Origin: Octopus sinensis
Taxonomy: Eukaryota
NCBI RefSeq assembly: GCF_006345805.1
Contig: NC_043011.1
Span: 3,224,001 to 3,288,000, forward strand
DNA: 64,000 nucleotides
Reading direction: 5' to 3'
Shown here: positions 1-64,000 of the stretch, one piece after another
How the letters are laid out: every line of letters begins with the position of its first letter
How positions within the stretch are numbered: the first letter of the stretch is position 1
Notes under the pieces: model-generated
Seen by the model: the letters and a program-made list of their open reading frames with translations, nothing else
Told to the model about the DNA's origin: nothing
The model's database searches: none
Program-made: the position numbers and the translations under genes

Positions 1-702
1 CTGACACCAACCCCACACAGATATCCGCACACCTCTCACATTCAACTGCCTCCCTCCACCTACACATCTGCATACTGCCTACCTTAGTACCCTCATCACA
101 AACACACCGTACACACTGTTTAACTCATTACTCCCTTCACATACCATTACACACACCCACAAACACCTTACCACTCCACACACACTAGCACCAAACACTT
201 CTCAGCACCCGCACCACACACCATTATCCACACACTCACAATATTTAACTCAGTACACACATCACACACCATCCCACACACTCCCACACCAACACTAGCA
301 TATAATGCTTGAACACAGACAATATATATATATATATATACATGCAACACACATAAATGCAGGCAACATGCATAGACAAAGATAACTTTCGCCCACAAAG
401 ATACACCATACATATGTACACTACTTGGTTACACACACAACACGCTTGCACACACACCACCTGATCAAGCACACATCAACCACTACACACACACATACAC
501 ACATGTTAGCCTCACACATATACACATGTCCATATGCAACTCACACATATACATGTGTCCATTTGTACACACACACACACACACACACACTTGCCCACAC
601 ATACGTACTAACACACTTACCCCCACTTCACACATACACACTCACACACACACCAATCTCACGCATACACACATGCTTGTGCACCTTAGTTTGTTGGGTC
701 CA

Positions 703-833
703 CTGTTATTATTATTATTATTGTTATTATTATTGTTATTATTATTGTTATTATTATTGTTATTATTATTGTTATTATTATTATTATTGTTGTTGTTATT
801 ATTATTATTGTGTTGTTGTTGTTGTTGTTGTTG

Positions 834-870
<37 letters not shown>

Positions 871-878
871 ATCATCAT
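703..878. repeat. Compound (TTA)n/(TTG)n microsatellite
   Basis: Direct observation. Confidence 0.95.
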
Positions 879-1004
879 CTCCCTTTCATTCAGCCTCCTT
901 TTCCTGCTCATCTCATCATGTTGGACCTTTGAACTCTGCACATTACATTTTTTTCTCTCACCATTTTTTTTTTTCATTCTCTCACCCTTTTTCCCCTCTT
1001 AATC

Positions 1005-1130
1005 CTTTCTGATGAAGAGCATAGGCTCAAAACATAAAAGACTTTTCCATTCTTCTTGAGCATTAAACTAATACACCTACTTCTTGCTCCTACACCTGTC
1101 TTCATCTTTTGTTTTCTGTAGATTTGAACT
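1005..1130 (+). mobile_element. PLE-type terminus with decayed minimal hammerhead (1005-1040), ending in (CA)n
   Basis: CTTT-CTGATGA-A-GAGC(ATAG)GCTC-AAAAC-ATA-AAAG with G12A and G16.2A changes at likely CpG sites; downstream ~90 bp homologous to 29721-29810 (minus). Confidence 0.65.
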
Positions 1131-2712
1131 ACACACGCACACACACACACACACACACACAGATAGATAAAATCATAATCCTATAACATGTCCTTCTCTA
1201 CGCTTGTATGGATTAGATGGATTTTTTTTAAAGCAGATTTTCTATAGCCACATCCCTTTCCTGTCGTCAATCCTCACCTGTTCCCAAGCAAGGTAGTATT
1301 TCTCCATGACCAAACACATTTTTGCAGAATACTGGAAATGAATGCCATTGCTTGTATGTCAGACACAGTCATTTTACTACTATCATGCAATATCAAGAAA
1401 AAGAGATACATACACTCACTCTCACACACATACTTATATAAATATACAAGACAGGCTTCTTTCAGTTTTCATTTGCTAAGTTTATTCACTAAGCTTTGGT
1501 CAACCTGGGGCTACAATAGAAGACACTTGCCCAAGGTGCCACACAGTGGGACTGGATGTGGAATGATATGGTTAGGAAGCAACCTTCTTACAGTTTGCTT
1601 CTACTGGAAAGAACAGATTCTGTTGTCAGGAAGTCTTTCTAATGCTAATTTGCAATATGCTTCCACATGAATGTTCATGGTTAAAAATGCAATCAGTGGC
1701 AGGGGCTTATAATGTTTTAGTGAGAAGTCTTGAAAATGAAATCTTTAAAACTGAAATCTTTCAAAAGGCATCATTAAATTGGTGTGAACAATGGATTAAC
1801 AACTCATTATATTAATTAATTAGTCCAAACTTACATCTCACGATTTCAAGTACCTCTATACAGCATAAATTACATCAGCTCTAACCCCTTAACTCTTTTA
1901 AACTGAACTGCTATCCTATACAATTATATAAAGGGAGTAAAGCAGTCGTAATTTATGATGCACGGAAGCATTTAAAATTCTAAAATCTAGGTCTAGACTA
2001 ATTAATAAATATAATGAGTTCTTGATGCATTGTTTACCCCAATTTAATGTAATCCTTTTACAAATTCCATTTAGCTCGTTATGAAATTAGATACACGCGT
2101 CTATTGACTGCGTTTCAGTTTTCACTGCTTCTGTCATTCTTCTCTCATCTTTCCATGCTTGTAGTCCTTCAACCCTTTTATCCTTTTTAAAAGTAATCGA
2201 TCCCTTTCTAGAATATTAATCATCCACGTATCTTACAGATTACCATTTCAATCTTTTAACTTTCTTGTTTAGCTATTTACTGATTCAGTACATTCTAATA
2301 ATTTTACTATATTACCATCTTATTTATATTTTATTATACATGCATACATGCATGTGCACATGCATGCTTATATACACATGTACATATAAATGAATATGTA
2401 TGTGTGTGCATGTGAATGTGCACATGTTCGTTCATATTTGTGAGGGCATGTGTGCACTCATATACAGATGTGCATACTTGCATCAATACAGACATGAACA
2501 CAAAACCATATGAGCACGTCCACACACCCACATATACAACTAAAATCTTTGCAAACACTGCTTCTTCTCACTTCCCCTCCAACAACTCAATTTCCTGTCC
2601 GCCACGTGGTTGAGTTCCTGTTCACCCTACAGTATTCTCCAACTAAATGTTGAAGACTAGCATCATGCTTAAAACTTGGAGTACCAATGAATTTGAATGA
2701 AACTGCTTTGAT

Positions 2713-2750
<38 letters not shown>

Positions 2751-2801
2751 ATACACACACACATATATATATGTTCATATATATATATATATATATATAT
2801 G

Positions 2802-2876
<75 letters not shown>

Positions 2877-2892
2877 ATATAATATATATATA

Positions 2893-3723
2893 CACAGGTT
2901 GCAGTGAATACACTATTGTCTCAATTATGCAAAAATGAAAATAACACTGACATCTCATTTTAACAGATATATTTACCAAAATTACATCAAAATATCTAGA
3001 AATACTAATCAGTAAATTTAATAAAATCACCATTGGCTTCAGCAACAACCTCCAGATGACTTTGGAATCTCTTGCAACTCTTCTGGATGGTTTCCTTGTT
3101 TAAGTTGGTGAATGCTGCCATAATCCTTGCCTTCATCATTGGTGTTACAAGGAGTTTTGTTTGTCTGTCACTCAACTGCGTCCCACACATAATAATCAAG
3201 AGGGGGGCTGCAGTCTGGGGAGTTAGGTGGCCAGATTTTAGGGGTGACACGGTTGCCACAATTATCTGACAGCTATGACTGGGTTCTCCTGTTTGATGCA
3301 GATTTCTGTTCCAAAAGATAGGGTCTTCCAGCAGTCATCCTCTTCCAGGCACTTGATGTAGGCTTCCATGCTGAGTTTGAGGGAAGATGAATGGAAGCAT
3401 AACAGCATCATCAATAGTGATCACTCCAAACACTGTGATGTTGACTGGATGTTTGATTTTTATCACTCTCAGTACATGTCTTCAGACTGACACCCAAGCA
3501 CTTTGAAATGTTGATATTGGAGCTTCAGGCATGAACGCCAAGCATTACAGCATGTTGTTACCAAATTTCTGGCAGAGTGAATTGCGTCTTGGAGCTGTTG
3601 TTCTCATATGCAGTGCCCAACTAACTCTACTATACTGTGTAGTTGACAAAATAAAGAACAAACAATGCACATGTGTGGAATCAAAAATATAAAATGGCGA
3701 CAATTTACCCATCGCTCCCTGTA
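2893..3723 (-). mobile_element. Decayed Tc1/mariner-superfamily (DD37D/maT-like) DNA transposon
   Basis: Minus strand encodes WPPNSPDCSPLDYYVWDAVER..KARIMAAFTNLNKETIQKSCKRFQSHLEVVAEANGDFI; degenerate TIRs at 2893-2920 and 3700-3723. Confidence 0.8.
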
Positions 3724-3766
3724 TTCACTGCATATTCACTGTATATATATACAAACATATATATAC

Positions 3767-3803
<37 letters not shown>

Positions 3804-3841
3804 GAAAGAAGGTTTGAAAATGCAATTTAAAAAATGTTTAT

Positions 3842-3886
3842 TTACTTTACCGGTTTCACTCTTTGGAAAAAGATTGTCAAAAGTAA
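3842..3886 (-). ncRNA. Minimal type-I hammerhead ribozyme, U3-A8 variant (inverted copy)
   Basis: Reverse complement of 4673-4717. Confidence 0.72.
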
Positions 3887-4672
3887 CATGTAGAAGTTTG
3901 GTTGCGTTAATTATTGGTTGTTACAAATTGCTACATTACATATATACAGTCTTTGGTAACAGGGACATATTAAGGACATAAAAAAGTTTAACAAGTTCCT
4001 TGAAATATTGGGCACAAAAGACTACTACATAAATAATCATTCTCAAGGACATGCTTGAAGGAGAGACAAAAAGGGTAAATTCTTTTCAGTTCCACATTAC
4101 TCCTCCTTTCCCCCAACCAAACACACCTACTGTGTCCCTTGAAATAGATAATATTCTTTTATGTTACCATGGTGGACAGGTCAGTTTTAGCTTCACTACT
4201 ATTATAATGTAAACCTTTTTGAACTCATAATATTCTGTACGTGTATACCAATATTTACTGAACTTTTTTAATAATTCCTTCTGGAAATTATCTTGAGAAT
4301 ATATAATATATTTGTTGTAATCTTTTGTGCCCATTATTTCAATGAGCTTGTTAAACTCTTTTCTATTCTCAACATGCTCTTGTCACCAAAGAATGTATAT
4401 TTATATGGATTATAGTACTCTGTGTCAACCAATATTCTGTGCATGTTTGAATATACAGATACAATACCAATACCAATATCAATTCCTTCTGGAAACTATC
4501 TTAAGCATGTCCTTGAGAATGATTATTTATGTAGTAATCTTTTGTACCCAATATTTTAAGGAACTTGTTAAACTTTTTTATGTCCTTAACATGTCCCTGT
4601 CACCAAAGACTGCATATATGTAATGTAGCAATTTGTAACAACCAATAATTAATGCAACCAAACTTCTACATG

Positions 4673-4717
4673 TTACTTTTGACAATCTTTTTCCAAAGAG
4701 TGAAACCGGTAAAGTAA
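4673..4717 (+). ncRNA. Minimal type-I hammerhead ribozyme, U3-A8 variant
   Basis: TTACTT-TTGACAA-TCTTT(TTCC)AAAGA-GT-GAAA-CCGGT-A-AAGTAA; 6-bp stem I, GUA cleavage triplet. Confidence 0.72.
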
Positions 4718-4816
4718 ATAAACATTTTTAAAATTGCATTTTCAAACCTTTCGTATATAATTCCACTCGTGCGGTACCCTACAACTCCAATTTGTTATAT
4801 ATATATATATATATAT

Positions 4817-5465
4817 GGCCTGTGCCAGGGGCGTAACCAGCCCACTTGTGCATACCTTTTCCTTCTTTGGACACTAAACTCTGCTTGCGAAGACTTGTTG
4901 AGGCAAGTGAAGTCAAAATCAAAATCAAAGTGAAATTAGATGACGGGCACGAGCACCATACGAGCGTGGTCGTTGACAGAGCGGCTAACTGGCTTCCGTG
5001 CCAGTGGCACATAAAAGGCGCCATTCGAGTGTGATCATTGCCAGCTTCGCCTTACTGGCACTTGTGCACCGTGCTAGCAGGGTGCTAAGAGCACCATCCG
5101 AGCATTATCATTCCCAGAGCGGCTAACTGGCTTCCATGCCAGTGGCATGTAGGAGGCACCATTCGAGCGGGATCGTTACCAGCATCACCTTACTGGCACC
5201 TGTGCTGTTGGCATGTGTAAAAAATTTGAGCGAGGTCATTGCCAGTACCGCCTGACTGGCCCCTGTGCCGGTGGCACATAAAAGCACCCACTGCACTCTC
5301 AGAGTGGTTGGCGTTAGGAAGGGCATCCAACTGTAGAAACTCTGCCAGATCAAGACTGGAGTCTGGTGCAGCCATCTGGTTCACCAGCCCGCAGTCAAAC
5401 CATCCAACCCAAGCTAGCATGGAAAGCGGATGTTAAACGATGATGATGATGATGATGATGATGAT
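4817..5465 (+). mobile_element. (GAT)n-tailed retroelement 3' UTR (RTE-type), copy 1 of tandem duplication
   Basis: Internal GCCAG..ACTGGC repeats; ends GCATGGAAAGCGGATGTTAAACGATGATG. Confidence 0.75.
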
Positions 5466-5613
5466 GTATATATATATCATCTTCACAAATATTTTCTCCA
5501 GAATTATTTGCTCCGTATATATTAAATATATATATATATATATGAATATATATATATATATTTATATATATTTATATATATTTATATATATTTATATATA
5601 TATATATATATAT

Positions 5614-6262
5614 GGCCTGTGCCAGGGGCGTAACCAGCCCACTTGTGCATACCTTTTCCTTCTTTGGACACTAAACTCTGCTTGCGAAGACTTGTTGAGG
5701 CAAGTGAAGTCAAAATCAAAATCAAAGTGAAATTAGATGACGGGCACGAGCACCATACGAGCGTGGTCGTTGACAGAGCGGCTAACTGGCTTCCGTGCCA
5801 GTGGCACATAAAAGGCGCCATTCGAGTGTGATCATTGCCAGCTTCGCCTTACTGGCACTTGTGCACCGTGCTAGCAGGGTGCTAAGAGCACCATCCGAGC
5901 ATTATCATTCCCAGAGCGGCTAACTGGCTTCCATGCCAGTGGCATGTAGGAGGCACCATTCGAGCGGGATCGTTACCAGCATCACCTTACTGGCACCTGT
6001 GCTGTTGGCATGTGTAAAAAATTTGAGCGAGGTCATTGCCAGTACCGCCTGACTGGCCCCTGTGCCGGTGGCACATAAAAGCACCCACTGCACTCTCAGA
6101 GTGGTTGGCGTTAGGAAGGGCATCCAACTGTAGAAACTCTGCCAGATCAAGACTGGAGTCTGGTGCAGCCATCTGGTTCACCAGCCCGCAGTCAAACCAT
6201 CCAACCCAAGCTAGCATGGAAAGCGGATGTTAAACGATGATGATGATGATGATGATGATGAT
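5614..6262 (+). mobile_element. (GAT)n-tailed retroelement, copy 2 (identical, 797 bp offset)
   Basis: Identical ORF translations at 797-bp offset (4846 vs 5643; 5239 vs 6036). Confidence 0.8.
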
Positions 6263-6383
6263 GTATATATATATCATCTTCACAAATATTTTCTCCAGAA
6301 TTATTTGCTCCGTATATATTAAATATATATATATATATTATATATATATATATGAATATATATATATATATTTTATATATATT

Positions 6384-6431
<48 letters not shown>

Positions 6432-7599
6432 GCACACATATATATATACATGTATCTATACCATACTTCATTTGAAATACTTATCAGCTAATTGTCTTAT
6501 AAATGATATAAATAATATATTATTGTGTCTCTAATAGATTATGTCTTCAATTTTCTTTCCATAGTTTATCAGTCAATTTTCTTACTAGTAATTTAAATTT
6601 TATGTCTTTCATTTCTTTCTTACTTTCAGTAAAAGATGCATTAACAGAATAAAAATAATATTATAGATTGATAGATATGAAATGTTTGTTTCAGCAGAGA
6701 GCAATTAAATTCACTAAAGTACATATGTTGAGTGATTACATTAAAAAATATAGTGCAATAAAAGCTATACTCTTTGCCATTCTCATCCCCATTAACCAAT
6801 ATACCTGACAATGACATCACTGCCACTTTAACAGCTATAACAGTTCTCCATAGAAAAGAAATGGAAAGAAAGAAAAAAACCGAGGTGACTGAAATTATAA
6901 AAATGAATTCTAAAGCTTTCAACAAATTTGCAAAAGAATCTGCCCCACAATAAAATTGTGTCTGAAGAAAAGAACTCACTAAGTGGCAGAGCCTGTGAGA
7001 ATAAGTGAAATACCAAATAAAGAACTCAAGCTGGTTTTCACTTCATCACTGGGAGATATGTAAATAAGCAAAGCCTGTAGATGAAGATAAAAAGAAGTAT
7101 GAACCATCAACATAAACAGCAACTGTTGAGATGAAGTGAATCTCAGCAATGGCCACAAATGGATTGCCAGCTATTCATTTAAAGGCTTGCAAGAAAGCTC
7201 TCACAAAACCACTGCAGGTACTCTTTCAGAGTTTCCTTCCATGTGACAAACTCACCAAAAAGTCAAAAGAATGTATAAGTATGTCCAATCCAAAGAGGAA
7301 GAATAGGAAGAGATATTATGAATTACAGGCTTTTCACTTCAAACTTACATGTTAGCCAAATCGTGGAATGCATAGTCAGAAGGAGGTTGAACACATTCTT
7401 AGAAGAAGATTTCTTGCCCGCAAACACACAACATGGCTTCTATCCAAGGAGGATTTGCTGTCACAGTTACCCCACTGTTTTGAGTGGGTATTGAAACAAC
7501 AGCTCAACCACTCAAATGTGGGTGTGATATATCCTAACCAAGACCTTCAACAAAGTTAATCATAGGATGATATGTCACAGCCAACATGGACTTGATATA

Positions 7600-7825
7600 T
7601 CTGGCAGAAACGTTAGCATGCCGGGCAAAGTGCTTAGCGGTATTTCATCTGCTGTTACGTTCTGAGTTCAAATTCTGACGAGGTTGACTTTGCCTTTCAT
7701 CCTTTCGGGGTCGATAAATTACGTACCAGTTACGCACTGGGGTCGATATAATCGACTTAATCCATTTGTCTGTTCTTGTTTGTCCTCTCTGTGTTTAGCC
7801 CCTTGTTGGTAGTAAAGAAATAGGT
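7600..7825 (+). mobile_element. SINE family B (CTGGCAGAA.CGTTAGCA..., GCCTTTCATCCTTTCGGGGTCGATAAA core)
   Basis: Matches copies at 16950 and 21548; B-box-like GAGTTCAAATTC. Confidence 0.85.
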
Positions 7826-8522
7826 ATTGCTTGAAAACTAGGATAGTGGATGCATGACATTTTTAAAAGGTAGAAGTCAGACAGTTCCAGCCAGTGGTGC
7901 TCTCTGTAAGGGGAGGAGGACATCAATTTCCAGCAGAGTCCTTCAGAGAACTGTACTGGGACCGCTACAGTTTGTAGTGGCTCTCTCAGACATGCCTCAC
8001 TCATACAGTCAGCAACTCTCACTAGATGATACAAAGCAGTCAGAGACTCTGATGACATCCTAAAACTGCAGAAAGACCTAAATGCTGTATACAAATGGGT
8101 GGATGAAAATAGCATGCAGTTCAATGCTGGAAATATTCCAGCACTCTAATTAGCCCACAAATAGATAGCAATCTGGCTTCACTGGATCAGCGGTTAGTGA
8201 ATCCCAGAGTCAATGTATGACCTGAGGATCCACATTTACAATGATTCATCATTCCATGTGCATATTACTAAGATGGCAACGCTGTGCAGGTAAGGGGTTG
8301 GATGGATTCTGAGATAATTCAGAACCAGGTAAAGGATCCCATGCTATTCTTACATTTCTCCTCAGTTACTTAGATAACTGCTCCCAACTGTGGTTGTTGC
8401 AAAGTGTCCAACTGACAGTAGAATTCAAGGCAATCCAATGCCACAACTGAAAGAAATTTTACTCCATGCAACAGATGAGTTGCTGGGAGAGACTAAAAGA
8501 ACTGAGACTCTACTTTCTAGAT

Positions 8523-8720
8523 CAGTGGTTCCCAAACTTTTTAGAGTCGCGACCCACTATCTATCACACCTGTTTATGACGACCCACTTATAAGTCTTGA
8601 ACTATCTCGATAGACAGAAGTTAATCAAAGCTAATGCATAATTTTATAACTTTTTGCGACCCACTAAGATTCCATTCGCGACCCATCTGTGGGTCACGAC
8701 TCATAGTTTGGGAACCACTG
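8523..8720. mobile_element. hAT-superfamily MITE
   Basis: Perfect 16-bp TIR CAGTGGTTCCCAAACT; 8-bp TSD TTCTAGAT/TTCTAGAG; subterminal GCGACCCA repeats. Confidence 0.9.
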
Positions 8721-9274
8721 TTCTAGAGAAAAGACATGAGATCCTGGAAGGTGTCGCTTCCAACTCTGGAGCTGAAAGTTATATCAACCACCAAACAGGA
8801 TGCCACTATATTGCACCAAAGATCTTGTCCTTGCCATCTAGAGAATGGACATAATACTGTAACAGTTTAGGTTTCAAAGACCCAAAGCTTTTCAACACTC
8901 TGCCAAACAACCTCAGAGATCTGAAAGGTGTAGATGCAGATGTTTTCAAAGATCATATGGACAAATTATTATCTGATGTCCCAGATGAACCCACATCATG
9001 GTAGAAAATGTGAAGGAGAGCAACTCTGTCCTACTCACTACTCCACTAGAAACAATTCTGGAAAGAAAGAGCTGAAGTGAGCATGAAATGAAAAGTAATC
9101 ACACTAAAGGTGATGCCCCAGCATGACCACAACCTTAGGCTAAAACCAGTAAAAGTAAAAAGTTAATAAAAAGTAAAAAGTGAACAATAATAACAACATT
9201 AATAATAATAGAAATAATAACAGTTTCAAATTTTGGTACAAGGCCAGTAATTGTGGTGAAGTAAGTAAATTGAT

Positions 9275-9665
9275 AACCTGGACGTTATCAAAGAAGCTTG
9301 AGAGGCGGTTGGATGGAACCTACACTCGCCTCCTTATGAGAGCTCAAAATCTCTCGTGGAGGTGCCATCCAACCAAAATGCAAATATATGGGAAACTACC
9401 ACCTGTGTCATCTCTTGTGAAAGGTAGGAGAGTCCAGTTTGCTGGACATTGTTGTAGAGCTGAAAACGAGGTAATCTCTACTCTTCTTCTCTGGAAGCCA
9501 TCTGCTTGCGATGCCAAAGGGCGCACACTCTCCTACCCTGATGTAATCTCCAGGGATACAGGCATCCAGCAAAAGGACCTCCGTAATGCCATGATGGACC
9601 GTGAAGTCTGGCGTAGCATGGTAAATTCCATTGTCTCGACCATGGTCGAACAATGATGATGATGA
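9275..9665 (+). mobile_element. 5'-truncated RTE-group LINE (C-terminal ORF fragment, (GAT)n tail)
   Basis: TWTLSKKLERRLDGTYTRLLMRAQNLSW...RRVQFAGHCCR...DREVWR; TSD AAGTAAATTGAT at 9263-9274 and 9666-9677. Confidence 0.88.
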
Positions 9666-9925
9666 AGTAAATTGATTATATCAAGTTGTCCAGAAAGTTC
9701 TGAGCATTTTCAAGCTGAATCTTTTGATGCTTCATTGAACACACCTGAACAGTAACACAGTTAAAACTTTGGCCTTGCCTGAAGTGGTGGTGCATTTTTT
9801 CTTTGTTCCTGACTAAAAATAGATTTATTTTTCATTCTGGTTACCCTTTATTGACATTTGAAATAGATAACCAAAAATTTCATATTCTTGTAGTAATGCT
9901 TTTCTTTTTTAAAATAAAAGAACGT

Positions 9926-10337
9926 AGGTGCAGGAGTGGCTGTGTGGTAAGTAGCCTGTCTATCAACCACATGGTTCCGGGTTCAGTCCCACTGCGTGGC
10001 ATCTTGGGCAAGTATCTTCTGCTATAGCCTCGGGCCGACCAAAGCCTTGTGAGTGGATTTGGCAGACGGAAACTGAAAGAAGCCTGTCGTATTTATGTAT
10101 ATATATATGTATATGTGTGTATATGTTTGTGTGTCTGTGTTTGTCCACCCTAGCATTGCTTGACAACCGATGCTGGCGTGTTTACGTCCCCGTCACTTAG
10201 CGGTTCGGCAAAAGAGACCGATAGAATAAGTACTGGGCTTACAAAGAATAAGTCCCGGGGTCGATTTGCTCGACTAAAGGCGGTGCTCCAGCATGGCCAC
10301 AGTCAAATGACTGAAACAAGTAAAAGAGTAAAAGAGT
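9926..10337 (+). mobile_element. SINE family A (tRNA-like head, internal TA/TG microsatellite, (GTAAAAGA)n tail)
   Basis: A-box-like TGGCTGTGTGG, B-box-like GGTTCAGTCCC; about 20 copies in window. Confidence 0.92.
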
Positions 10338-10539
10338 ATGCTGCCAAGACATTTGTGAAGTTTATGGTGAATGATGCTGTAGGTGAATCAATTGTTCGAA
10401 GGTGGTTTGCAAAATTTAAAGCTGGAGAGTTTAGTTTGGAAGATGACAGTTGCAGTGGAAGACCTTCAAAATTGGATGAAGATGTTTTGAAGGCAAAAAT
10501 CGAAGAAAACTCAAATATCATAACTAGAGAACTTGGAAG

Positions 10540-10735
10540 TTTAGCACACCAGCTGAAATGCTTAGCAGTATTTCTTCTGTCTTTACATTCTGAGTTCAAA
10601 TTCTGCCAAGGTCAACTTTGCTTTTCATCCTTTTGGGGTCGATAAATTAAGTACCAGTTTCATACTGGGGTCGATCTAATTGATCGGCTCCTTCCCCACC
10701 AAATTTCAGGCCTTATACCTTGAGTAAAAAAAGAA
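10540..10735 (+). mobile_element. SINE family B
   Basis: GAGTTCAAATTCTGCCAAGGTCAACTTTGCTTTTCATCC core. Confidence 0.8.
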
Positions 10736-11840
10736 AGTATGGATCATGAACACCTAGTGAAGCTATAATGTATGGGTCTCTCACAAACTCTCAGAAAAGA
10801 ATTGCTCGGAGCAGTATTCTGTTTGTGATATGCTTTTGAAATGGAATGAAAGCATGCCTTTTTTGAAACAATTTGTAACTGGAGATGAAAAATGAATTGT
10901 GTATGAAAACGTAGGGCAAAAAGATCCTGGAGTTTGCATAAGGATTCCATAAAACAACAACCAAAGATGACTATTCATGCCAAAAAAGATATGCTTTGTG
11001 TCTGGTGAGATCCTAAAGGCATTATTTATTATAAGCTTCTACCACAATACCATACTATTAATTCTGATGTGTACTGTCATCAGCTGGCTAATTTGAACAA
11101 AAAATCAAAGAATTGAGGCCGGAAATTGCCTACAGGTAAGGGATAGTGTTTAAACAAGACAAAGCCTAACCACACATGTCTTTGGCTACCTGAACAAAGT
11201 TACATGAGCATGACTGAAATCTCTTACCCCCTCCACCATATTCTCATGGTATTGCATCATCCAACTACTACTTGCAAGGAAAAAACTCATTGCAAAGAAA
11301 AATATTTAATGATTTAGATGGAGTTAAAATGCATCTAGATAAAATTTTTTCTTCAAAACCAGTCACATTTTATGCTGATAGAATATTTTAATTGACTGAT
11401 AGATGGGCAAAGGTTATTAATAATAATGAAAATTATTACATTGAATAAAATTTATTGAAAGGTCAATTATTTATATCCCTTTTTGCATATTAAAATGTGT
11501 TCAGAACTTTTTAGACAACCTAATATAAACTCCAATACTCAATTGGTATTTATTGGATCAATCCCAAAACGATGGAAGGTAAAGTCAAGCTCTGTGGAAT
11601 TTGAACTCAGAATGTAAAGAGCCAGAAGAAGTTCTGATAAAGGTTTCTTTTCTGATGCTCTAATGACTGTGCCACCTTGCTGCTTTTGTGAGCCTGATAA
11701 ACTAAAGTGACAGTGAAATGTTGGGATTGATATAATTTGAATGCAGAATGTCAGCAGAATTTGAACTCCAAATGTAAAGATAGACAAAATGCTACTGAGC
11801 ATTTTCCCCAGTGTGCTTAAGATTCTGTTAGCTCACTGCC

Positions 11841-11879
<39 letters not shown>

Positions 11880-12380
11880 TGGAAGTGTTATCGTGTACAT
11901 TGTTTTGTCTAGGTATAAAAGATGGGCTACAGCAAATATTCTACTCAATACCACAGATTTGCTTGTCAGTTGTTTGACCTTAACCAGTTGAGCATGTCCT
12001 TTAGTGGCTGACGACATGTGCATCTCTGATCATGAGCAGAAGTAGTGGGGGAGCATCATAGCCATGTGTTGAGAGGGATTCTTTGGGGGTTTGGATAATT
12101 CATCTCTGGAAACATGGGTGTTTTGTTCAACATCCTTAATCAACCCTTATTCAAGGACCTTTTGAGCAGGATGGATTACTCAACCAGAAGAAAATTCTAA
12201 CTGGGCCCCACCTGCAAGGTCATGTGCTGTTTATCTTGATATGAGATCACCATGTCGTGCACACATGGTTGTGATGCATGTGCCTAGTGTACCCTTATCA
12301 GACGTGTAGTCATGATGGGTATATTGGGCTTCGTATATTTTACCCCAGTGTCACTTTGATGGCACTGCTCTCTCACTCAA
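11880..12380 (+). repeat. ~500-bp insertion flanked by (AAT)n, probable retroelement 3' UTR
   Basis: GC-richer block bounded by (AAT)n on both sides. Confidence 0.4.
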
Positions 12381-12422
12381 TAATAATAATAAAGATGATG
12401 ATGATGATGATGATGATGATGA

Positions 12423-12644
12423 TCCTTTCTACTATAGAGACAAGGCCTGAAATTTGGTGGGAGGGGACTAGTTGATAACATCAACCCCAATGTTTTACTG
12501 ATACTTAATTTATTGACCCCGAAAGGATGGAAAGCAAAGACAACCGTGACAGAATTTGAACTCAGAACATAGTGATGGATGAAATGGATGAAATACTGCT
12601 AGGCATTTCATCCAGTGTGCTGACAATTCTGCCAGTTCACCACC

Positions 12645-12646
<2 letters not shown>
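12423..12646 (-). mobile_element. SINE family B (decayed); another at ~11535-11840
   Basis: GACCCCGAAAGGATGGAAAGCAAAG..GAATTTGAACTCAGAAC. Confidence 0.75.
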
Positions 12647-12684
<38 letters not shown>

Positions 12685-12753
12685 TGATGATGATGGTGAT
12701 GGTGATGATGATGACGATGATGATGATGATGATGATGATGCAGAGGAGCATAC

Positions 12754-12807
<54 letters not shown>

Positions 12808-13698
12808 TAATTTTAATCTTATTATTAAGAAATACCTAGTAGTATTTGTTCCAGTTGTTTGCATTTGTAGTTGAAATCCCACTGAGATAATTTGTCCATG
12901 CTCTTACCAAAATAGTTGTGTATCACTGAAGTCACACCAACTACTAACAGAAGTATTGGCTGATACCTTAACTGGCACAATGCTTTTAGTTCGATAGACA
13001 GTTTGGGTAATTCTTTAGCTTTCCAGTTTGCTTTTGCACAATCAACGTCTTCCCCATCATCATCATCATCATCATCATCCTTATGAACAACAGCAGCAGC
13101 AACAGCAACAACAACAACAACAACAATGACAGCAACGAGAACAAAAAAATCTTATTAAATATATTCCAACCACGGAAAAGAAAATTTTAACAAAAAAAAA
13201 AAGAAAAGAAATGAAGATATAAAAAAAGAAAGGTTACCAAAAAAATTCAAAGAGTCTCTTTGTGTGAGATTATCTTCTGCTAAACTTATTTTTCCGAGAA
13301 CATAGAAGGAAAATGAAGTCAAGCATTCACATGATGTATTAATAAGATAAGGGCAATGTTGTATCATTTCTTACCAATATTTCTTTTCTTTTCTTCTTTC
13401 GAACACAATTGATTTAAGCAGTCTTTATAACACACAGTCTATTTCTCACCAGTCTACCAATAACTGGCACTATTATTATATTCTAGGGATACCATCTTGC
13501 TACAATTTACAAACTCAACTAGCTATCTCTCGGCAATTTCTGGTTCCACATGACATTGGTGAGAATTTTTTCCTGTTGAAAGATTAAATGGGTAGAATTA
13601 AAGCTGGTTAAATGAGAAAATATCACAACACATTGTCGTCTGTCTGCATGAGATGCATTAATTTGTTAAAGAATTTATTTTTTTTATTTTCTTATCTT

Positions 13699-14108
13699 AG
13701 GCGCAAGAGTGGCTGTGTGGTAAGTAGCTTGCTAACCAACCACATGGTTCTGGGTTCAGTCCCACTGTGTGGCATCTTGGGCAAGTGTCTTCTGCTATAG
13801 CCTCGGGCTGACCAAGGCCTTGTGAGTGGATTTGGTAGATGGAAACTGAAAGAAGCCTGTCGTATATATGTATATATATATATATATATGTGTGTGTCTG
13901 TGTTTGTCCCTCTAGCATTGCTTGACAACCGATGCTGGTGTGTTTACGTCCCCGTCACTTAGCGGTTCGGCAAAAGAGACTGATAGAATAAGTACTGGGC
14001 TTACGAAGAATAAGTCCCGGGGTCGATTTGCTCGACTAAAGGCGGTGCTCCAGCATGGCCGCAGTCAAATGACTGAAACAAGTAAAAGAGTAAAAGAGTA
14101 AAGAGAGA
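13699..14108 (+). mobile_element. SINE family A
   Basis: Full-length match to family consensus. Confidence 0.92.
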
Positions 14109-14374
14109 ATGCTTTCATACTTAAACGCAAACATGTACACACACACACATTCTTGTATTCTCTTACTTGTTTCAGTCATTAGACTGCAGCCATGCAAGAA
14201 AGAAGTAAGAAGTGAACAATTTTAGTGAAACAAATCAACCCTATTACTGATTTTTTAAGCCTGGTACTTATTTTATTGGTCTCTTTTGCTGAACAACTAA
14301 GTTACAGGGATGTAAACACATCCACAGAGTGTCAAATATTGTAATGCACACACACATCATTATCCTCCTCCTCC

Positions 14375-14590
14375 TCATCATCATCGTTTAACGTCCGCTT
14401 TCCATGCTAGCATGGGTTGGACAGTTTGACTGAGGGCTGGCGAACCAGAAGGCTGCACCAGGATTCAGTCTTGATCTGGCAGAGTTTCTACAGCTGGATG
14501 CCCTTCCTAATGCCAACCACTCCGAGAGTGTAGTGGGTGCTTTTACGTGCCACCGGCACGGGGCCCAGTCAGGTGGTACTGGCAATGACT
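14375..14590 (-). mobile_element. (GAT)n-tailed retroelement 3' end
   Basis: CATCGTTTAACGTCCGCTTTCCATGCTAGC.. reverse complement of 5240-5465. Confidence 0.85.
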
Positions 14591-14835
14591 TCGTGTACGT
14601 ACATAGATATATGATGGCATCTTTCCGTTTCCCTCCACCAAATTCACACACAAGGCTTTGCTCAGTCTGAAGCTTGCCCAAGGTACCATGCAATGGGACT
14701 GAACCTAGAATCATGAGTTTGGGAAACAAGCTTCTTATCACACATCCACGTGTGCTCCCATGTTGATTCACCAAGGAGGGCACCAGTATAGTCACAGTCT
14801 AACGACTGAAACGAGTAGAAGAAAGATTATATGCC

Positions 14836-15546
14836 ATTCATTGGACAATAAACCTTACTTGTGAAGACCTATTGAGGCAAGTGAAATTAAAATCAAAATT
14901 ACTGACATGGCTGATGACAGTACCGCCTGATTGGCACTCATGGCAGTGGAATGTTAAAAGCACATCCGAACGTGGGGTGTGACCAACCCACTTATGAGTA
15001 CCCTCATTCATTGGACAATGAACTTTCCTTGTGAACACTTATTGAGGCAAGTGTAAACAAATCAAAATCGCTCACGTGGCCAATGACAGTACCGCCTGAT
15101 TGGCACTCGTTCCAGTGGAACGTTAAAAGCATATCCAAGCGTGATTGTTCCCAGAGCCACGGATTGGCTCATGTGCTAGTGACACGAGAAAAACACCATT
15201 TGAGTGTGATTATTGCCAGCATTTCCTTACCAGTACATGTGCTAATGGCACGTGAAAAACAACATTTGAGCGTGGTTGTTGCCAGTGCCACCGGACTGGC
15301 TCCAGTGCAGGTAGCACATAAAAACACCTTTTGAGCATGGTCATTGCCAGAACTGCCTGATTGGCCCTCATGCTGGTGGCATGTAAAAAGCACCCACTAC
15401 ACTCTCAGGGTGGTTGGCATTAGGAAGGGAATTCAGTTGTAGAGACTTTGCCTGATCAGATTGAGCCTGGTACAGCTTCTGGCTCACCAGTCCTCAGTCA
15501 AACTGTCCAACCCATGCCAGCATGGAAACCAGACATTAAACGATGC

Positions 15547-15598
<52 letters not shown>
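14836..15598 (+). mobile_element. (GAT)n-tailed retroelement 3' UTR with internal ~168-bp duplication
   Basis: TTCATTGGACAAT..TTGAGGCAAGTG twice (14837, 15008); homologous to 4860-5465. Confidence 0.8.
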
Positions 15599-15739
15599 AT
15601 GCAGCTATATATGTGATATAATAATGTCAAGATTAATTTTTTCGCTAGGTATATATTATATACATATTGAAAGTATTAATAGTGAAAGTATTAAACTGAA
15701 AGTATTATCTCACTTTACAATAGAGATGTTATTATTTCA

Positions 15740-15968
15740 CTTTTGACACATAATACTGAAATAGTGTAAGAGATAAGAGATTGCTCCAGACTCGCATTAG
15801 ACAAGAAGTTGAACATTTTTTGGGCCCATGACATTGCATGGAGCCTAAGTAAGGCAAGTTTAAAATTTGAATGAAATCAGTTGCGTAGTTCTCGAGTTTT
15901 AGTGATGCACACATACAGACAGACAGATAAACAGACACACATTCTCAGTTTTATATGTATATAGAGAT
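15740..15968 (-). mobile_element. 5' fragment of non-autonomous Helitron
   Basis: Minus strand starts ATCTCTATATACATATAAAACTGAGAATGTGTGTCTGT..(CTGT)n. Confidence 0.55.
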
Positions 15969-16419
15969 AAGATTTACATTATGCAGAAGTCATTTTTAAA
16001 TCACAAAATCTATTTTACACACTCCTAATTATTTCTTCATGACATCATATACTGCATTAATGCAAAATGTGTCACTGCACTTCTGTGATATGTTCACTGA
16101 CACAGCTCTGCTTAATTTACAGAAAATCAGTTACTGCTTTTCCTTTATAAACCTTAAGAGGTTCTTTTTATTTTTAAAAATTTCATTATTAGATTTCTAT
16201 CGAATGATAGACGTAGTAAATGTCTATTTGAAGTCAGTTTTATTTATAAAGTAATTCTATATTATGGCAAGCTGTCAACCAATCATAGATGTCAGGCCAA
16301 AATGTGGAATATAATTGATTTAAGAAAGTCCTAGAAATGAATGTGCTACATCAAGCCTGACAGTTAAAGAGATTAAGACCTTGATAGACTTAATTTTTGT
16401 ATTTTGTTTGTAAGATTCT

Positions 16420-16810
16420 TTATGTGAAATTGCATGTTGAAACAAATTTTGTTGTGTCTTGGGAGAGTCATTATGCTAATATTATACTAATATTAGTAAT
16501 ACATGTACCAGTTCTATTCCTTTCCTTTATTATTAGTTAATTTGCTAAATATCTAAGCAACTAACTAATCAACCGTGATGGCTTCGGTTGTGCAGCAGGA
16601 AGGTTAGTCACTGAAAATGTTTTGGATGACAACTAAAGAAGTTTCATGAAAAGGAAAAAAATTAACAATTAACTATTTAAACAAATGATGGATTAGTTAG
16701 TTGAGTGGAATTGAACTAGTGCACGTGCTATTAATATTGGTGTAATAACTCTCCCAGGACAGAACAAAGTCCTTCATTGACTTATTTGTTGAAAGAATTG
16801 CAATATGTGT
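16420..16810. mobile_element. Old fold-back/MITE-like inverted repeat
   Basis: TGTCTTGGGAGAGTCATTA..CCAGTTCTATTCC vs GGAATTGAACTAG..TAATAACTCTCCCAGGACA; inner CAACTAACTAATC/GATTAGTTAGTTG. Confidence 0.65.
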
Positions 16811-16945
16811 GTCATTAATTTTACTTCATTGTTACACTAGCGTATCATAGAAAAGGTTAAGAAGAATCATATGCACACTTACTTGACTGTTATATAGCGG
16901 AAAGTGCAAGGGATACTTGAGATGGTAAGAACAGTTACAATGAAA

Positions 16946-17180
16946 ATAAGGTGGCGAGCTGGCAGAATCGTTAGCACGTCGGGTGAAATGCTTAGCGGTA
17001 TTTCGTCTGCCGTTACATTCTGAGTTCAAATTCCGCCAAGGTTGACTTTACCTTTCATCCTTTTGAGGTCGATAAATTAAGTACCAGTTACACACTGGGG
17101 TCGATATAATCGACTTAATCCATTTGTCTGTCCTTGTTTGTCCTCTCTGTGTTTAGCCCCTTGTGGGTAGTAAAGAAATA
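16946..17180 (+). mobile_element. SINE family B, full-length, 22-bp TSD
   Basis: TSD GGTAAGAACAGTTACAATGAAA at 16924-16945 and 17181-17202. Confidence 0.92.
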
Positions 17181-18117
17181 GGTAAGAACAGTTACAATGA
17201 AAAGGGACCTTCACCTATATTTTTTCAGTGTGTTCTCACAAAAACACAAGGTTTCAATCTACAGATTCAATCAGTGTTCAATAAAATCAAAAATTTAAAT
17301 CTAAGAATTTTTTAACATTTTTCACAAATCATTTAAAAACCATTCATAAATGCAAAAGGCTACCAAGTAAAAATGCTATTTAAAATCAAACTACAGTTGT
17401 ACAATATTAGTACTATTATGCAAAGTAAGCAACGAACAACTCAGAACTCTGGAAAACAATCTACTCAGTGATAAATGCTTTTGTAAAGCCGGAGCCTGTT
17501 GTTGCTAAGTATATTTTAAACAAACGACATCAAAGTCAGCTTAGCTTTGATAACTGTTTAACTATAATTCTTCTTTCAGATATGGAAAAAGATAAATATG
17601 AACCACTGTAAAAATCTCTATGTATTACATGACCTGTTAGAAATAGCAACCAAATCTCTCTTCTCAAATGATACCTCACTTATAATTGTGTTTTGATCAG
17701 CCTGTCACTTCAAAACTTTGTAATAGCAACACATATATACTCTGGATGAACTTATAATGCCACTGATCCAACAGTGTGCAACTAGATGCCACATTTTAGG
17801 ATATTTATGCTGTAGAAATACCTGTTGGACAGAGATTTAAAATGAATGTATTATATATAATACTGTCATAAGCAAGCTTTTGATGATGTATAATTTTCTA
17901 TTCTTATTTTTAATCTCTTGAATATACACTCTGTATACTGTTTGAAATCCAAAGAAGCAAACTCAGGATTTACCCATTGGGTGAAATATTGTGTAATTGC
18001 TTACACTAAGATATTTTCTGTAGATGTATATCATTTGATGGGGTTAGCCAAAACCTGGATTATACTAGAGTACTTGTAAGGTACCTATCCAGATTCAAAA
18101 TCCCTATTCCTTATCTT

Positions 18118-18525
18118 GTGTGGTAAGTAGCTTGTCTACCAACCACATGGTTCCGGGTTCAGTCCCACTGTGTGGCACCTTGGGCAAGTGTCTTCTGCTA
18201 TAGCCTCAGGCCGACCAAAGCCTTGTGAGTGGATTTGGTAGACGGAAATTGAAAGAAGCCCGTCGTATATATGTACATATATATATATGTATGTGTGTGT
18301 GTGTGTGTTTGTGTGTCTGTGTTTGTCCCCTAGCATTGCTTGACAACCGATGCTGGTGTGTTTATGTCCCTGTTACTTGGCGGTTCGGTGAAGGAAACCG
18401 ATAGAATAAGTATTGGGCTTACAAAAGAATAAGTCCCGGGATCAAGTTGCTCAACTAAAGGTGGTGCTCCAGCATGGCCGCAGTCAAATGACTGAAACAA
18501 GTAAAAGAGTAAAAGAGTAAAAGAG
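18118..18525 (+). mobile_element. SINE family A
   Basis: Family match. Confidence 0.9.
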
Positions 18526-18779
18526 ATATATATTTGTTCCCAAACAACATTTATTTTAGTATTGTTGACACCATATATATACACACATGATGAGATCTGA
18601 GCCATTGATGTGAAAACCCCCAAAAATACTAACAAGCACACATAATTTTCAGACAAACAGTGATGTAGGTTGCCTCTACCTAAAACAAAAACGAGTTGGA
18701 GACTTAACATCGATCTAAAATGCTTTTGAATGTCATAACATATCCCGGCAACATCTTTTAACCACCGAGTGTTGAAGTG

Positions 18780-20280
18780 CATCCCTTGACCAAGTTTGCG
18801 TACATGAGGCTGATAACATCATAAGACTTGGAAGGCAGCTCCTTGAGCAACATCCTTTGTCTGAGAACCTAGAACACACGCCCAAAGAAGTCGCATGACT
18901 CTACTGCAACGTATCATCAGATGAAAGGATGAACCTATATGAGCAGAAGACTATGCATGGATATGTTACTAGAAAGCTCTGAGATGATAGTAATATTGAT
19001 CAGCAAAACAGTTTATCATGGACCAATAGCCAGATTACTACTTCCCACTTTGAAGGGTATGTGTTTGCAATCCAGGAACAGGAAATATCAATCAAATACT
19101 TGATGCACAAAAGGGATAGAGATGCAAGAAAAGCTGTAAAATGTGACAACTGATGCAGACTTTGTGGAGTTAACACCGGAGATATTCCCCACATCATAAG
19201 CAGTTCTCCAAAAAAGCAGCCATCATAGTGTTATCTGCCGATGAGACACGTTTTTTGTAGCTAGGACATTCTATGATGAAAATCAATGGAAAGGTAACTT
19301 TGAGGACAAAGATATAAGAACCCACAGTATGGCAGAAGCCATAGCCACTCATAATAAAACGGTGAACTTGTGGAATGTCCCAATAAAGATCTCAATAAAA
19401 TGTAAGCACAACAGACCTGTTATATGATTTGGAATAGAGGATAGAGACTGTGAACAGTTGTAGAAATTAGCTGCCCTGTGGATATTAATATAAAGCTGAA
19501 GATCAGTGAAAAAGAGAGTATCTACGCTGACCTATTGATAAATCTGCAGTTACTCTATCCAGATTACAAGTTCTGGTTTATACCTGTAATTATTGGGGCC
19601 CTGGGATATGCAACACTCTGCCTAAATACCAATCTTGAGAAATTAGGCTTCTCATAACCAGAAAAGAGAAAGCTGATTCGAAGACTACTGATCCAATCCA
19701 TCACTGGAACTGTAAAAATCTGTAAAACTTACCAGAAGTTTATCATTTAAATATATATGAGCATATCTAGACATGCAACAATATGCATGAGAATACATAC
19801 ATAAAACAAAACATACAAATCTGCATGCATACATGCATACATACATACATACATACTTGCATACATACATACAAACATACATACATACATACATGCATGC
19901 ATGCATACATACATACATACATACATGCATACATACATACATACATACATACATGCATACATACATACATACATACGTGCATGCATGCCTACATACATGC
20001 ATACATACATACATACATACATGCATGCATGCATTCATGCATACATACTTCCATACATACATGCATACATACATACATACATGCATACATACATACATGC
20101 ATACATACATACATAAATACATACATACATACATGCATACATACATACATACATGCATACATACATACATACATACATACCCTGATGTTGATGTTAAAAT
20201 TCCAATAAAGGAGCCTTGGATCTAAGTTAGAAACCGGCTCTTTGTCTATTGGCAAGAAATCTTGAAATAAAACTGGACAA
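18780..20280 (+). mobile_element. Decayed R4/Dong-type non-LTR retrotransposon 3' end (zinc knuckle + restriction-like endonuclease) with (CATA)n in the 3' UTR
   Basis: HFEGYVFAIQEQEI, CRLCG..IPHIISS, HNRP, VEISCP, IPVIIGALG, GTVKICKT. Confidence 0.82.
19820..20180. repeat. (CATA)n/(CATG) tetranucleotide microsatellite
   Basis: Direct observation. Confidence 0.95.
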
Positions 20281-20921
20281 TGACACACATACATATATAT
20301 GTGTGCGTGTGTTTTTATGTATGCATTTAAATATGTGCAGCAAGCATTTTTTACAGTGCTTCTTCATCTTGGCCATCCTCACATTTCATAACACACTATC
20401 TGTCAAAACATGTATTTATTTTCATATTTACTGAGCCCTCTGCTAAACACATTAGGCAAAAATATTTCTACATTTGAGAAATAATAATTTCCGCTGATAA
20501 AATAATGATCCATTGCAGTAAGTTGATTTTAAATACCATTTTTTCAATTAATTTTGGAGATTAAGGCTCTCTTGTAAAATATTTTAGTGCTATAAATGTC
20601 ATAAAAGATTTATTGATATTTCAGCTCAATTCATATTATTCCAGTTTTCATCTCAGTTTTACTGGTCTTTTTAATCTGTAAACCATTCCTATGATTATCT
20701 CTTCCTGTCTTCTACTGATGACAACCTCACACATTTCATTTAATATGTAGGTCTTTTATGAACACAATTCTGAATGTGGAGAATTAAGTATATGTATATA
20801 TGTATGTATATACATGAATACATACATATATACACACGTATACCTCAGTGAAATAGATTTGTCATTTATAATAAAATCTGTTTATGTCATATATATATAT
20901 ATATATATACATATATATATA

Positions 20922-20954
<33 letters not shown>

Positions 20955-21545
20955 TATACACACACATACACACACACATATATATATACATGCATACATC
21001 CATAAATACATACATATAAACATACATGTATGCATATATAGATACATGCATACATACACACGTACATACATATACACATACATAAATACCCAAACACCCA
21101 TACATACATATGTATTTATATATGTATTTATATATGTATATGTGAATGTGTGAGAAAAACAGATTATATCTTTGAGTGCTTGTGTCTTGTGCAAATGTGT
21201 GTAAAACTTCCAATGAGGGTGTAAATATTTCAATATATATTTTGATATTATGGGAAATTACAGAAATATACACACATTAAGATTTACATAAAATACAACT
21301 GAAATAAATGTTGTAAGTGAACCAAGAGATCAGACAGCTGACCCCATCTCGCTGACCATTTGGCAACATAAAATTACTGCTTTTAACCTTTTGTTTTGCT
21401 ACTTTCTTGTAAACTACTTCACTCCGTTCAGTACTAAAATAGGATTACTGTGTTATCTTCGTACCTCTTTAATGTGCTCTTTCTTATAGATTGTTTGTTT
21501 GTGTGTGTGTGTGTGTCTGTGTGTCCATCTTATAGTGATTTGTAT

Positions 21546-21763
21546 AAGGGCGACGAGCTGGCAGAAACGTTAGCTCGCTGGGCAAAATGCTTAGTGGTAT
21601 TTCGTCTGTTGCTACGTTCTGAGTTCAAATTCCACCGAGGTCGACTTTGCCTTTCGTCCTTTCGAAGTCGATAAATAAAGTACCAGTTTCGCACTGGGGT
21701 CGATGTAATCGACTTAATCCCTTTCCCCTCTGTGTTTAGCCCCTTGTGGGCAATAAAGAAATA
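21546..21763 (+). mobile_element. SINE family B, 15-bp TSD
   Basis: TSD TATAGTGATTTGTAT at 21531 and 21764. Confidence 0.9.
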
Positions 21764-22046
21764 TATAGTGATTTGTATTGTTGGGGACGCAACCTGAAGA
21801 TTTCATTTTCATGTTGTGTATTTAGAGCTTGTGAATTTATTGGACCACTTCCTTTTCCAAACAACAAACTAGGATTTGAACTATGAATTGCAGGCAACCA
21901 AAACTCTCTTGACATGAAATCCCATGAATGATATGATCAAACTGCTGAGATCAGGAGAATGGTAATGCTTAAAGTACTTACATAACTTAAGTTGAATTAA
22001 GCCAGTTGAAAGACTTAAACCTTGACCATGAGTAAAACTCAGCATG

Positions 22047-22360
22047 TGGAGGCACATGGCCTAGTGGTTAGAGCAGCGGACTCGCAGTCGAGGAATCGCA
22101 GGTTTGAATCTCAGACCGTACAATGTGTGTGTTTATGAGCAAAACACCTAAGCTCCACACGGCTCTGGCAGAAGGTAATGGTGAACTTCTGCTGACTCTT
22201 TCGCCACAACTTTCTCTCACTCTTTCCTCCTGTGTCTTGCAGCTCACCTGCGATGGACCAGCTTCCCGTCCAGGTGGGGAACCTATACCCCAAGAAACCG
22301 GGAAACCGGCCCTTATGAGCCGGGCATGGCTCGAGAAGAACAAACAACAACAACAACAAA
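22047..22360 (+). mobile_element. tRNA-derived SINE family C (tRNA-Arg-like head), (CAA)n tail
   Basis: TGGCCTAGTGGTTAGAGCAGCGGACTCGC head; imperfect TSD AAAACTCAGCATG/AAAATTCAACATG. Confidence 0.85.
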
Positions 22361-22759
22361 ATTCAACATGGTATCAGGATATAAAACTTTGGACCCTTTA
22401 GGTCACAGACTTACACCTTATCAAATCACCCAGTTACAGTCATTATAGACTCATCTGAACAGAATAATTGTGACTGGTTGCTGTGTGCACTGAAAAGAAA
22501 TTTAACCCATACAAGTATAAATGTTAAACTTATAATGATTTCTTCCTCAAGCCATCTCTAAACCATCAAGACTAATCCAGCAATGACGAAGCAAAAGTTA
22601 TCTAATCTAAGATTTCTGACAAGCTGTTTAAGCTGTTTATTTTCAAAACATCAGGTAGTTAAGTTGGCAAATAATATTTCCCTTCCATAAAAATGGAGAA
22701 TGAAAAAAGTTTCTACAGTCTCAAAGAAAGAGATTGTGTTTTAGATTTTCAGTTTTAAT

Positions 22760-23166
22760 ACTCTCTTTTACTCTTTTACTTGTTTCAGTCATTTGACTGC
22801 GGCCATGCTGGAGCACTGCCTTTAATCGAGCAACTCGACCCCGGGACTTATTCTTTTGTAAGCCCAGTACTTATTCTATCGGTCTCTTTAGCCGAACCGC
22901 TAAGTAACAGGGACATAAACACAACAGCACCGATTGTCAAGCAATGCTAGGGGGACAAACATAGACACAAATACACACACGCATATATATATATATATAT
23001 ACATATATACGACGGGCTTCTTTCAATTTCCATCTACCAAATCCACTCACAAGGCTTTGGTCGGCCCGAGGCTATAGTAGAAGACACTTGCCCAAGGTGC
23101 CACGCAGTGGGACTGAACCCGGAACCATGTGGTTTGGTAGACAAGCTACTTACCACACAGCCACTC
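22760..23166 (-). mobile_element. SINE family A
   Basis: Family match. Confidence 0.92.
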
Positions 23167-24075
23167 ATTTAACTTCTTTTATAATTTGCCGATAGTCATT
23201 AAGTAGGAAGTATACTTTACAGTTACCTTGCCAAGGAATTGACCACTTCTGCTGCACTAACATAATCTGTGTACCAAGCTAGATATTCTCCATTGTCATG
23301 ACAAATATCACTGATTATCATCTGTCGTACATGCCTGGAATTCTGATGAGCTTGTTCAGTTGGATAGACATGTAGAAATATCACTTAAGTGTGGCTCAAG
23401 CTTTGGGTTGATTTAATTAAGAATTACATAACCAATTGCTTGTCTACTTATAATGAAGAACACAAATACCAAATGTATAATATCAACTACAATGGATCGA
23501 GGTAAATGTAATTTACTTTGAGTTCTATTCAGTACTATTTGGATTCTTTCCTAAAAATACATCATGAGGTCAACCATCTTACATTACAAAATATTGATAA
23601 ATATTATTTGATATCTAATGTAATAACGTTTCTTTCTTCAACTGACAACAATGTTTTCAGCGTATCAGATGAAGAATTTATTGATTCTGCATGATAGTTT
23701 GGCTGATACAGGAAGCAAGTTAAAGAGCTTCCAGCTTTGAGGTATGAGCGAGTAAAGCAATAAAATAAAGACATGTAGATGTTAGTGAAGCATCGAGGTT
23801 TGCCACTTCCAAGATTCAATAGAACAGATTCTACTTCATCTATTACCACATTTACTGTCAGAGATAATTCTTAGACTGCTACTTAGTCATTTTGTCACGT
23901 CTTCCTGTTCACTTTTTCACATAACAACGTTTCTGAGATGATTTACTCCAAATAATAAACGAAAGGAAAATATGTAACAGGTGAAACAAGCTAAAAAAAA
24001 AAGATTCTAATAATTAGTTTTTGTCTTCAGCAGATTCTATTTGCCTGAGAGTTGTCTACACACACACACACACGC

Positions 24076-24114
<39 letters not shown>

Positions 24115-25170
24115 CACACACATACAAGCATGTATAATATGTATAGACATATGTATCATATATGTTAAAATACATAAGCTGACTAAAACAGTTGCACATA
24201 TTAGCACACATGTAGACAGACACACCAAATGTCTCATAGAAATAGGTTTCAATTGGTAAAGTTTTGATGAAATGGCAGAACATTCCCAGAATATAAAAGA
24301 ACAAATCGAGTACAAGCAAGCAGAAAAGTTTATTCTCCGTCAAATTTGCAGTTTGTTAGTTTTTATTTTGTTGACTTCGTAAGACTTTCCATTTATTAAC
24401 TTACACCCACCTCTTCCTCTTTTAATAATTTCTACATTTATTAAACTAGTCTTAATTAGAAAAATAGCTAATTAGAGATGCCCACTAATTTATAAATAAT
24501 CACATTAATTGGTGATAAAGCAAAATTATTCAAATAGTGATTTTTCTAGATTGTTTGTTTATAAAACAATGCAGACACACCTAAATGTTTTAATGTGATA
24601 ACTGGAAATATGTACGTCTGGGTACGTCATTGTCTTTCAATCATCGTTGTCATTGTCGTCATCTTTTTTCATCAATCATATCTTCATCACTTTAACACAA
24701 TTAACCCTCCTGAACTTTATTTTTATGCCTTTTAAATGCCTTTCATCGTTTCAGCATGTTTTTCTAGACTGGCATGATTTTGAAAGGTCAACAACATATC
24801 CTCTTTTCACTCACCTAGTATCCTTGTTAACTAATCTCTGAAGACCAGCATCATTCATAAATCTTGTCTCACTACTTTCTTCCTATGCATTCTTTGTCTT
24901 CCTCTGCTAACCATCCTTTCTACTCTTGGGATAATTTTTCAATCAGTATTTATCGTTCATTTAATTAATTTATCCATACCAACACAGACACCTTTGCTCT
25001 GTCTTTCAAACATTGCTCTGTCTTTCAAGCAAAACATTGTTTAGTAGTGAATAGACGGTACTTGACTTATCTCACCAAAGTGCATGCACACACACACTTG
25101 TATTTTGATATGATGGGAAGTATTATTGCAGAGTCAAATCACAGAGTGTTAGATTATTAGCCAAAGTATT

Positions 25171-25617
25171 ACTCTCTTTACTCTTTTACTCTTTTACTTG
25201 TTTCAGTCATTTGACTGGCCATGCTGGAGCACCGCCTTTAGTTGAGCAAATCGACCCCGGGACTTATTCTTTGTAAGCCCAGTACTTATTCTATCGGTCT
25301 CTTTTGCCGAACCGCTAAGTGACGGGGACGTAAACACACCAGCATCGGTTGTCAAGCAATGCTAGGGGGACAAACACAGACACATATATATGTATGTGTG
25401 TGTGTTTGTGTGTTTGTGTTTGTCCCCCTAGCATTGCTTGACAACCGATGCTGGTGTGTTTACGTCCCTGTTACTTAGCGGTTCGGCAAAAGAGACCGAT
25501 AGAATAAGTACTGGGCTTACAAAGAATAAGTCCCGGGGTCGATTTGCTCAACTAAAGGCGGTGCTCCAGCATGGCCGCAGTCAAATGACTGAAACAAGTA
25601 AAAGTAAAGAAAAAGAA
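25171..25617. mobile_element. Two headless SINE-A 3' halves fused as an inverted repeat at the internal microsatellite
   Basis: 25171-25385 minus-strand tail half; 25395-25617 plus-strand tail half. Confidence 0.88.
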
Positions 25618-26294
25618 TATATAAGGTAAGGTCCAGGAATACAAATGTAGGAAGTTTGTAAGCTTCAAGCAGTTCATGGCATGTAAGGAAACAAGAAGTG
25701 AACATTGTACAATCAGGGAAAATAACAATTTATTGGCATCAAAGGTTACACACTTTTTCCTATATCGAAGTTATATGGGAATTTGACAAGCTGGAAGTTT
25801 CTGTATAGTTCATGGTTAGCAACCAGAGTTGCTACAAATGCAAATAGAAATCCAAATTGAGGGAGAAGACTGGGTAAAATATGTGTATTTCTTAGTTACC
25901 TGATCCTCTAATGTAATAACCACTCAACGAGGAGGTACTCAGGTAATATCAGGTTAAGAATACCTTAATGAAATGAAGGATACGTTGTCACTTGGAATTT
26001 GCAAGTTAAATCAAGTTGACATTGAAATTCCAATATACCTGGCTGTGTGTTGTGTTCTTGAGCAAGACACTTTATTTCACATTGTTCCAGTTGATTCATC
26101 AACATCACTGATGTCAAGCTGTATTGACTTTAGCCTTTCTCTTGAATAACATTGGTGGCATGGAGAGGGGTCGCTGGTATGCATGGGCGATTGCTGGTAT
26201 TCCATAAACAACTTTGTCCAGACTTGTGCCTTGGAGGGTAACTTTCTAAGTGCAGTCCCATGGTCATTCATTACCAAAGGGGGCCTTCACCCAT

Positions 26295-26341
<47 letters not shown>

Positions 26342-27026
26342 TATATATATCATTAATTAGTTACTCATTAATTACATTAATTTCTGAATTACAACTATTT
26401 AGTGGTTTGAGTTTAGCTGCTCTTTCTAGTGGGTCGAATGGCTTATCAAGGCCATTCCTTAATATTGTTAAATATATATATATATATATATATATTATAT
26501 ACATGTGTCATCATCATCATCATTTAACATCTGCCTTCCATGCTGGCATAGGTGGGCTGGTTTGACATGTATATGACACACACATATATGTATATTATTT
26601 TCAAATTTTGGCTCAACTCTGGTAATTTCCAATGAGAGGGATAGTTAATTACATCGACCCCAGTCTTCAACTGGTACCTATTTTATCAACCTGAAAGGAT
26701 GAAATGTTGATAAGCACTTTGCCCAGTGTGCTCATGATTCTGCCAGCTCACACTTTCAACACACACATGCATGCACATGCATTTATACATACATGGTGTG
26801 TCTCCAAGATTCCTACTCTCTCAATTTTGTTATCATGCCTACATGAGTTGGTGAGTCTCCTTCCATGCTGCATGATGCCAATCACCATGGTCCTCTGCCA
26901 TCTCCTTTGTGAGAGATAACCATTAACAACTTCAGATCATTCTTCACAACTTTGTCTCAAGAATTTTTCAGTCTCCTTCCGTGGGTGTGATATTTATATA
27001 TCTGTGTGTGTGTCTGTGATCAGAAG

Positions 27027-27062
27027 TGTCTGACGAACAGTAATGTGAAACTCTGAGTAACA
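27027..27062 (+). ncRNA. Minimal type-I hammerhead ribozyme, canonical core
   Basis: TGT-CTGACGA-ACA(GTAA)TGT-GAAA-CTC(T)GAGT-A-ACA; all core nucleotides intact. Confidence 0.75.
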
Positions 27063-27113
27063 GTTTGTGAAGAATTTTGGGCTTTGGAAAATGGACGTTT
27101 AAATGATGATGAT

Positions 27114-27145
<32 letters not shown>

Positions 27146-27267
27146 CATATATATGTATGTGTGTAGGATGATCCGGTTCTTGACTGAAGATTAGAAGCTT
27201 CGAATGACCCGTCTGTGTTTTTGTATCGTCTATTTGAATGTTTTGCGTTCTTGTCCCATTTTGTATT

Positions 27268-27290
27268 TATATATATATATGTATATATAT

Positions 27291-27335
<45 letters not shown>

Positions 27336-27390
27336 CATATATATAATACATATATATATATATATATTATATATACATATATATATATAC

Positions 27391-27469
<79 letters not shown>

Positions 27470-27588
27470 ATATATATATATATACATATATGTATATATA
27501 TTATATATATATATATATACATATATATACATATATATATATATATGTATAATATATATATACATATATATACATATATATATATATA

Positions 27589-27635
<47 letters not shown>

Positions 27636-27643
27636 TATATATA
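27268..27643. repeat. Long imperfect (TA)n
   Basis: Direct observation. Confidence 0.95.
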
Positions 27644-27870
27644 GGCGTAATGGCCTAGTGGTTAGGGCAGCGGACTCGCGGTCACAGGGTCGCGGTTTCG
27701 ATTCTCAGACCGGGCGTTGTGTGTGTTTATTGAGCGAAAACACCTAAAAGCTCTACGAGGCTCCGGCAGGGGGTGGTGATCCCTGCTGTACTCTTTCACC
27801 ACAATGGCGGTGCCCCAGCATGGCCACAGCTCAAGAGCTGAAACTGGAAAAACAAAAACAAAAACAAAAC
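27644..27870 (+). mobile_element. SINE family C head with SINE-A/CR1-type tail
   Basis: GGCGTAATGGCCTAGTGGTTAGGGCAGCGGACTCGC head; tail GGCGGTGCCCCAGCATGGCCACAGCTCAAGAGCTGAAAC. Confidence 0.85.
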
Positions 27871-27876
27871 ATATAT

Positions 27877-27920
<44 letters not shown>

Positions 27921-28309
27921 CATATATATATATACAGAGAGAGTACAAGCTTCTGTACATTCTGTAAATTCTACTCAATTTGCAATGTTCAAGCAAAAGC
28001 TCAAAGCTCAGTGAGCTACACACCGGTTTCAGACCTGGAATTAGATGGTTATAAAATTAAAGCACACTTCTTAGTCTGACAGTCACTCCTGCATATATTA
28101 TCAGTCAATCATTCACACGCATATGTTGAATTTAATTCAGGAGGCAACCTGTCTCCCCAGCAGAATCATACGATATTGTCTCTAATTAGGGAAATAATAC
28201 TTACCAGTTCACAAGTGGGAAAAAGAAAAAAATCTAATACTTTGAACAGGACATTTTTGTTGGTGTAAATTTTATTAAATTACAGACCATCATTATTTTT
28301 CTTGAACAC

Positions 28310-28633
28310 GACTTATTCTTTATAAGCCCAGTACTTATTCTATCGGTCTCTTTTGCCGAACCGCTAAGTGACGGGGACATAAACACACCAGCATCGGTTG
28401 TCAAGCAATGCTAGGGGGACAAACACAGACACACAAACACACACACACATACATATATATACATATATACGACAGGCTTCTTTCTGTTTCCGTCTACCAA
28501 ATCCACTCACAAGGCATTGGTCGGCCTGGGGCTATAGCAGAAGACACTTGCCCAAGATGCCACGCAGTGGGACTGAACCCAGAACCATGTGGTTGATTAG
28601 CAAGCTACTTACCACACAGCCACTCCTGTGCCT
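28310..28633 (-). mobile_element. SINE family A (tail-truncated)
   Basis: Family match. Confidence 0.9.
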
Positions 28634-29155
28634 ACATTGGAAGTGATGTCCAATGGATCGGGTTTGCTTACCTCTACTGACCATTCATATTTAGTGTCCA
28701 TTTAGCAGTACCATAAAGCTTTCTGTCGTAAAAAAGAAACATTTTGTTGCCAGTTATAACTGGCAGCTCTTTAAACTTCTTCCATTCTCTCTTTACTCTA
28801 ACTGCTATGCTTTCAACTAAACTAATTCCTGCACTAATTAAATCGCATTTTTGAAAGAAACTATCGACTACACTTTTGCAAGCTATCTTTGAAGTTGATA
28901 GACATCTTTTCAGAATCTGTTTATAGTGATTTTTACTGCTAACTAATCTTGTGCTTGTATCATGCCTAAAGTTCCACTATTTTTGTCAGCTTCCAGAGAT
29001 CCTACAGCACCATTAGTCTACACATTGCTTGCACCAGACACATAGTACATTCCTTTTTGCTTTCCAGATATATCATACCTAAAGTCTTAATAATATTTTT
29101 TTTTGTCAGCTTCCAGAGATCCTAAAACACTATTAATCATTTTCCTATAGAATTC

Positions 29156-29361
29156 CTATAGATTTCCTATAGAAGTTATAGCTACCACTGATTTGTTACG
29201 AAGTTTCATATCTGAATACACCTGAATGTAAACAACAAGGTGATCAAAGATGGAGAAATGGTTAATGGATGTATATGCCATATTTCCATCTTTGATCACA
29301 GTGTTGATATGAAATGCCATATCAAATTAGTGTTGGCTATAATTTCTATAGGAAATCTGTA
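29156..29361. repeat. Fold-back palindrome/MITE-like element
   Basis: CTATAGATTTCCTATAGAAGTTATAGC / GCTATAATTTCTATAGGAAATCTGTAG outer arms; GTGATCAAAGATGGA / TCCATCTTTGATCAC inner arms. Confidence 0.75.
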
Positions 29362-29720
29362 GAGATAACCTTAGAAAGTGATTTAAAAATATTACTATAT
29401 ACTTTGAATTTACTTTGTAATGTATTAGGGTTGCATAACGAAATATGATGTCCCTACAAGTCAATGACACTATTCATCTACACACTTTTGGCCCTAAATG
29501 CATAGTACCTGCCTTTTCTCTTCCTACATGCTAAGTAGTTTCTCTTTTCAAGAATCACTAGTATCTTACAGTCTATTTCACTAAGGGAGCACTTTGCTCT
29601 TCACCCTGCTAGACTTTTAGGCTATTGGATTCCTGAACAAGCGTTTTGCTTTGAATTTTTTCTACAGTTCTTCAACAGATTCTGCTTTGAAAGCCAAGTC
29701 AGCATTGTATATATATATAT

Positions 29721-29920
29721 AGGGAGAGTTTACGAAAAAAACAAAAGACAAAGACAGGTGGTGTACAAAACAAACAGATGTATTAGTATAACGCTCAGGA
29801 ATAGAAAAAGTCTTTTACATTTCGAGCCTACGCTCTTCTACAGAAAGGGACACGGAAAAAACAAGGAGAGAAACAAGGAGAGAAAAAAAATGTGTGTAGT
29901 GGCTAACGATCTATCATGTC
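29721..29920 (-). mobile_element. PLE-type terminus with hammerhead-like motif (29812-29847), ending in (TA)n
   Basis: Minus strand CTTT-CTGTAGA-A-GAGC(GTAG)GCTC-GAAAT-GTA-AAAG; homologous to 1005-1130. Confidence 0.65.
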
Positions 29921-31503
29921 AAATAGTGCCGGACATAAATTGATCTGATTCATTAGCAGAATAAAAGAACGTTGAGAGCAGCACACTAGCGAAAAAATGC
30001 ATGTTCTTTAAATTCCTTTTTAAACTTACTACCATTCCTTAGTTAGCTAAGACATGAACACTAAATAAAAGAGCAAAGGAACATGTCAAAGGTTTTGTCC
30101 ATATTAGCAAATACAAAGCAATATGGTTTATTGCTAGCAAAAAATTTCTTTTAACCTTCTTAGAAATATGTCCATTGTGTGTTACACTGGCACAAACTCA
30201 AACTGAATTCGTCTTGTATTAACTTTACTAAAACTTCTTACCTTCTGGTTAAAACTTATTCTTTTAGTTTGAGATCCTCTTTGATAGATTGTCTCTTAGT
30301 GTCACTTTTTCTTTTTAGTGCAGTTCGTGTTGGTGTTATTACTAATACGCCAGCTTTTGAGGATAGGACCTTTCTGAGCCACCCGATCAAATTCTTACCT
30401 TCCCCATTGTCACATTCCCAATTGTCTTAATCACTTTGACTGTAATCTTAATATCTGTTATCGTCGTTGATTCCTCTTTATTTAAGTTGAGGTGTTTTTG
30501 GTAGAACCATGTAAGTTATATTAATAGCACATCCTTAATTTTAGTTTTACCACTATCAATCCTGTGCAGAGTAATTGGCTAAGAGATTGTCAGTTCATAT
30601 CCTGATAGCAGCCATTGCATTGTGTCCAGAGCTAAGACCTTACCTTTGAACAATCCTGTTCATCTACTTATATATAAGTATTACAGAAGCAGGGCTAAAA
30701 AAATTTGCATAGATTTCTTAATTTAGATATCAGATAATTCTGCAAGTCTGGGTCTTGATAAAAAAGAACCAACTAATAACACAACCTTCATTTTAATCGT
30801 ATATCCATTAACATCCCACAAGGAAATCAAAACTAAATGAAGCACAATAATACTTATTTGATTGCTATATGAAAGTTCAGCACTAATATTTCTTTTATTC
30901 TTACTGCTTAACCAAAGAAGGAAGGGCATTTCCCTTGGTTCTGTATTTTTCAGGGATTTTAAGACATGTGGAAAGAAAGGGAGGAAGTTATCTGCAAATC
31001 AAAGACATGGCCATAATTCTTGCATCAGACTGGCCTGAATTCTTGCATAGAAATAAAGAGACCCCATGGTGGTACTAAACATTACCAACCATGAATGCAA
31101 ATTGCAAAAAGCCACAACAAATATCTCAAGACACCTCATCCAACACTCTAAGAATTATTTTAGTCCACCATTAAGTATTTTATCTCCAAGTCCAGAGATT
31201 TAGAAGAAACATCAAACAATTCTGCCAATCCATTGGCTAGAAAGGTTTCTGTGAGATTACACTGGATTAGAGAATTCTAACAAACTGTATCCTATGAGAG
31301 TGCTTGATCACAGAGCTCTCAAATCTTCTTCGCATAAATTTCTATACATATTTCGACCTCAGTGTTTCACTTGTACTTAATTTGTCAACCCTGAAGGAAT
31401 GAAAGGCAAAGTCATACTCGGTGGCATTTGAACATAAAGTGGGATAAGATGTTGCTATGCATTTTGCTCAGCATGCTAACAATTCTGCCTGATCACCATC
31501 TTA

Positions 31504-31538
<35 letters not shown>

Positions 31539-31954
31539 TAATAATGATGATGATGGTGGTGGTGATGGTGGTGGTGATGATGGTGGTGGTGATGGTGGTG
31601 GTGATGATGATGATGATGATGATGATGAGGATGATGATGATAACAACAGCAATAACAATCGTTGTGAAGGGCAGGTATTGTATCAGTGCTCTTCAGGCAC
31701 ATATTGGTGATTCAAATATTTAGTAAATTAACAAAGTGGAGGAAATTATATAAGACATTCCTGCCTTGAGTCCAATTTCCTATCCTTTGAGATTGTCAAA
31801 TCAGTAAGAAAGGAGGAAATTTGCTAAATCATGGCAAAGATATATATATAGCAACACAATAATAAATATGACAAGAGCATTAGAAAACCTTTGGCAATTC
31901 AATCTTCTGGAAGGTTTCCTGCAGATAAGAATCAGTTTTGTCCACACATGCACA

Positions 31955-31993
<39 letters not shown>

Positions 31994-32059
31994 TCACACA
32001 CACACACATACACACACATACATGTGAGTATGAGTAAAACGAAGTCCTAAAAGCATATC

Positions 32060-32990
32060 ATTAATGGCTTTATCCCAGCACCTGATCTGTACCTGTCAAG
32101 CTTCGTCAGGCACTGCAGTTCTTTGAGAGCAGACCAATACATTCCTTCCCCATTCCTGTACTACCAGTTATCCCTCTCCTTGAGACCACTTCCTTTGTCG
32201 TTCATCTTACACTCCCAACATCATCCCATACCACTTTATTTTCCAATGAATGCCTCTTTTCCCTGAACGCCCTCTCATATTTGCCATTAATGTCCTCCTC
32301 ACCCACTACTTTTATGGTACCCCCCTACATCCACTCCTACATGTCTCTGATCTCTGTCTTCATTTCTCTGAGTCTTCACTCTCCCTCTTTCTCACCTGTC
32401 TACAGTTTTGTATTATTGTTTCTCCCTACTCCTCCTCCCACTTTTATGCATTGCCACCTATCACCTCCTCCTCCCTCACCCACTCACATTTTCCTTTACC
32501 TTCTCTAGAACTGAGATCCCCAATGACCACACTTCAATCTATGCTCATCATTCACTGCTTTCACCTCTATCCTCATCTAGAACCTTCTGTCACGCTCCTT
32601 TTTATCCTCTTGCAAATCTACCCACCCAGCCACCCTTAGTTCTCTCTTTATATACCTCCTCATACTTTCAGGGAACACCTTGACATGTAGTAACTAAGAT
32701 CCTTTTGCTCTCTCCTCCTGGGGTAACTGTGTACCTCCACAGCATCAAGACACCTGTTCCTGTCAGGCACAGAGCTACATATCTCAACACTGCATCCCCA
32801 CTCTAATCAGTTGGGGTCTTGTAAGGTCTTGAAAACCTCAGTACTGCCAGTACCATAGAAAAAGGACCCAGTACACTCAGTAAAGTGGTTGGTGTTAGGA
32901 AGAGCCATCCAGTCTATGCCAGCATGGAAAATGGAAAACAGATGTAATGTAAAACAGCAATGGTAATGATGATGATGATGATGATGATGA
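32060..32990 (+). mobile_element. RTE-type LINE 3' UTR (C/T-rich) ending in (GAT)n
   Basis: Homologous to the reverse complement of 39825-40780 (e.g. GTACCT..CAAGACACCT; CAGCATGGAAAATGG..GATG tail). Confidence 0.55.
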
Positions 32991-33003
32991 TATATATACA
33001 TAT

Positions 33004-33377
33004 AGGTGCAGGAGTGGCTGTGTGGTAAGTAGCTTGCTTACCAGCCACATGGTTCCGGGTTCATTCCCACTGCATGGCACCTTGAGCAAGTGTCTTCTAC
33101 TTTAGCCTTGGTAGACAGAAACCGAGAGAAGCCCGTCGTATATATGTATATATGTATGTATGTGTGTGTATATGTTTGTGTGTCTGTGTTTGTCCCACAA
33201 CATTGCTTGACAACCGATGGTGGTGTGTTTATGTCCCCGTAACTTAGCGGTTCAGCAAAAGAGACCGATAGAATAAGTACTGGGCTTACAAAGAATAAGT
33301 CCCGGGGTCAATTTGCTCGACTAAAGGCGGTGCTCCAGCATGGCCGCAGTCAAATGACTGAAACAAGTAAAAAGAGT
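33004..33377 (+). mobile_element. SINE family A
   Basis: Family match. Confidence 0.9.
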
Positions 33378-34454
33378 ATATAATAGTTAAATGTGATCTT
33401 GAATACAGACATTGCTATTTATATTTCAAGAAACCAACACAATTCCATAGTAAATTGTAAAACATATAAAAAAAAAACACAAGAACTAAAACACAAACAC
33501 TAAACTAACGTGGTTCCTACATTTGCTCAGTAGTGATTCATTAAAAGCTATTAAGTAATTTAGGTTAAAAAAGGAAATAATTTTCATAAAATGTGTTTAT
33601 CACTTAAAAATCATCCAAGATTGATTTCAACATCAGATTCTTTAAATAATTCCAGCCATCAGTAGACCATCTTCTTCATTTAAACTCACAGTGGAGTCTA
33701 TACTTTTATCTTGAACACTGCACAACAGGTTATCTTTCATTCCATCTTGGAAACGGAAGATAACTTTTTACAATCTTACATCAATTATTGATGCCAGTCT
33801 TGAAAAAGCTCTTGAAAACCATTTGTTAAGTAGAGAATTCAAAGCAACATTAAACTTTGTAGCAGTAGTAGTAAAGTTAGGTTTTTTGAAATGACCTCCC
33901 ATTATTTTGTTTTGAATTTCATGAGAAAACATCCATGATATCCTTTGCTTCTTGAACTGTCTTTTCCTATCCATAGCTTCATTATAAAGTGTATACTAAA
34001 GACTTTTACTACAAGCATACATCAGTAATATTTTGAAGTGTTATTTTCTTAAATTGAATAATCACTTTTAAACAACAGAGAGTAAAATCACACACCACCA
34101 GTGTTCTGTTAACAATTGCTTTGGGATGTATTCATTGCACATATAAAGTTACATGACTGCAGGCAATGAGATGTGTACATTAGATTAGAAAAGTCTCAGT
34201 TGCTACTTTCTGCATCTTTGTTTTTGCAGGCTTGTCATTGAATCTCTCCAGTCTTGCTATATATTTCTTTCTTATTCATTTGTTTATTTTATACTCAAGT
34301 GTAATTCCACTTCTTACTGTTGACGAATTCTTTTGATATTAAATCACTCCATCGGTTATGAGAGTGAGAATTCCAGTTGATCTAATCAACAGAACAGCCT
34401 GCTTGTGAAATGAATGTACAAGTGGCTGAGTTCTCCACAGACACGTGTACCCTT

Positions 34455-35700
34455 AGGAAGCCAGAAATTGAGATTGTTGAAGTCATAGAAATTGTCTTGC
34501 AAACACTTCTGACTCTTTCCAAGGAGCCGAATCCTGCTGCCACACATATGACTTTCCAGCAGCAACCTTCTCCAGCCAGGGCTTGACCACAGTCTCCAGA
34601 AGCTTCACACAGCTGTCTGAATTAAATCTTAGGCCCTGTTCAAAGATCTAAGGCAGCAAGACAACATTCACACTGAAGATACAGTCAGTGACCATCACAG
34701 TTTAAGGGAAATTGATTTTTGTGATATATAGGCGCAGGAGTGGCTGTGTGGTAAGTAGCTTCTTGCTAACCAACCACATGGTTCCGGGTTCAGTCCCACT
34801 GTGTGACATCTTGGGCAAGTGTCTTCTACTATAGCCCCAGGCCGACCAATGCCTTGTGAGTGGATTTGGTAGACGGAAACTGAAAGAAGCCTGTCGTATA
34901 TATGTATATATATATGTATGTGTGTTTGTGTGTGTGTGTTTGTCCCCCTAGCATTGCTTGACAACCTATGCTGATGTGTTTACGTCCCCGTCACTTAGCG
35001 GTTCGGCAAAAGAGACCGATAGAATAAGTACTGGGCTTACAAAGAATAAGTCCCGGGGTCAATTTGCTCGACTAAAGGTGGTGCTCCAGCATGGCCACAG
35101 TCAAATGACTGAAACAAGTAAAAGAGTAAAAGAGTAAAGAGAGTAATAGGATACCACATGGATTGTAGGCAAGGGACCTGTTTTGCAAGATGTTGTGCAA
35201 CTGGTCCTGGAAAAAATGTCTTTTTTTTAATATGTGAAGAAGCAGATCATCTCCAGCTCAGCAAGAAGCCTAAGCTTGTTCAGGAACTTCTTTGCCTTTG
35301 TCAAGCAGTTCTCTTTGGCTCTTTCACCTCTTGTACAGGTGGTAGTGAAGGTGCACTTTTAAAGCCAACTTCATGTTAGTGACTCCAACGCCCATCTCTC
35401 TCACAAAAACCTGGATTCCCTTGCTTGGATCTTCCATCACCTTTCCCTGCAGTTGTTAGATGAATTCTGGTGTGCAGATGCAGTCAAAACAACTGCTGTG
35501 TCTCTTCCTGCTGGCCACAGCTTTGTAATCCCCACTGCAGTTGTTCATGTCATGTTTTATAACCTTGGCAGCACTCACAGAGCATTGAACTGCAGTCGTG
35601 ATGTTCACAGTTTGATACTCAGCAGGAATAAGCTAACACTTTCCCAATACTCAGATGGCTTCCAGTCCTCCATATCTGCCACTTTTTTCTCAACTACTAC
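34455..35700 (-). mobile_element. Decayed DD37D/maT-like transposase, interrupted by SINE A
   Basis: Minus strand AKENCLTKAKKFLNKL..ICFF; IFEQGLRFNSDSCVKLLETVVKPWLEKVAAGKSYVWQQDSAP..NFYDF..FW. Confidence 0.8.
34730..35144 (+). mobile_element. SINE family A
   Basis: Family match. Confidence 0.92.
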
Positions 35701-35810
35701 TCGAACGTTTATGCTATCCAACACTGTTGACTCTTTTCTAAATACATCCATGCCATCCCTGATAAAAAGAAGACATGAAAGATTATCAAATTTAACCCAA
35801 ACATCCTCAA

Positions 35811-35859
35811 TGTGTGTGTATGTGTGTGTGTGTGTATTTGTGTGTGTGTTTGTGTATGT

Positions 35860-35891
<32 letters not shown>

Positions 35892-36165
35892 TTGTGTTTG
35901 TGTGTGTGCTTGTGTGTGTGTGTGTGTGTGTGTATGTGTGTGTTTGTGTTTGTTTGGTTGTGTGTATGTGTGTGTTTGTGTTTGGTTGTGTGTATGTGTG
36001 TGTTTGTGTGTTTCTGTGTGTTTGTGTGTTTGTGTGTGTTTGTGTGTGTGTGTGTTTGTGTGTGTGTGTTTGTGTGTGTGTGAGTGTGTGTGTTTGTGTG
36101 TTTTTGTATGTGTGTGTGCTTGTGTGTGTTTGTGTTTGTGTGTGTGTGAGTGTGTGTGTGTGTGC
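35811..36165. repeat. Imperfect (TG)n microsatellite
   Basis: Direct observation. Confidence 0.95.
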
Positions 36166-36794
36166 GTATACTCATGCATTTACAAATACATTTTACCTTC
36201 CCTTACAATGTTTGTCCTTGTGTCTGTATTCGAAATTTATGCCCCTGTTTCCATATTAAAACTCTGTGACCTTCCCATCATATTAGAATTCACTATTCAA
36301 ATTTGCTGAACTGTTAATTTAGCTTTTAGAATGTTTTTACCAGAGTTATATTTATACATTATTTTGATCAGTTTGATCTCTGATCTTTATCAAATATTTT
36401 ATCCTTTGATATGGTCAGTCTGTTGCATGGTGTATAAGCTTATCACTGCATTTCGAATTGGTTTGATAAAGGTATTATATCTATAAATATTTTACAATAT
36501 TTATATAAACTGGTGATTAATAATCCAGAAAATTATAATCTTATGTCAGACATTTTGACTTTTGGCCAACTACTGACAGAGATGCTGCTGTTGAACCTCA
36601 TGTCCATGCTGATGAGCAGGACACTGACCAGAAGTAGTTCAGCCATAATCTTCACTTTGAAGCAACCAATTTACAAATCACTATGTCCTTTTGTCGTTTT
36701 CATATTCTGAGTTTGTGATATTGTCTAAGATGCCACTTGTGATAGAATCTGTTGAGACAATATTTCAATAATAGAAGTCTGTGTTGCTTGTAGA

Positions 36795-37889
36795 ATAGGT
36801 AACATGTGTCTCCTCCTAATGAGACGATATTTCATCCAAAAATTAATGTTGATACCAGTAATACTTGAAGACATTTATCAACGTCAATAGATAACATGTG
36901 TCTCCTCCTAATGAGACGATATTTCATCCAAAAATTAATGGTGATACCAGTAATACTTGAAGACATTTATCAATGTCAATAGGTAGCATGTGTCTCCTCC
37001 TAATGAGACGATATTTCATCCAAAAATTAATGTTGATACCAGTAATACTTGAAGACATTTATCAATGTCAATAGGTAGCATGTGTCTCCTCCTAATGAGA
37101 CGATATTTCATCCAAAAATTAATGTTGATACCAGTAATACTTGAAGACATTTATCAATGTCAATAGGTAACATGTGTCTCCTCCTAATGAGACGATATTT
37201 CATCCAAAAATTAATGTTGATACCAGTAATACTTGAAGACATTTATCAATGTCAATAGGTAGCATGTGTCTCCTCCTAATGAGACGATATTTCATCCAAA
37301 ATTAATGGTGATACCAGTATACTTGAAGACATTATCAATGTCAATAGGTAACATGTGTCTCCTCCTAATGAGATGATATTTCATCCAAAAATTAATGTTG
37401 ATACCAGTAATACTTGAAGACATTTATCAATGTCAATAGTAACATGTGTCTCCTCCTAATGAGACGATATTTCATCCAAAAATTAATGTTGATACCAGTA
37501 ATACTTGAAGACATTTATCAATGTCAATAGTAACATGTGTCTCCTCCTAATGAGACGATATTTCATCCAAAAATTAATGTTGATACCAGTAATACTTGAA
37601 GACATTTATCAATGTCAATAGGTACATGTGTCTCCTCCTAATGAGACGATATTTCATCCAAAAATTAATGTTGATACCAGTATACTTGAAGACATTTATC
37701 AATGTCAATAGGTAACATGTGTCTCCTCCTAATGAGACGATATTTCATCCAAAAATTAATGTTGATACCAGTAATACTTGAAGACATTTATCAATGTCAA
37801 TAGGTAACATGTGTCTCCTCCTAATGAGATGATATTTCATCCAAAAATTAATGGTGATACCAGTAATACTTGAAGACATTTATCGATGC
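36795..37889. repeat. Minisatellite, 12 x ~92 bp
   Basis: Unit ATAGGTAACATGTGTCTCCTCCTAATGAGACGATATTTCATCCAAAAATTAATGTTGATACCAGTAATACTTGAAGACATTTATCAATGTCA at 36795, 36887, 36979... Confidence 0.97.
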
Positions 37890-38529
37890 TTTATCAATGA
37901 GAATTAAATTGTGATATCTTAGGAAGTGAACTTGCTCGTATCAATTAAGAGTATTGATTGTTAAAATATGCTACATGTTGTCATATGACCTAACAGTAGT
38001 GATGCACCAGTAACAGCCCATGTAGCACGTGACACATTAAGGTTGTTGTTCCTCAGAACCAAAAATATAATATTCATTAAATAAGTTTTACCACATCCCC
38101 CTGAATCTTTGATATAAAAGAGACAGCATTCCAAACTCAATTCTCTTCTCTTCTTTTCAACTGCATTTATCACCACGTTATTCAAATTAGTTGAATTAAC
38201 TTAATAACATTAAAGTTCTCATTCGTTCATGTTCTTAAATCATCCCTGAAGTTCTGGTCATCCTACTTTCTGGCAACTCCTTCCATTTTAGATTAAAATT
38301 TGATTTATTGAATGAAGGGATGAGTGTTCTGCTTTGCTTTGCTGTCTTTTTATGCCAAAAAAAAAATGAAGAAAAATTCTGGAATCATTTGTATTGTAAA
38401 AGAGTTCCAAAGCTGAATTGCATTTTGAGCATTACAAAATGCACAAACAGCTGCAAACATTACTCTAAGATATAATGGCATCTTAAATATTGAAGTTTCC
38501 TCTAAAAATGGTATTAGAAATATCATTAT

Positions 38530-38936
38530 ACTCTTTTACTCTTTTACTTGTTTCAGTCATTTGACTGTGGCCATGCTGGAGCACCGCCTTTAGTCGAGCA
38601 AATCGACCCCGGGACTTATTCTTTGTAAGCCTAGTACTTATTCTATCAGTCTCTTTTGCCGAACCGCTAAGTGACGGGGATGAAAACACACCAGCATAGG
38701 TTGTCAAGCAATGCTAGGGGGACAAACACAGACACACAAACATATACACACACATACATATATATATACATATATACGACAGGCTTCTTTCAGTTTCCGT
38801 CTACCAAATCCACTCACAAGGCATTGGTCGGCCCGGGGCTATAGCAGAAGACACTTGCCCAAGATGCCACGCAGTAGGACTGAACCCAGGACCATGTGAT
38901 TGGTTAGCAAGCTACTTACCACACAGCCACTCCTGC
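38530..38936 (-). mobile_element. SINE family A
   Basis: Family match. Confidence 0.92.
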
Positions 38937-39123
38937 AGGGCATTATGAAATTGTTTTCCTATAATCATTACTGTAGATAAGCTATTTTAAAGTTGGTATA
39001 TTTTCTCCTTGAATGATTCTTAGTTCTTCAGTTTTTGCTCCAGAAATCTAAAATAGAATAGGTGCAGATAAAATTCCTGGGGAGTTTTGAATTTCACTAA
39101 ATGCATGGGGAAAATAATATAAT

Positions 39124-39340
39124 CCTTTCTACTCTAGGCACAAGGCCTGAAAAATCTTGGTGGTGGGGGCCAGTTGATTAGATTGACCCCAGTACACAAC
39201 TGGTACGTAATTTATCGACCCTGAAAGGAAGAAAGACAAAGTCAACCTCGGCGGAATTTGAACTCAGAACGTAAAAACAGAAGAAATACTACTAAGCATT
39301 TTACCTGGCGTGCCAACATTTCTTGTCATCTCACTGCCTT
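39124..39340 (-). mobile_element. SINE family B, 16-bp TSD
   Basis: TSD GGGAAAATAATATAAT at 39108 and 39341. Confidence 0.88.
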
Positions 39341-39824
39341 GGGAAAATAATATAATGCTTTCTTTGTCTGACAGCTCTTTTGGGAGGTGGGGTGTGGTGG
39401 CAGGTATATTGTTAAGGAATTTCAGTGTATAGGTGTATAAGTACTGATGTAAATTTTCATTTTCATTATTAAATTTGAATCGTATAGTGAGATGTGTGTC
39501 TTGATGGTGCTGAGCATCTGCTGATTATGTTGCTAATAAATAAACACTTCGTTGATGTGAGACATGCTATGTATTTTATGCGAAGATAACCTCCATATAG
39601 CTTTAAAAGGTGAGGTATACCTACAGGACAGATAGAATGTAATTTCATCATATTTAAATAATTGATTTTGCCATTCACTTATAATGACATAGTTGGTTAT
39701 TTCAAATTTATTATTTCAATAGTCATGACATATTTAAAATCTTCGGACATATTGGAAACGATGTCTTATACTTTTAACAGTTGAAACAAATCTTATTTGC
39801 AAACTTATATATATTCATAAAAGC

Positions 39825-41822
39825 ATCATCATCATCATTGCTTAACATCCATCTTCCATGCATGCATAGATAGGATGGTTGACAGGAGCCGGCCAGGTAG
39901 AAAATCTACCCAAGGCTACTGTGTCTGTTTTGGCAGGGATTTTACAGCTGGATGCCCTTCCTAACACCAACCACTCTTCAGAGTGGACTCAGTGCTTTTT
40001 ACGTAGAACTAGCTCAGGTGAAGTTAGTTTTGGCAAGAATTTTTACAGCTGGATGCCCTTCCAGATGCCAACCACTTTACAGTGTGGACTGGATGCTTTT
40101 AACGTGGCACCAGCACTGGCAGGGTAACCAAGTAACTCACAAGACAATGAATTATAACAGAGGCAGGGCATTTGTGCCAGAGGATAGAAGTTAGAGTGTG
40201 ACAAAGAGACAGAAGCAGGTGTCTTGCCACTACATTGGAAGAGGTGATCCAGTATCAAATGATGAAAGGTTAGAGTGTAACAGAGAAATAGAGAGGCAGA
40301 AATAGGTGTCTTGCTACAGAAAAGGTACATGGATTCCCAGTGAGAGAGGGAGAGAGAAAGAGGAGAAAGAGGCCAGAAACAAGCATGCTGATGTAAAGGT
40401 GATACTTGGTTACCTAGTCAGAGGAAGAACAAGAGAAAGAGAGAAAATGATCAAAGGGAAAGAGAAAGTAGGAAACAGCAAAAGAGTAAGAGAGAGAGAG
40501 CAGAGGAGAGATGGTAGGGTATACTCACAAGTAACAAGAATATGAGTGCAGAACCTGGTTAGAAAAGTAGGGGGGGCTTTGGGGGGAAGCAGTGATACTG
40601 TGAGCATGGTAGTGAGGGCAAGAAAGGGGACTGGGAAACAATCATAATGTACGAGGAGGAAATGTGAAGAAGAGAAAGATGCAATTAGAAGAGGAGTTGT
40701 AGTCTGATTTCTTAGGGTAGAGTGGGTGAAAAGTATGTTGTTACATGTGGGTGGGACACAACTCTTCTAGCATTCTGTTTCGTGGACAGGTCTTCCCTAG
40801 GACCTCATATCACCAAACATTTCAGTCTACTGTCATTTCCTCCATGAGCTCCAACATCCTAAGATCAGTCTATACCACTTCGTTCCATGTCTTCCTGGGT
40901 TACCTTCTTTCACAGATACCATCCACTTTCTGTGACAAGCACTTCTGTATACAGCTATCTTCACTCATAAGCCTCACATGTCCAAACCAACACAGTCTTT
41001 TCTCCTGCATACCACATTTAATCCCTCTTATGCCTAACCTTTCTCAAAATATAGTTGTGCTGTGTCAGTCATGTTCACAGATGCTGCAAACCCATCAAGT
41101 TTAATTCTGTCCCTAGTTGGTTGAGATATAACTCTCTCTGTAATTTTCATGACCTGATCCGGTACCTCTAGTTATTTCTATCTAAGGCTTTACCTTTGCC
41201 CTTGTAGCAGCTAACTACACCAGTCTTTGGGGATGATGCCTTCCTGAATAACCTGATTAACTATGCGAGTGACTAGGCTGCATTCCACACTGTCTGATAT
41301 TTTAATCATCTTCACAGTGATACCCAATGGTCCAGGGGCTTTCCTAGTCTTCATTTTCTTAATTGCCCTATCTATTATACTGCTATCCACTCTGATGACT
41401 GGTCTCTTAATTGGTTCAATATTTGAAAGACTCTGCTTCTCCCAATCATTCTCCACGTTTAACAACCTTTCATAATGTTATCTCCACACATCTTTCTTCT
41501 CTGAATCTCTAAATGCAAGCATACCATCATCCATTCGCACACATTTCCCACCTACCACATCTCTATTCTCTCTGATACACTCCTTTGCAATCCTGAACAA
41601 CTCATGCCTCTGATCCTCATACTGCTTAACATTGGCAAACTTCTTATTTTCTGCTATTCCTTTTGCTATGTAAACCTGTCACTTAGCCTCCCTTCTAGAT
41701 CCCTGATGTAATGCTTTGCTTCCACCATTTTCCCAGTCTTTCCAGGCCTGTCCCTTTGCTTTTATAGCACTGTCCATTTCCTTGTTCCACCACCAACTTA
41801 CCCTTGGCCTGGGTGGGACTTT
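39825..41822 (-). mobile_element. Decayed RTE LINE with internal RT deletion, long 3' UTR and (GAT)n tail
   Basis: WWWNKEMDSAIKAK, HYERLLNVEN, AIKKMKTRKAPGP..IPKDW (41200-41820); KRLCWFGHVRLM..PRKTWNEV (40800-41040). Confidence 0.85.
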
Positions 41823-41854
41823 GCATATGTATATGTATATATATATGCATGTGC

Positions 41855-41890
<36 letters not shown>

Positions 41891-42045
41891 ACATACATAC
41901 ATACATACGTACATACATACATACATACATACATACATACATACATGTGTACATACATACATACATACATACATACATACATGTGTACATACATATATAC
42001 ATACATACATACATGCATCCATCCATACATACATACATACATACA

Positions 42046-42080
<35 letters not shown>

Positions 42081-42494
42081 GGAATTTTAACCTGCTTCTA
42101 TCAGATAACATCAATAAGAGCTATTATTCTTAGTTCATTTTCCAGATTAATGAAAACAACTGGGCTGACTTCAGTTTATTCTGTAGGAAATACTGTCCGA
42201 AATACAATAGCTTCTTACTTCATACTAAATGTGTCTCGTTCTCTTCAGCATTAAGGAAGCAATGATTGAAAACAACTCATCTCTAAAGATGCTGCGGTTT
42301 ACAAACAATTTTATATAAGCAGACACATTCACAGACATGCTGTATGATTGGGATATTTGCTTTGCAACCATATGGTTCAGGTTTCATCATTATTGCACAG
42401 CACTTTGCTTTCATACTCTAGACTTAGGTTGATAAATGACTTGTAGAAACCTGTTATTCATTCATTTGTTCATACATACATACTTACATATATA

Positions 42495-42755
42495 TTTCTT
42501 TACTGCCCACAAGGGGCTAAACATAGAGGGGACAAACAAGGACAGACGAAGGGATTAAGTTGATTACATCGACCCCAGTGCGAAACTGGTACTTTATTTA
42601 TCGACCCCGAAAGGATGAAAGGCAAAGTCGACTTCAGTGGAATTTGAACTTACAACGTAATGGCAAACGAAATACGGCTACGCATTTCGGCGGAATTTGA
42701 ACTCAGAAAGTAACGACAGATGAATTACCAGTAAGCATTTCGCCCGGTGCGCTAA
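42495..42755 (-). mobile_element. SINE family B with internal duplication
   Basis: GGAATTTGAACT twice; core match. Confidence 0.88.
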
Positions 42756-43134
42756 ATACCCACCAAATGTAAATAATGTAAATAATCTAAAAATGAAAAC
42801 CTAAAAATAAAATGTTTGACAATACTAGCTCTGTGGCCAGGTGACAATAATAGCTATCTTTCACAAAATAAGAACATCAGGTATGATGGCCCCATAAATA
42901 AAGAGAGGACCAGGAATGAATACCCCAGAAGAGTAAAAGAGAATATGGCCACCAGAACTCTCAGCTTACAAGCATATTGCCCTCAACACCTTTGCAGTGT
43001 CTGTCCTCAAGCCTACAATTTTGGTAAGCAGCTGCTCTCTGGACACCTGTGTGATTAAGAAAATTGAAAGAGAACAAATATATCTACAGACCATTGATAA
43101 AAATTAAACAAATTCAATAGAAGGGATTCACTTT

Positions 43135-43310
43135 CAGCTTCATATCTATTATTATTGGAGTAACAAGATACAGACCAGACTGACTCGAGCAGAGTATGGT
43201 AGAACCTAGGGTCTTGGAGAAAGAAAGCAAATCCTTGATGTATATGCTTCAAATGATCCCGATATCTGGAACAATAAAAATCTGCAAGACCCTTTCAAGA
43301 TTTAAAGGAT
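43135..43310 (+). mobile_element. R4/Dong-type LINE C-terminal fragment
   Basis: FISIIIGV...ISGTIKICKTL, homologous to 19570-19745. Confidence 0.55.
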
Positions 43311-43585
43311 GATAGTTAAAAGAAGATACTTTCCTTCATAACCTTGATACCAAGTAGGTGGCTGGTCAAAATTTATTCTAAATTAAAATGAAAAAGAGAA
43401 CAAGACATTCATGAGGTAGTTAACTCCCCTGTCAGTGTTCATATATTGCACTCTTCTTACATCATACACACACATACATATACATATGCATGTGTATGTA
43501 TATATGTACATATGTATGTGCATATATGTATGTGTATATATATATATAATATATATATATATATATTATATATATATATATATAT

Positions 43586-43800
43586 GTAGAAAATCCAAAA
43601 AAGAAGAACAAACACAAAAAACATCAACGCAAGGAAGTGGTACATGTAAAGTATTAGCAGACATGCAGGGAAGGAAAGAAAGATGGTTTAATGGTTGAAG
43701 CAGATGGTCTTTTTGGGAAATAGAGCAAAGTCCAACAGAAGGGAAGACGGAGGAAGAAAATCGTCAACGATTCACATGTGGTTTCATTTTGAAATAACTG
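43586..43800 (-). mobile_element. Decayed copy of the 59445-59606 PLE-type terminus
   Basis: Shares AATCCAAA..AAGAA, GGAAGGAAAGAA..GGTTTAA and GAAGGGAAGAC.GAGGAA; adjacent to (TA)n. Confidence 0.5.
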
Positions 43801-44054
43801 GAAGGGAATGAGTGTAACAGGAGAGTGTAACAGAAGGAGGTATGTGTGTGTATGTTGTATGTATGTGTGTGCGAGTATGTGTATGTGTGCATGTGTGAGC
43901 ATGTGTATATGCATGTATGTGTGTGCTTGTGTATGTGTACTTGTATATGTGCATGTGTATGTGTGTGTGGATTATATGAATGCTCCTGTGTGTGTGCGTG
44001 AGTATATGTTTGCATGTCTGTATGTGTGTGTGAATATAGGGTTGCTGCTCACAT

Positions 44055-45025
44055 TGCCTCCCCTCGGAAAGTTTGTGAGGAGCCCATTGACCCATTTTGC
44101 TGACTTTTCTGATAGCATGCAGGTGTTGATGAATGGTTGAATAACCAAATCCAAGCTTCTCTGCTAGTTCCTCAACAGATACGATGGGATTTTGTTGCAC
44201 CAGAGTTTACAGGACGTCCTCATTGCGCACAACAGATCTTCCAGCATGAGGCTTATCATCTAGGCTGTACTTTCTAGCTCAGAATTTCTGGCACCACTGT
44301 TGACACTAGCTTACACTTATTGTCCAATCCCCATATAATATTCCTCACACTTTCCACTGCATTGTTACCTTTACTGAACTCATAAAGGAAAATATGCCGA
44401 AGTTGCTTCTTTGTCATTTCCATTATAGCTTTAAAAGAATAACTGTTAAAATCGAACTGCACTCTTCAAAAAACTTGCACTAAGATTAAGGACGAGGTAA
44501 GATTACTACCTACTTTTAGAACAAGTTGATGCAGATAGTTTATCCCATCCCCTTCTGACTTAAATTCATGCAATTGAAAAAAATGCATAGGCGCAGGAGT
44601 GGCTGTGTAGTAAGTAGCTTGCTTACCAACCACATAGTTCCGGGTTCAGTCCCACTGCATGGCACCTTGGGCAAGTGTCTTCTACTATAGCTTCGGGCCG
44701 ACCAAAGCCTTGTGAGTGGATTTGGTAGACGGAAACTGAAAGAAGCCCGTTGTATATATGTATATATATGTATGTGCGTGTGTGTTTGTGTGTCTGTGTT
44801 TGTTCCCCTAGCATTGCTTGACAACCGATGCTGGTGTGTTTATGTCCCCGTCACTTAGCGGTTCGGCAAAGAGACCGATAGAATAAGTACTGGGCTTACA
44901 AAGAATAAGTGCCGGGGTCGAGTTGCTCAATTAAAGGTGGTGCTCCAGCATGGCCGCAGTCACATGACTGAAACAAGTAAAAGAGAGAAAAGAGAGTAGA
45001 GAGCATTATTTATGTGTATCTAAAT
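44055..45025 (-). mobile_element. 5' half of a mariner transposon with nested SINE A
   Basis: MTKKQLRHIFLYEFSKGNNAVESVRNI; QQNPIVSVEELAEKLGFGYSTIHQHLHAIRKVSKMGQWAPHKL. Confidence 0.88.
44589..45003 (+). mobile_element. SINE family A
   Basis: Family match. Confidence 0.92.
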
Positions 45026-45279
45026 AAATATAAGATCCAAGGATCCAGGTGAAGGGAGAAAATGTTAATCTCCTTGTAAAAATGTAAACTTTCGTTTAAT
45101 CAAGCATTCCTTGGCCTGAACAGTAGCCTGTAGTATACATCTCACTTGGATATTTACCACTTCTGAGATTCCACTCACTATGAAGCATATGTAGTCTGGA
45201 TCTTATCTACTCTTTTTTCTTAACTCTTGTACATACACATATATATATGTATATATATCTATATCTACCTATCTATCTA

Positions 45280-45310
<31 letters not shown>

Positions 45311-45313
<3 letters not shown>

Positions 45314-45977
45314 AAAAAAGGTTTGAAAATGCAATTTAAACGATGTTTATTTACTTAACCGGTTTCACTCTTTGGTAAAAGATTGTCAAAAGTTACATTT
45401 AAGGAAACATTGAATAATATGGGTTCAAAAAAAGTTTTTTACATAATTGTCACATTGAATATTATGCATTCAAAAAAGTTTTTACATAATTGTCACATTG
45501 GATATTATGGATTCAAAAATGTTTTTTTATACATAATTGTCACATTACATGTATAAATATAGTGTTTGGTAACAGAGAAGTTCAATAGTGTGATGAGAAT
45601 ATTTGGGAAAATTTGGCAGAAAAGGATAAAACAAATATATTATTGGGAATTGGTTGCGTTAATTATTGGTTGTCGCAAATTGTCACATTACATGTATATA
45701 TATACAATCTTCGGTATATATATACAGCCTTTTGACAGCAAAAATTAAAATGGATTTTTTATACATCTCAGAATATTTTAAGTACAAGGCGAGAATATGT
45801 TTTTACTGACCTGTTGGTATTAGCAGAAAGGCTGAACTGAGAGAACAGAGGAAGTAGCCAATGTGGTGTATACTTCCCCTTTATGCATGAATGATTTTGG
45901 GGTTATCAGGAGGTTAGTATGCGGGTGTGAATAGATGTGTCCGTGCCCGCTGGTCAGATAGCGTCTGTTTGTCACAC

Positions 45978-46017
<40 letters not shown>

Positions 46018-46201
46018 CAACACACACACACACACACATATAGTAAACAAACACACACCACATACAAACAACACACACACACACACAGAACACACACACC
46101 CACACACAACGCACCCACATATATCACATATACACACAGCACACAAATATAATATGTATCTATATATAACATACACAGATATATAACACACATACACACA
46201 C

Positions 46202-46236
<35 letters not shown>

Positions 46237-47011
46237 CACACGCACACATACATACGTAATATAAATATCACACAAATACACCTAGCATATATATACACAC
46301 ATACAATACACACATACAGCATGTAAGTAATATACATACACAATATATGCATGCAATATACATACGCAGTACATACATATAATATATATATATAGACAAT
46401 GCATATACATATATACACATATACATATAAATAGTGTTTACATACACATACATAGATGTACCACATATACACAAATACACATACATACAACGCATACACA
46501 TACACGTACGCATACATATAATATATACACACACACACACATAACATACATACACAATGTATACATATATATACACGCAATGCACATACATGTATTCATG
46601 CATATAGCACACCTACAATATACATATATACACTGCACACATACACACACATATATACACTTAATTGTACACATACATATACAATACACATACATACAAT
46701 ATACATATACACAATGCGCATGCAAATAATGTACATGTTTATACACACATAAACAAGCAAATAAATATACACACACACACATACACACATACACATATAT
46801 ATATATATATACACACATACATACATACATACATGCACATACATATATTTTTTCACACACATACACATACATATATATATATATAAAAAATTCACCCCCC
46901 CCCCACACAAATTACAACCTATAGCGTACACACTCAAATATATCTCTACATGCCGCACACACACAAACAAAGTACTAACATATACACACATACCATGCAT
47001 ATACACACACA

Positions 47012-47047
<36 letters not shown>

Positions 47048-47125
47048 TTAAAAACAAATACACATGTAAATACATACATACGTACATAATGCTCACACAC
47101 ACACACACATACACACACACCCGTA
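45311..47125 (-). repeat. Left inverted arm of PLE (inverted copy of 3' UTR/pLTR)
   Basis: Reverse complement of 49567-51244; joins the RT ORF at CACACCCGTA|ATAAT. Confidence 0.93.
45353..45393 (-). ncRNA. Minimal type-I hammerhead ribozyme, U3-A8 variant (inverted-arm copy)
   Basis: Exact reverse complement of 51162-51202. Confidence 0.7.
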
Positions 47126-49200
47126 ATAATATCGACGAATCAATGGTCTGTAACAAAAGCAACTATAATCCCATAAAAGGCAAAAACAAAACCTTAGACA
47201 AATTTTGCGATTACATCTCCAACTTCCCTTATGGTGAACTCCCACAACCTAAACTCAAACCGAACACCAGTAAAAGAGAATGGGAAATCATCCATACGCT
47301 ACGAGACAATCATGACGTCACAATAAAGGAAGCTGATAAGGGTAGTACGGTCGTTGTTATGAATACTGAGCAATATAAAAACTCTGTATCTCTCCTTTTA
47401 GAGGATACCACATACTACGAAAGAGTAGTCGACTACCAGCAATCCAAAACAATGACCAATCTGAAGGCACTCATTTACCAACACCGGAATGACTTGACAG
47501 CAAAGGAATGCGACTACATTACTAAATTTAATTGCAAAACCAGCACACTCTATGGGCTTCCAAAAATACACAAGAGTCAAATTATCACAGAAGCTTGCAA
47601 AAAGTCCACTTCAACCTGCATCACTATACCACATCCCACTGATCTCAAACTGAGACCAATAGTGGCAGGCCCAAGTTGTGAAACACACAGACTTAGCAAC
47701 TTTATAGATATCATCTTAAAGCCAATACTGAAACACATTCCAAGTATTGTAAGAGATGACCTGGACCTATTAAAGCATCTCCCCAACATGCCGATAAAGA
47801 CACCTTAATCGTTTCTTTTGATGTTATTAATCTTTACACCACAATCCCACATGAATTTGGACTGGAAGCCATTAAATTCTGGCTGGATAAATATCCCAAT
47901 GAGATCCCGGAAAGAATTAAAAAAGAATTCATAATTGAGGGCCTCAAATTTATTCTGCAAAACAACTTCATGTATTTCCACAACAACACTTACAGACAGG
48001 TCTCAGGTACTGCAATGGGTACGAAAGTTGCACCTACCTATGCAAACCTGGTGATGGCCTACCTGGAATCACATATCTATGAAAAATCCAAATATAAGTA
48101 CGGCCAGTCTTTCCACAAATACCTGTTGGAGAACTGGAAACGCTACTTAGATGATTGCCTCATCCTATGGTCCCACACACTCGACCAACTTATAGACTTC
48201 AAAAACCTTATCAACAGTGTAAATAACAACATTCAATTCACAATGGAATATAGTCAGGACCAACTCCCTTTTCTTGACATCCTAATCATTAAAAAAGGCG
48301 TCAACATTGAAACTGACATCCATTACAAACCCACTGACTCTAAACAATACCTTCTATTCACCTCCAATCACCCAAAACACACAAAGACAGATATCCCCTT
48401 CAACCTAGCGAGAAGAATCTGCACTATTGTCTCAAATGACACAACACGAAATAGAAGACTCCGGGAACTAAGGGCAATTCTTCTCGAAAGACATTACCCG
48501 GCATCACTAGTAGACAACGGAATAGAACGGGCCAAATCAATCAACATTCAAGACCTTCGAAAACCCAAACACATCCACAGTACAGTCAATAGCCTCCCTT
48601 ATCTCTCAACACACAACCCAAGGAATGCAGAAGCTTACACTATTATATACAACAACATTCCACAACTAAATCAAGACCCACGCCTGAAAAAAATACTGGC
48701 AGCTCATAAAATAATAAAAAGTAAGAGACAACCTAAATCCCTAAAAAGCCTCCTCACCAATGCAAAATTACACAACACAAACCCACCGCCCACCATCAAA
48801 AAAATGTGGTCGCCCCAACTGCAAGACCTGCATCCACCTCATTGAGGGATCATCGTACAAGTTCCACTCGGGACACACATTCATCATAAAAAATAATTTC
48901 ACGTGCGCATCAAAAAATTTACTCTACGTCATAAGGTGTGAAGGATGCCACGAAGATTACATAGGGCAAACGAGCCTTACCCTCAGAGACAGAATGACAG
49001 TTCACCGACAACAACTGAGGGACCCCTCCACAAGACAGATACCACTAAGTGGACACTTAGACCTTTGTGCACACAATAAGTCCCCCAAATTCTTAGTCTT
49101 CCCACTATACCAATGCTCGGACAACACCACAGACCAAACACGAATAAATAAGGAAAGTAATCTTATTCAAAAATACAGACCACAACTAAACATACTCTAA
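47121..49200 (+). pseudogene. PLE reverse transcriptase + C-terminal GIY-YIG endonuclease (Neptune/Naiad-type with Cys-rich linker); 5'-truncated, two 1-bp frameshifts
   Basis: Motifs IKEADKG, YGLPKIHK, LRPIVAG, SFDVINLYT (frame after ~47790), GTAMGTKVAPTYANL, RYLDD, LPFLD, YKPTD..HP, CGRPNCKTC, LYVIRC..C..YIGQT..RMTVH. Spread over ORFs 47089-47808, 47970-48845 and 48760-49200. Confidence 0.95.
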
Positions 49201-49385
49201 CATACCCCCTGGAGACACATCCAGAGCAAGCACACAGGGACGCGTGCACGCTCACAGCATATCGTGCGGGCGGGCACATGCGTGCATCGGCACGCATAGG
49301 ACACACTAGCGGGCATTGACCGCACACATACGTGGCATGCACACGCATGCATTATATATATGTAGGTGATGTATGTGTGTGAGTG

Positions 49386-49419
<34 letters not shown>

Positions 49420-49566
49420 ACGTTGTGTGTGTGTGTGCGCGGGTGTATATATATATGTGTGTGTGTGTGTGCACTGTGTGCGTGTGTGTGTATGTGTGTG
49501 CGTGCACGCGCGTTGTGTGTATGTGTGTGTGCACGTGTGTATATATGTGTGTGTGTGTGCACTGTG

Positions 49567-49639
49567 TACGGGTGTGTGTGTATGTGTGTGTGTGTGAGCA
49601 TTATGTACGTATGTATGTATTTACATGTGTATTTGTTTT

Positions 49640-49680
<41 letters not shown>

Positions 49681-49872
49681 TGTGTGTGTATATGCATGGT
49701 ATGTGTGTATATGTTAGTACTTTGTTTGTGTGTGTGTGCGGCATGTAGAGATATATTTGAGTGTGTACGCTATAGGTTGTAATTTGTGTGTGGGGGGGGT
49801 GAATTTTTTATATATATATATGTGTATGTGTGTGTGTGTGTATATATATATATATGTATGTGTATGTGTGTA

Positions 49873-49905
<33 letters not shown>

Positions 49906-50330
49906 GTGTATATATGTGTGTGTGTGTATGTGTGTGTGTGTATATTTATTTGCTTGTTTATGTGTGTATAAACATGTACATTATTTGCATGCGCATTGTG
50001 TATATGTATATTGTATGTATGTTATGTGTGTGTGTGTGTATATATATATTATATGTATGCGTACGTGTATGTGTATGCGTTGTATGTATGTGTATTGTGT
50101 GTATATGTGGTACATCTATGTATGTGTATGTAAACACTATTTATATGTATATGTGTATATATGTATATGCATTGTCTATATATATATATTATATGTATGT
50201 ACTGCGTATGTATATTGCATGCATATATTGTGTATGTATATTACTTACATGCTGTATGTGTGTATTGTATGTGTGTATATATATGCTAGGTGTATTTGTG
50301 TGATATTTATATTACGTATGTATGTGTGCG

Positions 50331-50380
<50 letters not shown>

Positions 50381-50548
50381 TTATATATCTGTGTATGTTA
50401 TATATAGATACATATTATATTTGTGTGCTGTGTGTATGTGATATATGTGGGTGCGTTGTGTGTGGGTGTGTGTGTTCTGTGTGTGTGTGTGTGTTGTTTG
50501 TATGTGGTGTGTGTTTGTTTACTATATGTGTGTGTGTGTGTGTGTTGT

Positions 50549-50579
<31 letters not shown>

Positions 50580-51244
50580 GTGTGACAAACAGACGCTATC
50601 TGACCAGCGGGCACGGACACATCTATTCACACCCGCATACTAACCTCCTGATAACCCCAAAATCATTCATGCATAAAGGGGAAGTATACACCACATTGGC
50701 TACTTCCTCTGTTCTCTCAGTTCAGCCTTTCTGCTAATACCAACAGGTCAGTAAAAACATATTCTCGCCTTGTACTTAAAATATTCTGAGATGTATAAAA
50801 AATCCATTTTAATTTTTGCTGTCAAAAGGCTGTATATATATACCGAAGATTGTATATATATACATGTAATGTGACAATTTGCGACAACCAATAATTAACG
50901 CAACCAATTCCCAATAATATATTTGTTTTATCCTTTTCTGCCAAATTTTCCCAAATATTCTCATCACACTATTGAACTTCTCTGTTACCAAACACTATAT
51001 TTATACATGTAATGTGACAATTATGTATAAAAAAACATTTTTGAATCCATAATATCCAATGTGACAATTATGTAAAAACTTTTTTGAATGCATAATATTC
51101 AATGTGACAATTATGTAAAAACTTTTTTGAACCCATATTATTCAATGTTTCCTTAAATGTAACTTTTGACAATCTTTTACCAAAGAGTGAAACCGGTTAA
51201 GTAAATAAACATCGTTTAAATTGCATTTTCAAACCTTTTTTCTT
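49567..51244 (+). repeat. Right arm of PLE (microsatellite-rich 3' UTR plus pLTR)
   Basis: Cryptic (TG/TA) region, then unique sequence from ~50580 including a ~44-bp x3 repeat (51005-51145) and the HHR. Confidence 0.93.
51162..51202 (+). ncRNA. Minimal type-I hammerhead ribozyme, U3-A8 core variant
   Basis: ACTT-TTGACAA-TCTTT(TACC)AAAGA-GT-GAAA-CCGGT-T-AAGT: stem I ACTT/AAGT, stem II TCTTT/AAAGA, palindromic stem III ACCGGT. Confidence 0.7.
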
Positions 51245-51279
51245 ATATAATCCCACTCGTGCGATACCCCACAACTCAA

Positions 51280-51315
<36 letters not shown>

Positions 51316-51317
<2 letters not shown>

Positions 51318-51548
51318 AGGTCATTGCCAGTACCACCTGACTGGCCCCCGTGCACTTGGCACGTAAAAAGCACCCACTACACTCTCGGAGTGGTTGGCGT
51401 TAGGAAGGGCATCCAGCTGTAGAAACTCTGCCAGATAAAGACTGGAACCTGGTGCAGGCATCTGGTTGCCAGCCCTCAGTCAAAACCGTCTAACCCATGC
51501 TAGCATGGAAAACAGACGTTAAATGATGATGATGATGATGATGATGAT
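51316..51548 (+). mobile_element. (GAT)n-tailed retroelement 3' end
   Basis: Homologous to 5232-5465. Confidence 0.85.
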
Positions 51549-51979
51549 ATATTTATATACATGTATAATGAGGGTAATAAATTGAATATTAATTTAATTA
51601 ACATCAATTTAAAACCAGTGGCCTAGCATATAACTATTTATATATTATACACTTTATTTATATACTATATAAAAATAAAAAAATGTTCTAGATATAGAAT
51701 ACTCTTCCCATCATACAAAATATTTTGATATGAAATGAATCACATTCTCAAAAACTACACCCACACACAATATGGTTTAGTGCACAGTTTTCATCTTACA
51801 AATTTCATAACATAACATGTCATATTACATGTTTGCTTTGCAACCTTAATAGCTGTGCCATTGTATACAAATTCCAGCATTGTTTCATTTATTAATAATC
51901 TTTTGGTAAACTTTGTAGCAAAAAACCATATCCTTAACTGTACACTCTTACACATTCTTCAGGATTTACAAAAAGAATT

Positions 51980-52207
51980 ACTCTTTTTTTACTCTTTTAC
52001 TTGTTTCAGTCATTTGACTGCGGCCATGCTGGAGCACCGCCTTTAATCGAGCAACTCGACCCCGGGACTTATTCTTTTGTAAGCCCAGTACTTATTCTAT
52101 CGGTCTCTTTAGCCGAACCGCTAAGTAACGGAAACATAAACACAATAGCACCAATTGTCAAGCAATGCTAGGGGGACAAACACAGACACAAATACACACA
52201 CGCATAT

Positions 52208-52286
<79 letters not shown>

Positions 52287-52445
52287 TACGACAGGCTTCT
52301 TTCAATTTCCGTCTACCAAATCCACTCACAAGGCTTTGGTCGGCCCGAGGCTATAGTAGAAGACACTTGCCCAAGGTGCCATGCAGTGCGACTGAACCCG
52401 GAACCATGTGGTTGGTAGACAAGCTACTTACCACACAGCCACTCG
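51980..52445 (-). mobile_element. SINE family A (copy of the 22760-23166 element)
   Basis: Shares diagnostic variants and ~80 bp of flank. Confidence 0.9.
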
Positions 52446-52526
52446 TTTAACTTCTTTTATAATTTGCCGATAGTCATTAAGTAGGAAGTATACTTTACAG
52501 TTACCTTGCCAAGGAATTGACCACTT

Positions 52527-52833
52527 TTGTAAGTCCAGTAGTTATTCTATCGGTCTCTTTTGCTGAACCACTAAGTGATGGGGACGTAAACACACCAGCA
52601 TTGGTTGTCAAGCAATGCTAGGGGGACAAACACAGACACACAAACATATATATATATATATATATATATACGACAGGCTTCTTTCAGTTTCCGTCTACCA
52701 AATCCACTCACAAGGCATTGGTCAGCACGGGTCTATAGCAGAAGACACTTGTCCGAGATACCACGCAGTGGGACTGAACCCGGAACCATGTGGTTGGTTA
52801 GCAAGCTACTTACCACACAGCCACTCCTGCGCC
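52527..52833 (-). mobile_element. SINE family A lacking tail
   Basis: Family match. Confidence 0.9.
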
Positions 52834-53061
52834 TGTTAAATTTTTGATACGATCTTTAATGAGTTCCTCTATAAGCACATGCTAATACCTTATATCCAAT
52901 ATCAGTTTTTAAATTTAGAGTATAGACCTAATGATGCAATGTTTAGGGGTCTAGTTTTGTTATTTGAAGTATCATCTTTGTTGCTGCTGTAATATTTGTC
53001 ATCATCATCATCTTCCAGTCATCACTAATATTGCTTCTGCCAAAACAGCACTAATCTTCAA

Positions 53062-53426
53062 CTAGCAGTATCACCCGGTGTTGCTCGGGTTTGTAAGGGA
53101 AATAACTATATAAGCATTTTTAGAGAGTTATAGCCAAAAAATAGCAAAAAAATGCATTAAAAATGGAAAAAAATTATGGTAAATTATTTTTTAAATCGTT
53201 GACTCATCGTAGACATTTTTAAAGAGTTACTTCCCTTATATAATAGCGAAAAAATGCATTAAAATGGAAAAAATTGATGGTAAACTGTTTTTAAAATCGT
53301 AGACTCATCGTAGACGTGCACTAATACCCAGAAGGGCTCGAAATGAATGACGACTATAAATGTGGGAGTAGTTAGGAATCTAAATCGTAAGAGACAGACA
53401 CACAACTTGACTTTTATATAGAAAGA
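53062..53426 (-). mobile_element. Non-autonomous Helitron
   Basis: Minus strand A|TC...CCCGAGCAACACCGGG hairpin..CTAG|T; internal ~115-bp duplication. Confidence 0.85.
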
Positions 53427-53494
53427 TATACGTGTCTGATGTATTATGTATATGCATAATTTATTTATGAAATCCTTTTAATATTCTTTTTATT

Positions 53495-53896
53495 CTTTCT
53501 TTTACTTGTTTCAGTCATTTGACTGCGGCCATGCTGGAGCACCGCCTTTAGTCGAGCAACTCGACCCCAGGACTTATTCTTTGTAAGCCCAGTACTTCTT
53601 CTGTCGGTCTCTTTTGACGAACTGCTAAGTGACGGGGGCATAAACACACCAGCATTGGTTGTCAAGCAATGCTAGGGGGACAAACACAGGTGCACAAACA
53701 CACACACACACACATATATATATACATATATATGCGACGGGCTTCTTTCAGTTTCCGTCTACCAAATCCACTCACAAGGCTTTGGTCGGACCGAGGCTAT
53801 AGTAGAAGACACTTGCCCAAGGTGCCACGCAGTGGGACTGAACCCGGAACCATGTGGTTGGTAAGCAAGCTACTTACCACACAGCCACTCCTGCGC
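53495..53896 (-). mobile_element. SINE family A
   Basis: Family match. Confidence 0.92.
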
Positions 53897-54292
53897 TTAT
53901 GTTGGGTTAATAAGAACTTCATCATAACTAGCTTTAAACCAAATGTCAGTTATTGTACTTGTGAATGACAACAACAGCCTAATCATTGCGATGTATCAAC
54001 AACACAATGGAGCAACTGCATTCATCACCATCATTATCATCCTTTAACGTCCACTTTCCATGCTGGTATGCATTGGACAGTTTGACCAGAGGTAACAAGC
54101 TGGGAAGCTGTGCCAAGTTCCAGTCTGATTTGGTTTGGTCTCTATAGCTAGATACCCTTCCTCATGCCAACCACTTCACAGTGGGAGCTCGGTGCTTTTA
54201 ATATGCCATTGGCATGAGCCCTTTTATGTGGCACTGGCACAAGTGCACACTATGTGGCACCAGCATAAGTGCATTTTACATGGCACTAGCAT

Positions 54293-54680
54293 AGGAGTGG
54301 CTGTGTGGTAAGTAGCTTGCTAACCAACCACATGGTTCCGGGTTCAGTCCCACTGCGTGGCATCTTGGGCAAGTGTCTTCTGCTATAGCCCCGGGCTAAC
54401 CAATGCCTTGTGAGTGGATTTGGTAGATGGAAACTGAAAGAAGCCTGTCGTATATATGTATATATATATGTGTGTGTGTATGTGTTTGTGTGTCTGTGTT
54501 TGTCCCTCTAGCATTGCTTGACAACCGATGCTGGTGTGTTTACGTCCCCGTAACTTAGCGGTTCGGCAAAAGAGACCAATAGAATAAGTACTGGGCTTAC
54601 AAAGAATATGTCCCGGGGTCGAGTTGCTCGACTAAAGGCGGTGCTCCAGCATGGCCGCAGTCAAATGACTGAAACAAGTA
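54293..54680 (+). mobile_element. SINE family A
   Basis: Family match. Confidence 0.92.
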
Positions 54681-55386
54681 ATGTACATATGTACAATGTA
54701 CATAATGAATATATCTGTTTCGAAGATACATATGGAATTCCAAATAACTCAGTTTATTTACAAAATTTATAAATATACACATGTTTATTTTAAACTGTAA
54801 AATTCATTATATTGTGTGTATTTACACACAATATAATGAATATATAACTTGATTGTTCTGTTATACAAAAGTTGATTCCTTATCATTTTGCAAGGCTTCA
54901 TCACTCCCAAAGCAGGAATTCCTCCTTGGACATTTAAAAAGACACAGGAAAACCAAAGTTTAACAAATGTGGTATAAGTTTAGTAGTTTAATGGAGAAAT
55001 TCATTATTTACTACAGTATTGCAACCCTTTTTTATACTTATTTTATATATGATGCACTCACACTCACACATGTTTATATGCAGTATTTACACATAGGCGT
55101 GGCTGTGCGGTAAGTAGCTTACTTCCCAACCACATGATTGCAGGTTCAGTCCCACTGTGTGGCACCTTGGGCAAGTGTCTTCTACTATAACCAAGAGCCG
55201 ATAAAAGCCTTGTGAGTGGATTTGGTTAATAGAAACTGAAAGAAGCCCATCATATATATTAGTACGGCATTGATTCATTTACTGCCAACTGAAACTGTGC
55301 TTGCGTGGTGAATTTGAAAAATTATAATGTATAATGATGAGACATTTGGTATTCGTCCCTTAATTATATGTTAGTGTTACGGTGCG

Positions 55387-55456
55387 GGCCACTGATGAGA
55401 AATTTGCCTAGCAAATTATTTTACTTGCTAAAATATTTTGAAACCTAGATCTGACC
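55387..55456 (+). ncRNA. Decayed type-I hammerhead with extended stem II
   Basis: GGCCA-CTGATGA-GAAAT...(TAGCAA..TTGCTA)...ATTTT-GAAA-CCTAGAT-C-TGACC; one mismatch each in stems I and III. Confidence 0.55.
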
Positions 55457-55472
55457 GGATTAAAATAATTGG

Positions 55473-55607
55473 ATTTGGGTAAAAGAAAATACAGGAGGAT
55501 CAGTTAATTATGGCTTTATTCTACATATTCCCCTCTCAGATTCACACACTTATTGCAGTTTTTCTAAGTCTTGTAAAAGAACTTAGAAGGTTGAGTTTTC
55601 AACCAGG
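55473..55607 (+). repeat. Dispersed repeat (probable PLE pLTR segment), copy 1
   Basis: ATTTGGGTAAAAGA.AATACAGGAGGATCAGTTAATTATGG... near-identical to 57383-57517. Confidence 0.75.
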
Positions 55608-55729
55608 CCATTTTCATTCCTTTTGAAGATTGCTCTTAAGTGTGGTTTTGGTCGTTTTGACTACTTCTTCTAGCGTGTAAAAATTGCCTGTTGAAGGCAG
55701 TTTTCTCTTGTGTTTAAATGTACACTATT

Positions 55730-55791
<62 letters not shown>

Positions 55792-55794
55792 TAT

Positions 55795-55954
55795 AGGAGT
55801 GGCTGTGTGGTAAGTAGCTTGCTTATGAACTACACGGTTCCGGGTTCAGTCCCATTGCGTGGCACCTTGGGCAAGTGTTTTCTACTAGACTCGGGCTGAC
55901 CAAAGCCTTGTTAGTGGATTTGGTAGACGGAAACTGAGAGAAGCCCGTCGTATG

Positions 55955-55985
<31 letters not shown>

Positions 55986-56213
55986 GTGTGTACATGTTTG
56001 TGTGTCTGTGTTTGTCCCCCACCCAAAACATCACTTGACAACCGATGCTGGTGTGTTTATGTCCCCATAACTTAGTGATTCAGCAAAAGTGACCGATAGA
56101 ATAAGTACTAGGCTTACAAAGAATAAGTCCTGGGGTTGATTTGTTTGACTAAAGGCAGTGCTCCAGCATGGTCGTAGTCAAATGACTGCAACAAATAAAA
56201 GAAAAAGAAAAAG
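55795..56213 (+). mobile_element. SINE family A (older subfamily)
   Basis: Family match. Confidence 0.9.
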
Positions 56214-56483
56214 AATGTGTTATATGAGAGATTTGTGAAGACGTGTGGCTTGGTGGTTAGGGTATTTGGCTCAAAATCATAAGGCCATGAGTTTGATTCC
56301 TGGCAGCATATTGCATCCTTGAGCAAGACACTTATTTCCTGTTGTTCCTGTCCACTCAGCTGGCAAAAATGAATAGTACTGAATCTACCTGAGAGACACA
56401 TATATTCAAATTACCTTTTATATGCAGGTGATGTGCCTACATTAACTAGCTCTCATGCAGCTATGGTTCTGTTTTATTCTCTA

Positions 56484-56793
56484 CTAGCAGTATCGCTCGG
56501 TGTTGCTCGGGTTTGTAAGGGAAATAACTATATAAGCATTTTTAGAGAGTTACTTCCCTTATATAACCTGAGCAAAAATCATTAAAAATGCGGAAAAATG
56601 ATGGTAATTTTTTTTAAAATCATAAACTCATCATAGACGCGCGCTAATACATACCCAGAAGGGCTCGATATGAATGACGACTATAAGATACCTGCTTTTG
56701 GTTAAACTGCACCGCAAAATGTGGGAGTAGTTAGGAATCTAAATCAGAGGAGACAGAGTCTCACACACACAACTTCAATTTTATATATAAAGA
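56484..56793 (-). mobile_element. Non-autonomous Helitron, same family as 53062-53426
   Basis: A|TC start, hairpin + CTAG|T end on the minus strand. Confidence 0.85.
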
Positions 56794-57382
56794 TTACTGA
56801 CTTACTAAGATTATATTGAAAGTGAAGCACTAGAAGAGTAGCACATTCATAGAACATCAGAAGTTGCGAAATACCTACATTGTTGATATTTATATTGAAT
56901 GTCTGCTACAAGGAAGTCAGTTAAGCAGCTCTAGAGAACATATGCATTTTGTAAATAGAGTTGTTTCTTCAAGTGATAGATACATATTCAACAACAACAA
57001 TGCTAAAAGCATGCATCAGAAGTGGAAACCAACAATAATGGTACATCAACTCTATTGATATAAAGATGTAATAATTATATTGATGTAATAGTGTAGTGAT
57101 ATAGTGTAATGATTGTGATATCATTACTTATTAAATGATGAGATAAAGTTAAATATTTTTTTTTTGTCTTGTCTATTCACCAACAGATGATAAATTACAT
57201 TCACAAAATCATGTATAATTGAACAAATCTAAAGCAGAACAATTATGTTTTAGTGGTCAAAACCCATGACATTTCAGGGTTTAGCTAGATATCATTATTA
57301 TTATGATGGCTCATTTGTACTGCACCACAAGATGCACCTCTGGGTTCTTGAGGTAACACTCTACCTGGAAATGTACAAGGAT

Positions 57383-57517
57383 ATTTGGGTAAAAGAGAAT
57401 ACAGGAGGATCAGTTAATTATGGCTTTATTCTACATATTCCCCTCTTAGATTCACACACTTATTGCAGTGGTCCTTCAGATTTTCTAAGAACTCAGAAGG
57501 TTGAGTCTCCAACCAGG
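57383..57517 (+). repeat. Dispersed repeat, copy 2 of 55473-55607
   Basis: Direct sequence match. Confidence 0.75.
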
Positions 57518-57812
57518 TCTTTTGCAATACCCTTAAAGCCAGGAACTTTTCAGCACCCCTTCATAGACTTGGGTTTGTAAATTACATCAATTTGCTTTAT
57601 TGTCGAGGTGTGTTGTAGTTTCTGGTGTGGTTCTATTGCTTCACCTGTTGCGTAGAGCATGTGGAATGTGAGTTGTGTTATTTAGTTAATATGTAGTGTT
57701 ATATTACTAAGTGTAATGCTATGTATGAATTGTTGTGTTTACTTTATATGATAGTAACTGTATAGAGGAGTATGTCTTTTGAGGATTGCAATATGTTATT
57801 TGGTGATGATTT

Positions 57813-58224
57813 ACTCTTTACTCTTTTACTCTTTTACTTGTTTCAGTCATTTGACTGCGACCAGGCTGGAGCACCGCCTTTAATCGAGCAACTCGACCCG
57901 GGACTTATTCTTTGTAAGCCCAGTACTTATTCTATCGGTCTCTTTTGCTGAACCGCTAAGTTACGGGGACATAAACACACCAGCATCGGTTGTCAAGCGA
58001 TGTTGGAGGGATAAACACAGACACACAAACTCACACACACACATATATATATACATATATACGACGGGCTTCTTTCAGTTTCCGTCTACCAAATCCACTC
58101 AGAAGGCTTTTGTCAGCCCGAGACTATAGTAGAAGACACTTGCCCAAGGTACCACGCAGTGGGACTGAACCCGGAACCATGTAGTTGGTAAACAAGCTAC
58201 TTACCACACAGCCACTCCTGTACC
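57813..58224 (-). mobile_element. SINE family A
   Basis: Family match. Confidence 0.92.
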
Positions 58225-59444
58225 TGGTGATGATTTCACAATATAATTCATGTTTATTTTACAGAATGGTGATTATGCAGGGTGTGAGTTGTATGGCTGT
58301 ATTATATTGTTTGGTAATGATTTCATGGTGTGGTGTGTTGTGTTGTGTAGCTTGTGTTTATTCTACTGGATGGGGGTTGTATAGAATATGTGTTACATAC
58401 AGAGACTGTACTGCTTTCATTGCACTATTGAATAAAAAATGTGTTGGATGTGGGTTGTGCTTAGCTGGACTATTTTTGGGGGACTGTGTGTGAAACTGAA
58501 AGTCCTAGTATAAATTCATGATTTTTAACATACCACTATCACCACCACCATTTACCCTCCCCCTCCTCCTTGTCGTCATCATCATCATCGTCATCATCAT
58601 CATCATCATCAACATCATCATTATTCTATGTTGTCACAATTATATGTGCTAGACGTATGTATTATTAAACTGCTTTTACATGTTAACTGCAATAACAGTA
58701 TCGTCTTTACTCCAGGCGATTGAAACAAAATTAATTAAAACTTCCCATTTATTACATTTGCCAACATGTCGCTGTCTGATGTTAACTTTCCTGTTGTTCT
58801 TTGGTGTTAATTTTGAAGACAAGATAGAAGTTTCAAACAGACTACACAATATATATACATTGTGTATTCAATAAATATGTTGCCATCTTTTTCCTCATCT
58901 TTTATCATTTCCTTTAAAGTTTGTATACTTACATATGCATAAACTAAGGTATCTGTACACTTATAAATACACATATATTTTGTGTCTGGTGTGTGTATAC
59001 ACACACACACACACACACTTCTGTTTGTTCTTAAGAACAATCAACAAAGATACAAAGTAAAGTACTATTTCAGGAAGGAGAAAATGCTACATTCTTTATT
59101 GAGCGAATGGTTTATAGAATTAATGCTGTTTTGATTTGAAGTGAATTTGATCCCAACTACAGTAATTAACCAAATAAACTAGGCTCATGTTCTAATTCCT
59201 TGGGGTAAGAAAAGATATGTAGTTGCATTTATGTCTTATTAGATGTAAAATTGTGAGAAAGACTAGTTGGTATAGAGTAGCCTGCCATAACTTTATCGCA
59301 AAGGTAATAAAATACAATGTTAGCCAAGATGAACAAAGGTTTTGCATAATGGTAATATTTGTTTAGATTTAACTCATGACACTAAGACAAACTCACACAC
59401 ACACATAAATAAATAAATATGTATATATATATATATATATATAT

Positions 59445-59606
59445 AAAGTTAATCCAAACAAGAAAGCACAAAAAACACAACACGAGGACATGGAACAAAT
59501 ACAGTATTATTGGATGCTCAGGAAAGAAGGAAAGAAGGAGGGTTTAACGTTTCGAGCGGAGCTCTTCGTCGGAAACATAGGAGAAGGGAAGACAGAGGAA
59601 AAAATG
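59445..59606 (-). mobile_element. PLE-type terminus with hammerhead motif (59542-59576), ending in (TA)n
   Basis: Minus strand GTTT-CCGACGA-A-GAGC(TCC)GCTC-GAAACGT-T-AAAC; related, more decayed copy at ~43586-43800. Confidence 0.65.
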
Positions 59607-62093
59607 TTTATATATATATATTTGTAAAATGGAAAGGAATGACTTCACTGGTAGTTCTAATCAGTTTAATTTAATGTTTTTTAAGTTTTTAATAATATAA
59701 ATTTTAGTTCATAGATCTAGTAAGTTTTTTGACAACTTAGGTGAGGAGAATTTTTTTGAAAATATTTTCTTGTTAACTTCTTTGGAGAACTGACTTTCAT
59801 TCCTTGTCAAATAGATCAGAGGATTTGGGGTTTTGTGATTCTATATATGGGATTTAGGTGTGTTTGGGGTGGTGTTAGGGTTTATGAATCAGTGAGGGAG
59901 TGAAAAACTGTTGATGAATAATAGTTGAAAGATACTAGTGAATGGTCAAGGCAAGATACTTGATTTGGGAAATGGGGGAGGTATTAAAGGAGTGCTTTGT
60001 GAAGCCATTTGATTAGTTGACCTTTCATCTGAAATCTAATGACCTGATGTTTTACCAAATTATTGCTTTTAGTCATTTTCTATGTTTCAGTTCTGTGTAT
60101 GGGGTGGTGGTGTTAATGAGGTATAAGATACATGTCTTTTGATAAAAAGTGTTTTTTTTATATATATTTTGGTTTGTGAGGGGCAGTGTTGAAGATCATG
60201 CTAGCTTACATATTTATTTCCCTACATATTATAAGCAAAAATTAAATATTCATTTCTCCCTCTCGCTGTCTCTCTCTATACATACACATGCACATATACA
60301 TATATACATACACACATACACACATATACACACACACATACACACGCACACATATATATATATGTATACATACATTCACACCTATACAAATGTACACAAA
60401 GATATATATATATATTAATAAATAAAACATATGCATATATATATACATATATGTACGTACCTACCTCTACATGTATATATACACGCATATATGAGTACAG
60501 GGCACCAAAAAAACGTCGAACACAATGAGAAACGAAAACATAGACACAAACCCAAGGAACTGGACATTTTTCTTAAACAACAAAAAAATAGAGTACAGGA
60601 CAAATAACACAAGGAAAAAAACCCCTTCTTCAGTCGCCATGGTTTCATCTACTCTACGTTTCGAAGGTGAAGGCGAGGCGTATCTTCGAAAGAAACTTTC
60701 CTTCCTGCGAAAAGCAAATCAAATATAATTTGAGATCTTTTTGCAGAGGGGTAAAAATGGTAACAAAACCAGGACAGTAACGACAGTACAAATATATATA
60801 TATATATAGCAAAATAATCAACAAGGATATCCAGAGGTAATGCAGTACAATCGTTTCCTGAGGGGATGGGCATGACTGAAACACCATTTGTCATAAATCT
60901 ACTCAACCAGAGCCTGACCAAGGTTAAACAACAAAAGTGATAGTTCTATTGTGTTCCTGCCATATGGTACATCTTTTTGGCTGAATGTCTTGGCTGCTTG
61001 AGAATTAATGCTTTGCCAATTTCAGGATAGGAAACTAGCAAACACTTGTTTGCCATCCTTTACTTTCAAGTCTATTTCCTCACTATTCAAATATTTTCTA
61101 TGGAGGTATTATGTTGATGACTAGTGAAATTTTAAGGTTTATTTATTTTTTATTTGTTGTCTTTTCCTGAAACCAGTCGACTGTGAGTTGAAAGTGATGC
61201 TTGTTCCATGTAAGGGAGTCTGTAACACATTGATTAATGTATCTTACAAGAAACACAATACAATTTTGCTATTAAAGTTTGAACATAAGATCACAGGAAC
61301 AATGGTTTTTGTTCAAAGCATTTAACCATCAATTCAGCTACGTAAACATTCTTTTCCACTGTCCTGTACTTACAATACCTGTTTGTTGTATAAGAAAGAG
61401 TGGTGCATATACTTTCAACAAAAGTATATTGATTAATTGTGCATAAGGAACGGGTTATTTTAGCCATGTAGAATAATTAAAGATCTAAATTATCTAGAGA
61501 GTGATTGACTCTAACAACCAATAGATCAAGATTTCACTTTAGTAAGAATTAACATCAGTTTTGATATATTTTAGACTACATGATCTTTAGTTAGATTGTA
61601 TAAACTCTATAAAAGCCAGCAGTGAGCTAAGTTTCCCAATAAGAATGCAACCACTAATAAATAATCTATCACCCAGCAAATTTTAATTAATCAGTTCTAA
61701 GTAAACATTTAGGATTAATTTAAAATAATTATGCAGTTAAAATCTATTTTGCTTTTAAATTACTAGATTACTTTTTATCATAGAACCCAGATTCAAATAT
61801 TTTCCTCCACAAAAGACATAAGGGAAATTGAACCCAATTAACCTTGAGTGCCAAGCGATAAATAACATCAGTTTCTGAGCTACACATCTAGAACACATAG
61901 AAATGTACATTTTAATATAAAAAAAATAGTTTAGAATAAGTACTAGGCTTACAAAGAATAAGTCATTGGGTTGATTTGTTTGTCTAAAGGTGGTGCTCCA
62001 AAAGTGGTAAGACTACTAAATAGAAACACCTAAAAATCTGAGGATATTGTCTTGAATTACCATCTGGGAAATATAGTTCTAATGTTGCATCAC

Positions 62094-62307
62094 TACTCTT
62101 TTACTCTTTTACTTGTTTCAATCATTTGACTGCGGCCATGCTGGAGCACCGCCTTTAATCAAGCAACTCGACCCCGGGACTTATTCTTTTTGTAAGCCCA
62201 GTACTTATTCTATCAGTCTCTTTTTGCCCAACCGCTAAGTAACGGGGACATAAACACACCAGCATCGGTTGTCAAGCAATGCTAGGAGGACAAACACAGA
62301 CACACAA

Positions 62308-62338
<31 letters not shown>

Positions 62339-62503
62339 CATATATACGACGGGCTTCTTTCAGTTTCTGTCTACCAAATCCACTCACAAGGCTTTGGTCG
62401 GTCTGAGGCTATAGTAGAAGACACTTGCCCAAGGTGCCATGCAGTGGGACTGAACCCGGAACCATGTGGTTGGTAAGCAAGCTACTTCCCACACAGCCAC
62501 TCC
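62094..62503 (-). mobile_element. SINE family A
   Basis: Family match. Confidence 0.92.
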
Positions 62504-62549
62504 TACTATCATCAGCTGATTGAGAAACACACTTCATTGTTTACAACAC

Positions 62550-63170
62550 ATCAGTATCCCTTCAGATTTAAATTGACTTCAAGTCATTTTCTTGATATAT
62601 TCAATCAAATTCACATCAATATTCATCAGGAACTTATAAAATTTGCAATACTTCCTCAATTGAAGATAATTTGAACTCTTGACTAATCCTATTCAGAACA
62701 TTCAAAATGCTCGAAACATCTTTCCACATGGCACTGTATGTGGGAAGACACTTATAACTAGCTTAATTCTATATTTCCAACCTACATTTATTCTAATCAG
62801 ACAATCTGTCTATAGTTTCAGCCAAATTTTTATGTGGCATTTGCCAGTTCCCACTATATTGGGAATTCAGTTCAACATCAAGTCTGAAATTTTTGATAAA
62901 TCCAGAAATATGGCCCTAGTGGTTTAGCCATGTTATATTATTATACTTGCAGGAAATAACCCAGCCAAAAATCTGGTACAACCCAACTTTTTGAACTAAT
63001 TAGTGTTCAATTTCTCCAAGAACATAAGAAATCTTTCCTGTATCCATTTTGCCATGGTAACATGACGAGATGATTATTACAAGTTTGAATATTTCTTTTT
63101 AAACTGTTGCAGTAAATAGTTTTATGACCATAGATTTCTCCTATACTTGGATAGGGTAATAGAAAACAAC
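62550..63170 (-). mobile_element. Highly decayed LINE RT remnant
   Basis: Minus strand RAIFLDLSKISD (~62880-62920) resembles the RT motif AIFLDLSKAFD. Confidence 0.4.
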
Positions 63171-64000
63171 TGAAAAACATTTTCCAGTAAAATCAGTAGA
63201 TTCTTTACTTACAGACTCACATTGGTCATAATGTGAGAAGCTTTTACTTTTGAGCCTTGAATGTTTTCTTATCCAATAAAACAGAGATGGCATATTCTGA
63301 AAACTTTACATATTCTTATGTGAAAAGATTAAATTATTTTCTAATTTTTGTTTTTAATGACAGTGAGACAAGAAAGAGCAGCTCTTATAACCAATTTTAA
63401 TATCCTTATAACTAGTGGCAGACAGCAAAGGTGTATTTAAACTATTGACCTGGCTCAAATGCAAGAGACAGAATAGTCTGCTAAATGAATCCAATGCTAG
63501 GTGATGGTATTAAACTCCATTATGAATGAAATCTACAAAATAAGGAAAGTATTAGGCTTAACCAAAGGAAGAAAAATCTTAATAACAAAACAATAAATAT
63601 CGATAAGAACTCTGAGAAAATAATAGGAACTAGGGCTTATATCCACCTGACCGTTTTCTAAAAATATGATGCCATCCTATCACAGACAACAGAGCACACA
63701 GCACTTCTAATCCCAACAAATATTTACTAAGCAAGAGTATGAAATGCCTGCAGTGAATTTAAATTGAATGCCTCAGGGCTGCCAACACGGTGACTTCTTG
63801 ATCAACTTAGCATATTTTCCTTTTCTAATAGAAATGTTTGATCTTCATCATATTGCATTATGTCTATACTCCAGTACAAATGGTTGTGTGTTTAAGAAGT
63901 TCGCTTGGCAACTACAATGTTTTGGATTCAGTCCCACTTTGCAACAACATAGTTGAGTGTCGAAAGTATTGTAGACAGAAATTTATGTTGCTGCTCTTCA

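Follow-up and report, generated by a model that had tools for sequence, protein, structure and literature searches.

Introduction

Excerpts of two papers list inverted 5'-truncated copies, one-sided tails of 30-40 bp and (TA)n targets as standard traits of PLEs (PMC8557442, Craig et al., 2021; PMC3846280, Arkhipova et al., 2013). In microsatellite-targeting PLEs, the target-site duplication is unreadable in (TA)n (PMC8557442, same excerpt). The minimal hammerheads of metazoan PLEs have a U3-A8 core and occur as pairs 100-700 bp apart on opposite strands, and single hammerhead motifs have been ascribed to truncated PLEs, according to the accessible portion of Cervera and De la Pena (2014; PMC4209133). 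For the Poseidon element PAc of Anolis, both target strands were found to be nicked at AT-rich DNA and extended in vitro. Reverse transcription of PAc starts at two sites, whose spacing equals the genomic tail and which are not homologous to the target (available sections of PMC11167929, Frangieh et al., 2024). Non-LTR retrozymes carry a type I hammerhead in every head-to-tail unit and are associated with circular RNAs of 170-400 nt (excerpts of PMC7229834 and bioRxiv 10.64898/2026.07.22.740005).

We analyzed a stretch of 64,000 nucleotides from Octopus sinensis, referred to here as the window. It contains a 1-kb element (the small element) and a large PLE. The small element resembles endonuclease-bearing PLE insertions in its 5' truncation, inverted terminal repeat (pLTR), tail, (TA)n surroundings and TATA-like pLTR motif. 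Unlike other such insertions, the window copy is too short for an ORF, and the long 3' non-coding region of its family is made of 43-bp and ~200-bp units. Our analysis indicates that the small element is probably a single, aged, 5'-truncated PLE insertion from a family that is related to, and distinct from, that of the large PLE in the window.

Results

Anatomy of the small element

The small element combines a 740-bp sense 3' end, a 259-bp inverted copy and a 37-bp tail in (TA)n (Table 1). A preliminary description of the locus had reported inverted arms of ~255 bp, an arm motif that recurs near 45650, a one-sided tail in (TA)n like that of the large PLE, the same U3-A8 hammerhead in the arms of both elements and the absence of an ORF, and these observations held up. 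The arms are 97% complementary over 248 nt (3809-4056 and 4503-4750). Extended to the TATATA (3798-4056 and 4503-4758), they show 248 matches and 8 substitutions in 256 aligned positions, together with one 3-nt gap; seven of the substitutions are transitions. The motif TTGGTTGCGTTAATTATTGGTTG is exact at 3898-3920 and at 45650, and has one change in the right-arm copy of the small element. The tails of the two elements (4760-4796 and 51250-51286) are both 37 bp long, and hammerhead matches lie in the arms of both. The longest stop-free stretch of the small element is 100 codons, and none of 120 PLE proteins matched it in tblastn searches (E<=0.05). Two diverged tandem units of ~200 bp had also been described in the interior; the units exist and are 74% alike, but most of the second is part of the right arm. 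The flanks are both (TA)n, with no readable target-site duplication.

Long inverted arms, the lack of an ORF and TA on both sides would also be expected of a MITE with long terminal inverted repeats and a TA target-site duplication, in which case the hammerhead likeness would be incidental. We consider such an origin exceedingly improbable. The right arm ends 37 bp before the end of the element, so the repeats are not terminal. The arms match the ends of an element with RT and GIY-YIG domains, not the Tc1/mariner remnants of the window, and no transposase-coding element sharing the termini of the small element was found in the 64-kb window.

Table 1. Positions of the features of the small element and of the large PLE in the window.
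Feature	Position	Strand	Remarks
Left (TA)-rich target run	3742..3802	.	Merges with the TATATA where the inverted arm starts
Inverted copy (259 bp) of sense 4503-4758	3798..4056	-	Without tail
Minimal type I hammerhead, U3-A8 core, inverted-arm copy	3842..3886	-	
TTGGTTGCGTTAATTATTGGTTG motif	3898..3920	+	Common to the small element and the large PLE (45650)
740-bp sense 3' end of the non-coding pLTR (terminal repeat) of the family	4057..4796	+	5'-truncated at 4057
Single diverged relative of the 43-bp unit	4204..4236	+	Unit is tandem in the arms of the large PLE
Tandem unit 1 (~200 bp)	4229..4430	+	Lacks a hammerhead; homologous in part to 50914-51039
Tandem unit 2 (~218 bp)	4431..4648	+	Lacks a hammerhead; largely part of the right arm
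Minimal type I hammerhead, U3-A8 core	4673..4717	+	6-bp helix I; U.U at helix II base; helix III a palindrome, ACCGGU; cleavage predicted after A4711
Internal TATATA	4754..4759	+	Inverted arm begins here; putative internal start of reverse transcription
PLE tail (37 bp)	4760..4796	+	One-sided, without mirror image
Right (TA)n target run	4797..4816	.	
Other arm-to-body junctions (contigs)	3977>4163; 4536/4577 (strand switch); 3859>4713; 3896>4656; 3832>4727; 3833>4726		
Large PLE inverted arm (~1.8 kb)	45306..47125	-	Also starts at an internal TATATA
Large PLE ORF, RT and C-terminal GIY-YIG, CX4CX2C linker	47122..49200	+	Two frameshifts
Large PLE sense terminal repeat	49567..51286	+	Hammerhead 51160-51204, TATATA 51244, 37-bp tail 51250-51286

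Hammerheads in the arms and in PLE relatives

A hammerhead-like pattern with a U3-A8 core matched the window only at 4673 (+), 3842-3886 (-), 51166 (+) and 45389 (-), with 0 matches expected from 100 shuffles. We also used a descriptor that comprises a C3-G8 or U3-A8 core, a helix II of at least 4 pairs that may have a free base next to it on either side, GAAA, UH and helix I. Its window matches are the four arm copies only (mean of 0.07 in 60 shuffles), and it was matched in 2 of 2000 shuffles of the small element, which argues against an incidental likeness in a MITE. The descriptor was built to admit the window motif, and its matches in the window are therefore not independent evidence. The independent test was provided by relatives: 28 of 97 PLE-related loci were scanned, and 11 of the 28 contain a match. 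Among 14 close relatives, seven have a match located 149-448 bp behind the RT/EN match and two more have the core by a relaxed pattern; the remaining five, some of which have short flanks, show no convincing hammerhead.

Covariation was assessed in an alignment of the two window motifs and six relatives, with L001, L018 and L019 left out. In this alignment 88% of the cells pair, compared with 34-41% in slid controls, and 12 of the 13 pairs have changed on both sides. The core pair alternates between C3-G8 (five sequences) and U3-A8 (three). The rows were chosen for their fit to the descriptor, so the result tilts towards the structure. Read with that tilt in mind, the covariation in the relatives supports the hammerhead of the small element as a real homologue of PLE hammerheads, and it likewise speaks against the MITE reading. 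Rfam gave no hammerhead family among its 144 matches in the window, nor among the three in 4560-4796, the motif being too minimal for the Rfam models. Single-sequence folding did not support the hammerhead either (z about 0; a different minimum-energy fold; probability of helices I and II <=0.02 in the sense part), and searches with an exact pattern returned 0 matches in metagenome contigs and 0 in viral contigs. The helix III palindrome ACCGGU is predicted to permit pairing between two molecules (-8.3 kcal/mol), a type of intermolecular pairing already proposed for PLE minimal hammerheads (PMC4209133, accessible portion).

The window motif is similar to the metazoan PLE hammerheads described in that portion of PMC4209133 in being of type I, in its tiny palindromic helix III, in its U3-A8 core and in forming an opposite-strand pair. 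The spacing of the pair is about 790 bp in the window element, compared with the published 100-700 bp. The hammerheads in the same text have a conserved G10.1-C11.1 pair preceded by an extra base, whereas the window motif and five relatives (L002, L019, L022, L024 and L026) start helix II with U.U. The U.U variant, or the family of the small element, may already be present in published supplementary alignments or repeat libraries. In L006, a distant PLE relative, identical hammerheads are found at 538 (-) and 2065 (+), in the same inverted arrangement. TATAW is located 25-115 nt behind the hammerhead GAAA in all eight relatives checked (52 nt in the window element); the region is AT-rich and this was not counted as evidence.

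The large PLE and its relationship to the small element

The large PLE has RT (PF00078) and GIY-YIG (PF01541) domains at 47760-49197. Its reading frame is in three pieces that are 67-80% identical to the homologue P0001 and lacks the first ~79 residues of that protein; the large PLE is therefore 5'-truncated as well. Where its arms were compared, they agree at 665 of 665 positions, with 5 gap columns, versus 248 of 256 in the small element. The large PLE is thus young by its identical arms, yet its ORF is 5'-truncated and has frameshifts near 47780 and 48800, which may be sequencing errors or errors made during insertion. The linker preceding the C-terminal GIY-YIG is CGRPNCKTC (CX4CX2C), and a CX2-5CxxC linker is given for Neptune and Nematis PLEs in the excerpt of PMC8557442. 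The large PLE resembles these groups in both its C-terminal GIY-YIG and its linker, whereas the small copy has no protein to place; its family is probably of the Neptune type. The named homologues of the large PLE protein are from oyster and mussel, together with contigs that carry bivalve-symbiont labels; these contigs are probably host DNA. PLE-type RT contigs (L001-L016) were found in bacterial genome bins, and these are probably eukaryotic host DNA. In the large PLE, about 1970 bp, largely (CA)/(TG) microsatellite, lie between the ORF end and the hammerhead (49200-51160), compared with 149-448 bp in the seven relatives.

The ends of the two elements, with the hammerhead, TATATA and tail, share 116 of 133 bases (51154-51286 in the large PLE), and 55 of 67 bases are common to both around the TTGGTTGCG motif. 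The two are 87-92% alike over the last ~130 bp only, and upstream the likeness is patchy at about 60-70%. Alignments of 4204-4300, 4303-4436 and 4568-4661 to the large PLE beat 200 of 200 shuffles at about 60-70% identity, and 4057-4200 has no match to it above chance, with 101 of 200 shuffles scoring as high. Direct derivation of the small element from the large PLE of the window was rejected, since the likeness is confined to the end, patchy upstream and absent at 4057-4200. High identity at the end combined with diverged or unmatched upstream sequence points to a sister family whose terminal repeat is built differently. A search for the tail motif among the 97 relative loci gave one partial match (L093), and the 37-bp tail appears to be family-specific. 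The splice-donor-like sequence ACAGGTCAGT is present in both elements (4176-4185 and 50743-50752), and several of the listed contig joints end at 4174-4175; PLE repeats can contain introns, and this may be due to chance.

Other copies in public contigs

Part of the small element is present in 20 of 24 listed sequencing runs, and none of the runs listed with part of it is recorded as RNA. Contigs of four runs, three of DNA (X1, X2 and X4) and one guessed to be RNA (X12), were compared with the element. In the DNA runs, contigs are present in 30 of 30 bins. Contig depth, which when summed does not equal copy number, increases towards the 3' end: it is 6.6-15.6 thousand at 4074-4175 and exceeds 100 thousand at the hammerhead, whereas single contigs have depths of about 25-95. 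The interior of the small element thus consists of repeated sequence in which the 3' part is in excess. The bin that contains the junction (4040-4073) is the lowest of the 30 in X1 (5427), X2 (1168) and X4 (3401). At 4067, 11 bp from the 4056|4057 junction, the depth is still 815-5958, which we counted against truncation. No contig bridges 4056|4057 among the 32 pieces listed (5557 more pieces and 448 more loose ends exist), and none of the contigs listed has an extension of at least 20 letters 5' of 4057.

Six other arm-to-body junctions, with depths of 18-60, were found among the 15 of 24 joints listed (Table 1). Two of them, 3977>4163 and 4536/4577, involve family-specific sequence, and the other four only the terminal ~140 bp common to the large family. 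These two and 3859>4713 have at least 30 letters on the short side, and the other three have <30 and were matched at 80% likeness. The joints listed also include one that removes both tandem units (4235>4671), three that remove one unit (4255>4481, 4238>4451 and 4329>4551) and others that step back by one unit (4472 and 4480>4265, and 4521>4306). The preliminary description had proposed that other copies be checked for fixed or variable internal boundaries. In the contigs listed they are variable, both in the junctions, which mark the truncation points, and in the unit number. Arm lengths, junctions and unit numbers that differ among copies are at odds with the uniform size and fixed inner boundaries of a MITE. 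At 4022, 4358 and 4363, all or nearly all of the depth has another letter, indicating that the letters at these positions are private to the window copy. In X12, contigs are present in 29 of 30 bins, and some are pieces of the large family; they were counted neither for nor against expression. One X12 contig (record 12) matches 4051-4158 after 9 unmatched letters, a hint of a 6-bp microhomology (ATGCTT) at the junction.

Neighbouring sequences

The left flank (~3000-3741) resembles a Tc1/mariner remnant on the basis of one translated motif; its minus strand reads WPPNSPDCSPPLDYYVW, and the flank ends in CACTG-TA. On the right, a ~797-bp SINE-like block between (TA)n runs is present as a head-to-tail duplicate (4817-5613 and 5614-6415) with 0 mismatches in the first 640 bp, which reflects either a very recent duplication or an assembly artefact. 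Further along the window, 9177-9656 is presumably a LINE-like C-terminal fragment of the RTE type, with no Pfam match, and 10154-10645 is a mariner HTH_48 fragment. An imperfect hairpin of ~144 bp at 14052-14195, with a weak MIR840 match far below threshold, may be a small MITE. At 36794-37888, a 92-bp unit is repeated in twelve copies that are 97% alike.

Discussion

The small element is most likely an ordinary truncated insertion, a known type of PLE product, from a new family of a known kind. Its 3' end is homologous to the terminal repeat of an element that encodes RT and GIY-YIG domains. The hammerhead is located in the terminal repeat, sense to the ORF, and an inverted truncated copy of the 3' end is found at the 5' side. 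The same architecture is seen in the ORF-bearing large PLE, itself 5'-truncated with a 1.8-kb inverted arm. The tail, the hammerhead homology and the match of the ends to an RT/GIY-YIG element support the earlier view of the locus as a PLE derivative and not a MITE. That view had included an extremely 5'-truncated insertion as one possible origin, which is favoured by the varying junctions and unit numbers, but the truncation is of a sister family and not of the large PLE in the window. The small copy does not contain an RT + GIY-YIG ORF. No ORF is linked to the interior of its family, which speaks against our reading. A literature search, outside which lay most subscription papers, Repbase and Dfam, returned no description of the family or of TATATA-paired priming.

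A two-start mechanism could produce such a copy. A PLE RT/GIY-YIG protein would nick both strands of a (TA)n run and reverse-transcribe the element RNA twice. The first cDNA would begin at the outer start site of the RNA, which gives the tail, and stop after 740 nt. The second would begin at the UAUAUA 37 nt further in, on the opposite target strand, and stop after about 255 nt. Head-to-head joining of the cDNA ends during repair would then give the 4056|4057 junction. At insertion the arms would have been identical, and they have since drifted by about 1.6% each; provided that new arms are identical, as those of the large copy are, the 3.1% difference implies an older insertion. The two-start model is derived from a Poseidon element in vitro, which belongs to another clade than the window elements. 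In PAc, the start sites are located inside the first 120 nt of the ORF and have no target homology (PMC11167929, available sections), whereas in the window elements a long distance separates the hammerhead and tail from the ORF, and the inner start would be a TATATA matching the (TA)n target. The internal TATATA, 37 bp from the end, is the exact starting point of the inverted arm in both window elements. In X2, 16 contigs run off the left end of the element into AT-rich DNA. The arm starts, seen in just two related elements, tentatively suggest that the (TA)n target primer pairs with the UAUAUA of the RNA itself (target-paired priming).

The truncated copy could instead come from a non-autonomous PLE family. 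An ORF-less terminal-repeat RNA with the hammerhead, TATATA and tail would be moved in trans by an autonomous relative, such as the family of the large PLE, and the inverted arm would be made anew at each insertion. A last ~130 bp that closely resembles the large PLE next to diverged and rearranged upstream sequence fits such a family, as does a repeated interior with a varying number of units. In Chlamydomonas, non-autonomous PLE families that resemble autonomous ones at the 3' end have been described (PMC8557442, excerpt), and pLTRs are enough for mobilisation in trans in Adineta (PMC3846280, excerpt). The Chlamys MRC1 element in the former excerpt is like the window copy in having no ORF and in its 3' similarity to autonomous families. 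PLEs of the MRC1 type are, however, defined families with their own full length, whereas for the window copy such a family is putative. Since the 3' non-coding region of the large PLE is about 2 kb, a 740-bp truncation of an autonomous sister would be equally ORF-less. The contig depth drops towards 4057, as 5' truncation predicts, and none of the observations demands an ORF-less source. We therefore regard a non-autonomous source as rather unlikely. It is the part that stands of an earlier proposal of a non-autonomous, retrozyme-like retroelement; the retrozyme-like part fails, the units being without hammerheads and each strand having only one. It is unlikely, in our view, that the copy comes from a repeated satellite family without an ORF that depends on a (TA)n-targeting PLE, with the hammerhead, TATATA and tail as its only cis signals and, in this clade, an inner start set by pairing of nicked (TA)n with UAUAUA. 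If true, the TATATA alone would account for the choice of microsatellite targets, the constant 37-bp tail and the inverted arm, in contrast to the homology-free priming reported for Poseidon.

A fixed arm-body-arm element of ~1 kb, copied whole as a retrozyme-like ribozyme RNA or a hairpin RNA, would be in keeping with the two hammerhead copies and the tandem ~200-bp units, and none of the contigs listed rules out the same junction in other copies. The small element is indeed similar to non-LTR retrozymes in being non-coding, hammerhead-bearing and PLE-related. However, a hammerhead in each unit is part of the retrozyme definition, whereas the window units have none, the descriptor matching the arms only. 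The two hammerheads face opposite ways, so that no transcript contains two and no unit-length monomer could be cut out. The junctions differ among relatives, and a transcript of the whole copy is predicted to form an arm-arm hairpin (-456.7 kcal/mol, z -32), with a pair probability of about 1.0 between the arms and 0.0 for the hammerhead helices. We judge a fixed element to be very improbable. As a truncated insertion, the small copy would most likely be inert or, if transcribed, give rise to double-stranded RNA, because the predicted ~250-bp hairpin buries the hammerhead.

With long inverted arms, TA flanks and no ORF, stubs of this kind could be filed as MITEs by automatic tools. The one-sided tail and the minimal hammerhead distinguish PLE stubs from MITEs. 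A near-perfect inverted repeat of ~250 bp is a potential source of double-stranded RNA, if it is transcribed. PLE stubs are also natural records of PLE integration, and inverted arms that start at a target-like TATATA make PLE priming and microsatellite targeting testable.

Follow-up and report, generated by a model that had tools for sequence, protein, structure and literature searches.

A palindromic insertion of a probable Neptune-like Penelope-like element in Octopus sinensis and the pairing of tailed with untailed ends in its family

Anatomy and affiliation of the insertion

The Octopus sinensis locus, which lies in a 64-kb window (the whole stretch of DNA analysed, to which all positions refer), consists of a 5'-truncated Penelope-like element (PLE) encoding a reverse transcriptase (RT) as well as an endonuclease (EN) of the GIY-YIG type, enclosed by inverted arms of 1814 bp (left) and 1677 bp (right). 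The following features were assigned.

45282..45311: (TA)n target flank on the left, of which the final six bases also belong to the element's internal TATATA (site 1)
45312..47125, minus strand: untailed inverted arm, a copy of the element's final ~1.8 kb of 3' UTR that stops at site 1
45351..45395, minus strand: mirror copy of the hammerhead-like motif (arm alignment and motif comparison)
47124..47125: head-to-head junction between the arms, with TA microhomology
47124..49200, plus strand: 5'-truncated ORF2 (RT, linker and GIY-YIG), with frame breaks near 47784 and 48798
47335..47343, plus strand: DKG motif (translation, sequence)
48144..48155, plus strand: YLDD, the RT catalytic motif (translation, sequence)
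48805..48831, plus strand: CX4CXXC linker with Neptune-type long spacer (by-eye comparison with the rows of Fig. S2)
48925..49200, plus strand: GIY-YIG endonuclease (YVI..YIG; CCHH residues present; Pfam, translation)
49201..51243, plus strand: 3' UTR with many (CA/TG)n and (TA)n repeats (sequence)
49567-51243, plus strand: right arm, the 3' UTR portion duplicated in the left arm (1677 bp)
51160..51204, plus strand: minimal type I hammerhead-like motif, predicted cut after 51198
51244..51286, plus strand: 43-nt tail, beginning with TATATA (site 1) and ending at site 2
51287..51314: right (TA)n target flank (sequence)
3803..4796: second palindromic insertion, older subfamily; left arm untailed, right arm tailed, GUA triplet

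The measured arms agree with the ~1.7-1.8 kb given in a preliminary description of the sequence, and the CCCGTA/TACGGG junction reported there was recovered, its final TA being a 2-nt microhomology in common with the ORF. The unique parts of the arms, described there as looking identical, show 0 substitutions over 634 compared positions of the unique 3' part. As wholes the arms are not identical: the right arm lacks a ~140-bp block of the left arm and microsatellite lengths are unequal, the full alignment (45312-47125 versus 49567-51243) having 1634 matching and 24 mismatching positions and 229 columns with gaps. The tail of ~40 nt described for the right end only measures 43 nt and is confined to that side, with (TA)n on both flanks. 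The insertion at 3803-4796, for which the same architecture was reported (3802-4796), does have this layout and belongs to an older subfamily; its ~260-bp arms are 95.8% identical. In its ORF part the locus differs from 18 other aligned copies by 0.3-1.7% substitutions, in keeping with the youth ascribed to it. The locus is a young PLE insertion that is truncated at its 5' end and Neptune-like. The copy has neither ORF1 nor the slippery site, and its ORF2 is missing the initial ~65 codons; it is likely a dead end because ORF1 and the upstream direct pLTR are absent.

Matches to RT (PF00078) and GIY-YIG (PF01541) exceed the Pfam cut-offs, with the ORF spread over three frames; a single-protein scan of the genome contigs gave no match. 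As in EN+ PLEs, a PLE-type RT (DKG, YxDD) precedes a C-terminal GIY-YIG domain with CCHH residues, and the inverted arms and 43-nt tail correspond to the direct or inverted pLTRs, partial tandems and optional 30-40 bp tail of that group; arms of more than unit length occur in L045, L046, L145, L146 and L149. Of the two clades named previously, Naiad is defined by an N-terminal GIY-YIG domain and no canonical hammerhead and does not fit the C-terminal EN found here, whereas Neptune is supported by the linker and the target. The linker has the CX2-5CxxC form with a long spacer before GIY-YIG and, compared by eye, resembles the Neptune rows of Fig. S2; it differs from the Nematis rows, which have a short spacer, and from the CxCX5C of Hydra. 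A tree computed in quick mode covered unlabelled relatives, its frameshift labels omitting L349, L360 and L260. Terminal ends enter (TA)n in nearly all matches listed. Neptune elements as summarized in PMC8557442 (after Arkhipova 2006) share the DKG-type RT, the C-terminal GIY-YIG with CCHH and the long-spacer linker, and also the (TA)n target, pLTR tandems, an inverted 5'-truncated copy, a one-sided tail and a hammerhead motif.

Hammerhead-like motifs and the two-ORF layout

A ribozyme had been placed near each end of the palindrome. A minimal type I motif does lie in both arms and shows covariation, but G10.1-C11.1 is missing and an Rfam scan of the 64-kb window returned no hammerhead, its 79 weak matches being microsatellite-driven miRNA models and one snoRNA. 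The motif at 51160-51204 combines a U3-A8 core with U.U in place of G10.1-C11.1, a palindromic ACCGGT helix III and a GUU triplet. Among the 12 rows compared the minimal core (U4 G5 A6, A9 and GAAA) is invariant in 12/12 and N17 is never G; the 3-8 pair is U-A in 9 and C-G in 3, a count that is not independent because the scans that gathered the rows demanded such a pair. Helix I shows two-sided changes in 6/6 pairs, and 87.9% of its cells are paired versus 35-48% in slid controls. Folded alone, the motif does not adopt a hammerhead fold (z -0.07) and gains no support from this, as is expected of a minimal dimer-type motif. The min-HHR of Schistosoma Cercyon (PMC4209133) is similar in its U3-A8 core, palindromic helix III, short helix I and opposite-strand motif pairs. 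Its G10.1-C11.1 pair is highly conserved, whereas the family of the locus has U.U and Octopus sister families have G-C (7/12 rows in all). Based on this comparison, each arm carries what reads as an atypical U3-A8 hammerhead motif, the ribozyme itself being predicted. In the ~1.7-kb dsRNA hairpin that a transcript of the palindrome would be expected to form, the predicted ribozyme of the sense strand would be base-paired with the antisense one. In the young subfamily, truncations are concentrated at the predicted cut (7/12 loci). This hotspot is not replicated in older subfamilies, where ~10 true truncations at 3 positions compare with ~15 at 7 control positions (p 0.19; classified by eye, with unequal anchors).

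Full-length copies contain an extra ORF1 (~447 codons) that overlaps ORF2 (RT-EN), the latter lying in the -1 frame, and the two ORFs occupy different frames in five families of the Octopus genome. Canonical EN+ PLEs are called single-ORF in PMC8557442, although the legend of Fig. 1 in that source allows for an ORF1 set apart by a pseudoknot-associated frameshift. The two ORFs of a killifish Neptune do not overlap (PMC12602865), unlike those of Octopus. Within the overlap, a conserved U UUU UUA heptamer of the X XXY YYZ type would join ORF1 to RT-EN by -1 frameshifting. It is present as T TTT TTA in the five families and in L185, L186, L190, L191 and L197, and as T TTT TTG in L260; contigs of 4 runs show no indel at the site. 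In three sister families ORF2 has its first Met 67, 164 or 190 codons into the frame. The 75 nt after the slippery site fold with -0.9 to -16 kcal/mol and have no shared structure by a method that is blind to pseudoknots. ORF1 has 4 unnamed homologs, no Pfam match above cut-off and no Atlas match, and its structure model is all-helical (mean pLDDT 74). Annotating such families as a single ORF of ~750 aa therefore misses a conserved ORF1 that is all-helical in the predicted model. The open-licence literature yielded no paper on programmed frameshifting in Penelope-like elements.

Pairing of tailed and untailed ends across the genome

The preliminary description had taken the palindrome to be the family's standard integration mode. 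This is borne out, as an inverted arm accompanies 26 of the 33 tail-bearing insertions examined and, by estimate, about two thirds of untailed ends; far from mostly lacking inverted arms, the family has the palindrome as its majority insertion form. Exact patterns searched across the genome matched 115 ends without and 96 with a tail. On contigs C1-C25, for which 100 + 85 ends were listed, outward-facing ends paired tailed with untailed in 40/41 cases and untailed with untailed in 0 (~50% expected; p 1.5e-11), the single exception being an internal pLTR. In a sister family whose ORF2 is ~53% identical, the count was 32/34 (p 1e-8; 100 + 68 of the 723 + 487 ends, those lying on C1 and on C2:1-65 Mb), and both odd pairs are again internal pLTRs. 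Tailed and untailed ends each also occur singly, so that independent choice would give mixed pairings. Outward-facing ends thus pair tailed with untailed near-strictly in two families; exceptions are L049, tailed on both arms, and the tailed+tailed pair L085/L086 of an older subfamily.

The 55 mapped pairs, of which 54 are tailed+untailed and one is L049, were chosen largely from tailed/untailed pattern matches; since they were preselected in this way, only the 41- and 34-pair counts test pairing fairly. The longer arm is tailed in 23 of the 55 and untailed in 21, and in 11 the arms end within 20 bp of each other (permutation mean 1.2). The untailed arm is longer in 20/54 tailed+untailed pairs. 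Arm junctions show overlap in 33, blunt ends in 6 and filler in 16. Arms differ by 0.46% within a locus versus 2.8% between loci (37 loci), and in L119 both carry an identical internal deletion.

In full units the 43-nt tail continues into (TA)5 and then the ORF1 leader, and the two fixed end points of insertions, sites 1 and 2, overlap TA tracts of the element 43 nt apart.

Models of integration

On balance, it is probable that both nicked (TA)n target strands primed RT on the same RNA and so gave rise to the two inverted arms. The endonuclease would cut both strands, with one priming at the TA tract that precedes the tail and the other at the tract that follows it. PLE RTs are not known to possess RNase H, and the trailing RT would displace the leading cDNA from undegraded RNA; microhomology or filler would then connect the two cDNA ends, followed by fill-in. 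Insertions with one arm may be events in which a single primer was extended. Pairing, the shared haplotype, symmetric arm lengths, TA-overlapping fixed ends and short-homology junctions support priming by both strands, and the earlier proposal of a second priming event that copied the 3' UTR in inverted orientation fits as well. For an Anolis PLE, cleavage and extension of both strands have been shown in vitro, with RT starting at two sites that flank the tail, although the start site is not homologous to the cut DNA, which counts against priming by TA homology (PMC11167929). This element, Poseidon PAc of Anolis carolinensis, belongs to another clade and has its tail within the ORF, whereas the tail of the Octopus element is part of the ORF1 leader and each end overlaps a TA tract. 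In sister family E, homology to (TA)n at both ends is only 1-3 nt, an observation that counts against the TA-tract priming model.

In twin priming of L1, both target strands likewise prime and the inverted part is joined by microhomology. The second primer, however, anneals far upstream and the parts do not overlap, whereas the Octopus starts are 43 nt apart and the 3' end is duplicated. A search of the open-licence literature found no relevant paper, judged by title, on twin priming in Penelope elements.

One haplotype per locus also fits gene conversion, assembly polishing or two RNAs from one master. The last of these, in which each subunit of an asymmetric dimer would offer one RNA with its own start site to one target strand, is rather unlikely. 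It accounts for the pairing and the shared haplotype without strand displacement, and the Anolis protein is predicted to be a dimer (PMC11167929), but a fixed asymmetry has to be assumed in addition and the 11/55 pairs ending within 20 bp are left unexplained by it alone. A similarly low probability attaches to self-priming, whereby the first cDNA would fold back and serve as template for the second arm, with the tail at one end trimmed by the endonuclease during resolution. Such models have been proposed (PMC3846280, PMC8557442) and are consistent with the equal-length arms, some of them centred on small palindromes (TTAA, TGCA, TCGA), and with the few private variants common to both arms. 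Fold-back of a target-primed tailed cDNA, however, can only yield an untailed arm shorter than the tailed one and hence fails in the 20/54 pairs noted above; an untailed first strand cannot template the tail, and random trimming of a free palindrome would not yield 40/41 and 32/34. An assembly fold-back is very improbable: no read or contig spans the palindrome (4 runs, all short-read contigs) and homopolymer frame breaks suggest long-read errors in the assembly, but the arms differ by the ~140-bp block and the tail, the form recurs in most tail-bearing insertions, fixed end points with differing flanks are shared by dozens of loci from three or more subfamilies or families, and papers on other animals describe the same layout.

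The palindrome as first described is largely known, because the same anatomy has been published for PLEs (PMC8557442, PMC3846280, PMC4209133); an inverted 5'-truncated copy with a one-sided 30-40 bp tail is called typical in PMC8557442, and the novelty implied earlier was overstated. The observation itself is confirmed and its interpretation partly supported. How PLEs come by their tandem and inverted repeats, and by tails on one side, is singled out as an unsolved question in PMC8557442 and PMC11167929. The Octopus genome, with hundreds of young insertions, adds the near-strict tailed+untailed pairing in two families, a single haplotype per locus and arm lengths that are symmetric; the known picture becomes a set of counts that restrict the models and that the established in vitro system can test directly. 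The palindromes could also supply long dsRNA in octopus.

Perhaps, and more tentatively than priming by both strands as such, Neptune-like PLEs integrate by a duplicating form of twin priming on a single ribozyme-cut, re-ligated circular RNA, with default translation yielding ORF1 and -1 frameshifting an ORF1-RT-EN fusion, in a gag/pol-like ratio. Circles could give rise to the long and more-than-unit arms, and unligated monomers to mini-palindromes stopping at the ribozyme cut. If true, this would be a third retrotransposon integration mode, read straight from a genome. The tailed ORF-bearing arms L047, L128 and L143 have haplotypes in common with the untailed-ending tandem copies L145 and L146, which fits a circle and also fits unsampled masters, and is thus no proof. 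A stem-loop at the second start site would be complete only when the ORF1 leader follows the 3' UTR, as on a circle. The tail contains its 5' arm (51255-51261), and the leader stem-loop pairs in 5/5 families or subfamilies, with z versus simple shuffles of -2.6 to +0.4.

The window copy and the usual form of insertion

The Penelope-like element (PLE) at 45311..51286 has the layout first described, with inverted arms, a tail on the right only and (TA)n on both flanks.

45312-47125, left arm, reverse complement of 49567-51243 (alignment)
51244-51286, 43-nt tail, right side only (sequence)

The arm alignment has 1634 matching and 24 mismatching positions and 229 gap columns, which include a block of ~140 bp absent from the right arm. 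Their unique 3' part, which had appeared identical, indeed carries no substitution in 634 positions. Measured against a natural full unit (L046, 5882 bp), the copy retains positions 1608-5925 forward and 4050-5882 inverted. The ORF described between the arms is present, its RT and GIY-YIG matches exceeding Pfam cut-offs, and it is spread over three frames. As both frame breaks fall at homopolymers and contigs of the family from four public runs show neither, the breaks either belong to this copy alone or were introduced in assembly. Among named homologs the best come from Octopus bimaculoides (80%), Argonauta and bivalves, which makes an octopus the likely host. Aligned over the ORF part, 18 other copies diverge from this one by 0.3-1.7% substitutions; the family is young, as the preliminary description held.

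That description also took the palindrome for the family's usual insertion form, which the tailed loci bear out. A first survey of the family 3' end gave 1131 candidates, 40 of which were scored. From the best tailed matches 37 loci were taken and four removed (one duplicate, two with internal junctions only, one at a contig end); 26 of the remaining 33 have an inverted arm, six are one-armed and one is ambiguous. Among untailed ends that seemed single by exact pattern, 8/20 turned out paired, and the paired fraction of untailed ends is estimated at about two thirds. An assembly fold-back might be suspected since no read spans the locus, but it is very unlikely because the flanks differ, the end points are fixed and the window holds a second palindromic example at 3803-4796. 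Two loci on different chromosomes, L104 and L115, share an identical junction and an identical tiny tailed arm, reflecting duplication or an assembly copy.

Other repeats in the window include Mariner-like transposase fragments at 10154-10645 (a Mos1 HTH match slightly below cut-off) and 43784-44206, and a 159-codon frame at 9177-9656 that has no Pfam match and looks like the 3'-terminal part of an RTE-type LINE. SINE-like repeats of ~230-310 bp (86-94% identity) are abundant, at 44588-44990, 51315-51550 and many other places; they often adjoin (TA)n and are the source of most other inverted pairs.

Paired ends and the mode of integration

PLE insertions often bear an inverted 5'-truncated copy at their 5' end and a one-sided tail of 30-40 bp (PMC8557442), and the same anatomy occurs in a rotifer PLE, for which self-priming was proposed (PMC3846280). 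Minimal hammerheads in the terminal repeats (pLTRs), including a U3-A8 variant and opposite-strand pairs, are described in PMC4209133; in vitro, both strands are cut and extended, and two RT start sites bound the tail (PMC11167929). Since all of these are published, the headline of the preliminary description is known anatomy, and the palindrome, tail and ribozyme of the window copy are published PLE traits. With the counted pairing rule and the shared template reported here, the open question of how PLEs integrate can be put to the test.

The family has two fixed end points: untailed ends stop directly before an internal TATATA, tailed ends 43 nt further on, in front of an internal (TA)5. The 185 exact-match ends listed for contigs C1-C25 yield 41 outward-facing pairs, of which 40 are tailed+untailed and none is untailed+untailed (p 1.5e-11); the sole odd pair is an internal pLTR whose real outer end is untailed. 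The same rule holds for 32/34 pairs in a sister family (53% identical at the protein level), counted from 168 usable ends out of 1210, and both odd pairs are again internal pLTRs. Exceptions are L049, in which both arms are tailed, and one such pair in L085/L086.

Both arms of one locus carry one haplotype: across 37 loci, arm divergence is 0.46% within a locus against 2.8% between loci, and recurrent variants gave 230 shared versus 19 discordant calls between the arms of one locus. At 55 mapped junctions the longer arm is tailed in 23 and untailed in 21, including the doubly tailed L049, which is miscounted. Arm lengths lie within 20 bp of each other in 11 of these, compared with 1.2 by permutation, and the junctions show overlap of at least 1 nt (33), blunt joining (6) or filler (16).

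On each strand the flank leads into the antisense of an arm, the geometry of two target-primed cDNAs. A single RNA with two TA tracts, each used by the primer of one target strand, would account for the pairing and for the one haplotype per locus, and both enzymes running off the same RNA 5' end would give the equal stops; we lean slightly towards this template. TA homology is not universal, being only 1-3 nt in sister family E. Alternatively, two RNAs could sit on an asymmetric dimer, which seems unlikely, and a fold-back combined with trimming is improbable to a similar degree. Plain fold-back of a tailed cDNA fails, as it makes a longer untailed arm impossible. Two RNAs with independent choice of start site were rejected, as they would mix end types, because both types occur alone.

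A circular RNA template has been proposed in PMC4209133. All five families or subfamilies examined have a stem-loop with its 5' arm in the tail and its 3' arm before the ORF1 start; its folding scores are weak, and it is complete only where a 3' UTR precedes the leader. Of six tandem copies whose far end is visible, four terminate without a tail (L045, L145, L146, L149), L066 doing likewise, and two haplotypes of untailed-ending copies are also carried by tailed ORF-bearing arms. The pattern fits the proposed circle, but unsampled masters would explain it equally well.

Hammerhead motifs

Of the ribozyme suggested near each end, the motif stands while its activity is in question. An Rfam scan of the window found no hammerhead, but across 12 aligned motifs (window family, three sister families, three outside relatives) the core does not vary and helix I covaries in 6/6 pairs. 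Position 17 holds A, C or U. Nine motifs have U-A and three have C-G as the 3-8 pair, which the collecting scans required. The window family alone among these has U.U in place of G10.1-C11.1, which makes self-cleavage by its hammerhead doubtful.

Twelve young-subfamily loci have an arm that is truncated inside a 39-nt stretch, and in seven of them it stops at one of the four positions surrounding the predicted cut (p 6e-5, by a by-eye classification made after the first three were noticed). The cluster was not replicated in older subfamilies (p 0.19), and truncation at the predicted cut in the young subfamily is suggestive only. In L372 (G000:C19:12393350-12394150) and L130, two independent arms end precisely at the predicted cut and run on into an identical stretch of 8 foreign bases, which in L372 is followed by ~470 bp of unrelated sequence and then (TA)n. 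The 8-mer was not found in the element and possibly marks a template jump to another RNA. L119 (G000:C1:146216900-146220800) is a deleted derivative in which unit position 2618 abuts 5857; both arms and the pLTR share this deletion. It has the tailed+untailed insertion form and lacks the ribozyme, which was thus not needed in cis there. Beside another PLE end, at L366:6538-7700 (oriented), a unit of ~555 bp is repeated three times in tandem and every repeat has a canonical CUGAUGA hammerhead core, an arrangement resembling a non-LTR retrozyme array.

Clade placement and coding capacity of full units

The CX4CXXC linker of the window PLE has a long spacer, as in the Neptune rows and unlike the Nematis rows of PMC8557442 Fig. 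S2 (by eye), and Neptune-type linkers are associated with microsatellite targets (PMC8557442). Linker and target would therefore make it Neptune-like; a Naiad identity is ruled out by the C-terminal endonuclease.

In full units, unlike the window copy, the tail is followed by a leader and an ORF1 of ~447 codons; ORF2 lies in the -1 frame relative to it, and the two overlap at T TTT TTA. Five families of the studied genome carry this site where the two ORFs overlap, and in three of them ORF2 lacks a Met for 67, 164 or 190 codons. Five outside relatives share it and a sixth has T TTT TTG, all forming one clade in a quick tree, while G GGT TT(T/C) is used by a separate clade and many other relatives have no such site. 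In the window family the ORF1 stop also overlaps an ATG, which makes reinitiation a possible alternative to the predicted frameshift; a structure search found no shared stimulatory structure at the predicted site. ORF1 has a conserved predicted helical core and received no family assignment from Pfam cut-offs or Atlas; a frameshifted ORF1 in PLEs is mentioned in PMC8557442 (Fig. 1 legend).

At least four additional young families of PLEs (L350-L367) occur in the studied genome, several copies having an open ORF2 of 769-811 codons, and U3-A8 hammerheads are present in those checked. Four same-strand ORF2 matches spaced 17-20 kb apart at G000:C6:12789826-12845380 are perhaps a local tandem duplication. 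PLE-bearing contigs within bacterial MAG records of genome_contigs (L259-L317) are likely host contamination.

Follow-up and report, generated by a model that had tools for sequence, protein, structure and literature searches.

The motif at positions 51162..51202 (plus strand) of the Octopus sinensis DNA analyzed here, a 64-kb stretch called the window, is probably a minimal type I hammerhead in the pLTR of a Neptune-like Penelope element (PLE). Its core would carry a U3-A8 pair and stem II would likely open with a U10.1·U11.1 mismatch, with no insert; slow cleavage, confined to paired motifs and helped by protein, is the likely mode of action. This reading is favored by the position of the motif in the pLTR, by the covariation seen in stems I and II and at the 3-8 pair, and by tandem same-strand motifs.

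Hammerhead motifs in the window

The pattern TTGACAA-N(8-30)-GAAACCGGT has four matches in the 64-kb window and none in each of 100 shuffles. This search and the sequence bear out the four copies described in a first-pass annotation, at the positions and with the loops, triplets and stem I sizes given there. Copy A+ (51162..51202, plus strand) was delimited by pattern match, register comparison and a folding model. Its stem I is formed by 51162-65 and 51199-202, its core U3-A9 occupies 51166-72, and U10.1 lies at 51173. In the favored register, stem II pairs 51174-78 with 51183-87 around a loop at 51179-82, and U11.1 lies at 51188. G12-A15.1 follow at 51189-92, the palindrome ACCGGU spans 51192-97, and the predicted cut is after U17 at 51198. 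An identical copy, A- (45353..45393, minus strand), lies in the inverted arm of element A. Copy B+ (4673..4717, plus strand) has a 6-bp stem I, a TTCC loop and a GUA triplet, with a predicted cut after 4711, and copy B- (3842..3886, minus strand) lies in the inverted arm of element B. All four have the core UUGACAA, GAAA and the palindrome ACCGGU, and the two pairs differ in the stem II loop (TACC or TTCC), the cleavage triplet (GUU or GUA) and stem I length (4 versus 6 bp). Core boxes 3-9, G12-A15.1 and U16.1-H17 are present in type I order (UUGACAA, GAAA, GUU/GUA). The four copies trace to two insertion events, each with its own inverted duplicate arm (45306-51249 and 3797-4817), which qualifies the original count.

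The first-pass annotation had also treated conservation of the unusual core across two PLE subfamilies as evidence, and this argument is not supported. Loci with the TTCC loop and GUA triplet (L161 and L162) carry their own reverse transcriptase-endonuclease (RT-EN). It is 92-94% identical to the pair A family's over three stretches out of four, and 82% identical over the remaining, degraded one. Stem II is the same letter for letter in both window subfamilies, and their traits mix freely in other copies, such as TTCC with GUU or TACC with a 6-bp stem I. Because the two are close sisters, agreement between them is not independent and says little about selection.

An AATAAA lies directly 3' of stem I at 51203-51208 and 4718-4723, 5 nt beyond the predicted cut. 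It belongs to the window's family and is missing from more distant ones.

The host element

The main copy of element A (47124..51249, plus strand) is a 5'-truncated Neptune-like PLE that aligns to a full-length copy, L179, at 3755-7997. Its RT-EN frame (47122..49197, plus strand) is read in three pieces through two frameshifts: 47122-47805, 47760-48842 with the reverse transcriptase domain (PF00078, E 2.6e-7), and 48745-49197 with the GIY-YIG domain (PF01541, E 3e-5) and a CX4CxxC linker. An inverted duplicate of the 3' region (45306..47123, minus strand) stands back to back with the main copy. The plus arm ends in a PLE "tail" of ~37 bp (51250..51286, plus strand) followed by (TA)n, and the minus arm runs straight into (TA)n without a tail. 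Element B is a sister subfamily copy truncated to its 3' UTR (4051..4817, plus strand), a span that takes in the tail and where the (TA)n flank begins; it is 92.9% identical over 776 nt to L161, which has its own RT-EN, and has an inverted 260-nt arm (3797..4056, minus strand). Both window insertions sit in (TA)n.

A set of marks that includes a CX2-5CxxC linker is given for C-terminal-endonuclease PLEs of the Neptune type in the covered part of PMC8557442. The window element has the reverse transcriptase followed by a C-terminal GIY-YIG and the CX4CxxC linker in frame 48745-49197, as well as tandem or inverted arms, a one-sided tail (30-40 bp in the type) and a microsatellite target. By domain order, linker, arms and tail, the host appears to be a Neptune-like PLE; the RT trees hold rows from this genome alone.

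Full-length L179 carries same-strand motifs at 2062 and 7914, 5,852 nt apart, flanking two open frames, and same-strand pairs also occur in L128, L177 and L181. Two features run counter to the preferred reading. The 5' motif of L179 bears a C10.2A change, and among the 100 exact copies listed, all 17 neighbor pairs within 10 kb are divergent and none is direct. Most insertions, the window's included, would therefore yield one sense motif per transcript.

Long upstream open frames are found in full-length elements (L179:2116-3558, plus; L184:2105-3415, plus; L189:5778-7262, minus), with 437-495 amino acids from stop to stop and no match above the cut-off in Pfam. In L184 and L189 the upstream frame runs into the beginning of the RT-EN frame, which is in a different phase, and in L179 the RT-EN frame is interrupted close to its start. 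A single ORF is the arrangement described for canonical EN+ PLEs. The upstream frame could be a true ORF1, or reflect a programmed frameshift or an intron-split single ORF. A 537-aa open frame in L144 (1637-3247, plus) resembles a different PLE-type RT by eye and has no match to the RT of the window's family at E 1e-6. The next hammerhead, 4.3 kb downstream, is that of a sister family, and the frame may be unrelated to it.

Genome-wide distribution and the 3-8 pair

Pattern searches, as proposed for cephalopod genomes, showed the motif to be abundant in this one. The 32-mer occurs 795 times without a mismatch in the 2.72-Gb genome (control 0), and YTGANRAN{12,22}GAAACCGGTH has 8,185 matches versus 157 for the reversed control. 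By class, 140 matches are C3-G8 (control 29), 150 are U3·G8 (24) and 219 are C3·A8 (44). Subtraction leaves ~7,676 U3-A8 motifs with the ACCGGU palindrome (~7,700), an approximate figure, as spacers shorter than 12 nt are missed or counted via an upstream false core and motifs with other helix III palindromes lie outside the count. Watson-Crick combinations at 3-8 (~7,676 U-A and 140 C-G) thus compare with 369 mismatched ones among ACCGGU-palindrome motifs, and the mismatched rows listed are mostly one-letter derivatives of U3-A8 families. The first-pass annotation predicted that CUGANGA searches would miss this variant, as they do, and Rfam is likewise blind. Rfam hammerhead families gave no match at the gathering threshold in six loci, one of them a C3-G8 copy, and a scan of the window gave no hammerhead among the 150 of 212 matches listed.

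U3-A8 motifs occur downstream of RTs only 55-62% identical to that of the window's family. Stem II in these divergent families is GGUC/GACC, AGUC/GACU, GC/GC, GCAU/AUGC or CAGU/ACUG, and stem I is 3-7 bp long and altered on both strands. Compensatory change was found at six of the eight pairs of stems I and II in alignment A1, which contains 13 hand-picked, related UC..GU sequences out of 26 distinct spacers, with most visibly decayed singletons omitted. Covariation of both stems across family copies, which had been put forward as a check on the fold, is accordingly found in A1 and in the further families.

The C3-G8 rows come mostly from a single tandem family of 360 nt with stem II GAGG/CCUC. 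Among the first 100 of its 300 copies listed, 59 are U3-A8, 34 C3-G8, 6 C3·A8 and 1 U3·G8 (assigned by eye), so that 3-8 is paired in 93 of the 100 in a family that holds both forms. A tree of 41 rows, built with positions 3 and 8 masked, places its 19 U3-A8 rows on one branch (100/99) and its three C3·A8 rows on another (97/95), with the fork a polytomy. The tree points to one compensatory 3-8 switch and not many, and to a C3·A8 lineage that was able to spread. The order C3-G8 to C3·A8 to U3-A8 via CpG decay is one possibility that fits this tree, given the polytomy and a bootstrap that had not settled. A compensatory U3-A8 pair, as first proposed, is supported by the class counts and by the switch within this family. 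The spread of the small C3·A8 clade, together with a C3·A8 triplet in L137, counts against the preferred reading, since the mismatch is no block to mobilization.

The 360-nt repeat is retrozyme-like, has a GC content of 51% and occurs in tandem and inverted arrays (L139, L140, L106 and L247; for example, G000:C4:158033750-158034646), with C3-G8, C3·A8 and U3-A8 subfamilies among its 300 pattern copies. Another U3-A8 family (L189, L190, L178, L017 and L025) pairs 1-2 bp in stem II and 7 bp in stem I, and has a second core-like heptamer, UUGAGAA, upstream that overlaps the 5' strand of stem I. Some RT families appeared to be without a hammerhead; this was rejected when motifs were found once shorter spacers or a non-intact GAAA were allowed.

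Register of stem II

The 16 letters between A9 and G12 can form 5 bp in either of two registers. The first-pass annotation paired UCUUU with AAAGA, all Watson-Crick, and left GU extruded before G12, a functional core with a 2-nt insert (register A). Alternatively, U10.1 stands opposite U11.1 and CUUUU pairs with AAGAG (register B). ViennaRNA favors register A in the window's family by 0.6-0.9 kcal/mol, with pair probabilities of 0.71-0.75 versus 0.15-0.20 for B. This modeled preference counts against the U·U start, and each of the 795 exact copies could form register A. The closest sister families have the same UC...GU ends, and there register A fails. The sister family UCUUUUUCUAAAAAAGU (278 pattern copies; RT 81% identical in L218) forms 6 bp in register B and 1 in A, and the family UCAGUGUAAACUGU (142 pattern copies; RT ~55%) forms 4 bp in B and none in A. 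In alignment A1, stem II is 92.3% paired in register B with two of four pairs altered on both sides, versus 57.8% paired in register A with none of five pairs so altered; the search pattern itself prescribed the C-G at 10.2-11.2, the rows are related to one another, and shuffle statistics for A1 are not to be taken as probabilities. The other family with an apparent 2-nt insert ("AC") was rejected as a parallel, as its true core was located 9 nt downstream and has G10.1-C11.1 plus 7 bp in stem I, and no family among those examined in this genome needs an insert. A core with an inserted GU therefore seems improbable to us. The GU is probably a register error, and stem II probably begins with U10.1·U11.1 followed by C10.2-G11.2. 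A variant that keeps both registers supposes that the single G lets stem II slide by two bases between a resting, GU-extruded state and a catalytic U·U state, with a dimer or protein triggering cleavage, or else that the extruded-GU form is itself the active core, with an unreported 2-nt insert. We regard this too as doubtful.

Motifs that start with UC and end with GU number 1,977 in the genome (control 0). The U·U families form one side of a 100/100 split in an RT tree of 17 rows, all from this genome and without an outgroup, in which the long branch of the most distant family comes from a stretch read across a break. Position 10.1-11.1 in the window's clade is probably U·U and not the typical, though non-universal, paired R10.1-Y11.1, which is usually G-C. 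Because natural U·U cases have been published, the mismatch lowers the standing of the motif as a consensus minimal hammerhead and not its standing as a hammerhead. An old, decayed family (L104, L054 and L096) has a seeming A·A at 10.1-11.1 before GGG/CCC.

Folding, dimerization and proposed mechanism

A minimal type I fold, as drawn in the first-pass annotation, is supported in part. The placement of the motif in PLE ends and the covariation agree with it; the fold itself was drawn by hand, and the MFE structures are different ones, with scores like those of shuffles (z -0.22 and -0.07). The monomer hammerhead fold, with a 1-bp helix III, is predicted to be unstable (dG +3.4 to +6.7 kcal/mol). 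The self-complementary ACCGGU, earlier named as a palindromic stem III, is present and suggests action as a dimer; its self-duplex has -8.3 kcal/mol. The modeled double-hammerhead dimer reaches -7 to -13.5 kcal/mol versus -16 to -19 for other cofolds, one of which lengthens the palindrome to AACCGGUU and buries U17. These more stable predicted cofolds weigh against the preferred reading and make it likely that a chaperone, for example the element's protein, is needed, as in the anole PLE.

Judging by what is published on PLE hammerheads, transcripts running through tandem pLTRs would fold into a double hammerhead whose helix III, of 6 bp, is intermolecular, and cutting after position 17 (U17 or A17) would release unit-length RNA. 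In L179 the predicted cut would precede the upstream frame's first ATG by ~120 nt. In the active register, stem II would stack C-G, U-A, U·G, U-A and U-A on the U·U beside the G12·A9 pair. The window copies point away from each other and would give one sense motif per transcript; a dimer would be possible only in trans. Activity would probably be low, with help from a chaperone such as the element's protein, and cleavage would likely be weak and limited to pairs. That the variant is functional, as the first-pass annotation held, we infer. Contigs from four presumed-RNA runs cover the 5' pLTR motif of L179; assembled contigs show neither ends nor strand, and these weigh neither for nor against expression or cleavage.

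A different account would make the motif a hammerhead descendant kept as a folded RNA signal, such as a dimerization or protein-binding site, with little or no cleavage in this lineage. We consider this unlikely but worth weighing, since the motif combines two weakening variants with stems rich in A-U, the model finds the monomer fold unstable and the dimer inferior to its competitors, C3·A8 lineages have spread, and cleavage was dispensable for anole PLE insertion in vitro. Against it, U4 G5 A6, G12 A13 A14 and the NUH site are fixed across RTs 55-62% identical while the stems turn over, a fixity partly built in because the searches required these letters, and the 3-8 pair, important for the catalytic fold, switches as a pair. 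The folding energies, which are like those of shuffles, and the lack of an Rfam match could also suit a chance resemblance in A-T-rich repeat DNA. This idea is refuted by the 8,185 matches versus 157 in the control, the fixed place in PLE 3' ends and the covariation in two helices and the 3-8 pair, and its probability is negligible.

Comparison with known hammerheads

Minimal hammerheads with weak, dimer-only cleavage, palindromic helix III and opposite-strand pairs are known from the pLTRs of PLEs (the 2014 study by Cervera and De la Pena, PMC4209133, in the parts covered). The same source reports U3-A8 covariation in the Cercyon PLEs of Schistosoma mansoni, with ~1,300 matches, and natural U3-A8 covariation in several ribozymes was described earlier in the covered parts of Perreault et al. 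2011 (PMC3088659). U3-A8 is therefore not new: it was reported in nature in 2011 and in Schistosoma PLE hammerheads in 2014. The window motifs resemble Cercyon, as far as PMC4209133 was covered, in the minimal type I form within pLTRs, U3-A8, a short stem I, a palindromic helix III region, copies that are mostly single or on opposite strands, and a dimer requirement, here predicted. They differ in the U·U at 10.1-11.1, which is lacking from the rows of Fig. S3 that were covered; the Cercyon consensus given there has G10.1-C11.1 and, following A9, one additional base. A 6-nt ACCGGU palindrome makes up helix III here and the host is Neptune-like, unlike the Cercyon case described. U3-A8 is the majority among motifs with the ACCGGU palindrome here and a minority there.

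A natural stem II start of U10.1-U11.1, termed the best-tolerated mismatch, is also described in PMC3088659. In the covered parts of that paper the two variants are separate rare cases, whereas in this genome at least three retrotransposon families have fixed the two in combination. In the literature covered, neither this combination nor a hammerhead from the window's element was found. What appears to be new is U3-A8 and U10.1·U11.1 fixed together in up to ~2,000 copies. Taken singly, each feature has been published, which limits the surprise; the combination adds a modest new variation on a structurally conserved PLE hammerhead.

The hammerhead of PAc, a Poseidon PLE from Anolis, needs its protein, and compensation between C3 and G8 was shown for it experimentally (Frangieh et al. 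2024, PMC11167929, in the parts covered). According to the same parts, ribozyme cleavage was not needed for insertion of this anole PLE in vitro and no RNA ends were seen at the cut site. The window motif is like PAc in being a pLTR hammerhead upstream of a 30-40-bp tail. PAc as described there has a canonical C3-G8 and an ORF that begins within stem II, whereas the first ATG here comes ~120 nt beyond the cut site. The 360-nt tandem family with the GAGG/CCUC stem II resembles metazoan non-LTR retrozymes (PMC7229834 and bioRxiv 10.64898/2026.07.22.740005, each in the parts covered), unlike the window copies, which belong to an autonomous RT-EN element and not to a short tandem repeat. Hammerheads are mentioned in the covered part of the giant squid genome paper (PMC6962438) only as 235 Rfam hits.

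CUGANGA and Rfam searches miss most such hammerheads in this genome (~7,700 versus 140 among ACCGGU-palindrome motifs). If the motif cleaves, a hammerhead with U3-A8 and U10.1·U11.1 has supported retrotransposon families of up to ~2,000 copies, and the range of the tolerated hammerhead core is widened. The genome also offers a natural panel: one family holds C3-G8, C3·A8 and U3-A8, position 10.1-11.1 occurs as G-C, A-U and U·U, and stem II has 2-6 bp. Such a panel suits the question of whether cleavage by PLE hammerheads plays a part in retrotransposition.

Other features of the window

A tandem array of a 91-92-nt repeat spans 36702-37956, with adjacent copies up to 97-99% identical. Open frames at 35363-36256, 9177-9653 and 10154-10642 (all plus strand) resemble, by eye, fragments of other retrotransposons and a mariner-type transposase.
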